IMG/VR virus record: IMGVR_UViG_3300017971_000185
Span: 186,001 to 250,000 of that record
DNA: 64,000 nucleotides
Reading direction: 5' to 3' (one strand)
Shown piece by piece: positions 1-64,000 of the stretch. Numbering within the stretch: position 1 is the stretch's first letter; each line of letters starts with the position of its first letter. The position numbers were made by a program, and so were the translations under genes. The notes beneath the pieces were generated by a model. The model was not told where the DNA came from and ran no database searches. It saw only the letters and a list, made by a program, of their open reading frames with translations.

Positions 1-1
1 C

Positions 2-2098
2 GACAAGTCTGCCGTCAACACCCAGAAGCAGATCAAGAAGCTGCGCGAGAAGTATCCGATTTGGTCAAATCGCCCGGCGAACATGTGGTTCAACATCGGA
101 GCCACTGACCGGGATTTCCAAGACGGTGAGGCTCCCATTGCGCTTGGCCAACTCGGTCTCTACGTCAGCAACAACAAGGGCAGGCTCATTGCGCCGGGGA
201 AAGCATACGGTACTGCACAAGCTGCACCGAAAGATCTGGCTGAAGATTTCGAGCAGGAGATGGAGGGTGAGCCCCAGGTAAACACCCGAACACTGGCAGC
301 CGTGTATGGCGGCTACGAGTGGCTCAAGAACAACGAGGAGGAATTCAAGGGCGCGTTGGACATGGACGACGTGCTCATCTCCGCGAGTCGCTTGCTCATT
401 GAGGATCCTCGTGCGTTGGCCCAGCTACAAGACCGAATCAAGTGTCTTTTAATCGACGAAGCACAAGACCTGAACGCTGCGCAGCATCTCTTGTTCGGCC
501 TGATTGCTGGCTATGTCGATCCTGCTACGCAAGCGCCTCGCAAAGACGGGCAGATGACGGCGGATACGTTTGCCTTCATAGGCGACGACCGCCAGGCGAT
601 TTACGCCTTTCGCGGAGCGTTGCCCGATCTCTTCATCGAGAAGTCAGATCTGGTCGAAGGCGGCGAAGGGTTCAACACCAAGACGTTGGATCTGAATTAC
701 CGATCTGGTTCGGCCATTGTCGAGGCTGCCAACAACCTCATCAAGCACAACGAGAAGCAGATCCCGATGGTCTGCAAGGCCAACGTAGAGCGCAAAGGCA
801 CAGGTGCCATCCAGCAGGTGACTCTGAAGACGCTAGAGGATTGTGCTGTCTACGCGGCAGAGCAGATCAAGGCGGCTACACAAGAGCTAGAGGATGTGAA
901 GGACCCCGTCACCCAAGCGGCGAGCCCGTCAGACTTCGGTGTTGCGGTGCGCACGAACAAGGAAGCGTACCAGTACGGCATCGAGATGATCAAACGAGGG
1001 ATTCCGTTCAAGTCGAAGTACAACTTCTTCAAGGGTCCCGCAGTCAAGGCTCTGCTCAACCTGATGACGCTTGCCTCGACTGGCAAGAAGGATGTGCGGC
1101 GCATCAACCGGGCCGTGGTCGAGGGAGTCCGCGCACCTGATTGGGGACTTAGCGAAAAGACTCTCAAGACGCGTCTCACCGAGAAGGCAGGACGCGGGGC
1201 GGACTGGTTTGATTGGCTCAGCAAGGGCGGTTGGAAGGAGATCTATCGAGATCGCGAGATGCAGGAACGGCTGCACAAGTATGTGGGATTCTTGAAGGAG
1301 GTCTTTGATCTCAAGGAGACCGACAGCGACGGGGTTCTCAACTTCCTGACCAACTATCCCGGTCCCGAGGGCAACTTGATCGATGCGTTGGTCGAGAGAG
1401 TCAAGCAGTCGAAAGACGACATGGAGGACTTCGGGAAGCAGTACGAGGACACATCCGAGGAGAACCTACGCGAGTACGCCTCGGCTCCAATCCAGGTGCT
1501 TTTTGAGATCACCAAGACCTATCCCAAGCTGGACGATGCCGTTGCGTATCTCAACGAGCTTTACGAGATGAACGAGCGGCTTTCGAGCACGGACGATCCG
1601 ACTCGTAAGGACTACAAGGAAGATCTCGAAGCCGTGCAGATTGACACGGTGCATGGCTGGAAGGGTCTGGAGTGCAAGAATCTCTTTGTTCCGATGTGGG
1701 AGGGTCGCAGAGGCGGTTTCCCACACGGCAAAGCCGAGGACATGACTTCGGAGCGTCGCCTGGCCTACGTCGCCATCACGCGCGGTGAGGATAGCGTCAC
1801 TATCCTGCGTCCCGAGTTTGATGGCGCTGTCGATCGTGAGGGTCGGCCGATTCCCACTCGCCAGTCTCGTTTCGTGACCGAGGCGTGCATTCAGGACGTG
1901 CCGGCCTATGGGGAGTCGGTTGTCGTGGAAGATCCCGAGGAGCAGGGGCGGACGGCGCAGGAGAAGGAAGCGAAATTCCGTTTCACGGATGACGAGCTAG
2001 ACGCCTACCTCAACGACGATCTCGAATACCTAGAGGGCCTGAGATCCGATGAAGAACCCGAGCGCCGGCTTGAGGCCGAATGGAAGTTTCTGCCATGA
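2..2098 (+). CDS. UvrD/Rep-family superfamily 1A helicase, 5'-truncated by the window edge
   Basis: The frame is open from position 2. SF1 motifs are visible: LLIDEAQD (II), GDDRQAIYAFRG (III), LDLNYRS (IV), TVHGWKGLE (V), ERRLAYVAITRG (VI). Walker A must lie upstream of the window. Confidence 0.93.
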   Translation, partial: DKSAVNTQKQIKKLREKYPIWSNRPANMWFNIGATDRDFQDGEAPIALGQLGLYVSNNKGRLIAPGKAYGTAQAAPKDLAEDFEQEMEGEPQVNTRTLAAVYGGYEWLKNNEEEFKGALDMDDVLISASRLLIEDPRALAQLQDRIKCLLIDEAQDLNAAQHLLFGLIAGYVDPATQAPRKDGQMTADTFAFIGDDRQAIYAFRGALPDLFIEKSDLVEGGEGFNTKTLDLNYRSGSAIVEAANNLIKHNEKQIPMVCKANVERKGTGAIQQVTLKTLEDCAVYAAEQIKAATQELEDVKDPVTQAASPSDFGVAVRTNKEAYQYGIEMIKRGIPFKSKYNFFKGPAVKALLNLMTLASTGKKDVRRINRAVVEGVRAPDWGLSEKTLKTRLTEKAGRGADWFDWLSKGGWKEIYRDREMQERLHKYVGFLKEVFDLKETDSDGVLNFLTNYPGPEGNLIDALVERVKQSKDDMEDFGKQYEDTSEENLREYASAPIQVLFEITKTYPKLDDAVAYLNELYEMNERLSSTDDPTRKDYKEDLEAVQIDTVHGWKGLECKNLFVPMWEGRRGGFPHGKAEDMTSERRLAYVAITRGEDSVTILRPEFDGAVDREGRPIPTRQSRFVTEACIQDVPAYGESVVVEDPEEQGRTAQEKEAKFRFTDDELDAYLNDDLEYLEGLRSDEEPERRLEAEWKFLP

Positions 2099-2925
2099 CG
2101 ACACACGAGGCAGCAGGCGGCACCTACGTCGAGATCTCTCGTGAGGAGTTTGAGGATTGGCTCAACAAGACGGGCTACAAGTGGGAGCGTGATCGATCCA
2201 AGGCCGGAATCTATGTCGTCAAGTTGTCGCCCAACGTAGGTATCCACATCTCATCTTCCATCGGCTCCAGAGACACGGGGCTCGCGAGGGGACGAGCCTC
2301 GGTCAAGATGAAGCTGGTCAGCCTCATCACGGGCTACACGCTCAACAAGAAGGTTCAAGGCCGCGATCACTTCAAGCGTACCAAAGGATGGCGACAGACC
2401 TGGAAGAAGGGTCTGGACGACTTCAAGGGCGCCTACATGAAGGCGAAGGACTGGTACGACAAGCTGGCGACCATCGAGAGCCGGGACGAGTACAAGGACG
2501 AGTGGCTCGGGAAGATCGAGGAGATCGGCGGCTGGGAAACCGATCGGATGCTCAAGGACTTCCACGACAAGCTGGAGAAGGGGAGCGTTCTTTCAGACAA
2601 GCAAGAAGCGGCGATTGAGCGCACCAAAGGACGGGGTGCTGGGCCTGGGAGAGCACCCCAAGAAGCGCCAAATGAGGAGTTGCTTGCCAAGCTGCGGGAG
2701 CTTTGGAAGCGAGCCAAGGCAGCCGCCGATCGCGGGGATCGGGACGGTGAGTGGACGATGGGCTTCGCCCAGAACATGGGCGAGAAGTTGAAGAAGGGGT
2801 GGCGTCTCACGCCCAATGAGAAACGGAAAATCGATGAGAAGCTCAAGAGGTATCGCGTCGCCTCGATGCTCGCGGAAGGTGCGATCCAACGCGTAGCTTC
2901 TCAGTTTCTCGCTAGGAGCCTGTAG
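2095..2925 (+). CDS. Hypothetical protein with C-terminal RVASQFL tag
   Basis: ATG at 2095 overlaps the helicase TGA (ATGA). Lys-rich globular sequence ending AIQRVASQFLARSL. Confidence 0.75.
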   Translation: MTTHEAAGGTYVEISREEFEDWLNKTGYKWERDRSKAGIYVVKLSPNVGIHISSSIGSRDTGLARGRASVKMKLVSLITGYTLNKKVQGRDHFKRTKGWRQTWKKGLDDFKGAYMKAKDWYDKLATIESRDEYKDEWLGKIEEIGGWETDRMLKDFHDKLEKGSVLSDKQEAAIERTKGRGAGPGRAPQEAPNEELLAKLRELWKRAKAAADRGDRDGEWTMGFAQNMGEKLKKGWRLTPNEKRKIDEKLKRYRVASMLAEGAIQRVASQFLARSL

Positions 2926-5273
2926 TGGGAGTCACGACTAGCAGCAACTACCGAGCACTGCTTGAGATCATTGACCTGAGCATCGCCTTGGGCAATGGGA
3001 ACCTGACGGGCGGCAACCATGTCGTGTTCACGTCGGGCGACGAGATGCGCGGTGAGGATCTCATGGGTCCTGGCGCTGCCGGTGCTCTGTTCCTACGGGG
3101 AGGCGATTCGCTGGGAGCGGGAGGCGATGGCGGCGATGTTGCCGTGCGCTTTGGCTCTCCCGATACCACCGGAAACGTAGGCACGATCTACATTGGTGAC
3201 ACGGCTCTGTTGCCTCCGGGTATTCCGGCTGCCGAGATTCCGGGCTCGGTCCTCATTGGTGGGGATACGAGAGTAGCCGATCCGGGTGGCTTGATCTGGG
3301 TCATGGCCGCTGGAGGCAATCCGATGGGGTTGCCTATTGCAGCTCAGGCAGGATCGGTCTGGTGCGAAGCAGGAGGAAGTGTAGGTGCGCTTCCGGGTGG
3401 CCTTTTCTATGCCAGGGGAGGAACAACACCTGTTGGAGCCCCCGTTTCCGGTCTTGGGGGAGTTGAGAATGCTGCCTATCTCCTTGGTGGAGATGCTGAT
3501 AACGATGACGATGCGGGCCAAGTCAACGTACAAGGAGGAGAAAGCAAAGGAACGGCAGGTGATGGGGGTCAGGTCACTGTAGAGGGGGGTCCTATTTTTG
3601 TGGGCGGCAACGTAGGTGGTGTTGGGGGTCCTGTTTATGTACAAGGTGGGGTCAATCTTTCAGGAAGTGGCCAGCCAGGTGGTTTGGTTGATGTAGCAGG
3701 TGGGAATCCTGGCGGAAAGGTCACGATTCAAGGAGGTCCTTCTTCTGTAGCGGTGAGTGGTGGAGATGTGGTTCTTACGCCTGGCGGCGGTGTTGGTGCG
3801 GTTGGTGTAGTTCAGACGACTGATGCAACGTCTGGGCATCAGATGGAGGGCTACTGCACGGTTGGGTCTCTCGCGTCTCCAATAGGGGTGGAAAAGCTAC
3901 GGGTTGTTGGGGATGCGAGAGTCGAAGGTAAGCTCACAGTTACGGGGCTGATTGATCCGACAGGACTTGTTGTTTCGGAGCAGATCGCCAAGCCGTTTGA
4001 TCCGACGGGGACGATTTACGGTGTTTATTGGGTTCAACGGGGAACGCCATGCTTGCCCTACTTCACGGACGATCAAGGCAATGATCACAACTTGCTTGGC
4101 GGTGGTGGTGTAGGCACCTACGATTCTTACCTTGATCAAGGCGCTGGTGCGGATGCAGATCCGATCTTCACGGACATGCCGCCTATCCAGGCGAAGATCG
4201 CAGGGCTTCCCGTACTCTCTGTTGGCTACCCAGCCACCAATACGCTTCATTTTCTCCCTGGCACGAACCTGTCACTCGTTACTCCTTTCATCGGTGCATA
4301 CGCTCTGCCCAACACTGAGATTCGGGGGACTGCGCCCATCGGGCCACTTGGAACAGTGGCCAATGATGCTGCTGTGGTGACGGTTTCCAATGTCGGCTTT
4401 CCGGGAGCTACTTTTGAGGATGTTCGTACGTTTAAAGACGTATGTTTCAGTCATGCGTCCTTTGCGATTGCTCCGACTTTCTTCTTCACGAATTCTCCCT
4501 ACTGCGAGTTTGACAACGTATCGACGCTGATTCCGGCAAATGCAAGTCCCACGGTCGGGATCTGGTATCAGACATTTCCCGGCAAGTTTGAGAGGCTAAG
4601 GATCAACAAGACGATCCTCGGGGGACAGTCTTTCGAGATGGACGGGGGCACACTGGATGTCATCGTAGAAACCGGCAATCAGATCGCAAACAGTGCCTTT
4701 ATTGGAACCGGAAACCTTCGCTTCTTTTTGAAAGGAAGCGGGAATTACATCAGCACTTCGCAAGGTCCCACCCTCGATATCGAGATCGGAGACGGGACTG
4801 TGGGAGTCCCTCCCAAATTCAGCGGAGCCGAGACATTCACGTTTGGTGCGGGCACCCATTCGTGGAATTGGTCGGGAGGGCCCGTACCGCCTGGCACGAC
4901 CGGATACCAACTCTGTCCTGGAGGGGGCATGTTGGTTGGCGATCCGCCCCCTCCCGATCCCGGCGGCGGGGGAACACAGCTTCAAGCGGGCCGAACCGTG
5001 AGAGGTATCGTTCGCGGAATTCACGTTCAGATCGGAGCGAATGTCAGCAACGCGAATTTCAACGTGTGGATCCTCGAAGGCGGTGTCCTGAAGTATCAAG
5101 AGGGTCCGGCCCCGTTCCCCTTCTCTCTTCTTGGATGTGTGGGACTGGGGACATATCTCTCCACGACATTCGCCGAATTGACGGGCACGTTTCCCCTCGC
5201 CGTCTGGATCGTTCCAGCCGCGCTGAGTCAGGGGGACTGGGATCACATCAACGTCTCCTTCTTCGTCAGGTAG
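2925..5273 (+). CDS. Gly-rich virion fibre-like structural protein (782 aa)
   Basis: GTG overlaps the upstream TAG. GGxVxxxGG repeats. Shares GKLTVTGLIDPTG with 14902-19869 and an N-terminal TSSN[YF]RALL motif with 6137-6601. Confidence 0.65.
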   Translation: MGVTTSSNYRALLEIIDLSIALGNGNLTGGNHVVFTSGDEMRGEDLMGPGAAGALFLRGGDSLGAGGDGGDVAVRFGSPDTTGNVGTIYIGDTALLPPGIPAAEIPGSVLIGGDTRVADPGGLIWVMAAGGNPMGLPIAAQAGSVWCEAGGSVGALPGGLFYARGGTTPVGAPVSGLGGVENAAYLLGGDADNDDDAGQVNVQGGESKGTAGDGGQVTVEGGPIFVGGNVGGVGGPVYVQGGVNLSGSGQPGGLVDVAGGNPGGKVTIQGGPSSVAVSGGDVVLTPGGGVGAVGVVQTTDATSGHQMEGYCTVGSLASPIGVEKLRVVGDARVEGKLTVTGLIDPTGLVVSEQIAKPFDPTGTIYGVYWVQRGTPCLPYFTDDQGNDHNLLGGGGVGTYDSYLDQGAGADADPIFTDMPPIQAKIAGLPVLSVGYPATNTLHFLPGTNLSLVTPFIGAYALPNTEIRGTAPIGPLGTVANDAAVVTVSNVGFPGATFEDVRTFKDVCFSHASFAIAPTFFFTNSPYCEFDNVSTLIPANASPTVGIWYQTFPGKFERLRINKTILGGQSFEMDGGTLDVIVETGNQIANSAFIGTGNLRFFLKGSGNYISTSQGPTLDIEIGDGTVGVPPKFSGAETFTFGAGTHSWNWSGGPVPPGTTGYQLCPGGGMLVGDPPPPDPGGGGTQLQAGRTVRGIVRGIHVQIGANVSNANFNVWILEGGVLKYQEGPAPFPFSLLGCVGLGTYLSTTFAELTGTFPLAVWIVPAALSQGDWDHINVSFFVR

Positions 5274-5280
5274 GAAGATC

Positions 5281-6036
5281 ATGCGCGAAGCCAACACGAC
5301 AACGCCCAACTTCGTCGGTACTCCGGCAGGATGGCGGCGCGTGGGATTCACGGACCAAGACGGGATTGTACAAGTGGCGATGGTCAAGATGGAGGCGGAC
5401 TGGGATGTCGAGGTTCACATCGAGGAAGAAAATTGGACGTGGTACTGCGTCGGGGTGAGCCCCGATAAGCAGCAAGTCGTTGCCGAAAGGTGGCTCGTCA
5501 ACCATGCGCCTCGGAGACTTGAGTATGGCGATCTGGCGGAGCAGCAGGCTGCGATGGATGGACAAGATGCCACGACGCTTGATCATGCTGGTCTTGTGAC
5601 CGCTCTCAAGTCTGCGCTTACCAGTGGAGACAGCCCACCGCAGGTTCCACCGCGGACGTTCGATCTCACGCCGGTAAACGATACTCACACGATCGAGCAG
5701 GTCGGTCCGGGTCTGTTCCAGCGAGGGGATCTGTGCTTCTCGAATCGGAACGAGTACCGAGCGTGGTGGTTTGATCTCGGGGGGCGACGCGAGGCCATGC
5801 GCACGATGTCGGTAGTGGGCCACATCCGGCACGTCTACAAGAATGGCAATCGAGAGATCTTCTTCCTGTTTGAGATTGATGACGACTATCTGTTGGAGCA
5901 CGTCCGTCCGTGGGAAGGGACGCTCCAGAGGCGTCACGTCCGGGTTCCGAAGACAACGGTGACGGCGACAGAGCCGCCAGACATCATCGAGGAGTTGGAT
6001 CCTCAGCTTGTCTTTGACCCGGATGCCTTCGCCTGA
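5281..6036 (+). CDS. Hypothetical protein in the structural block
   Basis: 251-aa ORF with a GGAAG RBS, collinear with the fibre genes. No motif recognised. Confidence 0.65.
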   Translation: MREANTTTPNFVGTPAGWRRVGFTDQDGIVQVAMVKMEADWDVEVHIEEENWTWYCVGVSPDKQQVVAERWLVNHAPRRLEYGDLAEQQAAMDGQDATTLDHAGLVTALKSALTSGDSPPQVPPRTFDLTPVNDTHTIEQVGPGLFQRGDLCFSNRNEYRAWWFDLGGRREAMRTMSVVGHIRHVYKNGNREIFFLFEIDDDYLLEHVRPWEGTLQRRHVRVPKTTVTATEPPDIIEELDPQLVFDPDAFA

Positions 6037-6136
6037 GTGACATTTGGGGCGCATAGCCCGCGCGGATAGGGCCGGAGGCTCGTTTTTCTGGCTGTAGGGC
6101 AGCCGTAAACGAGGGGCCTTCGCCTCCCTTCCAAAC

Positions 6137-6601
6137 GTGCTTTCTACTTCCTCAAACTTCAGAGCCCTCCTCGATCTCATCGGGGCCGCGGCAACCGTCG
6201 TTCATGCGGGTGTCGGGTCTCCTGAGGGTTCGGAGATTGGGAACATTGGGGACATTTACGCGCGGTTGGACGGAGGCCCTGGAAACTCCCTTTACCTCAA
6301 GGTCGCAGGAAACGGTCTGAACACGGGGTGGGTCCCAGGCGGCCCGGCGTTGGAGGCAGATCTGACTGCTCAGACGACGCCGCCAACCAGCACGTTCACG
6401 TTGGGAGCCAAGGCTTTTCACAATCCTTCTATTCAAGTCGTAATGGAAGTTTACCTGAATGGTCAGCAGCAGGTTCGGGGAGCCGGTGCTGACTACACGG
6501 TGTCAGAGAGCGGGGGTCCAGGCACGGGGTACGACACCATTTCGTTCACGTTTACACCCCGAGCAGGAGACCGTCTGCTCGTTTTTTACCTGCCTCTGTA
6601 G
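6137..6601 (+). CDS. Small virion structural protein (fibre knob motif plus Ig-like C-terminal module)
   Basis: GSPEG..GNIGDIYAR..LYLK..GW knob motif. The C-terminal VYLNG..GADY..ISF..PRAGD module resembles the C-terminus of the 2543-aa protein. Confidence 0.6.
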   Translation: MLSTSSNFRALLDLIGAAATVVHAGVGSPEGSEIGNIGDIYARLDGGPGNSLYLKVAGNGLNTGWVPGGPALEADLTAQTTPPTSTFTLGAKAFHNPSIQVVMEVYLNGQQQVRGAGADYTVSESGGPGTGYDTISFTFTPRAGDRLLVFYLPL

Positions 6602-6619
6602 GCAAGGAGCACACAGGCC

Positions 6620-9600
6620 ATGTCGCGCACACAACTCAATCCAGATGCCGTCGATACTCTACTCCAGACAGAGTTTGACGACACGAAGACGACCGGCTCC
6701 GGCATGGAGTCGACTCCCACGAACCTCATCGACAACATCAACAACGCGATCACGATGTTGCGTGAGTTTTCGGGGTCGTCGGAGTGGTATACGAAACCGG
6801 CGGACAATACCGAGACCTTCCAGACGACCAAGGCCAATGCGCGTCAGGTCTTCGCGTTCCGCACCTACGTCCTCACGGATGTGACGGTAACGGCGGCTCA
6901 GAATTATGAGGTTCTGAACGTCGCTGGGGGCGAAGCTCCGACTGTGACGGCATCTGTGGGTGCAGTCACAACTGAGGGCGCGGTCGTGGCCTACTATTCA
7001 GGTTTTCCAGGCCATAGTTTGGTTGAGGTTACGGGGCCGGATGCTCTGAATCCCGTAAACCTGTGCTTGCTCGTTGATGCCGCGACCGGCGATGCGATCC
7101 AGTCGAGTAACGGTTTTGAGATCAAGGCGCTCCTTCAATATGAGATCAATGTAGATGGTGACCCGTTCAATGATACGGATAAGCGTGTCCAGCTTTCGTT
7201 CGTGGAGAGAAATGCAGGCGGAACCGATCTCATCGCTACCCTTGCTGCGGACATCGCGACAAAGACCATCAATTACTCCTATCCGCGACGACTCCAATAT
7301 CAGAATCTCCCCGAGTCTGTGTTCCTGACTGGATTCTTCGCGGACAACGTCGCTGCGGTTGACGTGACTCTGACCAACGCGGCAACCAATCAGTCTGGCG
7401 ATGTCACTTACACGACCAAGGACATCAATTGGGTCATTCCGGCCAACGAGGATCACTTCCAGTTTGAGGATGGGACCAACGTCATCGCCAAATTCGAGCG
7501 CGACGGAGCAGGCAATGGCGATGTGACTCTCGGTAGCTCTGGTGCAAGCTCCGACATCACGATTGCTGGTTCACTCCTCGACATCGACGTATCCAGTACG
7601 GTTGACATCAAGAACGGTCTTGCGGTCGATACAGACGCAGCGGGCACGACGATCAACATCGGCGTCACTCCGAACCAGATCGATGTTGCCGGAAACCTGA
7701 CGCTTGACGCGAGTGCAGGAGCGATCACGACCAACGCGACAGATGCGGCCAACACGATCAAGACGACTTCCAGCGGCAGTGTGATCGTTGACGGCATCAG
7801 TGGCGTCGAGATCAACTCGACTTCTGGTTCAATCCAGATTGGCAACGACGCGGACGCTCAGAACATCCTCATCGGAACCGGAGGAGCCGCACGAACGATC
7901 TCGATCGGAAACGAGACTGGCGCAACGGCTCTGGATCTCGATGCTGGTACGGGTGGTGTGACGATCGATGCCGAGGGTGCTGGGGTCATCCAAATTGGTA
8001 ATCAGGCCGATACTGGAACAATCAGCATCGGAACGGGTGTCGCGGCTCGCACGATCACAATCGGAAACGCGACAGGTGCAACCGTTGTAGATCTTGACGC
8101 GGGAACCGGCGGGTTCACGCTTGATTCGACGGTGGATGGCACCACTGCGATGATGACGTGGACGACTACGGGCGGTGCAGATGGCGATTCGGTTGAGATC
8201 TTCGTGGGTGAGACAGATCCTTCGGCTGGTGGTGGTGTTGTTGCGCCCGTCGGTTCGATGTTGTGGCGTGACTCGGGCGGAACGGGGACGACAGGTGAAG
8301 CATGGCTCAAGACAGGAGCCGGGAACACAGATTGGGAACAGATCCAAACCGGTGGTGGTGACACGACTCTCCAGGTTGCCTACGAGAATGGCAACACGAT
8401 CACGACAAACGGTGGAGAAGGGAACATCACCTTCGACGGAACCGAGGATTTCATTGTTGGTGGCTCTGTAACTGTTGCTTTTGATACGACAGATGCGATC
8501 ACCTTTGATGCGGATGCCAATTCTAACTTCACTGTCGATGACGCGGATCTGACTCTTTCGACCACTACAGGTGGTGTGGTTGATGTCGATGGTGAGGATG
8601 GGATTACGATCGATTCTAATGCCGGAGCCATTGGAATTGGTACGGAGGACGACACGGGGGACATCAACATTGGAACCGGAGCGGCTGCGCGTTCGATCAC
8701 GGTGGGTAACACGACCGGCACAACAGGAATCGACTACATCGCCGGAACCGGTGGTCACGATTTCACCACGGGCATCGCGGTGGACTCGGGCGGCGGCGTC
8801 GCGGACACCATCTACATAGGTCTCGGCGGGACGGTGAACGGTGAGACCGGCGTGGCGAACACCATCCAGCCAGGGACGGGTGGTAATCTTGAGGTTCGGG
8901 GAGGTGCGGGAGCGAGCAATTCGGGCTACGTTTCGCTTGCTACACAGGACGGCGGAACGGATAGTGATGCGGGTACGGTTTACATCTCACCGGGGGACGG
9001 AGTGGGCACGGGAGATGGTGGCGATGTTTCGCTGAACTGTGGTGACGCGGATACTTCGGGGAACGGCGGAAGTTTCAGCGGGACGGCTGGAACAAGTGGG
9101 TCTTCTTCGGGGGCAGCCGGTACTGTTTCATTTACTGGTGGTACGGCTGGAGCCGCAACGGTAGCTGGTGGGGCTGTCACGTTCCAAGGCGGAACAGGCA
9201 ATACGACTGGAGTCGGCGGGGCAGCGACACTCCAGGGTGGTATTCCGGGCACTACAGGAGTTGGTGGTGCGGCGAACGTCTACGGTCGCGATGGCGGATC
9301 GTCAGGCGGTGCTGGCGGCGGGGTCAACGTCGCGTCGGGTAGCGGTCAGGCTGGAAATACGGCGGGCGGAGAGGTCGACATCACGACCGGAGCGGGTTTC
9401 GGGACCGGCAGCGGAGGCGTTCTCGACGTCAATACCGGGACTTCGGGTTCGGGTGCGACGGGAGACGGTGGAGACATCGACATCGACACTGCCTCGTCCT
9501 CGGCTACAAACGGAGACGCCGGGAACATTCTCATCAATACAGGTGACGGTACGGGGTCAGGAGACGGTGGCGATCTGGTCATCGGCCTGGGCGACGCAGT

Positions 9601-12600
9601 GGCGACCGGCAACGGCGGTTACTTGAGCGCGAGCGCGGGAGCCAGTGGTTCCGGCAGCGGGATTGCCGGTTACGTCACGTTCACGGGTGGCACAGCGGGC
9701 TACAGCGGATGTGCCGGAGGGGATGTAACGTATCAGGGCGGCACGGGGAACGGGAGCGGTGCGGGCGGACCCGCCACGCTGCGGGGTGGTACGGCAGGGA
9801 CGACGGGAGTTGGCGGAGCTGCGAACGTCACCGGTCGCGATGGCGGCAGCACGAGCGGCAACGGTGGCGGCGTGAACATCGCCTCGGGATCCGCCACGAG
9901 CGGCATGGGCGGAGAGATCGACATGACCGCGGGCTCCGGGACCGTCGTCGGTGGCGACATTGACCTGAACGCGGGAAGCGGAGCGGGGACGGGAGGAACG
10001 GACGGCGGCATCGTCTGGGCGACGGGTGGACCAGGCGGTCTGGGGGCCATCGGCGACCCTCCAACGGCGGCCGGAACGGCCGGTAGCCTGCGATTCGCGG
10101 GCGGGACCGGCGGTGCGGGGACGGCCAGCAGCACTGGAGGCAGCGATGCCTCCGATGCGGGTGCCGGTGGTCCGGTCTTCATCAACGGTGGTTTTGGTGG
10201 CGCAGGAGCCAGCGGCACCGACGACGATGCCGATGCGGGCCCCGGCGGCGACGTGAACATCATGGGTGGTGCGGGCGGTTTCGGTGCGGGGACGGGTCAG
10301 AACGCCGACGGCGGCGGGGTCATCCTCACGGGGGGTTCGGCCAGCACGGGCGGTGCGGGCTTCGGTGCCGCGGGATACGTCCAACTGCGGACTCCTACGG
10401 GTCCCGCCACCACGATCACGCAGGGCGCCGTCGTCGTGGAATTCAACAACCAAGGAACCGGGACCGGCGGCGGCCAGGCGATGTCCCTGTACACGGGCAC
10501 GGCCACGCCTACTCACAGCGCGGACACGGGATCTCTGTTCCTCCTCGATGACAACAGCACCGGAAAGGCGTTTCTCAACGACTCCTCCGGCGGCTCAGGG
10601 ACCGACTGGGTGGAGGTGTGTCTCTGCGACTCGGTCACGCTCGACCTGGCGGTCGATAACCAGGGTACCGACGCCGTCACGCAGACGCAGAATCTCACTT
10701 GGAACATTGCCGACGCTGGGTCTATCAGTTGGATAACTGCGGACACCTCGTACATCTACATCGGCGGCCCGACGAACGGCCAGACCACCCTGGCGAAATT
10801 CACGTCTGCGCCCGACAACGATTCGGTGATTCTCGGGAACGCGGCCACGGGCACGTCGGTGGCGCTCAGCGCCGGCTCTGGCAACATGGACGTCGCCGTC
10901 GCGTCGGGCAACCTGTCGATGGGCGCCACGTCGGGGAACGTCGCGCTCACCACCACGACAGCAGGAACGATCGATGTCGATGGTGCTGGGACTGTCTCCA
11001 TCAACTCCTCTGGCGGCAACCTGAACATCGGCGACGACGATGATACCGGTGACATCAACATCGGGACCAACGCGAGCGGGGCGCGGGACATCGACGTCGG
11101 CAGCTCCAACGCGGGCACGACCTTCACGGTCACGGCGGGGACGAGCACGTGCGCCTCTCAACAGAACGCGAACTCGTTCGGCCAGAGCACGACGCAGAGA
11201 GACGGCGCCAGCAACCCCGGCGTGTTCACCAGCGTCGCCTCGTACCAGTCGTTCGAGAACGCCACGGCCGGGAACCTCGCGATCAACTACAACACCGGCT
11301 ACACGACGAACTCCGGCACGAACACCTATCAGGTCTTCGTGGTCCAGGGGAACAACACGACCGACACCATCACGGACATCACCAACAACGGTGCGGCGTC
11401 GAACCCGACGATGACCACGACGGGCAGCGCCACCTACAGCGCGGGCAAAGTCCTCCTGGTCACGTCGGGAGCCCTTGAAGACAACCAGGGGCTCTACGAG
11501 GTCGTGTCGCACGTCGGGACCACGCTGACCCTCGCCGCCTCCCCCACGGCTGGCGCCGAGTGGGTGCATCAGCAGGTCACGTCCGAGAGCAGCATCACGG
11601 CCTCCGTCACCGACGTGACGGTCTCGGTCCTGCGCGCGAACTCCTCGGGCCAGATGCAGATCGCCGAGAGTGTCAGCGACACTAGCGCCATCACCTGGCA
11701 GGATCTTGGTTCCGCCGCGGCAGTCGCACTTGAGGCGGCGTGGGCTAACGCCACGGGCGCGGGCACCGTCCTGGCCAACAGCTTCACTGGTGAGATTTCC
11801 GACGGCGACACCTATCTGGTCCAGACCGAAACCGGGAACCACGCTCTGCTCTCTTTGGCGGCAGTAAACGGCGCAGATGTGGTTACCGTCGGCACGAGCA
11901 ACAGCGCCAACCAGACCAGCGTCAATGCCGGAACGGGCGGCCTGGACTGCGTCGCGTCTGGCACGAAGGCCGGAACGGTCTCAACCCAGCTTCGGGTGAC
12001 GAACACGGACACGGACAACGGGTCGGAGGCCGAGATCAACATTCTCGCGTACGAAAACGCGTCAACGGCCAACGCGGTGGAGGCGACCATCAACGTCGAG
12101 GCGACGAGCGACTCGGCTAACGGCGTGAACACGGTCAACATACAGAACACGGCCGATGGTACCGTGAACATCGCCGCGAGTGCCAACGACAACACTGTGA
12201 ACCTCAACACGGGGGCGGCGGCGAAGACCACCGCTGTCGGGTCCACGAACACCACGTCAGCGACGACGATCGAGGCCGGCAGCGGGGCCGGGAGTTTCAC
12301 GGTCGCGGGCGCCAACCTGACGCTCTCGACCACGACTGCTGGAGATGCCGAACTCATCGCGGCGGACACGGTGCAGATCACGGCCGGGGATGAGGCGGCG
12401 GCGGTGGGCAATCCGGTGAACATCAACGCGGGCGACGGCGGGGGCGACGGCAACGACGGCGGCAGCGTCGTCCTGGAGCCGGGGCAGCCAGGCGGTGGTG
12501 CTGGGGAAGTGGGTGTCGTCAAGGCGACAACCGACACGGCGAGCGAGGGGTTCCCGATCATCCAGATTGAGAACAACACCGGAGGGGCCGCCAACGTGGC

Positions 12601-14251
12601 CGAGATCTTCACGGGCGTGAACGACCCGGATGCTTCGAATTATGATGCTCCGGCCGGATCCATCTTTTTGCGTGATACGGGTGCGACCGGCGAAGTGTGG
12701 GTTAACACTTCTGTCGGTTCGGGAACGGACTGGTCGAAACTCGATACCTCCGGTGTTTCGTCAGCAACCCGGCAAGACGTATATGACAACCAGGGAGTGA
12801 CCGTAGTCTCGATTACTGCGAATGCTACCTTGGATCTTGTTGGTGCCGGTACTGAGTGGCTCATTCGAGACGAGGATGATGCGACGTTGTTCTCGATTCT
12901 CGAAAACTCGGACACGAGTGCGACGACAATCACGTTCGGAGCGCAGGTTGATGTCTTTGATTGCGATGCGGCTTTCGTCGACATGGACGGTACGACGTTT
13001 AATGCCAACTACTCCAGCACAGTTGACATCGACGCGGGGGCGGCCGTTTCAATCAACTCCACGGGAGGAGCACTCAACCTAGGCGACGCGGCGGACGCTC
13101 AGAACATCAACGTTGGTACTGGTGCGGCGCAGCGAATAATCACGATCGGAAACGAGACGGACGCCACGGCGATCGATATGGACGCTGGTATAGGTGGTGT
13201 GGCGATCGATGCTCAGGGTGCTGGTGGGATCGATATTGGTGTCCAGAACGACACTGGAACCATCAACATCGGCACCAATGCGGGTGCGAGAACCATCAAC
13301 ATTGGAAGCACGAGCAGCACCACGCTCGTAATGAACGCTTCGGGTGCTGTCACCATCGATTCGGCGGCAGCGGGTGTTTCGGTTGATGGGGCGGGAGCGT
13401 CCAACTTCTCTACTTCGGCGGGGGCCCTGACCTTCGATGCGGAGGCGGGAGCAGTGACAATCGATGCCGGCGGCGGCGCCCTGACGATTCAGGATACCAG
13501 CGTTGGAGACAACGTTGTTGTCACGACGGTCAACACGGCTACGGCCATACAGACCGGCGCCATCGCCCTGACCACCGGTAACAACACGAACGGAACCTCA
13601 GGAGACGTTGGCGATCTCATCTTCACGGGTGGCGACTCCACGTCTGGACAGGCAGGACGGATCGTGGTCGTTCCGGGCGACGGCGCGACGGATGGGTACT
13701 TCTGGATTGATTCGGATCTGCCGACCACGACGGCGCTCCAGGTTCTCGACAACAGCGATGAGGTTGGTGGCTTCGGTGAGTCGATCAGCTTCTTTGTGCG
13801 GGACCGAACGCCAGAAGGGGCCATCTCCGCGAACCAGGGCAGCGTTTGCTACGTTCGTGATTCTCAGGACAGCGACAACGGCAAGCTGTTCATCAAGGAG
13901 ACGGGAGCAGGCACCAACACCCTCTGGTCCCGAGTCCTCACGACTTCGGATAATCCCGTTACCTACAGCAAGACTGTGGGAGTCACAACCGGGGCTATTA
14001 GTGCCAACACGAACGTGTCGGGCACCACCACTCCGGTCAACCTGGACGCCACGCTGGGCGATTACTCCGGCGTGACGTTCACTACGAAGGTCAACGTGTA
14101 TGTCAACGGCGCTCTCCAGCGCAATGGGGTGGGTGCGGAGGTGGATTTCGACTGCTACCCCGGCACAGACCAGACCACAGGAGACCTCAAGTTTGAGAAC
14201 GGTCTCCGCAGTGGAGACACCATCATAATGGAGATCTTCGCAGCCCTGTAG
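6620..14251 (+). CDS. Giant Gly/Thr/Asp-rich fibre-like virion protein (2543 aa)
   Basis: Uninterrupted 7.6-kb ORF with an AAGGAG RBS. Internal repeats DTGxINIGTxAxARxIxIGN, a long GG-repeat region and four knob motifs. Followed by a terminator. Confidence 0.75.
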   Translation: MSRTQLNPDAVDTLLQTEFDDTKTTGSGMESTPTNLIDNINNAITMLREFSGSSEWYTKPADNTETFQTTKANARQVFAFRTYVLTDVTVTAAQNYEVLNVAGGEAPTVTASVGAVTTEGAVVAYYSGFPGHSLVEVTGPDALNPVNLCLLVDAATGDAIQSSNGFEIKALLQYEINVDGDPFNDTDKRVQLSFVERNAGGTDLIATLAADIATKTINYSYPRRLQYQNLPESVFLTGFFADNVAAVDVTLTNAATNQSGDVTYTTKDINWVIPANEDHFQFEDGTNVIAKFERDGAGNGDVTLGSSGASSDITIAGSLLDIDVSSTVDIKNGLAVDTDAAGTTINIGVTPNQIDVAGNLTLDASAGAITTNATDAANTIKTTSSGSVIVDGISGVEINSTSGSIQIGNDADAQNILIGTGGAARTISIGNETGATALDLDAGTGGVTIDAEGAGVIQIGNQADTGTISIGTGVAARTITIGNATGATVVDLDAGTGGFTLDSTVDGTTAMMTWTTTGGADGDSVEIFVGETDPSAGGGVVAPVGSMLWRDSGGTGTTGEAWLKTGAGNTDWEQIQTGGGDTTLQVAYENGNTITTNGGEGNITFDGTEDFIVGGSVTVAFDTTDAITFDADANSNFTVDDADLTLSTTTGGVVDVDGEDGITIDSNAGAIGIGTEDDTGDINIGTGAAARSITVGNTTGTTGIDYIAGTGGHDFTTGIAVDSGGGVADTIYIGLGGTVNGETGVANTIQPGTGGNLEVRGGAGASNSGYVSLATQDGGTDSDAGTVYISPGDGVGTGDGGDVSLNCGDADTSGNGGSFSGTAGTSGSSSGAAGTVSFTGGTAGAATVAGGAVTFQGGTGNTTGVGGAATLQGGIPGTTGVGGAANVYGRDGGSSGGAGGGVNVASGSGQAGNTAGGEVDITTGAGFGTGSGGVLDVNTGTSGSGATGDGGDIDIDTASSSATNGDAGNILINTGDGTGSGDGGDLVIGLGDAVATGNGGYLSASAGASGSGSGIAGYVTFTGGTAGYSGCAGGDVTYQGGTGNGSGAGGPATLRGGTAGTTGVGGAANVTGRDGGSTSGNGGGVNIASGSATSGMGGEIDMTAGSGTVVGGDIDLNAGSGAGTGGTDGGIVWATGGPGGLGAIGDPPTAAGTAGSLRFAGGTGGAGTASSTGGSDASDAGAGGPVFINGGFGGAGASGTDDDADAGPGGDVNIMGGAGGFGAGTGQNADGGGVILTGGSASTGGAGFGAAGYVQLRTPTGPATTITQGAVVVEFNNQGTGTGGGQAMSLYTGTATPTHSADTGSLFLLDDNSTGKAFLNDSSGGSGTDWVEVCLCDSVTLDLAVDNQGTDAVTQTQNLTWNIADAGSISWITADTSYIYIGGPTNGQTTLAKFTSAPDNDSVILGNAATGTSVALSAGSGNMDVAVASGNLSMGATSGNVALTTTTAGTIDVDGAGTVSINSSGGNLNIGDDDDTGDINIGTNASGARDIDVGSSNAGTTFTVTAGTSTCASQQNANSFGQSTTQRDGASNPGVFTSVASYQSFENATAGNLAINYNTGYTTNSGTNTYQVFVVQGNNTTDTITDITNNGAASNPTMTTTGSATYSAGKVLLVTSGALEDNQGLYEVVSHVGTTLTLAASPTAGAEWVHQQVTSESSITASVTDVTVSVLRANSSGQMQIAESVSDTSAITWQDLGSAAAVALEAAWANATGAGTVLANSFTGEISDGDTYLVQTETGNHALLSLAAVNGADVVTVGTSNSANQTSVNAGTGGLDCVASGTKAGTVSTQLRVTNTDTDNGSEAEINILAYENASTANAVEATINVEATSDSANGVNTVNIQNTADGTVNIAASANDNTVNLNTGAAAKTTAVGSTNTTSATTIEAGSGAGSFTVAGANLTLSTTTAGDAELIAADTVQITAGDEAAAVGNPVNINAGDGGGDGNDGGSVVLEPGQPGGGAGEVGVVKATTDTASEGFPIIQIENNTGGAANVAEIFTGVNDPDASNYDAPAGSIFLRDTGATGEVWVNTSVGSGTDWSKLDTSGVSSATRQDVYDNQGVTVVSITANATLDLVGAGTEWLIRDEDDATLFSILENSDTSATTITFGAQVDVFDCDAAFVDMDGTTFNANYSSTVDIDAGAAVSINSTGGALNLGDAADAQNINVGTGAAQRIITIGNETDATAIDMDAGIGGVAIDAQGAGGIDIGVQNDTGTINIGTNAGARTINIGSTSSTTLVMNASGAVTIDSAAAGVSVDGAGASNFSTSAGALTFDAEAGAVTIDAGGGALTIQDTSVGDNVVVTTVNTATAIQTGAIALTTGNNTNGTSGDVGDLIFTGGDSTSGQAGRIVVVPGDGATDGYFWIDSDLPTTTALQVLDNSDEVGGFGESISFFVRDRTPEGAISANQGSVCYVRDSQDSDNGKLFIKETGAGTNTLWSRVLTTSDNPVTYSKTVGVTTGAISANTNVSGTTTPVNLDATLGDYSGVTFTTKVNVYVNGALQRNGVGAEVDFDCYPGTDQTTGDLKFENGLRSGDTIIMEIFAAL

Positions 14252-14263
14252 GCCACTAACCGG

Positions 14264-14296
14264 AAAGGGCACGAGGTACGTGCCTCGTGCCCTTTT
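14264..14296 (+). terminator. Intrinsic terminator
   Basis: AAAGGGCACGAGG-TACGTG-CCTCGTGCCCTTTT: 13-bp stem 12 nt after the 2543-aa gene stop. Confidence 0.8.
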
Positions 14297-14328
14297 CTAA
14301 ACCCAAACCCATATCAGATCAGACCCAA

Positions 14329-14895
14329 ATGCCAACAGAACAGCAAGCCATCGAAACGGTCGTTCCCATTGATACCCTCCGAGAGCAACTCCAACAGGCG
14401 CAACACGCCGTTGCGGCGATGGAGGAATGTCTAGCCCTTGTAGCGGATCGAAAGACCGACTACCAAAAGGACATTTCTAAGTTTGAGGGGATGGTCGATG
14501 CGTTCAACCTCACCGTCAAGAAGATCGATGAGCACATCGTCGGCGTCAAACAGCTAGAGACCGCGGGTCAGTTGACGACCGAGCAGTATCGCATCGCGAT
14601 CAACTGGATCTCCGAGGTTCACGGCATCCCGAATAGCTTGGTCGAATCTGCCAAGCGCAGTGTTCTTCAAGCCGAAGGAGCCGTGACCGGTTGCACGGGA
14701 GCGATCGAAGCACTCACTGAGCGCGTCAACGAAGAGAAGGCACGAGCCCGGCAGATCGAACGAGCGATTCGCGTTGCTGAGACTGTGCTTCGCCAGGCCG
14801 AGGAATCCAAGGAAGTCGAGGCAGAGGGTACGTCCACTCCGCCTCCAGAGGAACCCGAACAGGCAAAGGAGATCACTCTTTTGCCACAGGACTGA
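14329..14895 (+). CDS. Coiled-coil protein, possible fibre assembly factor
   Basis: Heptad-like Ala/Glu/Gln-rich sequence. ATG 14329 chosen because the track start at 14287 lies inside the terminator hairpin. Confidence 0.6.
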   Translation: MPTEQQAIETVVPIDTLREQLQQAQHAVAAMEECLALVADRKTDYQKDISKFEGMVDAFNLTVKKIDEHIVGVKQLETAGQLTTEQYRIAINWISEVHGIPNSLVESAKRSVLQAEGAVTGCTGAIEALTERVNEEKARARQIERAIRVAETVLRQAEESKEVEAEGTSTPPPEEPEQAKEITLLPQD

Positions 14896-14901
14896 GTAGC
14901 C

Positions 14902-17900
14902 ATGTCCACGACCGACAAGATCCGTCCCGGTGTAGATGCGAACATAGTCGAGGCCAACGTTGTTCGCGGGCACGATGCGATCCTGACTGGAAACGTACCC
15001 GAGGACATTCAGATAGCTGCGTCTCGTAACGACGGTGATGATGTTGTCGGGATCGTCACCATCTGGAATCGTACTGACTCCACCACGGAACAGGTGTTTG
15101 ATCTTCGGTCGGGGCTCACCTTTGGTACGGCCGAACGTGCCCAGATGTTCGTGGGAGCGATCGATCCCACGGGGACTCTGACGGCCACGGCAGGCAGCCT
15201 GTACCTCTCCACGACGCCCGCCAAGCTCTACCAGAACCAAGACGGGGCGACTGATTGGAAGGTCATCTCGGACGATCTAGGCGGCGAGACGCTGGAGGAG
15301 ACGCTCGTTCTGGGCAACACCACGGGCGACAACGCCATCATCGTCAGCGATCAGCCTTCCGCTGGCATCCAGGGTGAGGACAAGTCTGGCGGTACAGGCG
15401 GAGGCGATCTCAAGCTGCGGGGTGGTAGCGAATCTGGGCTCGCTGGCAACGGTGGCGATGTTCAAGTTTCGACGGGAACGACGGCGGCCGGTAACAGCGG
15501 ATCGATCATAGGGACGACGGCAGTCGTCACGACAGGCGGCGCGAGTGGTTTGATCGAGTGGGTAACCGGTGCTGTAACGGGCGGCGGCAACTCTGGAAGC
15601 AACACGCTCAAATCGGGCGATGTGGATACAGGAGCGTCGGGAGCGATCACGGTTGGTAGTGGCGATTCCTCTGGGTCGAATGGAGTAAGCGGCGATCTGA
15701 CGTTTGAAGCGGGTCGTACTCAGTCGGACGGGCAAGGTGGCGGGATCTACGTTTATGGCGGCTCTACGACTCCTCCGCCTGTGCCTCCGATTCCAACCTT
15801 CACGGCCGGAAGGGGTGGGCCGGTCATCATCGAGGCTGGTGAGTCCTCGGGGACGGTAGACGGACCACAAGTCAGCATTGTTGGAGGCGCGGGAGGATCG
15901 GGCGGAGGAGATGGCGGCAACGTGATTTTGTCCGGTGGTCCTGGCGGCGGCGGCGGTTCTGAGGGAGAGATCATTGGGCTGTCCAATCTCAGGGCCGACA
16001 ACATCAAGCGCGGCACCGCGGTTCCCAACGGCGTTGAGAACGGCAACGAAGGAGATATCTATCAGCGCACGGCCGGAGGCTTCGGTGAGCTTTACCTGAA
16101 CACGAATGGGACGAACAACGGATGGATCAAACTTGGAGCATCAGGGGACTTCTTTAACTCGCTGGTCAAGACTCAATGGGGATCGGTCCATGCCTCGATG
16201 GCAACCAATTTCATCAACGCGGACGGTTTCTTTGATGTCGCTACGTTTAGCTCGGCCGGAGCCGTAGTAGATCGAGAGACTGATGAAGGCGGCCCGAATC
16301 TGAGATGGGTCGTTGGCAATGGAGATGATGCGGGTATTCACATTATTGCTGGAGGGGGCGCGGGGGCTCTCCAGAGACAACAGAAATTCATCATCGGGTT
16401 CAAGTTTAGCGTCGATAGTCTCGATGCGGGATACATCAGTTTTCTGGGTGTTTCTAGTGCAGATTTGCCCACGATGCTCACGAACAGTCCTCTCGGGGAT
16501 TGGATTGGGCTTCAGAAGATCGACGGGGTGCCTTCGACTTTCCGCTTCGCTACGCGCGGAAACGTGGGGGAGTATATTGCTGATCCGCTCGTCACCTTCG
16601 CTCTGGATGAGGTTCACTACTTCATCATCGATACGACGGTTTCGGATGCGATCACATTCTTGCTGCTCGATAGCGCCTTGAATCTGGTCCGAACCGCAAC
16701 AATCAGTCCGGTAAGTGACAACACTTCGCCGTCTCTTACCGATGTCCTACGTCCAGTCTGCGGCATCAAAGGAACGAACGCGGTTCTCAAGACATTCGAT
16801 TTCTATCACTTCACGGCAGTCGTCCAGGGCGACCTGAATCTCGGTGGCGGCGGCGGTGGCGGAAGCATTCCGACGTTGGAGACAGTTCTCGGGTCAGGAG
16901 ATTTTACTGGCTCTAACTACATTCGTTTGACGGACTGGGATGCCACGTGGGGCGGCATCATTCAGGGCGAGGCAGATCCTCCGCTCAACGTGCCCGATGG
17001 TGGCCGAGTCACCATCGCAGGAGGAGCGACGACAGATCTGCTCGGGACCGGCGGTGATCTCTATCTCTTCTCCGGGAACCCGGCCATTGCCTCTGCGAAC
17101 AAGTCGGGGGCGGCCAGTCTGAATTCCGGCAGCGTTCTCGATGCAACGAACACGGGCGGAACAGGCGATGTCATCGTTAGCTCTGGAATCACGACTGGTT
17201 CAGGGATAAGCGGCGATCTGTGGTTACTGACAGGAACCACGGTCACAGGCGCTACGGGTGATATTAAAATTCTGAGTGGCTTGTCTGGGGGAGGGAATAC
17301 TGGAAATGTCGAAATCTTGACTGGAAACGCCGCATTAGCGGCAGGAAACATTACCCTCACGGGGGGAAATAGCACCGCTGGTGCGGGTGGAGGCATTGCA
17401 TTTCAAGGTGGCGATGGGGGCGGTGCTGCTGGGAGCGGTGGCGACATTATCATGGCCACGGGATTGCCCGATCCTGGCTTCAATCTGAATGGTGGCAACA
17501 TTGGGTTGCTCTGTACACAAGGCGCAGGCGCGGGCGACGGCGGATCGCTTGCCTTTGCGGCTGGGTTGGGTGGTCCTGGCGGTGGTGATGGCGGATCTAT
17601 AGGACTCACAGCCGGACCAGGAACAGCCGGAGTTTCTGCTGGCGGCAACATTGTGCTCACCCCTGGCTCGGGTTTCGGCGGTGGCGCTGATGGTGCGGTG
17701 ATCGTCAACGGCAAGCTGACAGTCACGGGGTTGATCGATCCGACCGGCATGGTCTTGGTCAACCAAGCCACGATTCCTGGCGGGACACCAGCGGCCGGAA
17801 GCAGCACGCTCTGGGTTCGCTTGTCAGACAATTCGCTGATGCTGACGGACTCCGGGGGGAGCGATCACCCCGTCAGTGGTTCTGCGATCGAGACCAAGGA

Positions 17901-19869
17901 TGAGGGCGGAACGCTCACGACTCTGACGCAATCTCTCGACTTCGTGGGTGCTGGCGTGACGGCATCGGCGGTTGGTAATGCTGTCACGGTCACGATCCCC
18001 GGAGGGGGAGGCGCGGCTGATCTCGGCACGGTTCTCGGGAACGGCAACACGACCAACGTTCACGACATTGAGTTTACGAACGGTGACCAGATCGTTGGAG
18101 AGGACAACCCAACCGGCAACGGAGGCGACCTTTCGCTCCTCACAGGCAACTCAACCAATGCAGGTTCCCGCAGCGGGAACATCGAGTTGAACATCAATGC
18201 TCCGGGTGCCGGAGGAGCAGCGGGCGACTTCATTCTCAAAGGCCAGCCTGGCGGTGACAACACCACTGGAAATGCGGGAGCGGGATCGGACTTTTCTGTC
18301 GAAACGGGACCAGGCGGTGTGGTCACGGTTTCTGGCGACGGCGGTCGTGGTGGCAACGCTGACTTCATTCTCGGAGATGGTGACGACGGAGCCGGTGGTG
18401 GAGATGGCGGTGAAGGTGGCAACACACGATTCCAATTGGGAATAGGCGGCGCTGGGGCTTCGGCCGGAGACGGCGGTGACTTTGAAGTCTCTGCTGGCGA
18501 TGGCGGAGTGGGCACGGTAGCCAGTGGGGCAGGTGGGGCGGTTCGTTTCATAAGCGGAACGGGTCCTGGTAGCTCGGCAATTGATGCGGGGAATGCTGGG
18601 CCGTTTGAGATCTTCACGGGCAGTGGCGGAACGACCACGAATGCGGGGTCAGATGGAGGAGACGGAGGACCCTGGAATGTTCAGCTTGGTGATGGCGGAG
18701 GAGCCGCGGGAGTCGGTGGTGGCGGGGATGGTGGTTACTTCGGCATTCAGACGGGCGCAGGAGGCTCTACGGACTCTGGGGTGGCCGGTTCTGGCGGGCT
18801 GTGCTCCATCAACCTCGGTGAAGGGGCCGACTCTACAACGGGCACAGGGGGCCTAGGAGGCTTGTTTGATCTTCGGGCGGGGGATGGTGGAAATGCGATC
18901 TCGGCGGGGCCTGGTGGCGCAGCGGGCGGCATGGCGGTCACCCTCGGGGATGGTGGTCAAGGTGTTGGCGGAGGCAGCGCAGGAGGAGCGGCAGGGGACT
19001 TCGTAGTCACGGCCGGCGATGGTGGGGTTGGGACTGGTGGAGCAGCAGGAACCGCAGGCGGAATCATCTCTCTCACGGCAGGGGATGGTGGTACAGGTGG
19101 TCCCGATGGGGCAGGAGGATCTGTTTTCGTTATTGGTGGTGCGGGCGGAGGTAGTGGCGCTCATGGAGATGTCACTGTAGCAACAGCACCACCAAACCCA
19201 CCCTTGTTCGGTGGGGTCGGTGGCGAAATTCAACTTCTCACGTCCAACTTCGCTGCTGGTGGTAACGGGTCTTATGCACGACTGCGAAGCGGGGGTGCTC
19301 TTAATGGAGGACCGATCGAAATCCATGGCGGAACCTCGTCGGTGGGAAACGGAGGGGATGCAACTCTAGAGGCAGGAGCTACAACGCTTGTAGGGGCTTC
19401 TGCTGGCGGCGATGCACATGTGATTGCAGGTGATGCCTCAGACCCAGCCGGTACTGGCGGCAACATCTTCTTGACCCCCGGCCCAGCCACAGGCGGCGGT
19501 ACGCCAGGGACGGTCGTGTTAGACGGTCTCGTAGAGAACGGCAGTGGACCGGGCACTACCCCGACCATTGGGCATCAGCGGAGCAACGCAGCTTCCGCGG
19601 GAGCCGTGCCTGGGTTCCCTGGCATGATCGATCCGACGACCCTTCCACCTGGAAGCTATCCTACATCCTTCATTGTGCCGTTCAACGTGCCTTTTGCCAC
19701 GGCACCGTCAAACATCCAGATCACGCTCACTTCGTTTGGTCTACCAGCGCCCCCTGCCGCGGGGACTGTGGCCATCGTTCACAGTGTCTTGCCCGGATCG
19801 TTTGAGATCGGGTTTGACGCTGCTAGCCCGCAGCCCGCGATGGGTTTCTACTGGGAGGCGTGGCTCTAG
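14902..19869 (+). CDS. Giant Gly-rich fibre-like virion protein (1655 aa)
   Basis: Long GGxGGxxxLxxG repeats, two knob motifs, a central non-repetitive beta-rich domain, and C-terminal VPFNVPFATAP..FEI..GFYWEA typical of fibre C-termini. Confidence 0.72.
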   Translation: MSTTDKIRPGVDANIVEANVVRGHDAILTGNVPEDIQIAASRNDGDDVVGIVTIWNRTDSTTEQVFDLRSGLTFGTAERAQMFVGAIDPTGTLTATAGSLYLSTTPAKLYQNQDGATDWKVISDDLGGETLEETLVLGNTTGDNAIIVSDQPSAGIQGEDKSGGTGGGDLKLRGGSESGLAGNGGDVQVSTGTTAAGNSGSIIGTTAVVTTGGASGLIEWVTGAVTGGGNSGSNTLKSGDVDTGASGAITVGSGDSSGSNGVSGDLTFEAGRTQSDGQGGGIYVYGGSTTPPPVPPIPTFTAGRGGPVIIEAGESSGTVDGPQVSIVGGAGGSGGGDGGNVILSGGPGGGGGSEGEIIGLSNLRADNIKRGTAVPNGVENGNEGDIYQRTAGGFGELYLNTNGTNNGWIKLGASGDFFNSLVKTQWGSVHASMATNFINADGFFDVATFSSAGAVVDRETDEGGPNLRWVVGNGDDAGIHIIAGGGAGALQRQQKFIIGFKFSVDSLDAGYISFLGVSSADLPTMLTNSPLGDWIGLQKIDGVPSTFRFATRGNVGEYIADPLVTFALDEVHYFIIDTTVSDAITFLLLDSALNLVRTATISPVSDNTSPSLTDVLRPVCGIKGTNAVLKTFDFYHFTAVVQGDLNLGGGGGGGSIPTLETVLGSGDFTGSNYIRLTDWDATWGGIIQGEADPPLNVPDGGRVTIAGGATTDLLGTGGDLYLFSGNPAIASANKSGAASLNSGSVLDATNTGGTGDVIVSSGITTGSGISGDLWLLTGTTVTGATGDIKILSGLSGGGNTGNVEILTGNAALAAGNITLTGGNSTAGAGGGIAFQGGDGGGAAGSGGDIIMATGLPDPGFNLNGGNIGLLCTQGAGAGDGGSLAFAAGLGGPGGGDGGSIGLTAGPGTAGVSAGGNIVLTPGSGFGGGADGAVIVNGKLTVTGLIDPTGMVLVNQATIPGGTPAAGSSTLWVRLSDNSLMLTDSGGSDHPVSGSAIETKDEGGTLTTLTQSLDFVGAGVTASAVGNAVTVTIPGGGGAADLGTVLGNGNTTNVHDIEFTNGDQIVGEDNPTGNGGDLSLLTGNSTNAGSRSGNIELNINAPGAGGAAGDFILKGQPGGDNTTGNAGAGSDFSVETGPGGVVTVSGDGGRGGNADFILGDGDDGAGGGDGGEGGNTRFQLGIGGAGASAGDGGDFEVSAGDGGVGTVASGAGGAVRFISGTGPGSSAIDAGNAGPFEIFTGSGGTTTNAGSDGGDGGPWNVQLGDGGGAAGVGGGGDGGYFGIQTGAGGSTDSGVAGSGGLCSINLGEGADSTTGTGGLGGLFDLRAGDGGNAISAGPGGAAGGMAVTLGDGGQGVGGGSAGGAAGDFVVTAGDGGVGTGGAAGTAGGIISLTAGDGGTGGPDGAGGSVFVIGGAGGGSGAHGDVTVATAPPNPPLFGGVGGEIQLLTSNFAAGGNGSYARLRSGGALNGGPIEIHGGTSSVGNGGDATLEAGATTLVGASAGGDAHVIAGDASDPAGTGGNIFLTPGPATGGGTPGTVVLDGLVENGSGPGTTPTIGHQRSNAASAGAVPGFPGMIDPTTLPPGSYPTSFIVPFNVPFATAPSNIQITLTSFGLPAPPAAGTVAIVHSVLPGSFEIGFDAASPQPAMGFYWEAWL

Positions 19870-20651
19870 TCTCTGAAGCAGTATCCAACGAGCGGAATTG
19901 ATGAGTTTTGGATCTGCTCGGGGTACTGGTCCGGCTGGTTTGCAGACGGCATGCAGTGCATGTCTGGAGGACACAGGTCGTTTTGGACATCGCAATGCTC
20001 AGTGCAGCAGAGATTTGCGTTGCATACCCCGTCTGGAAAACCACCTGAGGCTAAACTAGCTCCCGTCTTGCAGCCCGAGTTTCCTTGCGTTGGATCGCCA
20101 AATTCGCCCCCAGGATCGTCGCCCGTGTAGATCTGGCACAGCCATTGGTAGCTGTCGTAGTCAGGATCCCAGCCCATGTAGGTGCAGGTTAGGGCATTGC
20201 CGCAAGGCGGCGTACCAGCATCTTCCCACAAGGGATGACAAGGCTGGTCAGGGCCAAGCGGGCCAGCACTTGTTGAGTCGGTCGTGTCTCCTGTAGTCGG
20301 GTCCTCTGTTCCTGTAGTCGGGTCCTCTGTCGGCGTATCGGAGCCGGTCTCGGTCGGCGCGTCCGTGTTGCTGTCGGACGTGTCGGTGGTCTCATCCTCG
20401 GTCGTGCCGCCTTCGGTTGTGGCCGGGTCCTCGGTGGTTTCCTCGCCGGAGCTATCTCCATCGTCAGCGCCATGTGTGGTGTCATCCCCGGTGGCGCTTG
20501 AGGAATCTTCATCTCCCGACGACGCCTCATCTTCGGTTCCGCTTTCGAGGCCGGAGTCTGTCATGTCATCGCTGGGATAGAATTCGCCGCGACAACCGAT
20601 GGTGGTTGCAAGGGCGAGAAGGGTGATGCGGAGGCCGCATTTCATGGTCAT
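19866..20651 (-). CDS. Lipoprotein with Ser/Thr/Asp/Glu-rich linker and Cys-rich C-terminal domain
   Basis: Signal peptide with lipobox LALATTIG-C, acidic low-complexity stalk (EDPTTG repeated), and a C-terminal domain with about 10 Cys. Antisense to its neighbours. Confidence 0.8.
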   Translation of the reverse strand: MTMKCGLRITLLALATTIGCRGEFYPSDDMTDSGLESGTEDEASSGDEDSSSATGDDTTHGADDGDSSGEETTEDPATTEGGTTEDETTDTSDSNTDAPTETGSDTPTEDPTTGTEDPTTGDTTDSTSAGPLGPDQPCHPLWEDAGTPPCGNALTCTYMGWDPDYDSYQWLCQIYTGDDPGGEFGDPTQGNSGCKTGASLASGGFPDGVCNANLCCTEHCDVQNDLCPPDMHCMPSANQPDQYPEQIQNSSIPLVGYCFRD

Positions 20652-20666
20652 TTTCTCCTTAGCCCT

Positions 20667-20694
20667 TCTACGCAGGATTCAGCCAATAGTTTAC
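20667..20694 (-). promoter_or_regulatory. 28-nt phage promoter motif, copy A
   Basis: Minus strand GTAAACT-ATTGGCT-GAAT-CCT-GCGTAGA, upstream of the lipoprotein RBS (AAGGAG). Confidence 0.7.
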
Positions 20695-20773
20695 ATTTCG
20701 CTCGAATTTACACGTTCCGAGACAGATTTGGAAGGTTTGTGGCGACGTTGGCGCGTGTAGGTCTGGCCGGGCC

Positions 20774-20787
20774 TAATTTTCCTATGG
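20774..20787 (+). promoter_or_regulatory. Candidate late promoter motif TRA-N4-SYTATGG
   Basis: TAATTTTCCTATGG 40 nt before the 1505-aa fibre gene. Similar motifs occur at 33376, 34141, 37003 and 58932(-). Confidence 0.45.
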
Positions 20788-20827
20788 GCTAGCCCTCAGT
20801 GAGCCTTCGCGGGCTTTCGGAGAGCCT

Positions 20828-23800
20828 ATGGCCCAGACTCCATTTCGCCAGCCCGGCAAAGACCTTGAGGTAACGGATGGGAACGTCATCACTGGCGCCG
20901 ATGACTCCCAGGGTGGGGACCTTACTCTTGAAGGCGGGACATCCTCTAGCGGGAACAACGACGCGGGCGATGTCGTCATCCGGCCCGGCCTTCCAAATGG
21001 CTCGGGTGCTCGCGGCATCGTCAATGTCACGAACAATGGGGGTGCTGATACAGATCCAATTCTTCAACTGACTTCCGAGACGGGAGCAAATGTTGAGGAT
21101 AGTCGCTTTTTCGTAGGGACACGAGATCCCCACACAAACGTAACTGGCAACCCTGGTGATGTCTACATCACACACAACGGCACCAGTAGTACGGTCAGCG
21201 TAAACACCGGGGCCGGGGACGCTAACACGACTTGGACAGATCTGGCGGGTGGAGGGACTGGCGGAGCAGATCCGGGCATAGAGGGGGTTCTTTGGGAAGA
21301 CATCCAGTTTTACCTCGACGCTGGGGACCGTAACTCATATCCCGGTTCCGGCTCGACCATAACGGATCTGATCGCTAGCAAGAGTTGCACGCTGTATTTC
21401 GTGACTATCACGGATAGTCACATCAACTTCAACGGCGTAAGCTCCTACCTCGACACCGGCACCCTGTCCGCTGCGCTCGTGAACCTCTTCGAAACGGGCG
21501 GGACGGTCGCCGCGTGGGTTCGTGCGGAATCAGATGGGGGAGGGAACGCGGGGCGTGTGGTGTCAACGACCGGTTCCGCAGACACGAAGGGCTGGTACTT
21601 GGATGTTAACGATGAGTCGTCCGGGCTTGTTCGTTTCAGATTTGAGCAGAACAGAGGCACGACAGACACGGTCTACACGACGTTCAGGACGGTCCCGATC
21701 AACGAGTGGGCTCATGTCGTCATCACCTACGACGGCAGCGACCCCGCGACGAAATTTCCGATCGCCTACATCAACGGTGAGCTAGTTTCCTGGGATTCAG
21801 AGACGGCGGGCTCTGGTGCCATTACGAGTGACTCAGGCGAGATCCTCTTCATCGGAAATCGGTGGGGCGCCGCTAGGACGTGGGACGGCGACATCGATCT
21901 GTTCCAACTTTGGGACCGTGTTTTGTCCGCCGATGAAGTCCGTCAGCTTTATCGAGTAACCGGCGAGGACCGATTCCGGCCTAGTTTGCTCGGAGACGCT
22001 GCTTCGACTTCTACTGGCGACGCTCCTGATGTCGAAATCAAGGCAGGCCCAGGAGGAAGTACGAGCGGTGCTGGAGGAGGCATCGCGCTGACGGCAGGAA
22101 CCACGACCGCCGGCTCGGGGGGAGGCATCACGATCACGGCCCAAGACGGCACGAGCGGAGCCGGAGACGTGATCCTCAATTCGGGGACGACTTCCTCTAG
22201 CGGTGATGGAGGAATCATCTCGTTACGTCCGGGCGTTGGCGCGGGGACAAACGACGGTTATGTCGACATTGATCCCGACTGGACCGGGGATGCGGATCCT
22301 CTCCTCCAATTCACGGTCACGGGTTCTAACGTTGACAACAACACTCAGATATTCACCGGGAACCGAAACCCCGATGGCTTCGTCACGGGAGAGTGTGGTT
22401 CCCTATACCTTCGCGGCAACACCGGGTCGAGCACGCTTTACGTCAATACGAGTGGGGCAAGCCCTGGGAGCACGTGGACGGAAATCGGTGCAGGGGGCTC
22501 TGGAGCGAGCGCGGGCATCGAAGGCGTTATCTGGGGCAACAACCAATTCTACCTCGATGCCGGCGACCGCAACAGTTACGCCGGATCGGGTAACACGTGG
22601 ACGGACATCGTTGGTTCTCGCGCCGCAACGATGACCAACCAGACCATCACTGATGGTCACATCATCTGGAACGCCAGTACGACCACGGCAACGTTCACTT
22701 CCGACTCCTCCATAGAAGACATTTGGAATGGGGGCGGTACGCTCATTGCTTGGGTTCGGGCAGATAGTTTTGGTGAAAGTAGCGTCGGTCGCATCGCGAG
22801 CACGGCGAACGCAGGTAACACCATAGGATGGTACGCAGGTGTTACGTCCGCTAGCGGCAACACCTGGAAGCTCTACTTCCGTCAGAATTTCGACAACACG
22901 GATGGCGAATGGCGCACGACCTCGACGGTAAACCTCAATGAGTGGTTGTTCTTTGCCATCACCTACGACTCTAGCTCTGCCAGTAACGAACCTACGCTCT
23001 ACATCAACACGGTTCTGGACACGACCGACGAGATAACCAACCCGATTGGCGATTACGGTTCTGAATCGGGAGCGGACTTGGACATTGGTCGTGCTGGAGA
23101 CGGCTCAGGAACGTGGGGTGGCGCGATCGAAATTGTCATGCTCTATGACACGGAGTTGTCTGACGATGCGATCCGTCAGATCTACAGTGTCACGGGGCAA
23201 GATCGTTTGCGGCCGAGTTTGATGGGCGCTCCCACGACGGACGCTAGTCGACCACCACAACCCATTCAAATTATTGCGGCTGATGGTGGGGCTACAGCCA
23301 GTGACGGAGGCGCGGTCGAAATCTCGTCCGGGGCTAGCACGACTGGTGCGGGGGGTGCTGTTTCGGTCACGGGTGGCGCGTCGGAAGGCGGCACCACGGG
23401 AGGAGACATATCGATCACAGGTGGAGACGTTGCAAGCACTAACTACAGTGCAGGTGATGTCACCATTAAGGGCGGCGATCTGGACTATTCGTCCGCGATT
23501 TCCCCAAACACGGGCGGAGACGTCACCCTCGAAAGTGGTTCGTATAGCGGGACAGGTTCGGCGCAGCCAGGCGGAATCACCATCAAGACGGGGACGGGAG
23601 GAACCAACAGCGCAGCCGCTCCCGATCTTCTTCTTCAAGTTACATCCTATGCTGGAAGCAGTGCCCTTGGAGACATCATCCTTCAAGGAGGAGACAACAC
23701 CGGGACAGGCGCAGCAGGGGGAATTCAGATTCTTGCCGGAGACGCTAGTGGTGATCCGGGTGGGGGTGTCACAATCACGGCGGGCGATGGGACCGGGGTA

Positions 23801-25345
23801 GGCGCGGTTGGGGGAGCCCTTAATCTGACTTCAGGCGGCGCGAGTGCGAGTTATACGGGCACGATCAACATTGATGTTCCGGCACAGTCTGCATCAGGCA
23901 GAGGCACGGGTGACATCAACATAACCATTGGAGACACTGCCTCCAATTACGGCTCGAATCCTTCGGGCGACATCAGTCTCACGGCAGGCGATCATACGGG
24001 CACGACGGGAACCGCTCAGGCTTCCAGCATCTTTCTCACAGCCGGGGATCATGCGGGAAATGAGAACAATGCGCCACCGGGCGATATCACCCTGAGCGCA
24101 GGAGATCAAACCGGAAGTGGTCGGGGTGCTGCTGGCGGCATCTACATTTGGGCTGGAGACAAGACAGGCGGCAGCCACAGTACTACGGCGGGTGGTCAGG
24201 TAGACATCGATGCTGGCGAGGGCAGTGGGGTAGGCCCAGGAGGGGCCGTCAGCATCACTGGCGGTTTAGCTGGCTCAACTGGAACCGGCGGCGGAGTTGA
24301 CATTGATGCAGGAGGATCTGGTACGGGAGCGACAGGTACGGGGGGAACGGTTGCCATCGATGGTGGGACCTGTAATGCGACGAATGGCGCAGGAGGCCCC
24401 GTCACCATCACGTCCGGTGCCGGTGCGGGGACGGGGAATGCTGGAGCCCTTGCGCTTAGCGGCAATGACGGAGGAGCCACGTCGGGTACAGGTGGAGATG
24501 CATCTCTGGGCGGCGGTGAAGGCGGCGGCACGGGTAGGGGAGGCAACCTTTCTCTTTTCTCGGGAACGGGTGGTGCGAACGGTGCGGGCGGGACGGTGTC
24601 GATCAACGCCGGGAGTGGCGGAGCTTCCGCGGGAGCATCGGGGACGATCACGATTTCCGGTGGCGATGGAGGCTCGGCGACAGTTGCAGGGGGAGCCGTT
24701 ACCTTTGAAGGAGGGGCTGGTAACACGACCGGAGCAGGGGGTCTTGCAACGGTTCAAGGAGGCACAGCAGGAGCTTCGGGGAATGGCGGCAGCGTAGCGA
24801 TTACGGCGCAAGATGGTGCTACGAATGGGGACGGTGGCAGTGTCACTGCGACCGCTGGTGGGGGTGCTGGGACCGGTGCCGATGGGAATGTCTCTGCCTT
24901 CGCGGACGACGACGGGTCCTTCCAGCATCGCACGCAGACGACGGGGTTCGCTGGAACGCAGTGCGACCACAAGACACTCGCGCTTCAAGCCTCTACGTCT
25001 GGCACGACTGTGTTAGCCGTGCTCGGGGTTCTGAGCACGGACGGCTTGAACATGAAATTCGACGTAAAATGTACGGGTGTCCGCGACTCCAACGACTCCG
25101 ATATCATCTCGATTTTCGCTGTGCAGACGGCGTATCGGGTTGGCGGTACGGTGTTTCTCTTGACGGCTCATGTCGATCCGACTTCGGCTCCCGGCAAGCA
25201 GACGAATGGTACGATTCCCTGGACGAACATCCAACTGGCCATCAACGGAGACAACATTGAGCTTCAAGCCACGGCCACGGCTGCCACGGGCGACTGGAAT
25301 TTCTCGATAGAGTGGACGCGACAGCTTGGCGGCTACTCCTCGTAA
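20828..25345 (+). CDS. Fibre-like virion protein with two LamG/concanavalin-A-like domains (1505 aa)
   Basis: Two copies of QFYLDAGDRNSYxGSGxTxTD...GGT..AWVRA..NEW.....TYD..LYING..WxGxI.....DR/TxLSxDxxRQxY (about 21300-21960 and 22540-23200), Gly-rich repeats and two knob motifs. Confidence 0.82.
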   Translation: MAQTPFRQPGKDLEVTDGNVITGADDSQGGDLTLEGGTSSSGNNDAGDVVIRPGLPNGSGARGIVNVTNNGGADTDPILQLTSETGANVEDSRFFVGTRDPHTNVTGNPGDVYITHNGTSSTVSVNTGAGDANTTWTDLAGGGTGGADPGIEGVLWEDIQFYLDAGDRNSYPGSGSTITDLIASKSCTLYFVTITDSHINFNGVSSYLDTGTLSAALVNLFETGGTVAAWVRAESDGGGNAGRVVSTTGSADTKGWYLDVNDESSGLVRFRFEQNRGTTDTVYTTFRTVPINEWAHVVITYDGSDPATKFPIAYINGELVSWDSETAGSGAITSDSGEILFIGNRWGAARTWDGDIDLFQLWDRVLSADEVRQLYRVTGEDRFRPSLLGDAASTSTGDAPDVEIKAGPGGSTSGAGGGIALTAGTTTAGSGGGITITAQDGTSGAGDVILNSGTTSSSGDGGIISLRPGVGAGTNDGYVDIDPDWTGDADPLLQFTVTGSNVDNNTQIFTGNRNPDGFVTGECGSLYLRGNTGSSTLYVNTSGASPGSTWTEIGAGGSGASAGIEGVIWGNNQFYLDAGDRNSYAGSGNTWTDIVGSRAATMTNQTITDGHIIWNASTTTATFTSDSSIEDIWNGGGTLIAWVRADSFGESSVGRIASTANAGNTIGWYAGVTSASGNTWKLYFRQNFDNTDGEWRTTSTVNLNEWLFFAITYDSSSASNEPTLYINTVLDTTDEITNPIGDYGSESGADLDIGRAGDGSGTWGGAIEIVMLYDTELSDDAIRQIYSVTGQDRLRPSLMGAPTTDASRPPQPIQIIAADGGATASDGGAVEISSGASTTGAGGAVSVTGGASEGGTTGGDISITGGDVASTNYSAGDVTIKGGDLDYSSAISPNTGGDVTLESGSYSGTGSAQPGGITIKTGTGGTNSAAAPDLLLQVTSYAGSSALGDIILQGGDNTGTGAAGGIQILAGDASGDPGGGVTITAGDGTGVGAVGGALNLTSGGASASYTGTINIDVPAQSASGRGTGDINITIGDTASNYGSNPSGDISLTAGDHTGTTGTAQASSIFLTAGDHAGNENNAPPGDITLSAGDQTGSGRGAAGGIYIWAGDKTGGSHSTTAGGQVDIDAGEGSGVGPGGAVSITGGLAGSTGTGGGVDIDAGGSGTGATGTGGTVAIDGGTCNATNGAGGPVTITSGAGAGTGNAGALALSGNDGGATSGTGGDASLGGGEGGGTGRGGNLSLFSGTGGANGAGGTVSINAGSGGASAGASGTITISGGDGGSATVAGGAVTFEGGAGNTTGAGGLATVQGGTAGASGNGGSVAITAQDGATNGDGGSVTATAGGGAGTGADGNVSAFADDDGSFQHRTQTTGFAGTQCDHKTLALQASTSGTTVLAVLGVLSTDGLNMKFDVKCTGVRDSNDSDIISIFAVQTAYRVGGTVFLLTAHVDPTSAPGKQTNGTIPWTNIQLAINGDNIELQATATAATGDWNFSIEWTRQLGGYSS

Positions 25346-25356
25346 GGGAAGCAGAC

Positions 25357-25623
25357 ATGGCACACACGCAGTTTGAAAAAGACATGCTCACCAGAATCCA
25401 CAATGAGATTCAGCAGAGAAAGCGGCGTGGGAAGGCAAGCGCTCAGGACGACACCGACCTGGAAACGATCATGACGGGAACCGAGGCCGAGCGGCAAACG
25501 TTGATCACGAGTTACATCAACAACACCGGCATTCCTCTATGCGATGCTGAGATCGCTGACTGCGATGCGGCAAAGACGGCGGCACAGAGTCTCAAGGCTG
25601 ATATGCAGAGCTACGTGTCCTAG
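25357..25623 (+). CDS. Small helical protein, paralog of 25635-25904 (candidate fibre chaperone)
   Basis: MAHTQFEKDM..QRKRRG..LI..YI..LKADMQSYV aligns with the next ORF. Lies directly after the fibre gene. Confidence 0.65.
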   Translation: MAHTQFEKDMLTRIHNEIQQRKRRGKASAQDDTDLETIMTGTEAERQTLITSYINNTGIPLCDAEIADCDAAKTAAQSLKADMQSYVS

Positions 25624-25634
25624 GAGATCAAACA

Positions 25635-25904
25635 ATGGCGTTCACAAACTTCGAGAAACAGATGATCGACATCATTGATCAGCGTTGTCGTCGCGGATCG
25701 ACGGACGCCGCGAAGCGTACCGTGTACCAAGGCTACGAGGCGACTTTGCTCAAGGGCGATGAGGCCGAAGTGCAGGCGCTCATTGCTACTTTTATTGCCG
25801 ATGAGGGCATGGTACAAGAGACCACGAACCAGATCACCGTTCTCAATACCAAGGTCACTGAGTTGAATACGCTCAAGACCGACATGGCTGCCTACATCGC
25901 GTGA
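25635..25904 (+). CDS. Small helical protein, paralog of 25357-25623
   Basis: MAFTNFEKQM..QRCRRG..LI..FI..LKTDMAAYI; GGAG RBS. Confidence 0.65.
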   Translation: MAFTNFEKQMIDIIDQRCRRGSTDAAKRTVYQGYEATLLKGDEAEVQALIATFIADEGMVQETTNQITVLNTKVTELNTLKTDMAAYIA

Positions 25905-26431
25905 TTACTCGTCTCGCCATTTTCGACTTCGACGGCACGCTGTTCAATGCCCCCGAAATGCCGGGCGCTTCCGACAGTTGGTACGACAGTGTAGAGTCGT
26001 TGTCACCTCCCTGCGTGCCGCAGCGGCCGACTCCCGATTGGTATATCGGGTCGACCAAGAGTGCGTTCCAGAAGGTCAAGGGCGATCCCAAGACGCATGT
26101 TGCAGTCGTGACGGGTCGCGTCGAGCCTTTGCGAGCACGGGTCGCTGAGCTTCTGCGCATGGGTGGTTTAGTCCCCGATGACCTGTTTCTGCGAAGCGGA
26201 GGCGTCACGTTGCGCTACAAAATGGCGACTCTCCGATACTTGACGAACGCACTCCGCACACTCCAGACCATCGAAATCTGGGAAGACCACAAGCACAACC
26301 TAGAGCACATGGTGCGTTACGGAAACAAGATGGGGTACTCTTGCATACCTCACTTGGTTCGAGTGAAGCGGCGCGTTTGTCCGTCTCCTGTGAAAGTCGC
26401 TGAGCGAGCATTGCGCGCAAAGTTGCTATAG
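25901..26431 (+). CDS. HAD-superfamily phosphatase, Swiss-Army-Knife RNA-repair-like type
   Basis: Motif I IFDFDGTLF.P, motif II VVTGR, DLFLR, and motif IV IWED. C-terminal tag PVKVAERAL. Confidence 0.75.
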   Translation: MITRLAIFDFDGTLFNAPEMPGASDSWYDSVESLSPPCVPQRPTPDWYIGSTKSAFQKVKGDPKTHVAVVTGRVEPLRARVAELLRMGGLVPDDLFLRSGGVTLRYKMATLRYLTNALRTLQTIEIWEDHKHNLEHMVRYGNKMGYSCIPHLVRVKRRVCPSPVKVAERALRAKLL

Positions 26432-26433
26432 GT

Positions 26434-26453
26434 GGGGCAGATCTGCCCCCTTT
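26434..26453 (+). terminator. Palindrome / possible terminator
   Basis: Perfect 16-bp palindrome GGGGCAGATCTGCCCC followed by CTTT, immediately after the HAD gene stop. Confidence 0.5.
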
Positions 26454-26567
26454 AGTCGGTAAATTTGCGCTGTGCATGCTCAGAACAGCACCCTACGGTG
26501 TAGAGCAGGGAGCACGGTTTCCGGTTTATAGGTTCCACCTACCTGTACACATACCGTGTGAAGTCCG

Positions 26568-26651
26568 ATGCGAGACAGCATTGCCATCAAGATCATTCTT
26601 GCAGGATTAGGGTTGCTGTTCGTGATTCAGCTTACGCACTGCTTAGCTTAG
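26568..26651 (+). CDS. Possible 27-aa hydrophobic peptide
   Basis: MRDSIAIKIILAGLGLLFVIQLTHCLA, read by eye and below the ORF-track cutoff. RBS is weak. Confidence 0.3.
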   Translation: MRDSIAIKIILAGLGLLFVIQLTHCLA

Positions 26652-26672
26652 TGTCTCAAACCAGGAGTCTGT

Positions 26673-28040
26673 ATGAGAGGCGCCCCGACCAAGAAAACGT
26701 ACTACCTGAGGCATCTGCCTGTGTTCCTGTGTCTCCTTCTGCTTTCAGGATGGAATCCCACAGGATTGGCGGAGATCACAGGCGACGATGGGTTGGCGGA
26801 TACTCAAGAGACAGTTTCTCAAGAAGAGACTGAAGCAAACGAATCCCCGACCGCAAACGAAACCTCAAAAGAGAAGATCGATCCTTATGCGGAGTGGGCA
26901 ACATGGTCCGAAGACCCGATCAAGAAAGAGTGCAGGTCCGATGACGAGTGCGTGCCTGATAGGACAGGACGCGAAACATACTGTCGCAAGCGAAAAGGTG
27001 CGTTAGAGGGAGATCCCGGTTACTGCCGGCCGTATTGGCTGAATCGGAAACGCCAGGCCATCCAGATGCGAAACCAACGCATCATCGTGGATGCTGTCTG
27101 CAAGCCTCCTTCGTGGTGGACCCCTGATGTGCAGTGCTGGAAATTCAAATGGCGCACTGCCAAGACATGCAACCGCAAGCACTACTGCGACCCAGACAAG
27201 CTCTCTCGATTCCTTCGTATTCCTGCGAAGCGCGAATCGACATGGGATCACCAGACGGACCACCGGCTCGATCCCGATCGTATCGCCAACCGCAACTCGT
27301 ACAAGCGGATGTATCGGAGAGGGGTATACAAGGGAAATCCGCACTTCTATGAAGGACTGACGCTCGGGAAGAGCGGCAAACCGCTCTTTCGGCTCAAGGA
27401 TCTGGAATTCCACTGCGATCCCGACAACCCGTATGACCAAAACTGCGATGGTGTCCCGGATCGTTGGAGCGTGGGCTACGGATGGTATGGGATGAACGCG
27501 GCGTTGTTTACATGGCGTTGGGATCCCATGGCTCCCCCAGAAGTCTTGGCAAAGCGTGTCCCCGCGACGCTGACAATCCTACGTGCCATGCGAAAAGCAT
27601 GGCGCAAGTTTGAGGGTGGTGTGGACTGTCGTGACGCGGACGGGAACCTCTATACCGTCGAGGGGATGTTTTCCGGCGAGCAAAAGCGGGATTACAAGAA
27701 AGACACGTGGCCTGAGCAGACTTGGTGGTCGCTTCATCGGGCTGTGTTTGGTGGGGATGTCTGCCCCATCAAGATCAAAGGCCATAAGCGGTATCGTAAG
27801 GGATTCGTCGCCAGGGCCAAGAACAAGAAAATTGATCTCGATCCAGATGAGAAAGTTACTCTGTCGATGCTCGGGAAACCGGTGCCGCGGGATCAACAGT
27901 GGGAATTTGTGCTTGCAGTCGAGGCGAAATTCGAGCCCGTGTGGCCGGAAGAAGCCGAAGGACCGGAAGAAGAAATCGAGAGAAACGATGCTATTGCCAT
28001 GAGCGATGGTGAAGAAACGGCGGTTTGGATGGCACCATGA
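26673..28040 (+). CDS. Secreted or membrane-anchored Cys-rich protein, possible lysozyme-fold domain
   Basis: N-terminal hydrophobic segment, many Cys, and AKRESTW plus GWYGMN, loosely like the ES..GLMQ motifs of lytic transglycosylases. AGGAG RBS. Confidence 0.45.
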   Translation: MRGAPTKKTYYLRHLPVFLCLLLLSGWNPTGLAEITGDDGLADTQETVSQEETEANESPTANETSKEKIDPYAEWATWSEDPIKKECRSDDECVPDRTGRETYCRKRKGALEGDPGYCRPYWLNRKRQAIQMRNQRIIVDAVCKPPSWWTPDVQCWKFKWRTAKTCNRKHYCDPDKLSRFLRIPAKRESTWDHQTDHRLDPDRIANRNSYKRMYRRGVYKGNPHFYEGLTLGKSGKPLFRLKDLEFHCDPDNPYDQNCDGVPDRWSVGYGWYGMNAALFTWRWDPMAPPEVLAKRVPATLTILRAMRKAWRKFEGGVDCRDADGNLYTVEGMFSGEQKRDYKKDTWPEQTWWSLHRAVFGGDVCPIKIKGHKRYRKGFVARAKNKKIDLDPDEKVTLSMLGKPVPRDQQWEFVLAVEAKFEPVWPEEAEGPEEEIERNDAIAMSDGEETAVWMAP

Positions 28041-28087
28041 GTTGTCTTCTGGAGTATACAGGAGTGTGGCCGATCTGAGGAAGAGTC

Positions 28088-28792
28088 ATGCGGCTTGACG
28101 GCAAGTACGTTTGCTTGCCACGTGTCCCCCGGCTTCCGGCGCACGAAGCTGCCGGTCTCAATCTCGACGTTTGCTTCATCTCTATCCGTCCGTGCAGCGC
28201 CAAGGCACGCGAGAAGATGCTGTCTTTCTTGTTCGATCACTATCGATCGTGGACAGATCTCACGGGCGAGCCGAGTTTCTCGGACATTCCCATCCGCGGA
28301 ATCTGGCGACACACGAAGGGCGAGGTTCCGGTCATCGAGATCGACTACGACCTGGACATCGGAGAGTGGGAACAGCAGTACGTGACGAGTCTTGCTCGAT
28401 GGATAGCTCTACGAGTCGGAGCGATAGGGCACGCGACTGTTGGGAAGATGAGCAAGCGTGCTCTCGCAAACTGCGGCGACACCTACAAGGATGATGTCTA
28501 CACGTACAGCGTCCCGTCGCTCTACTTCAACGGCCATGAGCGTTGGCTCGTTGTGCAGCAGGGACAGTGGAAGAATCGTCGCTCACCCGAGACGGTCGGG
28601 CTGGGAACGCTCTGCGATGAGCACGGCTTCGCGAGTCGAGAGGAAGCGCGAGGTCGTCAGACGCTCTACCACGTCCAGTCTGTTAATAGGTTTGGGCTCG
28701 GTGACGTGCGACAAGTGCGCAATTTGGGACGGGAAACTGAGGATCTGATCCGTGACGAATTGCGGCGTTTGAGCGCTCTCTGGCCTGGCTAG
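28088..28792 (+). CDS. Hypothetical protein
   Basis: 234-aa ORF with a GAGG RBS. Confidence 0.6.
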   Translation: MRLDGKYVCLPRVPRLPAHEAAGLNLDVCFISIRPCSAKAREKMLSFLFDHYRSWTDLTGEPSFSDIPIRGIWRHTKGEVPVIEIDYDLDIGEWEQQYVTSLARWIALRVGAIGHATVGKMSKRALANCGDTYKDDVYTYSVPSLYFNGHERWLVVQQGQWKNRRSPETVGLGTLCDEHGFASREEARGRQTLYHVQSVNRFGLGDVRQVRNLGRETEDLIRDELRRLSALWPG

Positions 28793-28822
28793 CTCACCTT
28801 CTGCGCGCTTTTCGCGGGAAAA

Positions 28823-28850
28823 GTCAACTTTTCGCGGAATCTCGCGTAGA
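28823..28850 (+). promoter_or_regulatory. 28-nt phage promoter motif, copy D
   Basis: GTCAACT-TTTCGCG-GAAT-CTC-GCGTAGA. Confidence 0.7.
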
Positions 28851-28859
28851 AGGGATGAG

Positions 28860-28990
28860 ATGACGAGTGCCCGAGATTTCGCGATCAAGGCCCACGGGGA
28901 CCAGAAGTACAACTCTGAGCCCTACAGCGTTCATCTCGATCAGGTTGCGCGGCTCGTTTCGCGAGGCAGCGTACCTGCCTGATCTATGCG
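28860..28990 (+). pseudogene. Remnant of an HD-domain (RelA/SpoT-hydrolase/Mesh1-like) gene
   Basis: ATG 28860 gives MTSARDFAIKAHGDQKYNSEPYSVHLDQVARLV, then stops at 28982. The +1 frame reads EAAYLPD, a decayed AAYLHD. Confidence 0.55.
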
Positions 28991-29805
28991 ATGCACTACA
29001 TAAGGCTCTGGATGAAGCTCTGGACACTCGGTACATGACGGGGACGTTTACCAAGAATCTAACCTTCCGCAAAGGAAGAGAGCGGTCTGCGGAACGTGCC
29101 CTTGTATGCTTCAAGGAGCTTCTGGACACCTACCATGCCGTGTCGTGGTTGCCGTCGTTTGATCACTTACTGGAGGCCGGGTGCTCATTCAGCCAGATCG
29201 ATGATGAGACAGGGAAGTTGATCACGGAAAGTCCTCCGTCGTGCGAATTGATTCCCAGGTTGCCCAAGCCAGTCGGCGTGAGCGACCCAGAGGGGACAAT
29301 TGTGGTGGCTCAAGTGCCAATGTCTTTGGGCGTGATGCTATACCGTGTGTTGCTGGACTCGTTGCCGCGGCTAACTTTGGGCGAAGAGCACACGGTGTTT
29401 GAGGCGTGGGTTCAGCCGGTTCCGACTCCTGGCCAGGAAAAGAAGCGGATGCGGTGGTGGAACGTGTGCCCGATTGTGAAGATCTTTGGGGTGAACGAGA
29501 AGGGACATTTGCTGACAGACGAAGGCATTGAAACGGTGTGTACGGCTGTGGAGAATGCCCTGACTGGAATTGAACAGGATCCTGAGGGGTATATGAAGGC
29601 TCAGACTGTGATGTCGGTGCTATCGACTGACCTGACTGTGGCGTTCGATCAGATTGCGTACCTGATACAGCAGGGATGCATGGAAGGTGAGCTGGTAAAA
29701 ATACCCGACCCAATGGTTGGAGGGCACAAGGTGGTTGACCAACTCAATGAGGAACAGATCATGGGCTACTGGATATCTCAGTCGAGAGCTAAGCCTGAAG
29801 CCTGA
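28867..29805 (+). CDS. Hypothetical protein, true start uncertain (possibly ATG 29035)
   Basis: Long open frame. Its 5' part overlaps the HD remnant. Confidence 0.55.
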   Translation: MPEISRSRPTGTRSTTLSPTAFISIRLRGSFREAAYLPDLCDALHKALDEALDTRYMTGTFTKNLTFRKGRERSAERALVCFKELLDTYHAVSWLPSFDHLLEAGCSFSQIDDETGKLITESPPSCELIPRLPKPVGVSDPEGTIVVAQVPMSLGVMLYRVLLDSLPRLTLGEEHTVFEAWVQPVPTPGQEKKRMRWWNVCPIVKIFGVNEKGHLLTDEGIETVCTAVENALTGIEQDPEGYMKAQTVMSVLSTDLTVAFDQIAYLIQQGCMEGELVKIPDPMVGGHKVVDQLNEEQIMGYWISQSRAKPEA

Positions 29806-29823
29806 GTCCGAGAGTAATGGATC

Positions 29824-30294
29824 ATGGACCACGAAACACGACAAGCCATCATGTTACAGCGAAACTATGACAACGATCCTCGTGTCCGTGCGGGTGAACG
29901 TGGCGACTGGTACGAGACTTTCGATGAGAAGCGCATGATCGCCACTATCCTCACCTACGATGAGGATGACGAGGAGACGACTGTAGAGGTTCCTGTCCAG
30001 TACGTGGTCTGTCCGACCTGTGACGGGAAGGGTTCGCACGTCAATCCGAGCATCGACGCGGGTGGCATCTCTTCTGAGGAGTTCTACGACGATCCCGACT
30101 TTGCTGAGGACTACATGAGCGGCACGTATGATGTGTCTTGCTACGAATGCGGCGGAAAGCGCGTCGTACCGGAGATCGCATACGACCGTCTCAATGCCGA
30201 GCAGAAAGCGGCGGTCGAGGCATTGGAGGAGCGGCAGCGTTGGGATGAGGAAGATGCGGCCGTTCGGCGCGCGGAAAGAGCCATGGGTGCCTGA
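29824..30294 (+). CDS. Acidic protein with DnaJ-type CxxCxGxG zinc finger
   Basis: CPTCDGKG ... CYECGGK. Confidence 0.7.
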   Translation: MDHETRQAIMLQRNYDNDPRVRAGERGDWYETFDEKRMIATILTYDEDDEETTVEVPVQYVVCPTCDGKGSHVNPSIDAGGISSEEFYDDPDFAEDYMSGTYDVSCYECGGKRVVPEIAYDRLNAEQKAAVEALEERQRWDEEDAAVRRAERAMGA

Positions 30295-30635
30295 TGTTGA
30301 CGCTTGAGAAAATGCTCGATGGTGTTTCTGAGAAGGTGCGGGAGCAGATCGAGAAGGAAATCGCGGAAGCGGTTGCTCGTGCCAAGTCCGACTTGGCGTT
30401 TCTCGTTGCAGAGGAGTTTGGACGAGTCGGCTTGCGAAACGCGGACCTTGGTCCCTTGAAAGGACTCATCGAGGACGCCGCCTTATCAGCCGCAAAGATC
30501 GTCGTTGGGTTGCTTGGAGTCGAGTATGCTCATCGCGCTAGTGAAGCCTCGGACAACATGATCCGAGGAACGCTTGCGGGAGTTGCCCTTGGCGCTCAGG
30601 AAGAGGAAGAGGAAGAGGAGCGCGCTTCAAGGTGA
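30294..30635 (+). CDS. Hypothetical protein
   Basis: TGATG coupling with the upstream gene. Helical, with a poly-Glu tail. Confidence 0.65.
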   Translation: MLTLEKMLDGVSEKVREQIEKEIAEAVARAKSDLAFLVAEEFGRVGLRNADLGPLKGLIEDAALSAAKIVVGLLGVEYAHRASEASDNMIRGTLAGVALGAQEEEEEEERASR

Positions 30636-30803
30636 AAGGATGGCTACCCAATCTACTGCCCAAGGTGCGGTTCTAAGAAGGTTGTTTACGAGCAAGGACG
30701 TTGGTGGTGCAACTCGTGCAACTACGATTGGCACGACCCAGACGACGGCCCAGACGACGACCCGGAACCACCCGATTTCCCCGACCCGAGTGGGCCGTAC
30801 TGA
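30636..30803 (+). CDS. Zinc-ribbon coding frame lacking an in-frame start codon
   Basis: KDGYPIYCPRCGSKKVVYEQGRWWCNSCNYDW... in frame directly after the TGA of 30294-30635. Not in the ORF track. Confidence 0.5.
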   Translation, partial: KDGYPIYCPRCGSKKVVYEQGRWWCNSCNYDWHDPDDGPDDDPEPPDFPDPSGPY

Positions 30804-30815
30804 AAGGGGATAGCG

Positions 30816-31568
30816 ATGCGCGACGATTACCGAGTTGACATTCCCGAAGGTGAATCCGGCGATTGGTCCGTCAAACGCTTCACGGTCAGCAAACAAGAAG
30901 CGGAATTAGAGCGACTCAGAGCGGTGTTCTCGTTCGGCGGAGGGGGCCGTGGTGTTCCAGAAGGAACGTACACAGGTCTGTATCACGGGAAGTCGGTGAT
31001 CATGAGCGACACGCCGCACGAGATCCGAGACCATCTGGGGTTCATTCTGCGAGCCGAAGGACGGGTTCTGATTCATGGGCTTGGGCTCGGGATGTGTGCG
31101 GCGGCGGTTCTCAAGAAGGAGGAAGTCACTCACGTCACGGTGATCGAAAAGAGCCCGGATGTGATCAAGCTGGTTGGTGAGTCTATGGTGACTCTCGCGA
31201 AGGAGAAGATCGAGAGTGGCGCGTCTCAGGTTGGCACGATGCCTTCTATCATACGTGCCGAGAATGAAGCTGGCGAGATCACCAGCATCCACGTCTATGC
31301 CAGCGATGGTGAGAATGCCATTGCAAAACAGGCGACCCTGGTCATCAAGTTGGACGATTGCTTCACCTGGAAGCCTCCCAAGGGCGAGCGGTGGAACGTC
31401 GTGTGGCACGATGTATGGGATACCATCTGTACGGACAACCTGCCGGAGATGTCGAAGATGCACAGACGGTTCGGCCGACGATGTGACTGGCAGGGATCTT
31501 GGTGTAGAGAACGTCTGTTGTTCGAGCGTCGCAGAGAACAGCGAGATCCTTGGCAGAGCGGTTGGTGA
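30816..31568 (+). CDS. Class I SAM-dependent methyltransferase (spermidine-synthase-like)
   Basis: VLIHGLGLG (motif I), VTVIEKSPDVI (motif II), WNVVWHD (motif IV). Confidence 0.78.
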   Translation: MRDDYRVDIPEGESGDWSVKRFTVSKQEAELERLRAVFSFGGGGRGVPEGTYTGLYHGKSVIMSDTPHEIRDHLGFILRAEGRVLIHGLGLGMCAAAVLKKEEVTHVTVIEKSPDVIKLVGESMVTLAKEKIESGASQVGTMPSIIRAENEAGEITSIHVYASDGENAIAKQATLVIKLDDCFTWKPPKGERWNVVWHDVWDTICTDNLPEMSKMHRRFGRRCDWQGSWCRERLLFERRREQRDPWQSGW

Positions 31569-31957
31569 TGATTCACTGTCTGGACGATAGCGGTCATCCG
31601 ATCACGGTGCTCGATCTGTGTGACTTGCCTCTGGAGGAGGCGCAAGATCATCTCATCGCGCTCCATGCTGAGATGAAGGCGAATCCGAATTCATGGGGCT
31701 ATAGAGAAGACTGCTGCATGGAGGATGGCGTGCGCGTGATCGTTTCCGCAACAGGTGAGAAGCGCTCTCCTCTCGCAGACCAGAGGGCGTCGTATTACGG
31801 GTTGCATCCGAGTTTTGGCTTACAGACGTGTTGGTTTTGCTGGGTCTGTGACGTGATTGACGGGTTGTCTGGTATCCCGCGGATGATGTACGTTGTACGT
31901 CCAGACCCGAAGGCCAGACCCCGTAAGGTGAAACTAGATGGAAGAACGAAGCGATGA
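31568..31957 (+). CDS. Hypothetical protein
   Basis: TGATG coupling. Confidence 0.55.
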   Translation: MIHCLDDSGHPITVLDLCDLPLEEAQDHLIALHAEMKANPNSWGYREDCCMEDGVRVIVSATGEKRSPLADQRASYYGLHPSFGLQTCWFCWVCDVIDGLSGIPRMMYVVRPDPKARPRKVKLDGRTKR

Positions 31958-32352
31958 GATCAAGAATCGCACTGGCAGTTCTTGTCGCAGCTTGTTCTGC
32001 TGAAGTCGGTCCCGATCCCGAGTTGTCGGATGAAGCGCAGGCGGTCCTGCAAAAGCATGGCGGTTCGTTGGCATGGCATCCTGACGTGGGTCAGTGGGAA
32101 TACAGGCCCACTTCGGATTGCGGATGGGGCCTCGATCAGTACGACAAGTCAGCATCGATCGCGGTGATTCTCGCGGGGACACAAGCTGACAACAAATGCA
32201 GGATTTGTGGTCCCGTGCGTCGAGGTCGATGGGTCCATCCTGGTCCGCCTCCCAAGCTAGCCGGCTGCACCGAAGAACAGTGGGAGGAGATCGAGCGCCT
32301 CTATCACGAGACGGAGTGTAGGCTTGAACGTCATCAGGGAGGCTGTTTGTGA
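31954..32352 (+). CDS. Putative lipoprotein
   Basis: MRSRIALAVLVAA-C lipobox. Confidence 0.6.
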   Translation: MRSRIALAVLVAACSAEVGPDPELSDEAQAVLQKHGGSLAWHPDVGQWEYRPTSDCGWGLDQYDKSASIAVILAGTQADNKCRICGPVRRGRWVHPGPPPKLAGCTEEQWEEIERLYHETECRLERHQGGCL

Positions 32353-32942
32353 CCGAGCCTCGTCCCATAGGCACAGTGCTTGAGCACCCCTGTCCAGACT
32401 GCGGCGGGGAGATGGTGCTTCGTACCAGCCGCTACGGCCTGTTCTACGGGTGCAAGGCATTCCCCAAGTGTCAGGCGACGCACGGGGCTCACAAGGACGG
32501 ACGCCCCCTCGGCATTCCCGCGGACTCGGACACCAAGCGGGCTCGCATAACCGCCCACAACGTGTTCGATCGCATCTGGAAAGACAAGTACATGCGACGC
32601 GGCGATGCCTATGCCTGGATGGCTGAGCAGATGGGGATGGAGAAAGATGAGGCGCACATCGGTCGCTTCGACATGGAGCAGTGCGAGAAGCTGATCGCGA
32701 TCGTGGACGCCTACTTTGAGAGCAAGCCCAAGAAGGTGAACCCGTACAAGGGTGCTCCACTCCGCAAGATCGTTGACGTGAAGCTGGATGACAACTACCA
32801 CCGCAGCGGGTGGTACACGGCTGTCTTGGAGTGTGGCCACGAAGTCCAGCGACTAGGTTACTACCGTAAGGCTGACAAAGGGCCGCGTGGAGTCAAGACG
32901 AAACGCTGCTACTGCCTCCAGTGCCGAGAGCCTTCGGTGTGA
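32349..32942 (+). CDS. Zinc-finger protein (topoisomerase C4-like / DUF3268-like)
   Basis: CPDCGGEMVLR..FYGC..FPKC..THGAH..GRPLG.PA..R..AH..FD.IW..R.DAY.W.A....HIG.FD.EQC. Confidence 0.75.
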   Translation: MTEPRPIGTVLEHPCPDCGGEMVLRTSRYGLFYGCKAFPKCQATHGAHKDGRPLGIPADSDTKRARITAHNVFDRIWKDKYMRRGDAYAWMAEQMGMEKDEAHIGRFDMEQCEKLIAIVDAYFESKPKKVNPYKGAPLRKIVDVKLDDNYHRSGWYTAVLECGHEVQRLGYYRKADKGPRGVKTKRCYCLQCREPSV

Positions 32943-33352
32943 GTGACGACGCTGACATGGTTCTCGTCTCTCGTCTGCGGAAGCATGCCGATCCGTTCTA
33001 TGTTTTGGGATGGCCCGGAAATCCACCCACGTTGGTCGAGATCAAGCGACAAAAGCCATCGAGGTTTCGTGCCATAGCTCGACGTTCGTTTGCGACGCGA
33101 ACGCGGTACGACTACGGGCGAATTGCGTACTTTGTGCAACAACTGGAACAGGGCTGTGAGATCGAACCGATCATGGTGGATTGCTTCTGTGACGGGGGCC
33201 GCATCTATCCAGAAGCGGTAATCCTAGATGGCTGCCATCGCTTCTGCGCCCACGTTCTGCTGCGAAAACGGCGTATTCCGATCTTTTTCGGAGGCCGCGT
33301 GGATCTGCTCGAATGGCTGCGTGGTGAGCGTCGGGAGTGCCCCATGGAGTAA
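32939..33352 (+). CDS. ParB/Sulfiredoxin-like domain protein
   Basis: IEPIMVD...ILDGCHRF. GTGA coupling at 32939. Confidence 0.6.
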   Translation: MSDDADMVLVSRLRKHADPFYVLGWPGNPPTLVEIKRQKPSRFRAIARRSFATRTRYDYGRIAYFVQQLEQGCEIEPIMVDCFCDGGRIYPEAVILDGCHRFCAHVLLRKRRIPIFFGGRVDLLEWLRGERRECPME

Positions 33353-33354
33353 AG

Positions 33355-33389
33355 TATAGATCATCTATAGTCCGCTGATTTTCTTATGG
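33355..33389 (+). promoter_or_regulatory. Palindromic operator-like site plus candidate late promoter
   Basis: TATAGAT-C-ATCTATA (33355-33369) followed by TGATTTTCTTATGG (33376-33389). Confidence 0.45.
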
Positions 33390-33407
33390 GTAGTCTCTTA
33401 GTAGAGA

Positions 33408-33710
33408 ATGCCTGAATTCAACCCCATGGAGCAGCTACTCGGCTACGAGGATGCCATGCAGCCCGTTGTGGTGACGATCTCCAGCGGCGATGACGATAAG
33501 AAGCCCTTGCACGTTGGGGTTCGTATTCGGCAATGGGGATCGTATTTCCATCTGGAGCCGAAGGTGTGTTGGGTAGAGGGGACGGATGAAATGGTTGCGT
33601 GTGACGAGATGGACTACGACTTCCATGCGGTACGGCTGACAGCAGCGGTTGCCGTCGCTGACATGCTGGTGGACAACATGACCAAGAACAGGATGTTCTA
33701 CCCAAACTGA
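33408..33710 (+). CDS. Hypothetical protein
   Basis: 100-aa ORF after an AT-rich intergenic region. Confidence 0.55.
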   Translation: MPEFNPMEQLLGYEDAMQPVVVTISSGDDDKKPLHVGVRIRQWGSYFHLEPKVCWVEGTDEMVACDEMDYDFHAVRLTAAVAVADMLVDNMTKNRMFYPN

Positions 33711-33713
33711 GAC

Positions 33714-34136
33714 ATGCGAGACGCAGGAGACGTTTACGGGCTACGCAACAACCTCCAACGAGTGTTCGTGACTCTGTTGGATGGTCGTTGGCACACAGCC
33801 GAGGAGTTGCGGCGAGTTGGTGGTTCTGGTGGCCCAGCACGTGCGAGGGAGCTACGTGAAGCACGATGTGGAGGCCAGACCGTCTACTGCCGGCGCAAGG
33901 GCCCGTCCGGGTCTCGTGCGAGCAGCTATCGTCTCGATCTCGTTTCGTTGACGGACGAATGGAAAGAACGAATCCTCGCGAATGACCTGTCTTCCCGGCG
34001 AAAGCGGCAGGAGAAAACGTGTCCTGCCTGCAAAGGTCGAGGCAAGGTGTCGTTGACATTCCAGTACGAGCCAGCCAGCGACAAGCCGATCGATCCGACC
34101 CGCTGGAATGCCGTCTTTGACGAGTTTGTGGGATAG
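33714..34136 (+). CDS. Winged-helix DNA-binding protein with C-terminal CxxC motif
   Basis: LLDGRWHTAEELRRVGG...ARARELR, then CPACKGRG. Confidence 0.6.
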   Translation: MRDAGDVYGLRNNLQRVFVTLLDGRWHTAEELRRVGGSGGPARARELREARCGGQTVYCRRKGPSGSRASSYRLDLVSLTDEWKERILANDLSSRRKRQEKTCPACKGRGKVSLTFQYEPASDKPIDPTRWNAVFDEFVG

Positions 34137-34140
34137 GCGA

Positions 34141-34154
34141 TAAGGAGCCTATGG
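34141..34154 (+). promoter_or_regulatory. Candidate late promoter
   Basis: TAAGGAGCCTATGG 23 nt upstream of the endolysin. The ATG it contains opens only a 5-codon ORF. Confidence 0.4.
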
Positions 34155-34177
34155 GTGCCTCCTGTTAGGAGGCGACC

Positions 34178-35341
34178 GTGAAGTGGTTAATTGAGCTTCT
34201 GAGATCTCTCTTCGGTGGCAAGAAGCCTGGGGACCCGGCTCCAGCCCCGGTAGATGATGACCGCACGCCTATTCAGCCGATGGTGGCGGAAGGGGCTGAG
34301 GAATACTTGGAAGATCTGGCCAAGGAGCCAGAGCAGAAAACGCCAGCAGAGCACGGTCTCGGCCACGTCGAGCCCGTGTTCAACCACGGGGACTCGGGAC
34401 CGAAGGTCAAGGAGTTTCAACGGTTGCTGGAGCGTCTGGGGTACGAGCTGACTCGGTACGGGGCTGACGGTTTTCTGGGCGACGAGACGCTTCAGGAAGT
34501 GTGTGACTTCCAAGATGACGATCGCGAGAAAGGCGGCATTCTCAAGACCAAGGAGCACGCGCTCAAGATTCGTGGTGTGGGTCCAGATACCTACACGGCA
34601 ATCAAGCTGGAGGCAGAGAAACTGCCGAGGTTTCCGGTTCCAGAGCCCATCATCGAGCCCAAGGCTGGCGAAGAAGATGCGGAAGGGCACACGCCACCTC
34701 ACTTCTACAAGCTGTGTGGGGACGACGGGAAAGGCGTCAAGGCCAAGTACAAGCGCAAGAACGGGTGGAAGGACATCAAGGGGATCACACTGCACCAGAC
34801 GGCTTGCTTGCTTGGTGTCAAGGCCAGTCGCTACAAGAAGGTCAGCGCCCACATCGGGATTCCTCGCGACGGCAAGATCGTCCAGATGAACGGGCTCGAT
34901 TGGGTTGTCTATCACGGCCATGCCTTCAACAAGAAGGATGTAGGGATCGAGATCGATGGCCACTTTTCAGGATTAGAGTCCTATGATGAGGCAACCAAAA
35001 CCTGGACTCCAAATCTCAAGACCTACTGGAAGCCTCAGAGCCAGCCCGATCGGAAGCCGCTATCTGTCACGGATTCTCAAGTCAGAGCGACGCTGAGAGC
35101 CATTGAGTGGATCATCGAGGAAGTCAAGAAGCATGGCGGCGAAGTGGTCTATCTCCACGCACACAGGCAGTCGAGCAAGAGCCGAACGTCCGATCCTGGC
35201 GAGAAGGTGTGGCGGCTCATCGCGCTTGAGGCGAAGGAACGGTGGGGTCTCAAGGATGGCGGCGGCAGTTTCGAGATCGGTGGTTACCCCATCCCTCACG
35301 ATTGGGCGCAGGACGTGACGTACACAGCCAAGTATCGCTGA
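34178..35341 (+). CDS. Endolysin: peptidoglycan-binding domain plus N-acetylmuramoyl-L-alanine amidase (Amidase_2 type)
   Basis: GDSGPKVKEFQRLL..LGY...GADG.LG.ET (PG_binding_1). ITLHQT, SAHIGI, VYHG..N...GIEI and AHRQ...SDPG (Zn amidase). AGGAGG RBS. Confidence 0.87.
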   Translation: MKWLIELLRSLFGGKKPGDPAPAPVDDDRTPIQPMVAEGAEEYLEDLAKEPEQKTPAEHGLGHVEPVFNHGDSGPKVKEFQRLLERLGYELTRYGADGFLGDETLQEVCDFQDDDREKGGILKTKEHALKIRGVGPDTYTAIKLEAEKLPRFPVPEPIIEPKAGEEDAEGHTPPHFYKLCGDDGKGVKAKYKRKNGWKDIKGITLHQTACLLGVKASRYKKVSAHIGIPRDGKIVQMNGLDWVVYHGHAFNKKDVGIEIDGHFSGLESYDEATKTWTPNLKTYWKPQSQPDRKPLSVTDSQVRATLRAIEWIIEEVKKHGGEVVYLHAHRQSSKSRTSDPGEKVWRLIALEAKERWGLKDGGGSFEIGGYPIPHDWAQDVTYTAKYR

Positions 35342-35369
35342 GTCGAGGAGCGAGTATAGTAGACGAGCA

Positions 35370-35663
35370 ATGCCACTCTTCAAGGTAGCTCCCGAGACAT
35401 TCGGGCTCACTCCAGAGCAAGGTGAGGCTCTCTACGAGCAGTACGTCTTGGAGGAGAAAACCGTTGCCGTGGCGACGCATTTGGCGGGCAAGAAACTCGG
35501 CTGCCAGATCGCTGGAACACGAGCGGCCAAATTCATCCGTGCGAACGGTTGGACTCGGCCACGGTCGTACTACGCCAGGCGCAATCCGTTCAAGGATCTG
35601 ACTCGTGCCAACATCGAGGGCGGCAAGGCTGCGATCAAACGTCGTGGCCAGTGGGTTGACTGA
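35370..35663 (+). CDS. Hypothetical, possibly DNA-binding protein
   Basis: 97-aa basic ORF. Confidence 0.55.
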   Translation: MPLFKVAPETFGLTPEQGEALYEQYVLEEKTVAVATHLAGKKLGCQIAGTRAAKFIRANGWTRPRSYYARRNPFKDLTRANIEGGKAAIKRRGQWVD

Positions 35664-35893
35664 GCCGCGCAGCTAGCGCAGCCGGTCTCGTTGGGGCGTT
35701 TAGGGTACCCAACGTGTAACGGCCCCGGACTAAGGGCATGAGCACCCGAGTATGCACTCTTGAGCGCTGCTGCCACCATCCACGCGTTTGCCCTGCCTGC
35801 CGTTTGATCCGTGCCGTTTTTGGCGAAAGGCGCGGTTCCGTTGGTGGTTCCAAAGATCCGCGGAAGGGGCGAAAGGGGGTAGAAGATGGAGAC

Positions 35894-36256
35894 GTGTCCG
35901 CCGACCGCTTCATCTACTTCAAGAAGGGCACGACGCCGCCCACGAAGGACGAGATCGAGTCCCTTCTGCGTAACTACTTCGGCGCCGCCGCGACGGAGAT
36001 CGAGTGGAGGAGCGACCGCTTCTACGTCACTCTCCACGGACACCCATCTTTCCCCTTCGCAGAGATCGCACCCGATGTCCCAAACCCGTACAAGGGAGAG
36101 GATGAGCGGGAGCGGTGGATCGAGGTCTGGCTCGACCGGAAGGACGGCACGGTCGACGTGATGACGCGGCACATGGACCACTACACGGGCGCGCTGGCCA
36201 CCGATCTCGCGCGGACCATCGCCCGCTACTGGCGCGGCCGTCTGGAGGACGACTAG
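35894..36256 (+). CDS. Hypothetical protein (start probably GTG 35894)
   Basis: MSADRFIYF... with strong GC3 coding bias. The 5' extension in the track looks non-coding. Confidence 0.55.
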   Translation: MSADRFIYFKKGTTPPTKDEIESLLRNYFGAAATEIEWRSDRFYVTLHGHPSFPFAEIAPDVPNPYKGEDERERWIEVWLDRKDGTVDVMTRHMDHYTGALATDLARTIARYWRGRLEDD

Positions 36257-36270
36257 AGCGGAAGTGAAAC

Positions 36271-36468
36271 ATGCCACGCCCAAAAAAGAAGCCGTCGAAG
36301 GGAAAGAAAGCTGAGGAGGCCATTGCCGAAGCCGCAGATCTCCTTGAGGAGGCGTGGCTCCACGTGCAACCGAGCGACATGATCGATAACGACAAAGAAG
36401 TCGAGAGCCTACGAGAGCGCATGGAGGCGTTCGTGCGTCGCCACAAAGGGAAGAAAGCTCGGATCTGA
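36271..36468 (+). CDS. Small hypothetical protein
   Basis: Basic N-terminus and helical acidic core. Confidence 0.55.
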   Translation: MPRPKKKPSKGKKAEEAIAEAADLLEEAWLHVQPSDMIDNDKEVESLRERMEAFVRRHKGKKARI

Positions 36469-36531
36469 AAGGGAAGCGTGGCCATGGAACGCACATCTCA
36501 CGATCGCTCCCGGCGTTGGGTAGCGTAGGGC

Positions 36532-36984
36532 ATGCGGCGAGTCGTCGTTGAGAGCCCCTTCCGCACCACGGACATCAAGGTAGCTGGGCACACAATCACG
36601 ATCAAAGAGGATGACAACGTAGCGTATGCTCGGGCTTGCTTGCATGACTGCCTTCAGCGAGGCGAGTCGCCGTACGCGAGCCATCTGTTGTACACGCAGC
36701 CTGGCGTTCTTGACGATTCCGTGCCAGAGGAACGAGCGAAGGGAATCGAGGCTGGCCTGGAGTGGAAGCGGTCAGCCGATGCCTCGATTGTCTACTGCGA
36801 TCGAGGGGTCACGGCCGGGATGATTCTGGGAATCCAGCTTTCCGAGAAGATTGGCCAGCCCGTCGAGTATCGTCAATTGGGCGGCCAGTGGGCGGTCATG
36901 GAGATCGCAGCCATGAGCCTGGACGAGCTACTGGACGAGTTGAAGGTACTCGCGCATACCACGCATGGCTCTGAGAGCGCCTGA
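36532..36984 (+). CDS. Phage protein of nucleoside-deoxyribosyltransferase-like fold
   Basis: VVVESPF...YARAC..DCL.RGE.PYASHLLYTQPGVLDD..P.ER..GI.AG..W....VY.D.G...GM..GI, a widespread phage family recognised from memory. Confidence 0.65.
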   Translation: MRRVVVESPFRTTDIKVAGHTITIKEDDNVAYARACLHDCLQRGESPYASHLLYTQPGVLDDSVPEERAKGIEAGLEWKRSADASIVYCDRGVTAGMILGIQLSEKIGQPVEYRQLGGQWAVMEIAAMSLDELLDELKVLAHTTHGSESA

Positions 36985-37002
36985 GAGCCGTCACAAGGCC
37001 GC

Positions 37003-37016
37003 TATTCGGCCTATCT
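37003..37016 (+). promoter_or_regulatory. Degenerate candidate late promoter
   Basis: TATTCGGCCTATCT 17 nt upstream of the 37034-41593 operon. Confidence 0.3.
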
Positions 37017-37033
37017 GTTCCCCAGGGTGAGCC

Positions 37034-37759
37034 ATGGAACGCGTAGGCATAGGCCCTTACAGGCCCAAGAAGCGCAAGCGGCAGCGTAGGCAGCGGGGAC
37101 AGGCCAAGCAGAAGGCCAAGATGAGCTACCGCAAGCGCAAGGGTGTCCTCAAACAGAAGGCCAAGATTCGCTATCGCCAGGTACGCAAGTCGCCTGCGTT
37201 CAAGCGAAAGAAGCGCATCTACCGGAAATTCCGCACGCGCCACAGGCGGCTCGGGACGACGGAAGAGATTATGATGCATCCGGCCGTCGAGTTTATGATG
37301 ACCCTAGACGGCGAGCGTGTCGTCGCGGGACATATCACGGGAGTCGTTGCTGACACGTGGCAAGTCGAGTACGCACTTGAGGATGGCACGATCGGTTCCA
37401 TGGACATCGATGACTTCCTCGATCAAGCAGCGTTCTTCGATGACGGCGACATCGAGTTGTTGTTTCTGATTCTCGATGAGGCTTCTTCGGTGGAAGACGA
37501 CGGCGATGAGGATGTGACCGTCTTCGAGTTTGAACCTCCCGCTGAGCCATCGGCTGAGAGAGTCGTCTTGGCCTACCAAGAGCGTCACGCCTTCAACAAG
37601 GAGTCTCCGCCCGACTTGCTCGCGCAGCTTGTGAAGGTTCTCGACAAGGCGAGCACTCAGGCTGAAGGCGATGGGCGTAAAGGACTACGAGATGCCGTGG
37701 GTCGAGTCAAGGGCATCGCCAAGATCGTGGACTCCGCCTGGACGCATCGGAGGGAGTAG
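37034..37759 (+). CDS. Bipartite protein: Lys/Arg-rich N-terminus, acidic middle, tag AERVVLAY
   Basis: The first 75 aa are dominated by K/R. The D/E-rich domain follows. Confidence 0.7.
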   Translation: MERVGIGPYRPKKRKRQRRQRGQAKQKAKMSYRKRKGVLKQKAKIRYRQVRKSPAFKRKKRIYRKFRTRHRRLGTTEEIMMHPAVEFMMTLDGERVVAGHITGVVADTWQVEYALEDGTIGSMDIDDFLDQAAFFDDGDIELLFLILDEASSVEDDGDEDVTVFEFEPPAEPSAERVVLAYQERHAFNKESPPDLLAQLVKVLDKASTQAEGDGRKGLRDAVGRVKGIAKIVDSAWTHRRE

Positions 37760-37762
37760 GTT

Positions 37763-38002
37763 GTGGCGCTGCCTGCTGACGTTCGGCGGCTCTTAGCTGA
37801 GGTCGAGCGTCGGCGTCAGGCGAGACTGGAGCGTATTCGCTTCCAGAACAACAACCGTCAGTATGGTCGCTCGATCTACGGAGACTTCACCTACTATCCG
37901 AGTCAGATCGAGCCAGAGCACCATCTCAACCGGGGCATCTTGGGGCTAGACAAGATTCTCAGCGGGGTTACTCCGTGGCCTCGTTTCCCGACAATCCCAT
38001 GA
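37763..38002 (+). CDS. Small hypothetical protein
   Basis: GTG start after GGGAG. Stop overlaps the next ATG. Confidence 0.55.
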   Translation: MALPADVRRLLAEVERRRQARLERIRFQNNNRQYGRSIYGDFTYYPSQIEPEHHLNRGILGLDKILSGVTPWPRFPTIP

Positions 38003-38136
38003 GCGCGAGCGCACAACGAGTTGCTTCCCGATACCTGCAAGATGCTCGTGTGGATCACTACGAGGTCGAGAAGTGGCTTGAGGAGGCTGGGGTGAAACCG
38101 GAAATCGCTGCTCCGTCCAAGACGGACGGCCAATGA
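37999..38136 (+). CDS. 45-aa protein beginning with tag MSASAQRVASRYL
   Basis: Read by eye. ATGA overlaps at both ends. Confidence 0.65.
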   Translation: MSASAQRVASRYLQDARVDHYEVEKWLEEAGVKPEIAAPSKTDGQ

Positions 38137-38384
38137 CGCTGATGGAGCAGGGAAAGAGGGCATCCATGAAGCGAACAGCAATCGTTAAGAAGCATCCCGA
38201 ACGCGGGGTTTGGTGCCTATTCGATTCTGAGGGTAAGAAGGCGCTCAACTGTTTCAAGAATCGGTACAAGGACAAGAAGCCGCCTCAAGAGGCTATCGAG
38301 CGGGCAGAGCGCATCGTGCAATTCTACAAACACCAGGCTAAGGACATGGCGGTTCGGGTCGCAGCGAGATGGCGGGGCGAATGA
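38133..38384 (+). CDS. Small protein with phage head-associated-type motif and C-terminal RVAARW tag
   Basis: IVKK....WCLF...GKK..CF......AxERxVQFYKH resembles a short motif seen in phage head-morphogenesis genes (recalled). Confidence 0.6.
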   Translation: MTLMEQGKRASMKRTAIVKKHPERGVWCLFDSEGKKALNCFKNRYKDKKPPQEAIERAERIVQFYKHQAKDMAVRVAARWRGE

Positions 38385-38810
38385 CGGCGTCAGCACAGCG
38401 CGTGGCACATGCTCATCTTCTCCGCACGGGAGCCAAGGCTCTCAGCGGTAACGCGATTCGGTTGGAAGCAAGACATCAAGAAGGAGGCTGACCAGATCAC
38501 GAGAGAGATTCGCGATGGGTTTGTCAGGAAGAACACGATGAAGCTGAGTGCCATCGTGACCGGGAAAGGCAACCTGAAGAACATCGAAGTCCTGAGTTGG
38601 GCACGTAGCAACTTTGAAGGCGATATGCTGTTCACGTTCAAGGACGGATCGAGTTTCGAGGTACGCAACAAGACCGTGACCAAGATGTCGGTCAAGGGCC
38701 GGTGGTTCTCGCAGTACCCGACGACGTTCCACAAGGTAGTCATGCCGGACGGCAAGAAGATGCCTTCTCCGTCTGAGAAGCGCATGGTCCAGGTATTCGC
38801 GGCAGTGTGA
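38381..38810 (+). pseudogene. Frame-disrupted gene: tag-bearing start in one frame, conserved body in +1 frame
   Basis: ATG 38381 (ATGA overlap) gives MTASAQRVAHAHLLRTGAK, stop at 38491. The +1 frame (38409-38810) carries IRDGFVRKN..KGNLK..FEGD..F.F.DGS.F.V.N..FSQYPTTFH.VV.PDG. Confidence 0.55.
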
Positions 38811-41593
38811 TGGGTCGGCCGAAGTACATCGGGATCTTTCTCACGCCTCAGAGTAGGCGGGCGCTCCTGCGCACCTATCCGCCCGTCCATCCCACTGTCT
38901 ACGCCGATCACGTCACGGTGATCTACGATCCCACCGATGCCGACTTGGAGAAGGTCGAATTGGGAGAGATCGTCACGGTCAAGCCGGTAGCTCATCTGGA
39001 GGACGAAAAGGCCCAGGTGTTGAGGGTGAGCATTCCGTCCTACCTGGCTCGGCTCACCAACCGGGTGCCGCACATCACAATCTCTACGGCTCGCGGTGTT
39101 GCTCCCGTGTATGCGGGCGAGCTAGCCAAGTCGCACCACACCATGATCGCCCCGAAGCCAGGCAACTACACGGGCATCGTGGACGTGGACAAGCGTAGCC
39201 ATCCGGTGCGAACGAGGATGTTCCCGCTGGCCGCTGCTCCCAAGCACTACAAGATCGATCAGGGCGACGTTCGCAAGAAGACGCGCCGTGACAAGAAGCA
39301 GGAGCTAGAGGAGGCGAAAGACCTTGGTTTCTATTCGTACACGGTGATGAAGGTCGTTCCCATCAAGCAGGTCAAGACTCCGCCGGTCTGGAACCAAGGG
39401 CGTATCGACAGGATCAAGAAGGGGCTCGCGTCTGGGAAAGCCTTTCCGCCCATCTCTCTTGCGGGGAAGCGTCCTCCCTATGAGATCAGTGACGGCATCC
39501 ATCGGACCAACGCGAGTATCGACGCTGGCTACACGCACATCCCAGCGTACTTCACGGTGCTCGTAGAGCGCCCCGATCTCTACGAAGAGCCCGAGAAGGA
39601 GAAGCCCAAGCTACGGCCAGGTACTTGGGTCAAGATGCGCGCGTCTCGGGACGGTTTCGATTGGGCGGTTGTGATCGAGTACGTGGGTCCTCGCGTGTGG
39701 AAGGGAGTCAAGCGTCACTTGTACGGTCTCGTAGCGGGCGATACGAACAAGTCCGACTTCATCGGAGACTGGATGGACTCCGAGTTTGATCCCGTGCGGG
39801 AAGGACAAGTACCGAGGAAGGTGCGTGAGACGATTCTGGCAGACCCGTTTGCTGATCATCTTCCGCAGCGACGTGTTGCTGCTCGCCATCTCATCGCTCG
39901 TGACTATTTCGAGATAGGCGACATCATCTTGTACGGGAAGTACAAGAACAAAAAAGCACGGATTGTGGCGTGGGGCAAGGACCACAAGGGAAACCCCACT
40001 GTCGAGATTGAGCCCATCCCCAAGGGCCGCAAGAAGAACAAGACCCTCGGCCTGTTCCGCATCTGGCACGCGCTCCCGCCAGAGGAGCGGAAGAAGGAAG
40101 CGCAGGTTCGGACGGCGGAATTTTCTCCCAATTGGGATTGGCCCAACGTCCTGAAGAATGTGGCCATCTTCAACCAAATCCACAAGACGGTGAAGGGATG
40201 GACGCGCCTGAGCGACAAGGACCGAGTACCGGCGCTCCAGAAAGAAAAGCCGTTCATCGGACAACTGAAGAAGGATGTCGCGGGCGGAACCTTCCCTGGT
40301 CAATGGGAAGCAGGTTTGGCTGAGTGGCTCTATCAGTGGTGGGGATTCGAGTGCCCCAAGAAAGGCACTTCTGATCTGCTTCATCATGAGCTTTCGGTTC
40401 TGTATCGTCATGTTGCCATCGAGCCCAACAACTATTTACTCAAGAAGGATGTCGAAAATACAGCACGAGTGTTAGACACGTACTCCAAGGAGGTCAACGA
40501 CTGTCTCAAGCAAGCCGGGCCAGCGCGTCTGACCTACTCGGGGTTCAAGGTCTGGAATCCGCAGCGCATGCCCGACAAGATGATGCGCAAGCTGTTGAGC
40601 GGCGTCGATCACATCATGGCGATCTTCCGCAAACGAGGGATGGAGAAGGCGCTCACGAAAGGCGTCAAGGACATCCTCGTTCGCAAGTGGACTAGCAACG
40701 ATGGAAAGTATGTTGCCTGGTACTTCTCCCGTGAGCGCCGCATCGTCCTGACCGATGCTGTTCTCAAACCCGGCGGTGGTCGGCTCATGGATCGCTGGAT
40801 CTCCGAAGTGTTCCTCCATGAGTTTGGGCATCATGTCCACATGACGTACCTCCATCCCAACGCTAAGAAGGAATGGGATGCCGGGTGGAGTCCTGTTGAG
40901 TCGGCACGGGAGAAGGTCGAGCAAGAATTCAAGATCACCGGGAAGGACCGAAGGCGGTTCTTCGATCTCATCGAACGGAATGATTGGAGTCCGTCGAAAG
41001 CGGCACGAAAGCTCAAGGGCTTGGACAAGCTACGGTTCATGGCGTGGCTGCGCAACCCTGGTTTGGGAGAGCCCTTGATTACACCTAAGATTGTTCGGTT
41101 GACGCGTCGAGGGAAGGACGTGTTTGATTTCTTGCGGGACCCAGAGGGGCATTGGCGTCAACAACACCCTGGAGACCTGCTCAGTCATCTCCAATATGAG
41201 TCGAAGGAGCAGCAGAGAGCGGAAGAGGATGCTTATGTGGCAAAGCAAGTAGCTCAGAAGCTCCGCCGCCTTCGCAACGATGTTTTGTCTCTCGATTGGG
41301 AAGGCGCAGACAAGATTCCCCGAGCGTTGCAAGACGAGATTCGCAAAGAGGACAAGAGCGTAGACGCTGCGATAGATGCTTTGGAAGTCCCCACGGATTA
41401 TGCGAGAACGAATGAGATGGAGGACTTTGCCGAGTCTTTTGTTGCCTTCGTGGCGAACCCGGCAAAGCTCTCGGACCAGGCCAAGTTCCGCATGCAGCGT
41501 GCTCTCAGCCTCTCCGGGCTCTACGGCAAGCCGATTATGAGGCTGGCTGAGCGGGTCGCTCAGACCTGGCGTCGAAGGCAGGCCGCAGCCTAG
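38807..41593 (+). CDS. Multidomain (polyvalent-type) protein: 2H phosphoesterase + ParB/Srx-like + SH3-like + HExxH zincin metallopeptidase
   Basis: HVT (ADHVTV) and HIT (VPHITI) 2H pair; PPISL..YEISDGIHR; VFLHEFGHHVH plus DYARTNEMEDFAESF. Tags RRVAARHL (internal) and ERVAQTW (C-terminal). Confidence 0.78.
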   Translation: MMGRPKYIGIFLTPQSRRALLRTYPPVHPTVYADHVTVIYDPTDADLEKVELGEIVTVKPVAHLEDEKAQVLRVSIPSYLARLTNRVPHITISTARGVAPVYAGELAKSHHTMIAPKPGNYTGIVDVDKRSHPVRTRMFPLAAAPKHYKIDQGDVRKKTRRDKKQELEEAKDLGFYSYTVMKVVPIKQVKTPPVWNQGRIDRIKKGLASGKAFPPISLAGKRPPYEISDGIHRTNASIDAGYTHIPAYFTVLVERPDLYEEPEKEKPKLRPGTWVKMRASRDGFDWAVVIEYVGPRVWKGVKRHLYGLVAGDTNKSDFIGDWMDSEFDPVREGQVPRKVRETILADPFADHLPQRRVAARHLIARDYFEIGDIILYGKYKNKKARIVAWGKDHKGNPTVEIEPIPKGRKKNKTLGLFRIWHALPPEERKKEAQVRTAEFSPNWDWPNVLKNVAIFNQIHKTVKGWTRLSDKDRVPALQKEKPFIGQLKKDVAGGTFPGQWEAGLAEWLYQWWGFECPKKGTSDLLHHELSVLYRHVAIEPNNYLLKKDVENTARVLDTYSKEVNDCLKQAGPARLTYSGFKVWNPQRMPDKMMRKLLSGVDHIMAIFRKRGMEKALTKGVKDILVRKWTSNDGKYVAWYFSRERRIVLTDAVLKPGGGRLMDRWISEVFLHEFGHHVHMTYLHPNAKKEWDAGWSPVESAREKVEQEFKITGKDRRRFFDLIERNDWSPSKAARKLKGLDKLRFMAWLRNPGLGEPLITPKIVRLTRRGKDVFDFLRDPEGHWRQQHPGDLLSHLQYESKEQQRAEEDAYVAKQVAQKLRRLRNDVLSLDWEGADKIPRALQDEIRKEDKSVDAAIDALEVPTDYARTNEMEDFAESFVAFVANPAKLSDQAKFRMQRALSLSGLYGKPIMRLAERVAQTWRRRQAAA

Positions 41594-41736
41594 CTCTGAG
41601 GCTCTGAGGAGCGTCTCCAGAGGCTTCTGGGCCGCCAGGATGCGGCTGTAGTCTCGGGGCTCTGGAGGCTCAGGGAGGCTCCCAGGGCGTCCTACGGGTT
41701 GCGGGCAACGCGCACCGCGCCGGGCGCGCATTTCGT

Positions 41737-41764
41737 ATGCACTTTTGGTAGATTCTGGCGTAGA
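41737..41764 (+). promoter_or_regulatory. 28-nt phage promoter motif, copy G
   Basis: ATGCACT-TTTGGTA-GATT-CTG-GCGTAGA, 10 nt before ATG 41775. Confidence 0.65.
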
Positions 41765-41774
41765 GGGCGTAGAG

Positions 41775-42914
41775 ATGAAGGTTCTCAAGCTACAGATCTT
41801 CCATGGCAACGAGATGAAGGAATGGCGCACGATCGAGGACGACGTGACCAAGATCGGGACGCTCCAGTCCTCGCACATCCAGCTTGAAGGGCTAGCGCGC
41901 ATGCACGCGGTGATCGAGCGCAGCACGGACACGTTCCGGCTCATCGATCTCGGCGGCGTGCCTCCGACTTTCGTCAATGGCGAGCAGATCAGGCAGGCCG
42001 AGATTCAGAATGGCGACATGATCCACTTCGGTCGAGAGGGTCCGTGGAGTATGCGCGCGACCATCGAGACAGCCGTCGAGGTTGACGTGGACCGCAAGCC
42101 GGAGGCCCCTGACTCTTTGTCACGGGATGAGCTTTTCGAGACTTTCGCCAACGCAGCCCAACGACGCAAGGAGCGAGAGGACAAGGAGGATATTCCAGAC
42201 GATGAGCTTTTTGATCATTACTATCGCAAGTACCAACGTCGTAAGGCTCAGGAGCAAGAGCGCGAGAAGGACTCGGGGCAAGAGAAGTTGTTTGAGAGCC
42301 TGTGCGAACAGATGGAGGAGCTTGTAGAGGAGCGCTCAGAAGACCAGAAGAATGACATTACACGGATGCTTACCCAGGTGAAGTCTCTGTGGAAGAGCAA
42401 GGATCCTGAAAGAAAGCAAGATCAGATCCGACGCCTTGAGGATATTATTCAGGCTCTCAAGCAAGACAGGCAAGAGAAGGAGCAGATGGCGCACGCTTTG
42501 ATCGATGCCACGAGCCAAATCATTGCGGAAGGCACGATGGAAGAGGCGTTCAAGATCTCCGAAGAAGAGGCGCTTGAGAAAGCCGCCGATCTCGTCATGG
42601 AGGTCAGTCAGTACAAGGATGCCCTCGGTCTCCTTCAGGTGTTTTCTGGGCCAAAAGAAGGCGGAGCAGGGGACAAGAAAGTCTTTCTCAAGGGGAAACA
42701 TCTCTTGGAGAAACAATTGTCGGGGGAGGTCGCTAGAAAGAGTCTGTTCTTGAGTCTCTACATCGCGCGGGCAGGCGGCTGGACGTGGGAGCAACAACAA
42801 AAGGAAATGCTGAAAGCGCGGCGTAACCTGACTGAGGAGGAGCTTCAAGTGCTTGAAAACCATCCCGCAGTCAAGAAGGTTTTTGAAGCCATGGAGAGGC
42901 AGAGCGGTAGCTAG
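41775..42914 (+). CDS. FHA-domain protein with acidic coiled-coil C-terminus
   Basis: TKIGTL.SSHIQL..LARMHAVI...LIDLG....TFVNG.....I.NGD.I.FG. Confidence 0.78.
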   Translation: MKVLKLQIFHGNEMKEWRTIEDDVTKIGTLQSSHIQLEGLARMHAVIERSTDTFRLIDLGGVPPTFVNGEQIRQAEIQNGDMIHFGREGPWSMRATIETAVEVDVDRKPEAPDSLSRDELFETFANAAQRRKEREDKEDIPDDELFDHYYRKYQRRKAQEQEREKDSGQEKLFESLCEQMEELVEERSEDQKNDITRMLTQVKSLWKSKDPERKQDQIRRLEDIIQALKQDRQEKEQMAHALIDATSQIIAEGTMEEAFKISEEEALEKAADLVMEVSQYKDALGLLQVFSGPKEGGAGDKKVFLKGKHLLEKQLSGEVARKSLFLSLYIARAGGWTWEQQQKEMLKARRNLTEEELQVLENHPAVKKVFEAMERQSGS

Positions 42915-42938
42915 TCGATAAACCACGGTTTACAGGAG

Positions 42939-43613
42939 ATGCTGAAGCCGCAGGACATCGTGCATGTAGGAGGGACGCTGACCGCCGCTAGCGTGTTGGC
43001 TGCCTACCACCAAGGAGTGTTTCCTTGGTTCTCGCACGATGGCAGCGACGTGCTTTGGTGGTCGCCAGATCCTCGATTCGTGCTCGACGTGAACGAGGTA
43101 CACAGAGGGCGCACCGTTCGGAAAGCGCTCAAGAAGCTCGACTTCACGATCGACGCTGAGTTTGACCAAGTGATACAGGAGTGTGCCGACAAGCGCTATG
43201 CAGCCAGGTCTGCGATGGGAACCGATCGGACCGACACTTGGATCACTCCCCGGATGTTGAAGGTGTACCGGAAGCTCTATCGAGAAGGCTACGCGCACAG
43301 CGTCGAGGCGTGGAAGGATGGCGATCTAGTAGGTGGTCTTTACGGTCTGTGCCTGGGCAACGTGTTCTTTGGCGAGTCCATGTTTGCGCACATGCCCAAT
43401 GCGTCCAAGGCGGCTCTTGTGTTCCTTTGCGATAAGCTGAAGGAAGCGGGTGTCGGAAGGATCGATTGTCAGATGGAGACTCCGCTGATGCGCTACATGG
43501 GAGCCAAATTTGTCAGTCGGGCGCAGTTTCGAGATGGTCTCTTGTTGGGCTTGCTCACCAAGCCCACGCTCCGAGGAAAGTGGTCTGTAGATGGGTTGCC
43601 AGACGCAGAGTGA
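42939..43613 (+). CDS. aat: Leucyl/phenylalanyl-tRNA--protein transferase
   Basis: LAAYHQGVFPW, WWSPDPR, F.QVI..CA, TWIT, AHSVEAW...LVGGLYG...G.VFFGESMF...NASKAAL, IDCQM.T. Lacks the usual short N-terminal extension. Confidence 0.95.
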   Translation: MLKPQDIVHVGGTLTAASVLAAYHQGVFPWFSHDGSDVLWWSPDPRFVLDVNEVHRGRTVRKALKKLDFTIDAEFDQVIQECADKRYAARSAMGTDRTDTWITPRMLKVYRKLYREGYAHSVEAWKDGDLVGGLYGLCLGNVFFGESMFAHMPNASKAALVFLCDKLKEAGVGRIDCQMETPLMRYMGAKFVSRAQFRDGLLLGLLTKPTLRGKWSVDGLPDAE

Positions 43614-43956
43614 CGTAGTTTCCCTGCCCAACCCGCCGCCAGACGGCTCGACCGTGGAGGAGATCTTGACTTACCTGGACACGATCAGGGTCATCGATCC
43701 GGTGCCGCACGCCGTGGTCACGTTGAACGGCTACACCTTCAGGCTCGACTGGCCTCGCATTCCGATGCTGCCGCCTACGATGTGGTACATCACGTCAACG
43801 AGCCCAGCCACAGCGAGGGATACACAGATAGCTCGTCCCCGTCTCGGATGGCAGTGGTGTTGGGAATATGCAATCGACACGATCAAAGCCGAGATTGAGC
43901 GGGTATTAACCGCTATACCAACCCCAGACCCAGGCCCATGGCCACCACCCCTATGA
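43591..43956 (+). CDS. Hypothetical protein
   Basis: Pro-rich 121-aa frame; start uncertain. Confidence 0.45.
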   Translation: MGCQTQSDVVSLPNPPPDGSTVEEILTYLDTIRVIDPVPHAVVTLNGYTFRLDWPRIPMLPPTMWYITSTSPATARDTQIARPRLGWQWCWEYAIDTIKAEIERVLTAIPTPDPGPWPPPL

Positions 43957-44387
43957 TCAACCTGACCCCAAAGGCTCTCTGCAAGCGAATTTTCCAAGGT
44001 AGTGAAGGCATCCAAGCCGCTGCTATAGCACGGTGCAGCGAAAGCGGTTGGGATGGGAGGCTCTGGCTGGCTGACGGGAAATCCGAGCATACCCCGCCTC
44101 CCTTTTCTACTCCTTGGGAAGATACCTTTTCGAAGCTCTTGCTCTTGCTGGGGACGCTTTCCGTCGACAAGTTTCATGTCAACACAGAGGCCCGTCGCAT
44201 AGCCGATCCCGCGCATAGTCTTGTAGTCGAGAAGCAAGACGAGTGGGTCGTGCTTGTGGCCGTGGCTTTGGGACACCCAATCCGTAAGAGCTTGCGCCGA
44301 ATGATTGCCAAGACGTTCCGCGATCTTCGGAAGGATGGACCGCCGCAGAAGGTGATTCCCTTCACGCCAGTCGCCGTTGAGGAGTAG
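43953..44387 (+). CDS. Hypothetical protein
   Basis: ATGA overlap at 43953. Confidence 0.55.
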   Translation: MINLTPKALCKRIFQGSEGIQAAAIARCSESGWDGRLWLADGKSEHTPPPFSTPWEDTFSKLLLLLGTLSVDKFHVNTEARRIADPAHSLVVEKQDEWVVLVAVALGHPIRKSLRRMIAKTFRDLRKDGPPQKVIPFTPVAVEE

Positions 44388-44389
44388 CG

Positions 44390-44635
44390 ATGCCTGATAC
44401 TGAGGAAGAGGTTGTCTACATCGAGGACGATGACTTTGAGCGGCTAGTGGACGACTACTTCGCCGGCATCTATACCGACTTGGGAGAGATGGGCGTGCCG
44501 GAGGACCGGATGCCCACGTCTCTGCAAGTGCTCTCGCACGTCATGGACTGTATAGATGAGTCTCGGCTCAAGGCATGGATGGAAGCCTATGCCGCGGCCG
44601 AGGGCAAGGCTGAGCCGCCACAACAGGAGTTGTGA
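44390..44635 (+). CDS. Small acidic protein
   Basis: GAGGAG RBS. Confidence 0.6.
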   Translation: MPDTEEEVVYIEDDDFERLVDDYFAGIYTDLGEMGVPEDRMPTSLQVLSHVMDCIDESRLKAWMEAYAAAEGKAEPPQQEL

Positions 44636-44674
44636 TCGGTAGAGTCCGATCACCTGGCAAACCAGGAGGATCAG

Positions 44675-44959
44675 ATGCCGATCAAGAAGAAAACAAAGAC
44701 GACCAAAGCTAGACCGACCAAGGCCGCATCGACAAACGTCGAGGAAGCCATCTCTGTGAAGAACGGAATCAAGGCCACAGTCTACAAGGACAAGGCTGGC
44801 GAGTTTCGTTGGCGAGTTGTCAAGAAGGGTCGGGTTATCGGAGCGAGCAGCGAGGGCTACAAGCGTCGAGGGAGTGCTGTGTCCAACTTCACGAATCTCT
44901 GCGAAGCCATGCGACTCGTCAGGCCGAAACCGAAGAAAGCCGCGGCGAAGAGAGCATGA
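44675..44959 (+). CDS. YegP/DUF1508-like protein
   Basis: VYKDKAGEFRWRV....RVIGASSEGYKRR..A..N; AGGAGG RBS. Confidence 0.75.
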   Translation: MPIKKKTKTTKARPTKAASTNVEEAISVKNGIKATVYKDKAGEFRWRVVKKGRVIGASSEGYKRRGSAVSNFTNLCEAMRLVRPKPKKAAAKRA

Positions 44960-45065
44960 TCACCAAGCCTGTCAAGGACCCTGAGCGTCGAAAGGCTCGA
45001 AAGCGCAAGAAGGCGCCGAAGGATCCTCGACAGGGGCTTCGCTTGTACGCTATCCTGCGAAGCCA

Positions 45066-45320
45066 GTGACGTTTGGGTACAGGAAGTCACGTGACGAGTG
45101 GTCATGCTACGACTGCGGCATGGTGCGGCCGGAGTACCACATGCTCTGGGATGGTGTGTGGGAGAAAGCGTGGGACGGAAAGCAGCCACCGCACGAGGAT
45201 CCTCGCGATCCTCGTCAGCCGTTGCAGTTGTGCTTCGCGTGCTTAGAGAAGCGACTCGGGCGTCCGTTGGCCAACGCAGACTTCACCACCGCGCCGGTCA
45301 ACAATTTCTGGCTTCGTTGA
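45066..45320 (+). CDS. Small zinc-finger protein
   Basis: CYDCG ... LCFACLEKRLGRPL...DFT.APVN. Confidence 0.65.
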   Translation: MTFGYRKSRDEWSCYDCGMVRPEYHMLWDGVWEKAWDGKQPPHEDPRDPRQPLQLCFACLEKRLGRPLANADFTTAPVNNFWLR

Positions 45321-45344
45321 GCGCGTTGTCTGTTTCCTATGCGT

Positions 45345-45519
45345 CTATGCGTCAAACGCCTCGACGCGGATCAGCGGCGCCGCGCCTCCACCGATCATCA
45401 TGATACGGCCGGGGCTCAGCGAGCAGAGGTTCTCGATCTCCTGCTCATCGAGTCCGTCCCGATTGTCCGTCGAGTGGATAGCGCTGGCTGTTGGTGATCG
45501 TCTCTCTCGTCCGTGCCAT
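45345..45519 (-). pseudogene. Frame-disrupted paralog of 45809-46066
   Basis: AGGAG RBS and ATG 45519 give MARTRETIT. The +1 frame continues SAIHSTD..., matching PALRSAD of the paralog, and ends GGGAAPLIRVEAFDA. Confidence 0.45.
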
Positions 45520-45538
45520 CGTCTCAGTCTCCTGTGGG

Positions 45539-45805
45539 TTACGAATTCTTCGGAAAGTGCTCCTGTAGGTACGCCGCGACTGCGCGGCCGAGGGGGGTGA
45601 TGTCCCACGTACGCTCACAATCGCCGTAGGACACAGAGAGCACGCCAAGATCAACAAGCGGATTCAGGTTGACCGCGGTTTGGCGATTACCACGCCGCGG
45701 CTCGGTCCAGGGGCCACACTTTGCAAAGTCGGTGAGATAGAGGCGCTGGTGAACCTCCAGCCCCTCCGCTACCTCTGCCGGTGTCCGCTCTGGTGTGGGG
45801 GTCAT
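45539..45805 (-). CDS. Small winged-helix-like protein
   Basis: LVDLGVL...WDITPLGRAVAAYL. Confidence 0.6.
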   Translation of the reverse strand: MTPTPERTPAEVAEGLEVHQRLYLTDFAKCGPWTEPRRGNRQTAVNLNPLVDLGVLSVSYGDCERTWDITPLGRAVAAYLQEHFPKNS

Positions 45806-45808
45806 GGC

Positions 45809-46066
45809 CTAGATGACCTCCTCTGCGACGACGGGAAGGCCCGTCTCTCGGCTCAGTTCCTCGGCCGCCGCAAGCGCATCGTCTCGGTCTAGGTGGGTGT
45901 CCAGCGTCTCTGTGGTGATCGCGCCGCCAGACGCGTCGAGTCGGTCCCGGCTCACGATCCATAGAGGATCGGCGCCCGGGTCGCTGTCCGAGTCGAGCCA
46001 GACGCTCAGGACGGTGCGCGTCTCGTCGGCGCTGCGCAGGGCCGGGGTGATCTTTGTCCGTGCCAT
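45809..46066 (-). CDS. Hypothetical protein
   Basis: GGAGG RBS and ATG 46066 (MARTKITP...). Confidence 0.6.
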   Translation of the reverse strand: MARTKITPALRSADETRTVLSVWLDSDSDPGADPLWIVSRDRLDASGGAITTETLDTHLDRDDALAAAEELSRETGLPVVAEEVI

Positions 46067-46093
46067 TGTCTCTGCCTCCGTCATCGGTGGGGG

Positions 46094-46279
46094 TCATGGG
46101 ATCCTCCCCTCGACACGATTGTGATAGTCTGCCCGTGCCTTCAAGTAGTCCGCGACTGCGCGGCCGAGCGGCGTGCGCCGTCCACCCCGCTGCACGAGAC
46201 CGGCAGCGACAAGGGCATCAAGATCGACGCCATACAGGACAGCGCGCGCGTCGTCGGTGACTTGGATGATGATGCTCAT
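46094..46279 (-). CDS. Small winged-helix-like protein
   Basis: LVAAGLVQ...RTPLGRAVADYL. Start coupled to the upstream TAA. Confidence 0.55.
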   Translation of the reverse strand: MSIIIQVTDDARAVLYGVDLDALVAAGLVQRGGRRTPLGRAVADYLKARADYHNRVEGRIP

Positions 46280-46389
46280 TACTTCGTCCCACTCACGAAG
46301 ATCAGCACCTTGCCGAGCAGCCAAAGGCCGAGTCCGGCCGGGATGCAAATGACCGCGGTAAGTACGAGCAGACTGAGGATCGCTTCCAT
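46279..46389 (-). CDS. 36-aa membrane peptide
   Basis: MEAILSLLVLTAVICIPAGLGLWLLGKVLIFVSGTK, the first gene after promoter copy E. Confidence 0.55.
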   Translation of the reverse strand: MEAILSLLVLTAVICIPAGLGLWLLGKVLIFVSGTK

Positions 46390-46398
46390 TTCACCCTC

Positions 46399-46426
46399 TC
46401 TACGCGGGATTCCGGCGAAAGTATAT
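46399..46426 (-). promoter_or_regulatory. 28-nt phage promoter motif, copy E
   Basis: Minus strand ATATACT-TTCGCCG-GAAT-CCC-GCGTAGA. Confidence 0.7.
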
Positions 46427-46489
46427 TGCGGGAGGCGCGCGCTCTACAAGGCTGTGGAACGCTGTCTAAAAGCGAAATTCGGAGCCTCT

Positions 46490-46517
46490 ATGCACTTTTC
46501 CTTCGATTCCGCGTAGA
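46490..46517 (+). promoter_or_regulatory. 28-nt phage promoter motif, copy F (divergent from E)
   Basis: ATGCACT-TTTCCTT-CGAT-TCC-GCGTAGA. Confidence 0.62.
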
Positions 46518-46533
46518 CACGAAAGAGGGATTG

Positions 46534-46977
46534 GTGCGCAAACCGCACAAAGGCACCTTACGAGCACTCGCCAAACGATTCCGGGCTTGGCTCGTCACGC
46601 TTCCTCAGATCGCCTCTTTCGATGAGGATCTCTGTGGGGCGTGTGCGATTGCTTCGGATGGTCTGGCTCGCTTTCTTCGTAAAGAAGGTTTCGACGCTTG
46701 GTTTGTCGAGGGCCAGTACGTTCCTTGCGCCAACAGCACTCGGTCAGAGGACTTTTACGGTGCCGAGACCAACCATTGTTGGGTCGAGGTTGGTCGGAAG
46801 TGGATCGTGGACATCACTGCTAGGCAGTACAGTGGGCGATTCCCCGAGGTCTACATTGTGCCCACAGAGCATGAGGACTATCATAGATTCCGGCGAGGGC
46901 CGTATGCTCTTCGATGCGTGCGGCGGGAGTGGCCGAAAGACCACCATCCACTCGGTCGAAAGCTACGCATCAGGTAG
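46534..46977 (+). CDS. Papain/transglutaminase-like Cys-His-Asp protein
   Basis: LCGACAIAS ... NHCWVEV ... IVDITARQY. Start set at GTG 46534 after GAGGGA. Confidence 0.62.
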   Translation: MRKPHKGTLRALAKRFRAWLVTLPQIASFDEDLCGACAIASDGLARFLRKEGFDAWFVEGQYVPCANSTRSEDFYGAETNHCWVEVGRKWIVDITARQYSGRFPEVYIVPTEHEDYHRFRRGPYALRCVRREWPKDHHPLGRKLRIR

Positions 46978-46981
46978 GAGT

Positions 46982-47923
46982 ATGACTGAGATTTACATGA
47001 TGGCTGGCGTGCCGGGTTCGGGCAAGAGCACGGAAGTCAAGAAGTTGCCGCCGCACGTTTACCTGAGCCGGGACAAGGAAGGCGGCAAGGTTTTGAGCTT
47101 GCTTCCGAAAATGCATAAGGCGATTGCGGACGGGGCCGAGATCATCGTGCTCGACTGTACTTTCCTTTTGCCTGAGCACCGTGAGCCCTTTCTTCAAGCC
47201 GCGGAAAAGGCTCAGGTGCCGGTTCATCTCAAGTTTCTCGATGTCAGTAAGGAACAGGCTCAATTCAACTTGTGCTGGCGCATGTGCGAGCGCTACGGGC
47301 ACGTGCTGCGGTCCGAAGAGATGGACGAGTACAAGCACGATCCAAACATGTTCCCGCCGACTGTTCTGTTCGGATGGTTCAAGAAAATGGTGCGGCCTCA
47401 GTATGCTGAGGGTTTCGATTCGGTCGAGGTCATCAAGATCGGGCGCTGGCCTTTGCCTTCTGAATTCAAGAACAAGGCGTTCATCGTGGATTACGACGGG
47501 ACGGTACGGGAGACCAAGAGCGGAGAGATCTACCCGACTGATCCCTCCGACGTGCGAGCACTCCCACAGGCGGCTGAGAAACTCCAGAAGATAGCCAAGG
47601 AAGGAAGGCTGTTGCTTGGAGCGAGCAATCAGTCTGGTGTCGCCAAGGGTCTTCTGACCATGGAGACGGCCAGGGCATGTTTCGAGGAGGCCAATCGCCA
47701 GCTTGGCGTAGACATCGAGTATGCCTTCGACTACAGTCGGTCTGGGCCGATCACTTCCTGGCACCGAAAGCCCATGCCGGGAATCGGGGTAGACTTCATC
47801 TGGAAGCATCGGCTGGACCCGAGCCAGTGTGTTTTTGTGGGCGACATGACTTCGGACGAGACCTTCGCCCAGCGATGCGGTTTCCAGTTTGAGTGGGCAA
47901 AGGATTTCTTCGGACATGAATGA
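46982..47923 (+). CDS. Bifunctional polynucleotide 5'-kinase / 3'-phosphatase (P-loop kinase + HAD IIIA)
   Basis: MAGVPGSGKST (Walker A), VLDCT, and HAD motifs VDYDGT, SNQSGV, RKPMPG, FVGD..SD..FA. Confidence 0.88.
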   Translation: MTEIYMMAGVPGSGKSTEVKKLPPHVYLSRDKEGGKVLSLLPKMHKAIADGAEIIVLDCTFLLPEHREPFLQAAEKAQVPVHLKFLDVSKEQAQFNLCWRMCERYGHVLRSEEMDEYKHDPNMFPPTVLFGWFKKMVRPQYAEGFDSVEVIKIGRWPLPSEFKNKAFIVDYDGTVRETKSGEIYPTDPSDVRALPQAAEKLQKIAKEGRLLLGASNQSGVAKGLLTMETARACFEEANRQLGVDIEYAFDYSRSGPITSWHRKPMPGIGVDFIWKHRLDPSQCVFVGDMTSDETFAQRCGFQFEWAKDFFGHE

Positions 47924-48209
47924 ACCTGCGAAACGAAAATCTGCGTGGCCACCGCTCAACTTGACAGGTGGTGACTCTCTAGACGGAGATCTGCTCAAGC
48001 GGCTGGAGATGAAGCGAGAAGCTCAGATCGAAATGTGGCGGCGGAATACGACATACGGATCGTTCGCTGTGTGGCCGTGGTGGGCTGTGGGCTGGTGCGT
48101 GGGGTTCGTGGTGACGATGGTTCGTGGGTTGTGGTGGAACCTTGCGAACGGCTACAAGCGTTGGACAACACACTGGACAGACGAATGGCAGCATCCCGAT
48201 GATCACTGA
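47916..48209 (+). CDS. Small Trp-rich membrane protein
   Basis: Hydrophobic segment AVWPWWAVGWCVGFVVTMV. Confidence 0.5.
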   Translation: MNEPAKRKSAWPPLNLTGGDSLDGDLLKRLEMKREAQIEMWRRNTTYGSFAVWPWWAVGWCVGFVVTMVRGLWWNLANGYKRWTTHWTDEWQHPDDH

Positions 48210-48375
48210 ATCTGAGATTAGGAAGAACGCAGAGAGGGCGTGTCCTTACGCGCGAGGATACGTTGGGTATGGGCCTTGGATCGGTGGCTACACCCACGCA
48301 GCGGAAGAGTATGAGAAGAAGCTCGAAAAGTTGCGTGAAGTGATAAGGATCTTTGAAAGGCGCGGTTTCCGATGA
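48199..48375 (+). CDS. Small hypothetical protein
   Basis: Coupled ORF. Confidence 0.45.
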   Translation: MITESEIRKNAERACPYARGYVGYGPWIGGYTHAAEEYEKKLEKLREVIRIFERRGFR

Positions 48376-48848
48376 CACAGGATGACATGATGGAGATTCG
48401 CGCTGAGGTTCCGGCGGACGACTACGTGTTGATCACCAAGTCGGAGCTAGGCAAGCTCGTAGAGATGCTGCGCAAGTATGACGAGACCGTGCCTGGCTTG
48501 TGGGATGCCTTTCAGGCGCTCGACATCCGAGCCCGCAGCGTCAAGTACCGCAACCCCAAGATTCACGATCTTGTGTCTCAACTCACTGACCCGCAGAAGC
48601 GTGCGCTGCTGTTCATGGCCGAGGGCGATCCTGACGTTCTCTACGATGAGAACAGTCGCCTTCTCGGCATGCCGGGGCTTAGTCGGCGCACGTTGAATGT
48701 CTTGGCGAAGCACGGGTTAGTGGTGTCAACGAAGGTCGAGCGTGAGGTGATGAAGGGGCCGTTCAAGTACAAAGACGGATACCACACGTCGTTCACCATC
48801 ACCGATCTTGGTCGGGAAGTCGCGGACATCGTGGTTCCTCATGAGTAA
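48372..48848 (+). CDS. Protein with C-terminal winged-helix-like domain
   Basis: LTDPQKRAL...TLNVLAKHGLV...FTITDLGREVA. Confidence 0.62.
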   Translation: MTQDDMMEIRAEVPADDYVLITKSELGKLVEMLRKYDETVPGLWDAFQALDIRARSVKYRNPKIHDLVSQLTDPQKRALLFMAEGDPDVLYDENSRLLGMPGLSRRTLNVLAKHGLVVSTKVEREVMKGPFKYKDGYHTSFTITDLGREVADIVVPHE

Positions 48849-49254
48849 CAAACTCCGAATCAGAAATCCGAAAGGCGAGGATCTCATCGTCATCGACTTG
48901 CACACCGGGAAAGTCCATAGCGACATGCCCGATCGCTTAATCTATCCGAAGGTGGCTGAGACTTGGTGGGAAGCCGTGAGGACGGCTTACACAGCGGCCA
49001 ACAAGGAGTCGGGCAAGAGCTTCAAAGACCTGATTTTGCAAGGAGTCGGTGTGGGTGGAGAGGATGACGGGGATATCATCTTTCAGCCAGGACAAGGAAA
49101 CAAGGGAGGAAAGGGGGGCGATGTCATGGTTTCAAACAAGACGGGTATCGAGGGAGACGAACCTTGCCCTGAGTGTCATGGCGATCCTCGCGGTGTCTTG
49201 ATGCTGGACAAGTACCACCCGTGCAAGACTTGCGGTGGCTCTCGGAAAGAGTAG
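48841..49254 (+). CDS. Hypothetical protein with C-terminal CxxC..CxxC finger
   Basis: CPECHG ... CKTCGG. Confidence 0.55.
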   Translation: MSNKLRIRNPKGEDLIVIDLHTGKVHSDMPDRLIYPKVAETWWEAVRTAYTAANKESGKSFKDLILQGVGVGGEDDGDIIFQPGQGNKGGKGGDVMVSNKTGIEGDEPCPECHGDPRGVLMLDKYHPCKTCGGSRKE

Positions 49255-49257
49255 GTC

Positions 49258-49470
49258 ATGCAGATCGCTATATTAGTCGAGAGGCTCGCGCAGAGCCTCT
49301 ATCCCTCTCAGAAACGTGAGCTACTAGCCGAAGCGACCAAGACAGAATGGCGGAGACCGGGGCCGGAGTTGCGCGACTTGGAGATTCATGGCCTGACTGT
49401 TCGACGCGGGGCCTACTGGCGTCTCACTCCTTTTGGTTTCGCTTTCGCTGCCTATCTCCAGAGAGAGTAG
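49258..49470 (+). CDS. Small winged-helix-like protein
   Basis: LEIHGL...WRLTPFGFAFAAYL. Confidence 0.55.
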   Translation: MQIAILVERLAQSLYPSQKRELLAEATKTEWRRPGPELRDLEIHGLTVRRGAYWRLTPFGFAFAAYLQRE

Positions 49471-49474
49471 ACTC

Positions 49475-49750
49475 ATGCCTCTCATAGCTCTTGACCGTGA
49501 CCCGCAGCATGCGCCATGCTGTTACCTCATCTGTCGAGTCACGAATCCCGATGCGGGTGAGGGAAACTACGATTGGTCCACGCGAGATCCAGACAACACT
49601 GTGCTCGTGCAGACGGATCTCGACTACCCTGGGGTCGCCAGATCGTTCGGATGGGACGGCGACGATGACGACATCAATGGAGCAACGGACTACCTGGAGC
49701 GCTGTGTAGCGCACGGTACGGTAGTTGAAGATCCGGGGTACTTCGGATGA
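49475..49750 (+). CDS. Small acidic phage protein
   Basis: LVQTDLDYPGVARSFGW...VEDPGYF. Confidence 0.6.
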   Translation: MPLIALDRDPQHAPCCYLICRVTNPDAGEGNYDWSTRDPDNTVLVQTDLDYPGVARSFGWDGDDDDINGATDYLERCVAHGTVVEDPGYFG

Positions 49751-50058
49751 TCGTTGTGAAGCTGGAGTTGTGGCCTGGTGGTGACCGCAGCCGGGCCACG
49801 GAGATCGGGCGGACGTACGTCTGGAGAGAACATCTCCATAGCCCCGGCAAGGCTGACTACGAAGTCCGGGTTTGCCGGCGAGGCCATTACGAGGTCGCGT
49901 CGAGAGCGTTTCTCGATAGCAAAGGATTCACGCGCACGGGGCGAGTCGAGAATTGGCCGCGGTTGAGCTACAACGTGTGGCGTCTGATTTGCCGCTGTCT
50001 CAAAGCTGCGTTTCCCGAGGAGAACAAGAAAAGCAATGGCTGTTCTACTTCCCGGTAA
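49747..50058 (+). CDS. Conserved phage hypothetical protein
   Basis: MIVVKLELWPGG...G.V.NWPRLSYNVWRLI.R.L. Confidence 0.65.
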   Translation: MIVVKLELWPGGDRSRATEIGRTYVWREHLHSPGKADYEVRVCRRGHYEVASRAFLDSKGFTRTGRVENWPRLSYNVWRLICRCLKAAFPEENKKSNGCSTSR

Positions 50059-50788
50059 GTTGCTCTACCTAGCTGTCCCTCGCACGGCGTCCGTATCTAC
50101 CGAGACTGCGTTGCTCGCTTTCGAGGGCGCCATCCGTTTGGAAAAGCACATCACCTATGGGCAGGTGAAGGCTGATCCGTCGATCCCGTTCCAAGGCACG
50201 GAAGTGGTCTTCACGACCATTCGCAATCCCTATGACATACTGACGACAGACTTCTACTACGAGGAGGATCGCTACCCGCACTTCCTTACGTTCGTTCGCG
50301 AGTACGAACACTGGCCGTTCGTGGTCCAGGGTAAACTGTTCTGGTTGCTCGATGAGGTCGATGAAGCGTGGAATGCGATCGGGGTAGACTTCGAGGACTT
50401 CTATCAAGGAGAAGGACCTTTCTTCGTGGTTCTACAGTATGAGAACCTGTCGGAAGAATTAGACGCGCTGTTGAGAACCGTAGGGTTACCCACGGTCAAC
50501 CTGCCACGAAAGAACATCTCCAAAGACAAGAAGCCGTGGCGAACCTACTACACGCCGGAGGCAATCGAGGCTGTCAATGAACGTTTCGGGGAGGAGATCA
50601 AGAAGTGGGGGTACGATCTACTCGACCCGGTGCGTAAATCCCGCGGCGACCTGAAACGCTACGTCGTGCCCGTCACACTGGAGATTGATGCGGAATCTCC
50701 CGAGCACGCTCAGGAAGTCTTGGAGGCTCTCCAGCATGTTGGGGTAAGCATTACTGACTGGAGTGAGCCCGAAGAGACGAGACGATGA
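50036..50788 (+). CDS. Sulfotransferase-family protein (Sulfotransfer_2-like)
   Basis: LYLAVPRTASVS (5'-PSB-like), TTIRNPYD (3'-PB-like), YENL.EE...L, W..YYT.E....V..RF. Confidence 0.72.
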   Translation: MAVLLPGKLLYLAVPRTASVSTETALLAFEGAIRLEKHITYGQVKADPSIPFQGTEVVFTTIRNPYDILTTDFYYEEDRYPHFLTFVREYEHWPFVVQGKLFWLLDEVDEAWNAIGVDFEDFYQGEGPFFVVLQYENLSEELDALLRTVGLPTVNLPRKNISKDKKPWRTYYTPEAIEAVNERFGEEIKKWGYDLLDPVRKSRGDLKRYVVPVTLEIDAESPEHAQEVLEALQHVGVSITDWSEPEETRR

Positions 50789-51084
50789 GCGAGCTACGGA
50801 CGATTCTGGAGCGCATTGGCGGGATGGTGAGGAAGTCCGATCTCAGAGGATGGGAAGACCCGGCGACGGATGCGATCCATCTCTCATGGTACGTCGAGCG
50901 TCTCGTGTCGCAGGTTCATGTCTTGAATCAGATGCGTCCCGAGCCCAAGGATTTGTGCCCTGCGTGTGCGGGGGAGACGTGGGGGCGACCTTCTGGGCCG
51001 GACGGGTCTGCGCTGGACTGGACAAGGCGTAAGTGTCGCGAGTGCGGTGAGCTTAGACCCGAGCCAAAGGATCAGAAGGCGTGA
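50785..51084 (+). CDS. Hypothetical protein with zinc finger
   Basis: CPAC ... CRECG. Confidence 0.55.
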   Translation: MSELRTILERIGGMVRKSDLRGWEDPATDAIHLSWYVERLVSQVHVLNQMRPEPKDLCPACAGETWGRPSGPDGSALDWTRRKCRECGELRPEPKDQKA

Positions 51085-51575
51085 CGGTAACCAAGGAAGA
51101 AGTCGAGGGGATCGTAGCCCACCACATGGCGACGGCTGTGGCCCAGATCGGCAAAGATCTTGAGGCCAAGTACGCGACCAAAGACGAAGTCGTCCAGAGA
51201 ATCAAGGAGTTTGCTCAGGGCATCGGAGAGATGGCGACTGGCTGGGGCAAGAAATTCTGCGAAGATTTGAAGGAGGGGAAGGATCTTCCAGATGACCATC
51301 CGCTCCGTTTGGTGGTGCAGATTGTGGATGACATTTTGACGCTTCAGCTTCAGGTGATGGAGTTGGGGTTGCTCATGATCCTGAGCAACGAGAAGGGGAT
51401 GGTCGGCCGGGACATCAACAAGACCATGCGTCTGGTCCAGATGACGCAAAAGCTCATGGAGCGTCAGCGTGAGCGGGTTTTCGGTGAGATGGAAAAGCAC
51501 ATGGCACGGAATCCCGAGTCGCCGTTCGTACCCATTCTGCAAGAGATTCGTGAGCTAACCGAGCCGGGAGGCTGA
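51081..51575 (+). CDS. Helical hypothetical protein
   Basis: GTGA coupling. Confidence 0.6.
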   Translation: MTVTKEEVEGIVAHHMATAVAQIGKDLEAKYATKDEVVQRIKEFAQGIGEMATGWGKKFCEDLKEGKDLPDDHPLRLVVQIVDDILTLQLQVMELGLLMILSNEKGMVGRDINKTMRLVQMTQKLMERQRERVFGEMEKHMARNPESPFVPILQEIRELTEPGG

Positions 51576-51577
51576 AG

Positions 51578-51901
51578 ATGACGCTGAGGGGATACTTCAA
51601 AACTGAGGAAGAAGCGCAAGAGGCTGCTCGGAAGTACCCAGAGAAGGACTACGACGTGGAGATCGTAGAGCGTGTCGTGCTTTCGTACCAAGGCTGTCGC
51701 AAGACGCGCTGGATGCTCTACGCGACTAGAATCCTGCACTGCTCATGTGGCAGGGACGTAGCTCTTTACGGCGCTACCAACATGTGCCGGTGCGGTGCTG
51801 ACTACAACTGGACAGGCCAGCGTCTCGTGCCTCGTTCGCTCTGGGGCGAGGAGACAGGCGAGCATTGGGCCGACACCATGTTGCCACCCGAAGACTGGTA
51901 G
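51578..51901 (+). CDS. Zinc-finger protein with YFKTEEEA module
   Basis: CSCG ... CRCGADYN.SGQ-like motif. Confidence 0.62.
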   Translation: MTLRGYFKTEEEAQEAARKYPEKDYDVEIVERVVLSYQGCRKTRWMLYATRILHCSCGRDVALYGATNMCRCGADYNWTGQRLVPRSLWGEETGEHWADTMLPPEDW

Positions 51902-51911
51902 GAGAAGATCG

Positions 51912-52502
51912 ATGACTTCACACGTTCGTGTCTACAGTGATGGTCGCTTGTGCGTCCCAGCCCCGGTGCTCAAGGAAGCAGCGCAGGCGGCCGGGAAGAA
52001 AAAGCTGCCCCGCAGCATTTGGGTCGGAGCCTTGGACGGAGAGATCTTTCTAACCTGGGATCGCTCGCACTTGGGCTCGTACTTCAAAACCGAGGAAGAA
52101 GCGGAAGAGGCTGCTCGGAAATACTTGCTGAAGGAGTATGATCTCAGTGTTCGGCAGCGGGTTCTGTTCGGTTCGTATCCCAAAGGCAGGACGTTTCCAG
52201 TCCAGGTCACGAGTAGTGGAAACATAGTGATCCGGGGGGCGAACACACGCGATGCCGTTCTTCGCGACCGTAGTCCGTCTACGGAAGGAAGCACGAAGGG
52301 GATGGCGCTAACGCTGAGAGCGATGAAAGCCAAAGATCGCAAGTCCAAGAAGAAGAGTCTGAAGCAGACGTGGACGGACATGGATCACAAGGTACGGCTC
52401 CAGGTGGCCGCGATGTTGCGCAAGGAATACCCCGAGGCCACGGTGGCCGAGATCGCTAGGAGTTTACCTGACTTGACAGTGGCGGAGTTGGTGGGGCAGT
52501 AA
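51912..52502 (+). CDS. Possible AbrB/MraZ-like DNA-binding protein with an inserted YFKTEEEA module
   Basis: RVYSDGRLCVPA.V swapped-hairpin-like start; GGAG RBS. Confidence 0.45.
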   Translation: MTSHVRVYSDGRLCVPAPVLKEAAQAAGKKKLPRSIWVGALDGEIFLTWDRSHLGSYFKTEEEAEEAARKYLLKEYDLSVRQRVLFGSYPKGRTFPVQVTSSGNIVIRGANTRDAVLRDRSPSTEGSTKGMALTLRAMKAKDRKSKKKSLKQTWTDMDHKVRLQVAAMLRKEYPEATVAEIARSLPDLTVAELVGQ

Positions 52503-52521
52503 CGAAGAGAAGGAGCAAGAA

Positions 52522-52785
52522 ATGAGCAAGAAAGTGTTTTGTGGTGGCCTTCCGTGGGCAACCGATGATTCTGGTCTGGCAACGGCGATGTCCGAGTTTG
52601 GGGTCGTCGTAGAAGCGAAGGTGATCACGGACCGGGAGACAGGAAGATCACGAGGTTTCGGCTTCGTGACCTTTGCCAGCGAGGAAGAGGCAGAGGAGGC
52701 TCTCCAGGTTGGCACCCTTCAGATAGATGGCCGGGCGATCCGCATTGACGAGCCCAACGAACGGCCACGCGGAAAGCGTAAATAG
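52522..52785 (+). CDS. RRM (RNP-1) RNA-binding protein
   Basis: RNP-2 KVFCGGL and RNP-1 RGFGFVTF; VITDRETGRS; GR.IRIDE; AAGGAG RBS. Confidence 0.95.
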   Translation: MSKKVFCGGLPWATDDSGLATAMSEFGVVVEAKVITDRETGRSRGFGFVTFASEEEAEEALQVGTLQIDGRAIRIDEPNERPRGKRK

Positions 52786-52795
52786 TCTGGCCTAG

Positions 52796-53170
52796 GTGAT
52801 GGGCGAGTACACGGACAAGCTACAAAAGCGCAAGAAGGGCCCAAAGCCCTTCGGCCAGGGCACGGCCGCGATGAAAGTCGCGGTGCTGGACTCCAACATG
52901 GAAACGACCGTGGATCAGTTTGTCACGGCATATGCAGGGGCCGATGCGTTGCACGACATGTGCGATTGGCTGAAGGAAGCTCCGCCCAATGAGAAGTGGT
53001 TGTGCGAGGCCCCAAACCAAGTCCACAACCTGATTGTCTACCTCGATCCCAACGATCTGATTGTCTTGGCTCGCGAGACTCCAAAGGGTAAGTGGCTTCC
53101 GCTTTCTCATCCTTGCGCATCGTTCTATCCCGATGCTTCCTTGAAGGTACTGGAAGACATGATTCCCTAG
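52796..53170 (+). CDS. Hypothetical protein
   Basis: Lies between the RRM gene and infA. Confidence 0.6.
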   Translation: MMGEYTDKLQKRKKGPKPFGQGTAAMKVAVLDSNMETTVDQFVTAYAGADALHDMCDWLKEAPPNEKWLCEAPNQVHNLIVYLDPNDLIVLARETPKGKWLPLSHPCASFYPDASLKVLEDMIP

Positions 53171-53180
53171 GTGTGTTCGG

Positions 53181-53399
53181 ATGTCCAAAGAAGACCAGAT
53201 CGAGTTTGATGGGAAGATCACGGAGGTTCTCCCTGCGGGGTTGTTCCGGGTGAAAGTCAGCGATGACCATGAGGTACTTGCCCATCTGAGCGGCAAGATG
53301 CGGAAGTTTCGGATTCGTGTAGTGTTGGGCGACGCTGTGACGGTCGCCGTTTCTCCCTACGATCCGAAGCGAGGGCGTATCACGTTTCGAGCACGATGA
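53181..53399 (+). CDS. infA: Translation initiation factor IF-1
   Basis: MSKED.IEFDG.I.EVLP..FRV.....HEVLAHLSGKMR..RIRV..GD.V.V.VSPYD..RGRI.FR. Confidence 0.96.
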   Translation: MSKEDQIEFDGKITEVLPAGLFRVKVSDDHEVLAHLSGKMRKFRIRVVLGDAVTVAVSPYDPKRGRITFRAR

Positions 53400-53761
53400 T
53401 GACGACAGCCAAACAGAATCGTCTCCAGCTTCACTTCCCCAAGGGAACGTCGAGCGAGAACGCGAAGAAGATGCTGAAAGCCATCGACGCGCTCGCGGAA
53501 GCCACGGGGCAGCCTCCAGCCGAGATTCTGGATCTGCGTATGCACTTCGACAAGCCAGGTCCAGATGGGGTGATGATCAGCGATGAGGGCTACGCGCTCC
53601 ATTTCGTCAAGAACATCCCGACAAACGATGAAGATGGTTGGTACGTGTACAAGGACGGGGAGTGCATTCACGAAGGTCCTATTGACAATCCACACATAGC
53701 TGAGCGTCGTGCGGCAGAGCACTTTCTCGGTTGGGAAGCTGACAAGAAAGACATCTCATGA
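53396..53761 (+). CDS. Hypothetical protein
   Basis: ATGA coupling. Confidence 0.6.
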   Translation: MMTTAKQNRLQLHFPKGTSSENAKKMLKAIDALAEATGQPPAEILDLRMHFDKPGPDGVMISDEGYALHFVKNIPTNDEDGWYVYKDGECIHEGPIDNPHIAERRAAEHFLGWEADKKDIS

Positions 53762-54135
53762 GAAGACCGAGCACAGCCGTACTAGAGGACTGGGCGCAGC
53801 AAGGCGGCCGTCTTCCGCAGATCTGCAACGAATGTCTCCGGTTGCGCAAGATCCTTCGCGATCTTCACGAGGAAGCATCCACCACAGAAGATGCTGGAGA
53901 CTTCATTTTGGGGATTCTCGAAACCTTCCCTGGAGAGATTGAGTCCTGGGGTGAGGAGGCTTTCGAGTCCGAACATGCACGAGTGACCCGTGAGGAAGCT
54001 GAGCTAAAGGCGGAGGAGCGCGCCGAGTTGGCCCGACTCATCAGCAAGTACCTGCCTGCGGAAGTGGTGAGGTTGCTCAAGAAGTATGTGTCGTTGGATG
54101 AGGAAGCTGAAGATAATGGCGACGAGAATCAGTGA
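53758..54135 (+). CDS. Hypothetical protein
   Basis: ATGA coupling. Confidence 0.55.
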   Translation: MRRPSTAVLEDWAQQGGRLPQICNECLRLRKILRDLHEEASTTEDAGDFILGILETFPGEIESWGEEAFESEHARVTREEAELKAEERAELARLISKYLPAEVVRLLKKYVSLDEEAEDNGDENQ

Positions 54136-55258
54136 AGACACCGAAGTGAACATGGAGCGAGAGGGTTCTACTCGTCTCGCGTTCGCCAACATCGAGGAGC
54201 GCGAGGTTGCGTGGCGTATCATCGAGACGTGGTACGGCATGGTCAAGACTCTGCGCGAGATGGGCGAACACTTGGTGGAGAACGGTGAGGCGCTCAAAGA
54301 GTACGGAGGCTTCGATTGGCTGGAAGGCCGAGCCCGCATCCATGCAGGCATGGAGATCACGAGCCTTGCGGAGATCGTCGTGATGGAAGCTCAGTCGGAC
54401 GAGCGCGGGATGGCTGCGGACACCGCTAGCCGGCTACTGGAGAAATTCAAGAAGATTGACAAAGCCATCGAGACCGAAGATCCCGAGCTATTCAAGGAGT
54501 GGCGGGAGGAGTTTCCGCCCCGAGATCCAGTGAAGGTGAGGTCTGAGGCTGAGGCTCGTCTCGTCAAATTGCGGGAGAACCTAGACTACCTAGAGCGGCA
54601 GCCGTGTGTGAAGAAGAACGTCGAGGAGTGGTACGACCTAGTCCGCAACATTCGCCAGTGCGAGCGCACGATCTCTGTCCAGGTCAGTGCCGAAGAATAC
54701 GAGAAACACGCCGAGAAGCCGGACCCCGTTGCCGAGGAGGAGATCAATCTCAAGGTCCGGGTTTTGGCGCATGAAGGCAACCTCGTGATGGTTCCCCTTG
54801 CGCCAGAGGAAGGCATCGATGACGATTGGTGGCCGACTGGAGGAGACAAGATGGGCTGTGTCGTGGGGGACACGCGGCGGCGACTTGGTGTCTCGAAAGA
54901 GGCTATCGGTCTCATGCGTGGCATCAAGCGCAACCGTGATGCCATTGGTGACATTGGTTGGTGGCGATGCCACGACGGCACATACGCGTTTAGCTGGTGG
55001 GGGCCTATTTTCCGCATCATTCATCCGAACGATGCGGAAGGCAGTCGAGACTTCGCGACACATCCAGATCAGTACGTCGAGATCCCGAATGACGTACCGC
55101 CCGAGGTCATCGAAGGCTGTAGGAAGGCAGCCGCAGGCGAGATGCTGCTTAGTGGAAAAGCGGCGGAAACTATGTGGAAAATGCCATTCAAGATCGAGCC
55201 CAATCCCTATGAGGATGAGAGCAGCAAAGAAAGCTCTGATGTGTACCCGGAAGGGTAG
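54116..55258 (+). CDS. Hypothetical protein (about 380 aa)
   Basis: Helical N-terminal half; Trp/Gly-rich C-terminal domain (IGDIGWW...FSWWG). Confidence 0.62.
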   Translation: MATRISEDTEVNMEREGSTRLAFANIEEREVAWRIIETWYGMVKTLREMGEHLVENGEALKEYGGFDWLEGRARIHAGMEITSLAEIVVMEAQSDERGMAADTASRLLEKFKKIDKAIETEDPELFKEWREEFPPRDPVKVRSEAEARLVKLRENLDYLERQPCVKKNVEEWYDLVRNIRQCERTISVQVSAEEYEKHAEKPDPVAEEEINLKVRVLAHEGNLVMVPLAPEEGIDDDWWPTGGDKMGCVVGDTRRRLGVSKEAIGLMRGIKRNRDAIGDIGWWRCHDGTYAFSWWGPIFRIIHPNDAEGSRDFATHPDQYVEIPNDVPPEVIEGCRKAAAGEMLLSGKAAETMWKMPFKIEPNPYEDESSKESSDVYPEG

Positions 55259-55260
55259 CC

Positions 55261-55431
55261 ATGGAAGACCACAAAGGCGATGTGTACGATCTTGGGCGCA
55301 AACGCGAACGTGCGGACGTATTGGCGTGGCTACGGAGCGAAAGCGTATTTTCTGACGCGGCCGAGTTTCTCGCGGACAGGATCGCGGAAGGCTGTCATGA
55401 GGGGGCGGCTGCTCGTTTTGAAAAGGACTGA
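55261..55431 (+). CDS. 56-aa hypothetical protein
   Basis: Read by eye. TGATG coupling to the next gene. Confidence 0.5.
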   Translation: MEDHKGDVYDLGRKRERADVLAWLRSESVFSDAAEFLADRIAEGCHEGAAARFEKD

Positions 55432-55751
55432 TGGCGGTCATCCTTCCAGGCAAGTTTCTCTATCTGGCGAACCCGCGGACGGCATCCACGTCCACGCGCA
55501 TCGCTCTTGGCAAGCTGCCAGAAGCCAAGATGCTCTGGCCACAGCATCAACTGCTGCATGAGTGCCATCTGTACGATGGTGAGCAGCCGGTCACTGCTGT
55601 TCGCAATCCCTACGATGTCCTTGCAACGTGGTTCCAGCTTCAAGTGAAGTATGAGGATTTCGTGGAGTTTCTCGCCAAGTTTCAGCACAAGCAGTTTCTC
55701 CTTGGCGATCCACCTGACTTGTTCTGGCAGTGTGGTGAGGGGTTTGGGTAG
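55431..55751 (+). pseudogene. Truncated paralog of the 50036-50788 sulfotransferase-like gene
   Basis: MAVILPGKFLYLANPRTASTST...TAVRNPYDVL matches the paralog but stops at 106 aa. Confidence 0.6.
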
Positions 55752-55775
55752 CCGCAGTGGAGGCACTGGTAGACT

Positions 55776-55919
55776 GTGGGCTGGTGCTGTCACCAGTGCG
55801 GTGAAGAGAAGCATCCTCAAGTCGATTGTCCTCAGTGCGGGGAGCTAGACCGCTCCTGCCTCCACTGTGGCCATCTCTACATCAAGTGGGTCAACTACGA
55901 AGAGTGGCGAGCCAAGTAA
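55776..55919 (+). CDS. 47-aa zinc-finger protein
   Basis: Read by eye: three CxxC motifs (CHQC, CPQC, CLHC). GGAGG upstream. Confidence 0.5.
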   Translation: MGWCCHQCGEEKHPQVDCPQCGELDRSCLHCGHLYIKWVNYEEWRAK

Positions 55920-55943
55920 CGCTCAGCTACCGTACTCCGAAAT

Positions 55944-57362
55944 CTACTCAAAGGTAAGCATCGGATTCGAGGCTGTGCCGGTCTCGCCTTGGCGGCGATG
56001 CTCCGGTAGTGAGCCTCCGGCCTGACGGTTCAGGCGCCTTGGTATGAGTCCTGCGGAACTGTCCCGACGACGCCGGTATCGCCCTCGCAGCAACTCCCCC
56101 ACGTCTCGGTGATGATCGTCGAGACCGACCTGTTCGTCCTGAGAACGTCTCAGCAGGTTGATCCCTCCCACCACGTCGGCATGAGAACGTCTACCGCAAC
56201 TGCGGCAGACGAAATCGATTCCTGATCGGTTCCGTCGAGAAACGTAACCACAGGAGGGGCAAGTCTGGGACGTGTACGCCGGGTTCACCTTGATCACCGC
56301 TGCCTTCGTCTCCAAAGAGTGGGCCAAGGCCCGGTAGGCGAACCTCTTCTGTCCCCGACATCCTTGAAGGTCGAGATCTTCGATCACGAACACGGTGCCC
56401 TTCGGCGCATCACGGACCAGCTTGTTCGCCGTCTCTCCCGTGATGGTTTTCACCATCCCGGTGAGCTTCGACTCCAAGCGGTCGAGCCGAGGGCTGTTCT
56501 CCTTGAAACCTTGGCGCTGTCGGTTCGCACGAAGGTTCCTGACGCGTTCGTAGAGCCTGTCGAATTTGGGTTTGAGGTCGGCACCGAACGTTCGGCCGTC
56601 AGACGTGGCCGCCACCACGTTCAGGCCGACATCGACACCGATTTTAGGAGCATCTGGCTGAGGCTCGGGGACGACCCACTCCTTCTTCTCGACAACCTCG
56701 AACCGCCATCGGCCCCGCTTGTCCTTGCGAGCGTGGACTCCCTTCGACACGTCCGAAGAGGACCCGACGTAAGGATTTCCGTTCAGCGGAAGCCAGATGA
56801 CTTTCCGGCTGACCAACGTGGAGATCTTGATCCACATCGGAGCCATCGCAGCTTCGTTGGCGTCGGCCAGCGTGCAGGTGTTCTCCGACATCCGCATGGG
56901 GATACGGTCAGACACTCTCGGCGGGTTCCCGGAGACCTCGGGGTCGAGGAGAAGTTTCCAGTAGGCGTCGATGGCTTCCTGGGTGACATGCTTCCAAGGA
57001 ACGGAGATCAGGTGCTTGCCCACGGTGCAGAGGGCATGTCGCTCATCTTGGGAGATCTGGCCGAACCTATGGAGACGGGTGAGGTGCTTCTTGATGGCAC
57101 GCTCGTAGGTTGCCTTGGCCCAGGTACTTACGATCTGGATGGCGTGGTCTCGTGCGTTCTTCTGGATCTGGGACGTGAGCTTTTCAGCCTTTGGGAAGAA
57201 GGCTTGTTTCTTGGACCGCTTGAGGTTGAGCCTCCGGCCATCGAACATCGCCTGCACGCAAATACGGACGTACTTGACGTACTCCACATGCAGGGCCTCC
57301 AGGGCAGCGACCTTGCCTTGGTTGGTCTCCGGGTGGAGATAGAGGTGGCGTGACTTCTTCAC
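55944..57362 (-). mobile_element. tnpB: Stand-alone TnpB (IS200/IS605/IS607-type RNA-guided nuclease) gene
   Basis: RuvC I GVDVG, RuvC II VIEDL, Zn finger TSQTCPSCG..F.C.SCG, RuvC III HADVVG.IN. No tnpA and no CRISPR array nearby. Opposite strand to the upstream neighbours. Confidence 0.9.
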
Positions 57363-57493
57363 GAAAAACGGTAGTTTAGCATGGAAACGGGCGGTAGGTT
57401 CTCTCAGGAATGCTTAGGTTTACTGGGATTTGGCGTCAACAGTTCGCAACCCCGATACTCCTTCAGCACGGTGACCTTGGGAGTTGCGCTTTT

Positions 57494-58558
57494 CTATTGG
57501 AGAAGAGGCAGGATCTTGTCCCGAGCCTCGGGATGCTCGTAAGCAAGTCGGATGAGAGCCTTCCGCAGACTCCCTTCCTTCTTGAGCTTGCTCTTGTGCT
57601 TCTCCTTGTATTTTTTCTGCTTGTCCTCGGCAAGCGGTTCGCCTTGGAAGTCGGCTTGATAGACACCGGGTTGGGACGCTGCTTCATGGAGCAGATCGTC
57701 CATGTCCATGTCAATCACTACGACTTCCATGGTGCGCTTGGGATCGATTGTGAGCACGGCTGCCCAACGGTGGTGTCCGTCGAGGATGTAGCCGTCGCGT
57801 GAGATCATCACCTTGGGTTCTTCGGTCAGCGCGTTGAATTTGCCTTTGAGATGGGCGTCTGCGATGCCGAAGGTCTTGGCCGCCTTGATCTCTTTCTGCG
57901 TGGCCTTTAGCTCTCCAACACGAACGCGGGATTGCTTCGATCCGGCTCCCGCTTCCTCGAAACGGTCGAGCATCTGACGCATGATGGGGCGGTCGTCATC
58001 GGGATCGGCTCCCGCCTGGACCATCGCCTGACCTTTCTTGCGCTCTAGCTCGTCATCGGAATCGAGCATCTCGCGGACTGACTTGCCGCCTTCGATCTGG
58101 GGCATCTTGTCTCGCGTGAGCCCTTTGTTCTCGACACAGACGGGAGGGCTCATCTTGCAGACATCGGCGCCAGCTTCAATGCCTTCCCTGACTTTCTGGG
58201 CGATCTCGGCAGCCTGGATCGCGTCGTCTCCGACAATCTCCAGGTTGTACTCTTTGATGGCTTCGCGATGCTCTTTCGGCAAGTCCTTGGGTTCCGCAGG
58301 AGGCTTGCCTTTGCGCTTTTCGAGCATCTTCTCGCCTCCTTTGGGGCTCTCCACGGGGATCTTCTCCGTGTCTGCTGGGCCTTTCTTCTCCTCTTTCGGC
58401 TTGCCCTTGGTCTTTTTCTCCGCGACTGTGTGAGCCTTGGGATCGGCGTCGGGGTGCTCCTCAAGATACTTCTTGAGTGCCTTCTCGGTGGGAAACTCCC
58501 CGGCCTCTCGCTCCATTCGAAGAGCGAGCACACGAGCCTGCTGGCGAAGATCGTGCAT
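57494..58558 (-). CDS. ParB/Srx-like domain protein with terminal tags
   Basis: LKATQKEI...VMISRDGYILDGHHRWAA. N-terminal ARVLALRM and C-terminal LRKALIRLAYEHP..R..ILPLL. Confidence 0.7.
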   Translation of the reverse strand: MHDLRQQARVLALRMEREAGEFPTEKALKKYLEEHPDADPKAHTVAEKKTKGKPKEEKKGPADTEKIPVESPKGGEKMLEKRKGKPPAEPKDLPKEHREAIKEYNLEIVGDDAIQAAEIAQKVREGIEAGADVCKMSPPVCVENKGLTRDKMPQIEGGKSVREMLDSDDELERKKGQAMVQAGADPDDDRPIMRQMLDRFEEAGAGSKQSRVRVGELKATQKEIKAAKTFGIADAHLKGKFNALTEEPKVMISRDGYILDGHHRWAAVLTIDPKRTMEVVVIDMDMDDLLHEAASQPGVYQADFQGEPLAEDKQKKYKEKHKSKLKKEGSLRKALIRLAYEHPEARDKILPLLQ

Positions 58559-58915
58559 CTAGCTCAGCTTGCCAATGACGTTTCGGATGCGCTCACGCAA
58601 TTGTCGAAGCTGCCTGAATCCGAAATTCATGTTGGCTGGTGCGCCGTGGGTCATGTCTGTCTCGATTGCGTCCATCAATCGTCCACAAACATCAGCGAGG
58701 ATCATCATCCGCATTCTCGGTTGCTTCGGCATGGCTTGCCGTAGCAGTGGGATGATCTCTTGGATCTGATCCTTGATTTTGTCGCCCGCCGTCTCCTCGG
58801 GTAGCTCCTCTGAGTACCCTTCCTTGATTAGCGGAAGAACCGCGTCCCGAACCTCACCGGGGTTCTCGTGAGCCAGTCGGATCAGGGCTTTGCGTAGTTC
58901 TTGCGAGTCAGCCAT
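58559..58915 (-). CDS. Small protein beginning LRKALIRLAHENP..RDAVLPLI
   Basis: Its TAG directly abuts the in-frame ATG of 57494-58558. Confidence 0.7.
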   Translation of the reverse strand: MADSQELRKALIRLAHENPGEVRDAVLPLIKEGYSEELPEETAGDKIKDQIQEIIPLLRQAMPKQPRMRMMILADVCGRLMDAIETDMTHGAPANMNFGFRQLRQLRERIRNVIGKLS

Positions 58916-58931
58916 CTCACCGGAGTCAGAT

Positions 58932-58945
58932 CCATAGCCAAATCA
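58932..58945 (-). promoter_or_regulatory. Candidate late promoter
   Basis: Minus strand TGATTTGGCTATGG 16 nt upstream of ATG 58915. Confidence 0.45.
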
Positions 58946-59012
58946 ATGGCGGCGTATGCGCAGGCGCTCCAAGGCAGCTAGCGGGGCGGTAGAAGAGATA
59001 ATCGGCCGTAAG

Positions 59013-59040
59013 GTAAACTTCTTGCTGAATTTCGCGTAGA
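59013..59040 (+). promoter_or_regulatory. 28-nt phage promoter motif, copy C
   Basis: GTAAACT-TCTTGCT-GAAT-TTC-GCGTAGA. Confidence 0.72.
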
Positions 59041-59053
59041 GAAATCGCAAGCC

Positions 59054-59479
59054 ATGGGTACGTCAAAGATCACGGCGAAGGATTGTCGCAAGTGTGGCTT
59101 GTGTTGCGTCTCTCTACACGATCAAGATGCTTTGGCCGACGTGACTCAAAAAGACATGGACCGACTCAATCCTCGTTGGGCTTCCGCTAACGTCCTAGCC
59201 ATGTCTTCGTTCGATTTTGTGGTGGCTGCCGTGAATGGGCGTCGTCTGCCGCCGGGTGCTATCCGAACCAAGTGGAAGCTCCAACGATGTGGCCCGCTTC
59301 GGGGCGTAGCGGCGTGTGCTTGCGTGGCTCTCCGAGGGTCTGTACTACACCGCACGTCGTGTTCGATCTACAAGAGACGCCCGGATAGTTGTCGGACAGC
59401 CGTGAAACCAGGAGACCAGGCTTGTTTGGAGATCCGGCGACACTGGTCAGAACATGTACAAGAGGTATGCGATGACTGA
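59054..59479 (+). CDS. YkgJ-like CxxCxxCC (Zn/Fe-S) protein
   Basis: CRKCGLCC ... CVAL..CSIY..RP..CR. Confidence 0.8.
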   Translation: MGTSKITAKDCRKCGLCCVSLHDQDALADVTQKDMDRLNPRWASANVLAMSSFDFVVAAVNGRRLPPGAIRTKWKLQRCGPLRGVAACACVALRGSVLHRTSCSIYKRRPDSCRTAVKPGDQACLEIRRHWSEHVQEVCDD

Positions 59480-60224
59480 CGTGTGGTACGACACTCGTGA
59501 AGGTTTGCAGGCGCGGCTGGAGAGCGGTCTTCCGGGTTTGCGAGAGATCGCCAAGGCTCGCCATGAAGCACACTACGACCGTGGTGAAACCATGAAGTCG
59601 TGGTGCCTCCTGGGCATCTTCTTTGCGGACAGCCTGGGAAACCTCTCGTTGATTACTGAGGGCGCTCCGGCCGATGCCTTCCTCGACTACCGAGAGCCGC
59701 CCGTGCCTGTTGTGATGCTGCGGGAAGAGATGGGAAGGTACACACAGCGTTGGGTGGCTACCCACGGATCATGCATTCCGCCAGGAGACGACCGGTGTGA
59801 TCGGTGTGGCCGTGGCTGGACTGTGAACAACGTGCGTGACTTCATCGATCGAGAGCCTAAGTCTCCACGACACTTGGCTTGTCATCGACTGGCGATCATC
59901 GAAGGTGAACGGCGGGACATGGTGGAGATCGTGAAGCGTTCGGAGATTCCGTACACGGACCTTTACATGATCCCGAACGAGTACGTACCAAACTCCGATC
60001 ACTACGGACCTTGGGTCATGGTGGTGACGGCGGTCGGCCGCATCAAGATTGGATGGCGCTTGCGAGTCATCCAGATCGATTGGAGCGAAACGGCTCTTGC
60101 AGCGACGGGCGATGTCGTGGTTGAGAAGCCAAACGTGACTCACGGACCCAAATACGTTCACGCATGGAGCAAGGACAAAGCCGTCGAGGCTCTCCGCAAA
60201 CTGTGGAACGGAGGGACTAGCTGA
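59472..60224 (+). CDS. Conserved-looking phage hypothetical protein
   Basis: IPNEY...PW..V.T..G.IKIGWR.RVI.IDWS...HAW. Confidence 0.65.
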   Translation: MTDVWYDTREGLQARLESGLPGLREIAKARHEAHYDRGETMKSWCLLGIFFADSLGNLSLITEGAPADAFLDYREPPVPVVMLREEMGRYTQRWVATHGSCIPPGDDRCDRCGRGWTVNNVRDFIDREPKSPRHLACHRLAIIEGERRDMVEIVKRSEIPYTDLYMIPNEYVPNSDHYGPWVMVVTAVGRIKIGWRLRVIQIDWSETALAATGDVVVEKPNVTHGPKYVHAWSKDKAVEALRKLWNGGTS

Positions 60225-60228
60225 GCCT

Positions 60229-60256
60229 GTATACTTTTTGGGGATTTTTGCGTAGA
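60229..60256 (+). promoter_or_regulatory. 28-nt phage promoter motif, copy H
   Basis: GTATACT-TTTTGGG-GATT-TTT-GCGTAGA, followed by the GGAG RBS. Confidence 0.68.
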
Positions 60257-60265
60257 GGAGACAAC

Positions 60266-60994
60266 ATGGGAAAGCTGTTCAAATTCTTGGGGGGCGACTG
60301 CGATTGGGCCACTTACGGAGGAAAGTGGTATCGCCAGACTGGTGACAACACCTACCACGTCATTGAGTTGTTCAACTGGGAAGAAGCATGCGGAAGAGAC
60401 GCACCAGACGACACCTATCATGTGGGTCTGAGCGAAGTGGACATTTCTGATTTGGAGCGCGTCCAAGAAGCCTTGTCCTCATGCGGATGGAAACTAAGTC
60501 TTGTTTCGACGGGCGGCGCCGTGTTGTCTGGCCTGCGTGTGGTAGTCGTTGACGACTACAGCGGAGACTGCGTCGCAACGCACAAAAGCACGGTTCGTTT
60601 GTGTCTTGTGGAGGCGCTTCACAGCTATGGTGCGAAAGCGCCACTCGGTCAGTGGAATGGAAACAACCACGCAGTGCTACGGCGGCAAGCTCGGGAGTTG
60701 TCCTTAGAGCTTGACGATCCTACGAAGTACGAGGCAGCCATGGAGAAGCCGGTGAACCAAATCGGCTCGTCTGCACGAGAGTATCAACGAGGAGACATCC
60801 AAGCCGCAGTGAGGCGCGGCGTCAAGGCCGGGAGTGTGGAGGCAGAAATCATCCACAAGATGCAGTTGGCAACCGAAGGACACACTCTAGGTGGCAAAAC
60901 CATTCCAGGCTATGGTTGCGCTCCTTGTCCGGCTTGCGGACAGACTACGTGCGACCCAAATTCATGTCCAGAGTGGGTTGGGGCAACAAAATGA
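60266..60994 (+). CDS. Hypothetical protein
   Basis: GAGGAG RBS; C-terminal Cys cluster. Confidence 0.65.
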   Translation: MGKLFKFLGGDCDWATYGGKWYRQTGDNTYHVIELFNWEEACGRDAPDDTYHVGLSEVDISDLERVQEALSSCGWKLSLVSTGGAVLSGLRVVVVDDYSGDCVATHKSTVRLCLVEALHSYGAKAPLGQWNGNNHAVLRRQARELSLELDDPTKYEAAMEKPVNQIGSSAREYQRGDIQAAVRRGVKAGSVEAEIIHKMQLATEGHTLGGKTIPGYGCAPCPACGQTTCDPNSCPEWVGATK

Positions 60995-61317
60995 GCGCGT
61001 TCATGATTCCCGAGTACGACCACGGCGTGTTCTGGAGCGTCGAGAGCGAGAAGGGATGGTCCACGCTCGTGCCTGGACATCTTGTTGGCTCCGATCCTGC
61101 TCTACAGGACTTCACGGACTACACCGAATGCGGCGAGCCCCTGTCTTTCGAGAAGGCGGAAGGCTGGTTTGCTCGCTTGTCTGCGCCGGGCTACCTGGAC
61201 TCGACCGACTGGAGTGGCCCTTTCGAGACGGAGAAGGAAGCCCGCGAACACGTCAGGGACTTCTACGAAGTAGACGATGACACGGGAGAATGCCTCGATG
61301 AGCATAACCAAGATTGA
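60991..61317 (+). CDS. Small acidic phage protein
   Basis: GWFARLSAPGYLD.TDW.GPF.T..EA motif. Confidence 0.65.
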   Translation: MSAFMIPEYDHGVFWSVESEKGWSTLVPGHLVGSDPALQDFTDYTECGEPLSFEKAEGWFARLSAPGYLDSTDWSGPFETEKEAREHVRDFYEVDDDTGECLDEHNQD

Positions 61318-61783
61318 CCTTCGCCCCATCTGCCGAAATGCAGACAAGGTTGATTGCCTCGTTACGATGCGTGAGGGAGGCCGCGAACAAGAGTGGCTGC
61401 ATCTTGGCGCTGTCAGCTTGACGGAGCGTGGCATCCTGAATGCACGCATGGACAAGGGAGCCACCGATTTCGAGCACGATTCGGCTTACGCTTGTTGTCT
61501 TCCGCTGATCGGCGTGAAGATGGAATACATCGACAGCCACGTGACCATCCTGACTGCGTGGATCAATCCGCAGCATGAGCCGTTTTCACCCGAATTCAAC
61601 GTGCCGCCCTCGGACTACAACCCGATGGAGCATCCAGACACGGTCATGTGTGATCAGTGCGAGGAGCCACATCCCATCGTGCCAGAGGGATTCTACACGC
61701 CGCCTTTCGATGAGGAGCTTTTCGAGGCTGTTCGTGGCAAGAAGGTAACCATCTACATTGGGCCCGTGTGGCCGGAGGAGTGA
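61298..61783 (+). CDS. Hypothetical protein
   Basis: GGAG RBS; CxxC..H. Confidence 0.55.
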   Translation: MSITKIDLRPICRNADKVDCLVTMREGGREQEWLHLGAVSLTERGILNARMDKGATDFEHDSAYACCLPLIGVKMEYIDSHVTILTAWINPQHEPFSPEFNVPPSDYNPMEHPDTVMCDQCEEPHPIVPEGFYTPPFDEELFEAVRGKKVTIYIGPVWPEE

Positions 61784-62076
61784 TGTCTATTCAGGTTGAA
61801 GACAAGACAGAGATCGAGTGGGGCCATTGCGTCGATTGGGGACGTGTCAACGAGGCTGGCGTCTGCTGGTGTCATCGGAACGACGGGCTCACTAGGCGCG
61901 TTGCACTGGTAGTCCGGCAGAAGCCCGGCAAGTACCGTCTGAGTTGCTATCCCGACTGGCGTCTGGTAGGTGCCCAAGATGGGCTCTCCTTGCGTAGCGC
62001 GGTGAGGAAGGCATATCGTTTCATACGGTTCAACAACGACGTGTATTTGTGGGGCGGACAGGAGTTGCAGTCGTGA
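61783..62076 (+). CDS. Hypothetical protein
   Basis: TGATG coupling; GGAGGAG RBS. Confidence 0.6.
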   Translation: MSIQVEDKTEIEWGHCVDWGRVNEAGVCWCHRNDGLTRRVALVVRQKPGKYRLSCYPDWRLVGAQDGLSLRSAVRKAYRFIRFNNDVYLWGGQELQS

Positions 62077-62113
62077 AGCCGAAGATCGAACAACTAGAAG
62101 GTCGTGGAGGTAA

Positions 62114-62428
62114 ATGATGTCGAATCCCCACTGTAGTCCGAGGTACATCGAGACGGCGCAAAACAAGATCGAGGGGGCCAAGGGTGTTCTTGACCGTGCG
62201 AGTCGGGAAGTGTCGGAGCGGTACCAGAAGGCGAAGGAAGAGGCTCAGGCTCGGTTTGAGGAGACGGTTCGCCCGTACAGAGAAGAGTGCAAGCGACGAG
62301 AGGCCGAGGCAGCCAAGGTGCTTCTCGCTGAGCTAGACGAGATCGGAGAGGCATGGCAACGGGAGGCGAAGGAAGTGGATGAAGCCTTCATGCGCACGGT
62401 AAGAGAAGCCAAAGGAGAAGAAGCATGA
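62114..62428 (+). CDS. Coiled-coil hypothetical protein
   Basis: GGAGGT RBS; E/A/R-rich. Confidence 0.65.
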   Translation: MMSNPHCSPRYIETAQNKIEGAKGVLDRASREVSERYQKAKEEAQARFEETVRPYREECKRREAEAAKVLLAELDEIGEAWQREAKEVDEAFMRTVREAKGEEA

Positions 62429-62685
62429 CGCGCACCGAGCACTATCGGCCGGACGAGATCTTCATTGTGAAGGTCCAGCTTTCGGTGATGACCATGTATG
62501 AGGAACCCATCTTTCTGGTCTACGATGAGCACAGGATCATCATGGACCAATTCCCGCAGTCGGAGCTTCCCGAGCTAGCCGAGGCGATGGGAAAGGACTT
62601 GAAGCGGTTTTTCTACGCCGACATCTCAGAGAAAGGGCTGCTCAACATCAATACCCTGGATCCTGTTCCCTGGCAGGACTGGTGA
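62425..62685 (+). CDS. Hypothetical protein
   Basis: ATGA coupling; AAGGAG RBS. Confidence 0.62.
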   Translation: MTRTEHYRPDEIFIVKVQLSVMTMYEEPIFLVYDEHRIIMDQFPQSELPELAEAMGKDLKRFFYADISEKGLLNINTLDPVPWQDW

Positions 62686-62708
62686 CGCGCATCTGGCGCG
62701 CCTCCTCT

Positions 62709-62736
62709 GTAAACTCTCGGCGGAATCCCGCGTAGA
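62709..62736 (+). promoter_or_regulatory. 28-nt phage promoter motif, copy B
   Basis: GTAAACT-CTCGGCG-GAAT-CCC-GCGTAGA. Confidence 0.72.
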
Positions 62737-62752
62737 TGGGATGGAGAGCGCC

Positions 62753-63187
62753 ATGACAGCAACACCAGCCCAAATCGAGGAAATGAATGCCGAGGAGTTT
62801 CTGGCCGAGGTAGATGGTGTCGAGCTTGACGACCCGGACGATCTTCTCGACGCAGCGATCGAGTGCGAGGGTGTCAGGGCCGATCACGGTTGTATGGAGA
62901 GCCGGTGGGTGTTCACCGCTGACCCGTGCGACGGCGAGATCGAGATACGCTGGAAGCAGCAAGAGGCTCCAGACCTGGACTACTTGGCGTTTCGCGAAGT
63001 GTACAAGAGGCTCACTTGCGAGTCGCGGGATCACTACACGGGGGAAATATCCTACATCATCATCATCGAAGCGTCTCTCCTTTCGCTCACCGTGACGCGG
63101 CATGAGGCCCATCGGTGGCGGCGACACGAAGTGTATTGGGAGTGCGAGGCGAAGTATGCCTGGAGGTACGACGACTCGCATCTGTAA
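62753..63187 (+). CDS. Acidic hypothetical protein
   Basis: GGAGAG RBS. Confidence 0.6.
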   Translation: MTATPAQIEEMNAEEFLAEVDGVELDDPDDLLDAAIECEGVRADHGCMESRWVFTADPCDGEIEIRWKQQEAPDLDYLAFREVYKRLTCESRDHYTGEISYIIIIEASLLSLTVTRHEAHRWRRHEVYWECEAKYAWRYDDSHL

Positions 63188-63201
63188 GGAAGACTACTAA
63201 G

Positions 63202-63678
63202 ATGGACGCCAAGATCATCGCGGAAACCAACGCTGCCACGCAGGCACACATCGACAAGGTGCGTGAGTACCTGGAGCGGGCGATCACTGAGCTAAAGAAG
63301 CGCGGTGAGGAGCACGACGCCTCCAAGATGGAGGAGCCCGAGCTTAGCTACTTCTGCACCTACACGCCCAAGCTCAAGAACCTGAAGTACGGCAGTGCCG
63401 ACTACCAAGACTGTCTGTTGCGGCTAGCTCCCGCTCTTGATCACCACTATGAGCACAACCGTCACCATCCCGAGCACTTCGACAACGGGATCGATGGCAT
63501 GACGTTGGTGGATCTGCTGGAGATGCTCTGCGACTGGAAGGCTGCCACGCTGCGGACTGCGGATGGCAGCATGGAAAAGAGCCTGGAGCACAACCGCAAG
63601 AGGTTCAAGATCTCGGATCAGTTGTTCAACATCCTGCGGAACACGGCAGAGGAGTTGTTCGCGGGGACGGACGAATGA
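63202..63678 (+). CDS. DUF5662-like HD-related phosphohydrolase
   Basis: T..HI..V....HDASK...E...YGS..Y..AL.HHY..NRHHPEHF..GI..M.L.DL.EM.CDW.AA. Confidence 0.75.
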   Translation: MDAKIIAETNAATQAHIDKVREYLERAITELKKRGEEHDASKMEEPELSYFCTYTPKLKNLKYGSADYQDCLLRLAPALDHHYEHNRHHPEHFDNGIDGMTLVDLLEMLCDWKAATLRTADGSMEKSLEHNRKRFKISDQLFNILRNTAEELFAGTDE

Positions 63679-64000
63679 GAATTCCGCCACTCCACTTCGA
63701 CTGGTATCGCAAGCACGACTCGTACCAGATCTACGAGATGGGCGAACAAGCGTTGGAGTCGCTGTCGGTTGAGAAATTCCTTGCTGGGTACTCGACGCAA
63801 ACCTACGATGACACGTTCCAGAAGTTTGGGCCGACCGCACACAGCACCATGATCTCGATGGTGATGTGGGCGCGTTGCGGACAACATGCTTACGTCGTTG
63901 GGCCAAAGGTCGCGGATGCCCTGTGCCGTACAAACCTGACAGGCATCAAGCCCAGCATGCTCACGCCTACCCATTCGGTGTTCTACATCGCTCTCCCTGA
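63675..64000 (+). CDS. Hypothetical protein, 3'-truncated by the window edge
   Basis: ATGA coupling. The frame MRIPPLHFDWY... is open to the window end. Confidence 0.55.
   Translation, partial: MRIPPLHFDWYRKHDSYQIYEMGEQALESLSVEKFLAGYSTQTYDDTFQKFGPTAHSTMISMVMWARCGQHAYVVGPKVADALCRTNLTGIKPSMLTPTHSVFYIALP

What the first reader, a model, noticed from the sequence alone, without database searches (positions are those of the whole stretch)
57494..58915. Two genes fused in frame by a bare TAG-ATG junction and bracketed by the same 25-aa motif
Seen: on the minus strand, ...AAG CTG AGC TAG ATG CAC...: the stop of 58559-58915 is immediately followed by the in-frame ATG of 57494-58558, with no obvious RBS. 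The upstream protein starts ELRKALIRLAHENPGEVRDAVLPLI and the downstream ParB-like protein ends SLRKALIRLAYEHPEARDKILPLL. Amber readthrough would give one protein of about 473 aa with the motif at both ends. Inference: a second class of packaging or oligomerisation tag, with either regulated readthrough or a recent split.
Basis: partly seen in the sequence, partly recalled or inferred. Interest (0 to 1): 0.6.

Follow-up and report, generated by a model that had tools for sequence, protein, structure and literature searches.

The report
Coupled phage genes sharing hairpin tag
Two neighbouring genes of a 497-kb uncultivated phage are ordinary separate genes joined by a stop-start junction, but the short motif they share is an undescribed helical-hairpin tag found on 23 unrelated proteins of this phage and on thousands of metagenomic proteins.

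Summary
On the minus strand, ORF A (58559-58915, 118 aa) ends in TAG, and the in-frame ATG of ORF B (57494-58558, 354 aa, ParB/Srx fold) follows directly. ORF A starts with a 27-aa motif and ORF B ends with it.

Readthrough or a recent split is not supported:
- TAG ends 38% of ORFs.
- None of the 46 tRNAs is a suppressor.
- TAGATG, ATGA and TGATG junctions are common in this genome.
- ORF A homologues all stop at the same place. Their downstream gene lies in another frame, or ORF A is absent.
- ORF B aligns from its first residues with its own family, so it lacks no N-terminal part.

The motif is the real finding. It is a helix-turn-helix hairpin (consensus LRxxLIRLAHxNPxLRxxLLPLL) conserved at protein level.
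- It sits just after the start Met in 21 of 23 carriers, whose bodies are unrelated.
- No Pfam, NCBIfam or PHROG model covers it.
- It matches 3,869 cluster representatives, often 2-6 copies per protein.
- In 40 of 119 ORF B homologues it brackets one polypeptide at both ends.

My best inference, unproven, is that it is a docking tag that pairs hairpin with hairpin. A packaging tag is the main rival.

The parts
58559..58915 (-). ORF A: 118-aa all-helical protein with the N-terminal hairpin tag and an 86-aa body that has no detectable relatives outside its own close homologues. Its stop is the TAG at 58559-58561.
   Evidence: Pfam, PHROGs and NCBIfam found nothing.
58820..58900 (-). Hairpin tag of ORF A (residues 6-32), the subtype with the longer NPGEVRD turn.
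   Evidence: HMM E 2.6e-16; alignment A1.
58556..58561 (-). TAG|ATG stop-start junction with zero spacer, in frame. I read it as a translational-coupling junction.
   Evidence: There are 10 such TAGATG junctions in the genome. Contigs of three runs show no differences here.
57494..58558 (-). ORF B: 354-aa ParB/Srx-fold protein. Its stop is the TAG at 57494-57496.
   Evidence: AF2 pLDDT 88, pTM 0.74. BFVD ParB/Sulfiredoxin hits reach E 2.6e-10. The top PDB Foldseek hits are all ParB/Srx but weak. phrog_2859 E 8e-19. 173 homologues.
58511..58552 (-). Degenerate, half-length remnant of the family's N-terminal hairpin (ORF B residues 3-16).
   Evidence: Family alignment A2. The same remnant is present in relatives P0010 and P0011.
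58424..58498 (-). Conserved element (EFPTxxAL-KYLxEHPxADPxxHTV) that follows the hairpin throughout the ORF B family.
   Evidence: It recurs after each hairpin in the 1238-aa protein of L002.
57764..57781 (-). DGHHRW, the invariant ParB/Srx-type active-site motif (ORF B residues 260-265).
   Evidence: Invariant columns in A2. Weak profile matches to 1vk1 and SerK fall at this site.
57497..57574 (-). Hairpin tag at the extreme C-terminus of ORF B (residues 329-354), the short-turn subtype.
   Evidence: HMM E 2.9e-12. AF2 models helices 329-341 and 343-353.
55928..57452 (-). IS200/IS605-type element carrying tnpB (ORF 55944-57362), inserted 41 nt downstream of the ORF B stop. It probably removed an ancestral C-terminal extension of ORF B.
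   Evidence: Pfam Cas12f1-like_TNB 1.3e-14 and OrfB_IS605. Element ends are defined by copies at genome 330183-331629 and 36510-36905. Other contigs diverge at 57452. The alignment to P0009 runs past the ORF B stop as far as the element edge.

Best explanation
ORF A and ORF B are two separate genes of a huge phage (a 497-kb IMG/VR record). Translation stops at the TAG. Because ORF B has no Shine-Dalgarno-like sequence, it is most likely started by ribosomes that terminate ORF A and re-initiate at the abutting ATG (translational coupling, inferred). That the two are in frame is incidental.

The shared 27-aa motif is a portable helix-turn-helix hairpin conserved at protein level. It is attached to the start, the end or the module boundaries of many unrelated proteins. 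ORF B belongs to a ParB/Srx-fold family whose usual form carries one hairpin at each end. In this lineage the N-terminal hairpin has decayed to a half-length remnant. The exact C-terminal position of the other hairpin probably follows loss of a tail next to an IS insertion.

For the tag itself, my most likely mechanism (inferred, about 40%) is that hairpins pair with one another into four-helix bundles. One-tag proteins such as ORF A would then dock onto two-tag proteins and onto multi-hairpin, largely low-complexity scaffold proteins, gathering enzymes (ParB/Srx, a J-domain protein, RelA/SpoT, GNAT) into one phage assembly.
For: Separate genes (shown):
- TAG ends 203 of 531 ORFs, and coding density is 0.906 under code 11.
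- None of the 46 tRNAs has a CUA anticodon.
- Tight junctions are routine in this genome, and all 10 zero-spacer junctions are TAGATG.
- ORF A homologues P0002 and P0003 end at the same C-terminus. Their next gene overlaps by 1 or 4 nt, or follows after 41 nt, always in another frame.
- Relatives of ORF B at 76% identity lack ORF A upstream.
- ORF B aligns end to end with its family.

The motif is a tag (shown):
- 23 carriers in the genome, 21 with the motif 1-6 residues after the start Met.
- The carrier bodies are unrelated, apart from one pair.
- Identical residues share a codon only 42% of the time, so this is not a DNA repeat.
- 3,869 representatives match at E<=1e-3. Each of the top 150 has at least 2 copies detected (HMMER lists up to 6), placed N-terminally (117), C-terminally (62) or internally (175).
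- 40 of 119 ORF B homologues carry it at both ends.
- The 1238-aa protein of L002 has a hairpin between modules.

Hairpins pair (weak, model-based):
- AF2 models the tag as two helices.
- A natural 63-aa protein made only of two hairpins (P0246) is modelled as a compact four-helix bundle: pLDDT 85, pTM 0.63, all 63 residues superposing on generic bundles.
- Both C-tagged proteins of this genome lie directly after an N-tagged small gene: this pair, and genome 277789-278681 with a TAG-CC-ATG junction.
- Mini-proteins consist of hairpins joined by charged low-complexity linkers.
Against: No experiment or direct measurement shows coupling or binding. The complex prediction for ORF A with ORF B gave no verdict (score 0.00). 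The four-helix-bundle model comes from a single sequence and reflects only the predictor's confidence. The N-terminal decay of ORF B also occurs in relatives without ORF A upstream, so ORF A need not be a stand-in for the lost hairpin. Some associated domains (ParB/Srx, RelA/SpoT) are those that Iyer et al. 2017 (PMC5512222) assign to phage proteins predicted to be packaged. That favours a packaging-receptor model over pure self-pairing.
Confidence: 0.6

Rival explanations
1. The hairpin is a capsid-loading (packaging) tag. It binds a receptor inside the procapsid (coat, scaffold or core), so tagged enzymes are packaged and injected. This would resemble the T4 capsid targeting sequence or the coat-binding helix-turn-helix of the P22 scaffolding protein. 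Multi-hairpin proteins would act as scaffold.
For: The tag is mostly N-terminal. ParB/Srx and RelA/SpoT domains are typical of phage polyvalent proteins predicted to be packaged (PMC5512222). A helix-turn-helix of similar size is the P22 coat-binding unit (abstract listed: 10.1101/2022.12.13.520362). Giant phages package many ejection proteins (abstracts listed: PMC5694885, PMC7411985).
Against: The only tag cluster whose neighbours I examined lies among NAD synthetase, NAMPT and helicase genes, not head genes. No head gene or prohead protease was located (inconclusive). C-terminal and internal copies are not expected of a T4-type N-terminal signal. There are no virion proteomics.
Confidence: 0.25
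2. ORF A and ORF B are the two halves of a recently split gene, and the family's N-terminal hairpin now lies on ORF A.
For: Canonical family members carry the hairpin at both ends. ORF B lacks an intact N-terminal hairpin, and ORF A provides one directly upstream and in frame.
Against: The 86-aa body of ORF A matches no part of any of 119 ORF B homologues. ORF B keeps its own N-terminal remnant and aligns from residue 1. Relatives with the same remnant have no ORF A upstream. In the closest relatives the two genes lie in different frames.
Confidence: 0.06
3. Programmed amber readthrough yields a 473-aa fusion with the hairpin at both ends.
For: The arrangement is in frame with zero spacer. Nothing else supports it.
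Against: There is no suppressor tRNA. TAG is a common stop. Nine other TAGATG junctions exist. The frame is not conserved in relatives whose proteins are 82-91% identical. The host's own tRNAs are unknown.
Confidence: 0.03
4. The hairpin binds a host factor or nucleic acid (for example a chaperone, polymerase or DNA) rather than other phage proteins, and acts as a shared host-takeover handle.
For: It is a short, basic, amphipathic helix-turn-helix. It sits on many small early-type proteins of unknown function.
Against: Multiple copies per protein, and mini-proteins made of hairpins only, fit assembly better. No known DNA-binding family matched.
Confidence: 0.06

Closest known systems
Translationally coupled gene pairs with abutting or overlapping stop and start codons (termination-reinitiation)
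   Same: The stop is directly followed by the start, and I see no Shine-Dalgarno-like sequence before the second gene. The same style occurs at about 250 junctions in this genome.
   Different: Nothing differs in kind. Being in frame is incidental: for a TAG stop, TAGATG is the closest possible ATG placement.
ParB/sulfiredoxin-fold phage proteins, including the DdrB-like ParB domains of polyvalent proteins (Iyer et al. 2017, PMC5512222)
   Same: ORF B has the fold and a DGHHR-type motif. It is phage-encoded. Relatives occur inside large multi-module proteins.
   Different: ORF B is below the Pfam ParBc_2 threshold (13.4 against 23.6 bits). It has an invariant cysteine pair and the KYLxEHP element. 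I did not test membership of the DdrB-like subfamily. The flanking hairpin tags are not mentioned in any of the 12 of 33 passages I read of that paper.
T4 capsid targeting sequence and giant-phage propeptides
   Same: A short N-terminal element shared by unrelated proteins of one phage.
   Different: The hairpin is longer (27 aa, folded). It also occurs at C-termini, internally and in tandem. No cleavage has been shown, and no link to head genes was found.
Coat-binding helix-turn-helix of the P22 scaffolding protein (10.1101/2022.12.13.520362; PMC12005531)
   Same: A small terminal helix-turn-helix that mediates a protein-protein contact and can carry cargo.
   Different: No sequence relation was tested. 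The gene position is not scaffold-like. The comparison is a lead from my own knowledge, not a test.
Terminal docking or dimerisation domains (PKS/NRPS docking domains, the RIIa-type D/D helix-turn-helix)
   Same: Short helical modules at protein termini that pair into four-helix bundles and link separate polypeptides. This matches the modelled bundle of P0246.
   Different: This is an analogy from my own knowledge. There was no Pfam match, and pairing has not been demonstrated.

Membership tests
Programmed stop-codon readthrough or amber recoding | A suppressor tRNA (CUA anticodon) or other recoding machinery is present | tested here: not met
   aragorn found 46 tRNAs and none with CUA. The host's tRNAs are unknown.
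Programmed stop-codon readthrough or amber recoding | TAG is avoided as a terminator, or ORFs lengthen markedly when TAG is read as sense | tested here: not met
   TAG ends 203 of 531 ORFs. Coding density is 0.906 under code 11 and 0.916 with TAG read as sense.
Programmed stop-codon readthrough or amber recoding | The in-frame arrangement is conserved in relatives | tested here: not met
   Gene tables of four related contigs show a 1-nt overlap, a 4-nt overlap or a 41-nt gap, all in other frames. ORF A is absent in L013 and L016.
Translationally coupled gene pair | Stop and start abut or overlap, and the downstream gene lacks its own ribosome-binding site | tested here: met
   TAGATG, with no GGAGG-like element in the 20 nt upstream. 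Most tag-defined starts in the genome do have one.
Translationally coupled gene pair | Downstream translation depends on upstream translation | not testable with these tools
   This needs reporter or ribosome-profiling experiments.
ParB/Srx superfamily (ORF B) | ParB/Srx alpha+beta fold | tested here: met
   AF2 model with pLDDT 88. BFVD ParB/Sulfiredoxin proteins hit at E 2.6e-10 to 1e-6. PDB rows 1-9 are all Srx, ParB or Noc, but with E>=0.13.
ParB/Srx superfamily (ORF B) | Conserved arginine-containing active-site motif (DGHHR type) | tested here: met
   DGHHRW is invariant in 66 homologues.
ParB/Srx superfamily (ORF B) | Passes the Pfam gathering score of a ParB family | tested here: not met
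   ParBc_2 scores 13.4 bits against a cut-off of 23.6.
Phage polyvalent proteins (Iyer et al. 2017) | Two to fifteen effector domains in one polypeptide, often with a processing peptidase, in a late or virion gene context | tested here: inconclusive
   ORF B itself has one catalytic domain. Its relative in L002 has two ParB modules plus others in 1238 aa. No peptidase domain and no virion context were found or examined.
T4-type capsid targeting sequence | An N-terminal signal removed by the prohead protease, on proteins found in the head | not testable with these tools
   The N-terminal position is met for 21 of 23 carriers. Cleavage and virion location cannot be tested. The Peptidase_S77 search was blank, but its controls were also silent.
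Scaffolding-protein coat-binding helix-turn-helix | The gene lies in the head module next to the portal, protease or major capsid genes | tested here: not met
   The neighbours of the three-hairpin gene are NAD synthetase, NAMPT and a helicase. Only one locus was examined.
Any curated family covering the hairpin motif | A Pfam, NCBIfam or PHROG model matches the 27-aa motif | tested here: not met
   No model covered the motif in ORF A or ORF B in any of the three libraries. Pfam also found none in 99 multi-copy proteins, nor NCBIfam in five of them. Searches for four motif strings (e.g. IRLAHENP, LIRLAH) found no papers.
IS200/IS605 TnpB element (neighbour) | A TnpB (OrfB_IS605 plus Cas12f-like TNB) ORF inside a repeated element with defined ends | tested here: met
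   Pfam hits. A second copy at 82% identity and a deletion derivative define the ends at 55928 and 57452. Other contigs diverge at 57452.

The most novel reading that the evidence does not exclude
The hairpin is the connector of an undescribed modular docking system of huge phages. One-tag client proteins (ParB/Srx nuclease, J-domain protein, RelA/SpoT, GNAT and many small unknowns) plug into multi-hairpin, low-complexity scaffold proteins by hairpin-hairpin four-helix bundles. This would build a phage-made protein assembly, either a cytoplasmic hub or condensate or the packaged protein cargo of the capsid.
Probability: 0.3. Interest if true: 0.8.

Novelty: new variant of a known kind. Interest (0 to 1): 0.5.

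Why it matters
The junction itself does not matter: it is routine operon architecture, and it warns against reading in-frame stop-start junctions as recoding.

The tag may matter. Huge phages carry hundreds of genes with no known function. Here one short, recognisable module links 23 of them in a single genome and about 3,900 protein clusters in metagenomes. If it is a docking or loading signal, it would sort a large set of unknown proteins into one functional compartment. It would point to the scaffold and receptor proteins. It would also offer a compact natural tag for assembling or encapsulating proteins. A profile such as A1 could be turned into a family model to annotate these proteins.

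Tried and rejected
- Complex prediction of ORF A with ORF B gave no verdict (score 0.00). It is not evidence either way.
- Searches of the genome for Peptidase_S77, Gp23 and Phage_capsid found nothing. The controls were silent for the first two, so the head module was not located.
- A profile search of PDB sequences with the ORF B family gave only weak ParB/Srx-type hits (E 0.24-0.32).
- The ESM Atlas gave no usable lead for ORF A.
- ORF A has no relatives in IMG/VR.
- Literature searches for four motif strings found no papers.
- I considered that the motif reflects a DNA-level repeat or recombination site. I rejected this because synonymous positions are scrambled: identical residues share a codon only 42% of the time.
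- I considered that ORF A replaces the lost N-terminal hairpin of ORF B in trans. I kept this only as a weak idea, because relatives with the same decayed N-terminus lack ORF A upstream.
- I looked for another class of recurrent terminal motif in the genome by all-against-all BLAST and found none.
- No alternative genetic code was applied, because the genome shows none.

Full report
**Context.** The window is bases 186001-250000 of a single 497,194-bp contig with 57.7% G+C. The contig is held as an IMG/VR virus record, is linear, and CheckV estimates it 94% complete. It carries 46 tRNA genes. The stretch occurs in sediment and seawater metagenomes from at least eight studies. It is therefore an uncultivated huge phage.

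**The observation.** On the minus strand, ORF A (58559-58915, 118 aa) ends in TAG, and the next three bases are the in-frame ATG of ORF B (57494-58558, 354 aa). ORF A begins with the motif at residues 6-32, and ORF B ends with it at residues 329-354. A motif HMM scores these at E 2.6e-16 and 2.9e-12 against all frames of the genome. Contigs from three runs of different studies cover the junction without any difference, although two of those runs may be the source of this record. The exact ORF A protein is recorded on 14 contigs. The description is correct.

**Is the TAG read through?** Nothing in the genome suggests it.
- Under the standard code, 531 greedy ORFs of at least 80 aa cover 90.6% of the genome, and 203 of them end in TAG. 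Reading TAG as sense raises coverage only to 91.6%.
- None of the 46 tRNAs has a CUA anticodon.
- Tight junctions are the rule: 192 ATGA/GTGA overlaps, 41 TGATG/TAATG overlaps and 10 zero-spacer in-frame junctions between ORFs of at least 80 aa. These are all-frame ORFs, so some are spurious.
- All 10 zero-spacer junctions are TAGATG. For a TAG stop, this is simply the closest an ATG can sit.
- Most starts that the tag defines precisely have a GGAG/GAGG element upstream. ORF B has none. Re-initiation by ribosomes terminating ORF A is therefore the likeliest way ORF B is translated. This step is inferred.

**Relatives.** ORF A has only two close homologues, P0002 (115 aa, 89%) and P0003 (113 aa, 82%). 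Both end at the same C-terminus. No DNA could be fetched for their contigs, but the gene tables show a separate downstream gene each time. Its position is a 1-nt overlap (2679-3026, then 3026-4798), a 4-nt overlap (92-433, then 430-624) or a 41-nt gap (twice), always in a different frame. The protein closest to ORF B (P0009, 91%) is preceded by a 111-aa gene with the same 41-nt gap. In relatives at 76% identity (L013, L016) no ORF A-like sequence lies upstream at all.

**Is it a split gene?** ORF B has 173 homologues. The family consensus runs as follows: Met, hairpin, an EFxTxxAL-KYLxEHPxADxxxHxV element, a domain with an invariant cysteine pair and an invariant DGHHRW, and a second hairpin at the end. 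Among the 119 listed homologues:

| Hairpin position | Homologues |
|---|---|
| Both ends of one polypeptide | 40 |
| N-terminus only | 22 |
| C-terminus only | 8 |
| After the ParB domain, followed by more than 60 aa | 7 |
| None detected | 42 |

ORF B aligns with these from its first residues. Where they have the N-terminal hairpin, ORF B has a 14-residue remnant, as do P0010 and P0011. The 86-aa body of ORF A matches no part of any family member. ORF B is therefore a complete family member with a decayed N-terminal hairpin, and ORF A is a different tagged gene.

**What ORF B is.** AlphaFold2 with 66 homologues gives pLDDT 88 and pTM 0.74, and models the C-terminal tag as two helices at 329-341 and 343-353. 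Foldseek against viral models finds proteins named ParB/Sulfiredoxin at E 2.6e-10 and below, some inside phage proteins of 700-1300 aa. Against the PDB, the first nine rows are all sulfiredoxin, ParB or Noc, but they are weak (E>=0.13). Pfam ParBc_2 is below threshold. I call ORF B a ParB/Srx-fold protein. Whether it is a nuclease or an NTPase is not shown.

**The C-terminal position.** An IS200/IS605-type element with tnpB occupies 55928-57452. Its ends are defined by a second copy (genome 330183-331629, 82% identity) and a deletion derivative (36510-36905). Other contigs diverge exactly at 57452. P0009 continues 95 aa beyond its hairpin. Its alignment to this genome runs about 18 codons past the ORF B stop and ends at the element edge. 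ORF B has therefore probably lost a tail, which leaves the hairpin at its very end. Many family members end there naturally.

**The motif.** The consensus is LRxxLIRLAHxNPxLRxxLLPLL.
- In this genome 23 proteins carry it at E<1e-8. In 21 it starts 1-6 residues after the start Met. One protein has three copies.
- The carriers include a J-domain protein. Apart from one pair, their bodies are unrelated.
- Identical residues in different copies share a codon only 42% of the time, so selection acts on the protein.
- No Pfam, NCBIfam or PHROG model covers it, and searches for four motif strings found no papers.
- A profile of 35 copies finds 3,869 of 1.84 billion cluster representatives at E<=1e-3, and 375 at E<=1e-10.
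- Each of the best 150 has at least 2 copies detected, and HMMER lists up to 6. Of these copies, 117 are N-terminal, 62 C-terminal and 175 internal. Both-ends and start-plus-internal arrangements are frequent.
- Pfam domains attached to the motif are few: RelA/SpoT, GNAT, WGR and pentapeptide repeats.
- Some proteins are only hairpins joined by charged low-complexity linkers that carry other recurrent short motifs.
- In L002 a 1238-aa protein reads ParB, hairpin, ParB, hairpin, coiled region, hairpin, end domain.
- The exact eight-residue core occurs at 19 sites in 14 IMG/VR contigs. Four sites are in one 372-kb contig and two in one 485-kb contig.

**How the tag may work.** This part is inference.
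- The hairpin is amphipathic.
- P0246, a natural 63-aa protein consisting of two hairpins, is modelled from its single sequence as a compact four-helix bundle (pLDDT 85, pTM 0.63). All 63 residues superpose on generic four-helix bundles, with no specific relative (Z<=6.2).
- Both C-tagged proteins of this genome follow an N-tagged small gene directly: this pair, and genome 277789-278681 with a TAG-CC-ATG junction.

I therefore favour hairpin-hairpin pairing that docks one-tag proteins onto two-tag and multi-hairpin proteins. The direct test, a complex prediction for ORF A with ORF B, gave no verdict.

The main rival is a capsid-loading tag that binds a head component. ParB/Srx and RelA/SpoT domains are typical of phage polyvalent proteins predicted to be packaged (PMC5512222). 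Small terminal helix-turn-helix units and N-terminal targeting sequences are known loading devices (titles and abstracts listed). However, the only tag cluster whose neighbours I examined lies among NAD-salvage and helicase genes, and I could not locate the head module. The two models are not exclusive.

**Verdict.** The junction is ordinary, and the readthrough or split idea is not supported. The shared motif is a real, widespread and apparently undescribed terminal hairpin module. Its function is open and should be tested.

Noticed in passing
window 55928-57452 (tnpB ORF 55944-57362, minus strand): An IS200/IS605-type TnpB element sits 41 nt downstream of ORF B. A second copy (82% identity) lies at genome 330183-331629, and a roughly 400-bp deletion derivative at 36510-36905. 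The alignment to P0009, the protein closest to ORF B, continues past the ORF B stop as far as the element edge, so the insertion probably removed a C-terminal extension.
   Followed up: partly
L004 1290-2182 (genome 277789-278681, minus strand): This is a second pair of the same design. A 108-aa gene with the N-terminal hairpin is followed, after TAG-CC-ATG, by a 187-aa gene with the hairpin 20 residues from its C-terminus. The DNA just before the two junctions is loosely similar (..TGAGCTA..).
   Followed up: partly
whole genome (G000): All ten zero-spacer in-frame stop-ATG junctions between ORFs of at least 80 aa are TAGATG, and none uses TGA or TAA. With TGA stops the genome uses ATGA or TGATG overlaps instead. 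Some of the ten may involve non-coding frames.
   Followed up: partly
L009 1343-2314 (genome 390842-391816, plus strand): A 324-aa acidic protein carries three hairpins joined by low-complexity linkers. One linker motif (EKEGxFExGEDVPL...PPPSVxKVKEKIK) recurs in unrelated metagenomic multi-hairpin proteins. So do two other short motifs: an FTQQEF-type motif and a two-cysteine AGCEKLPEGPMRDNC-type motif.
   Followed up: partly
L003 1905-2894 (genome 251905-252894, minus strand): A 330-aa protein has the N-terminal hairpin followed directly by a DnaJ (J) domain (Pfam E 3.6e-10). It lies in a cluster of four tagged genes just beyond the window's end.
   Followed up: no
window 58424-58498, and L002 2822-6538: A conserved element, KYLxEHPxADPxxHTV, follows the hairpin at the start of ORF B family members. 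It recurs after each hairpin inside the 1238-aa multi-module protein of L002. Its role is unknown.
   Followed up: no
genome 310706-376140: All 46 tRNA genes lie within one 65-kb region. aragorn reports one (368101-368173) with an irregular two-base anticodon call.
   Followed up: no
window 59054-59479 (plus strand): The gene divergent from ORF A encodes a 141-aa CxxCxxCC putative zinc- or iron-chelating domain protein (Pfam PF03692, E 6.9e-07).
   Followed up: no
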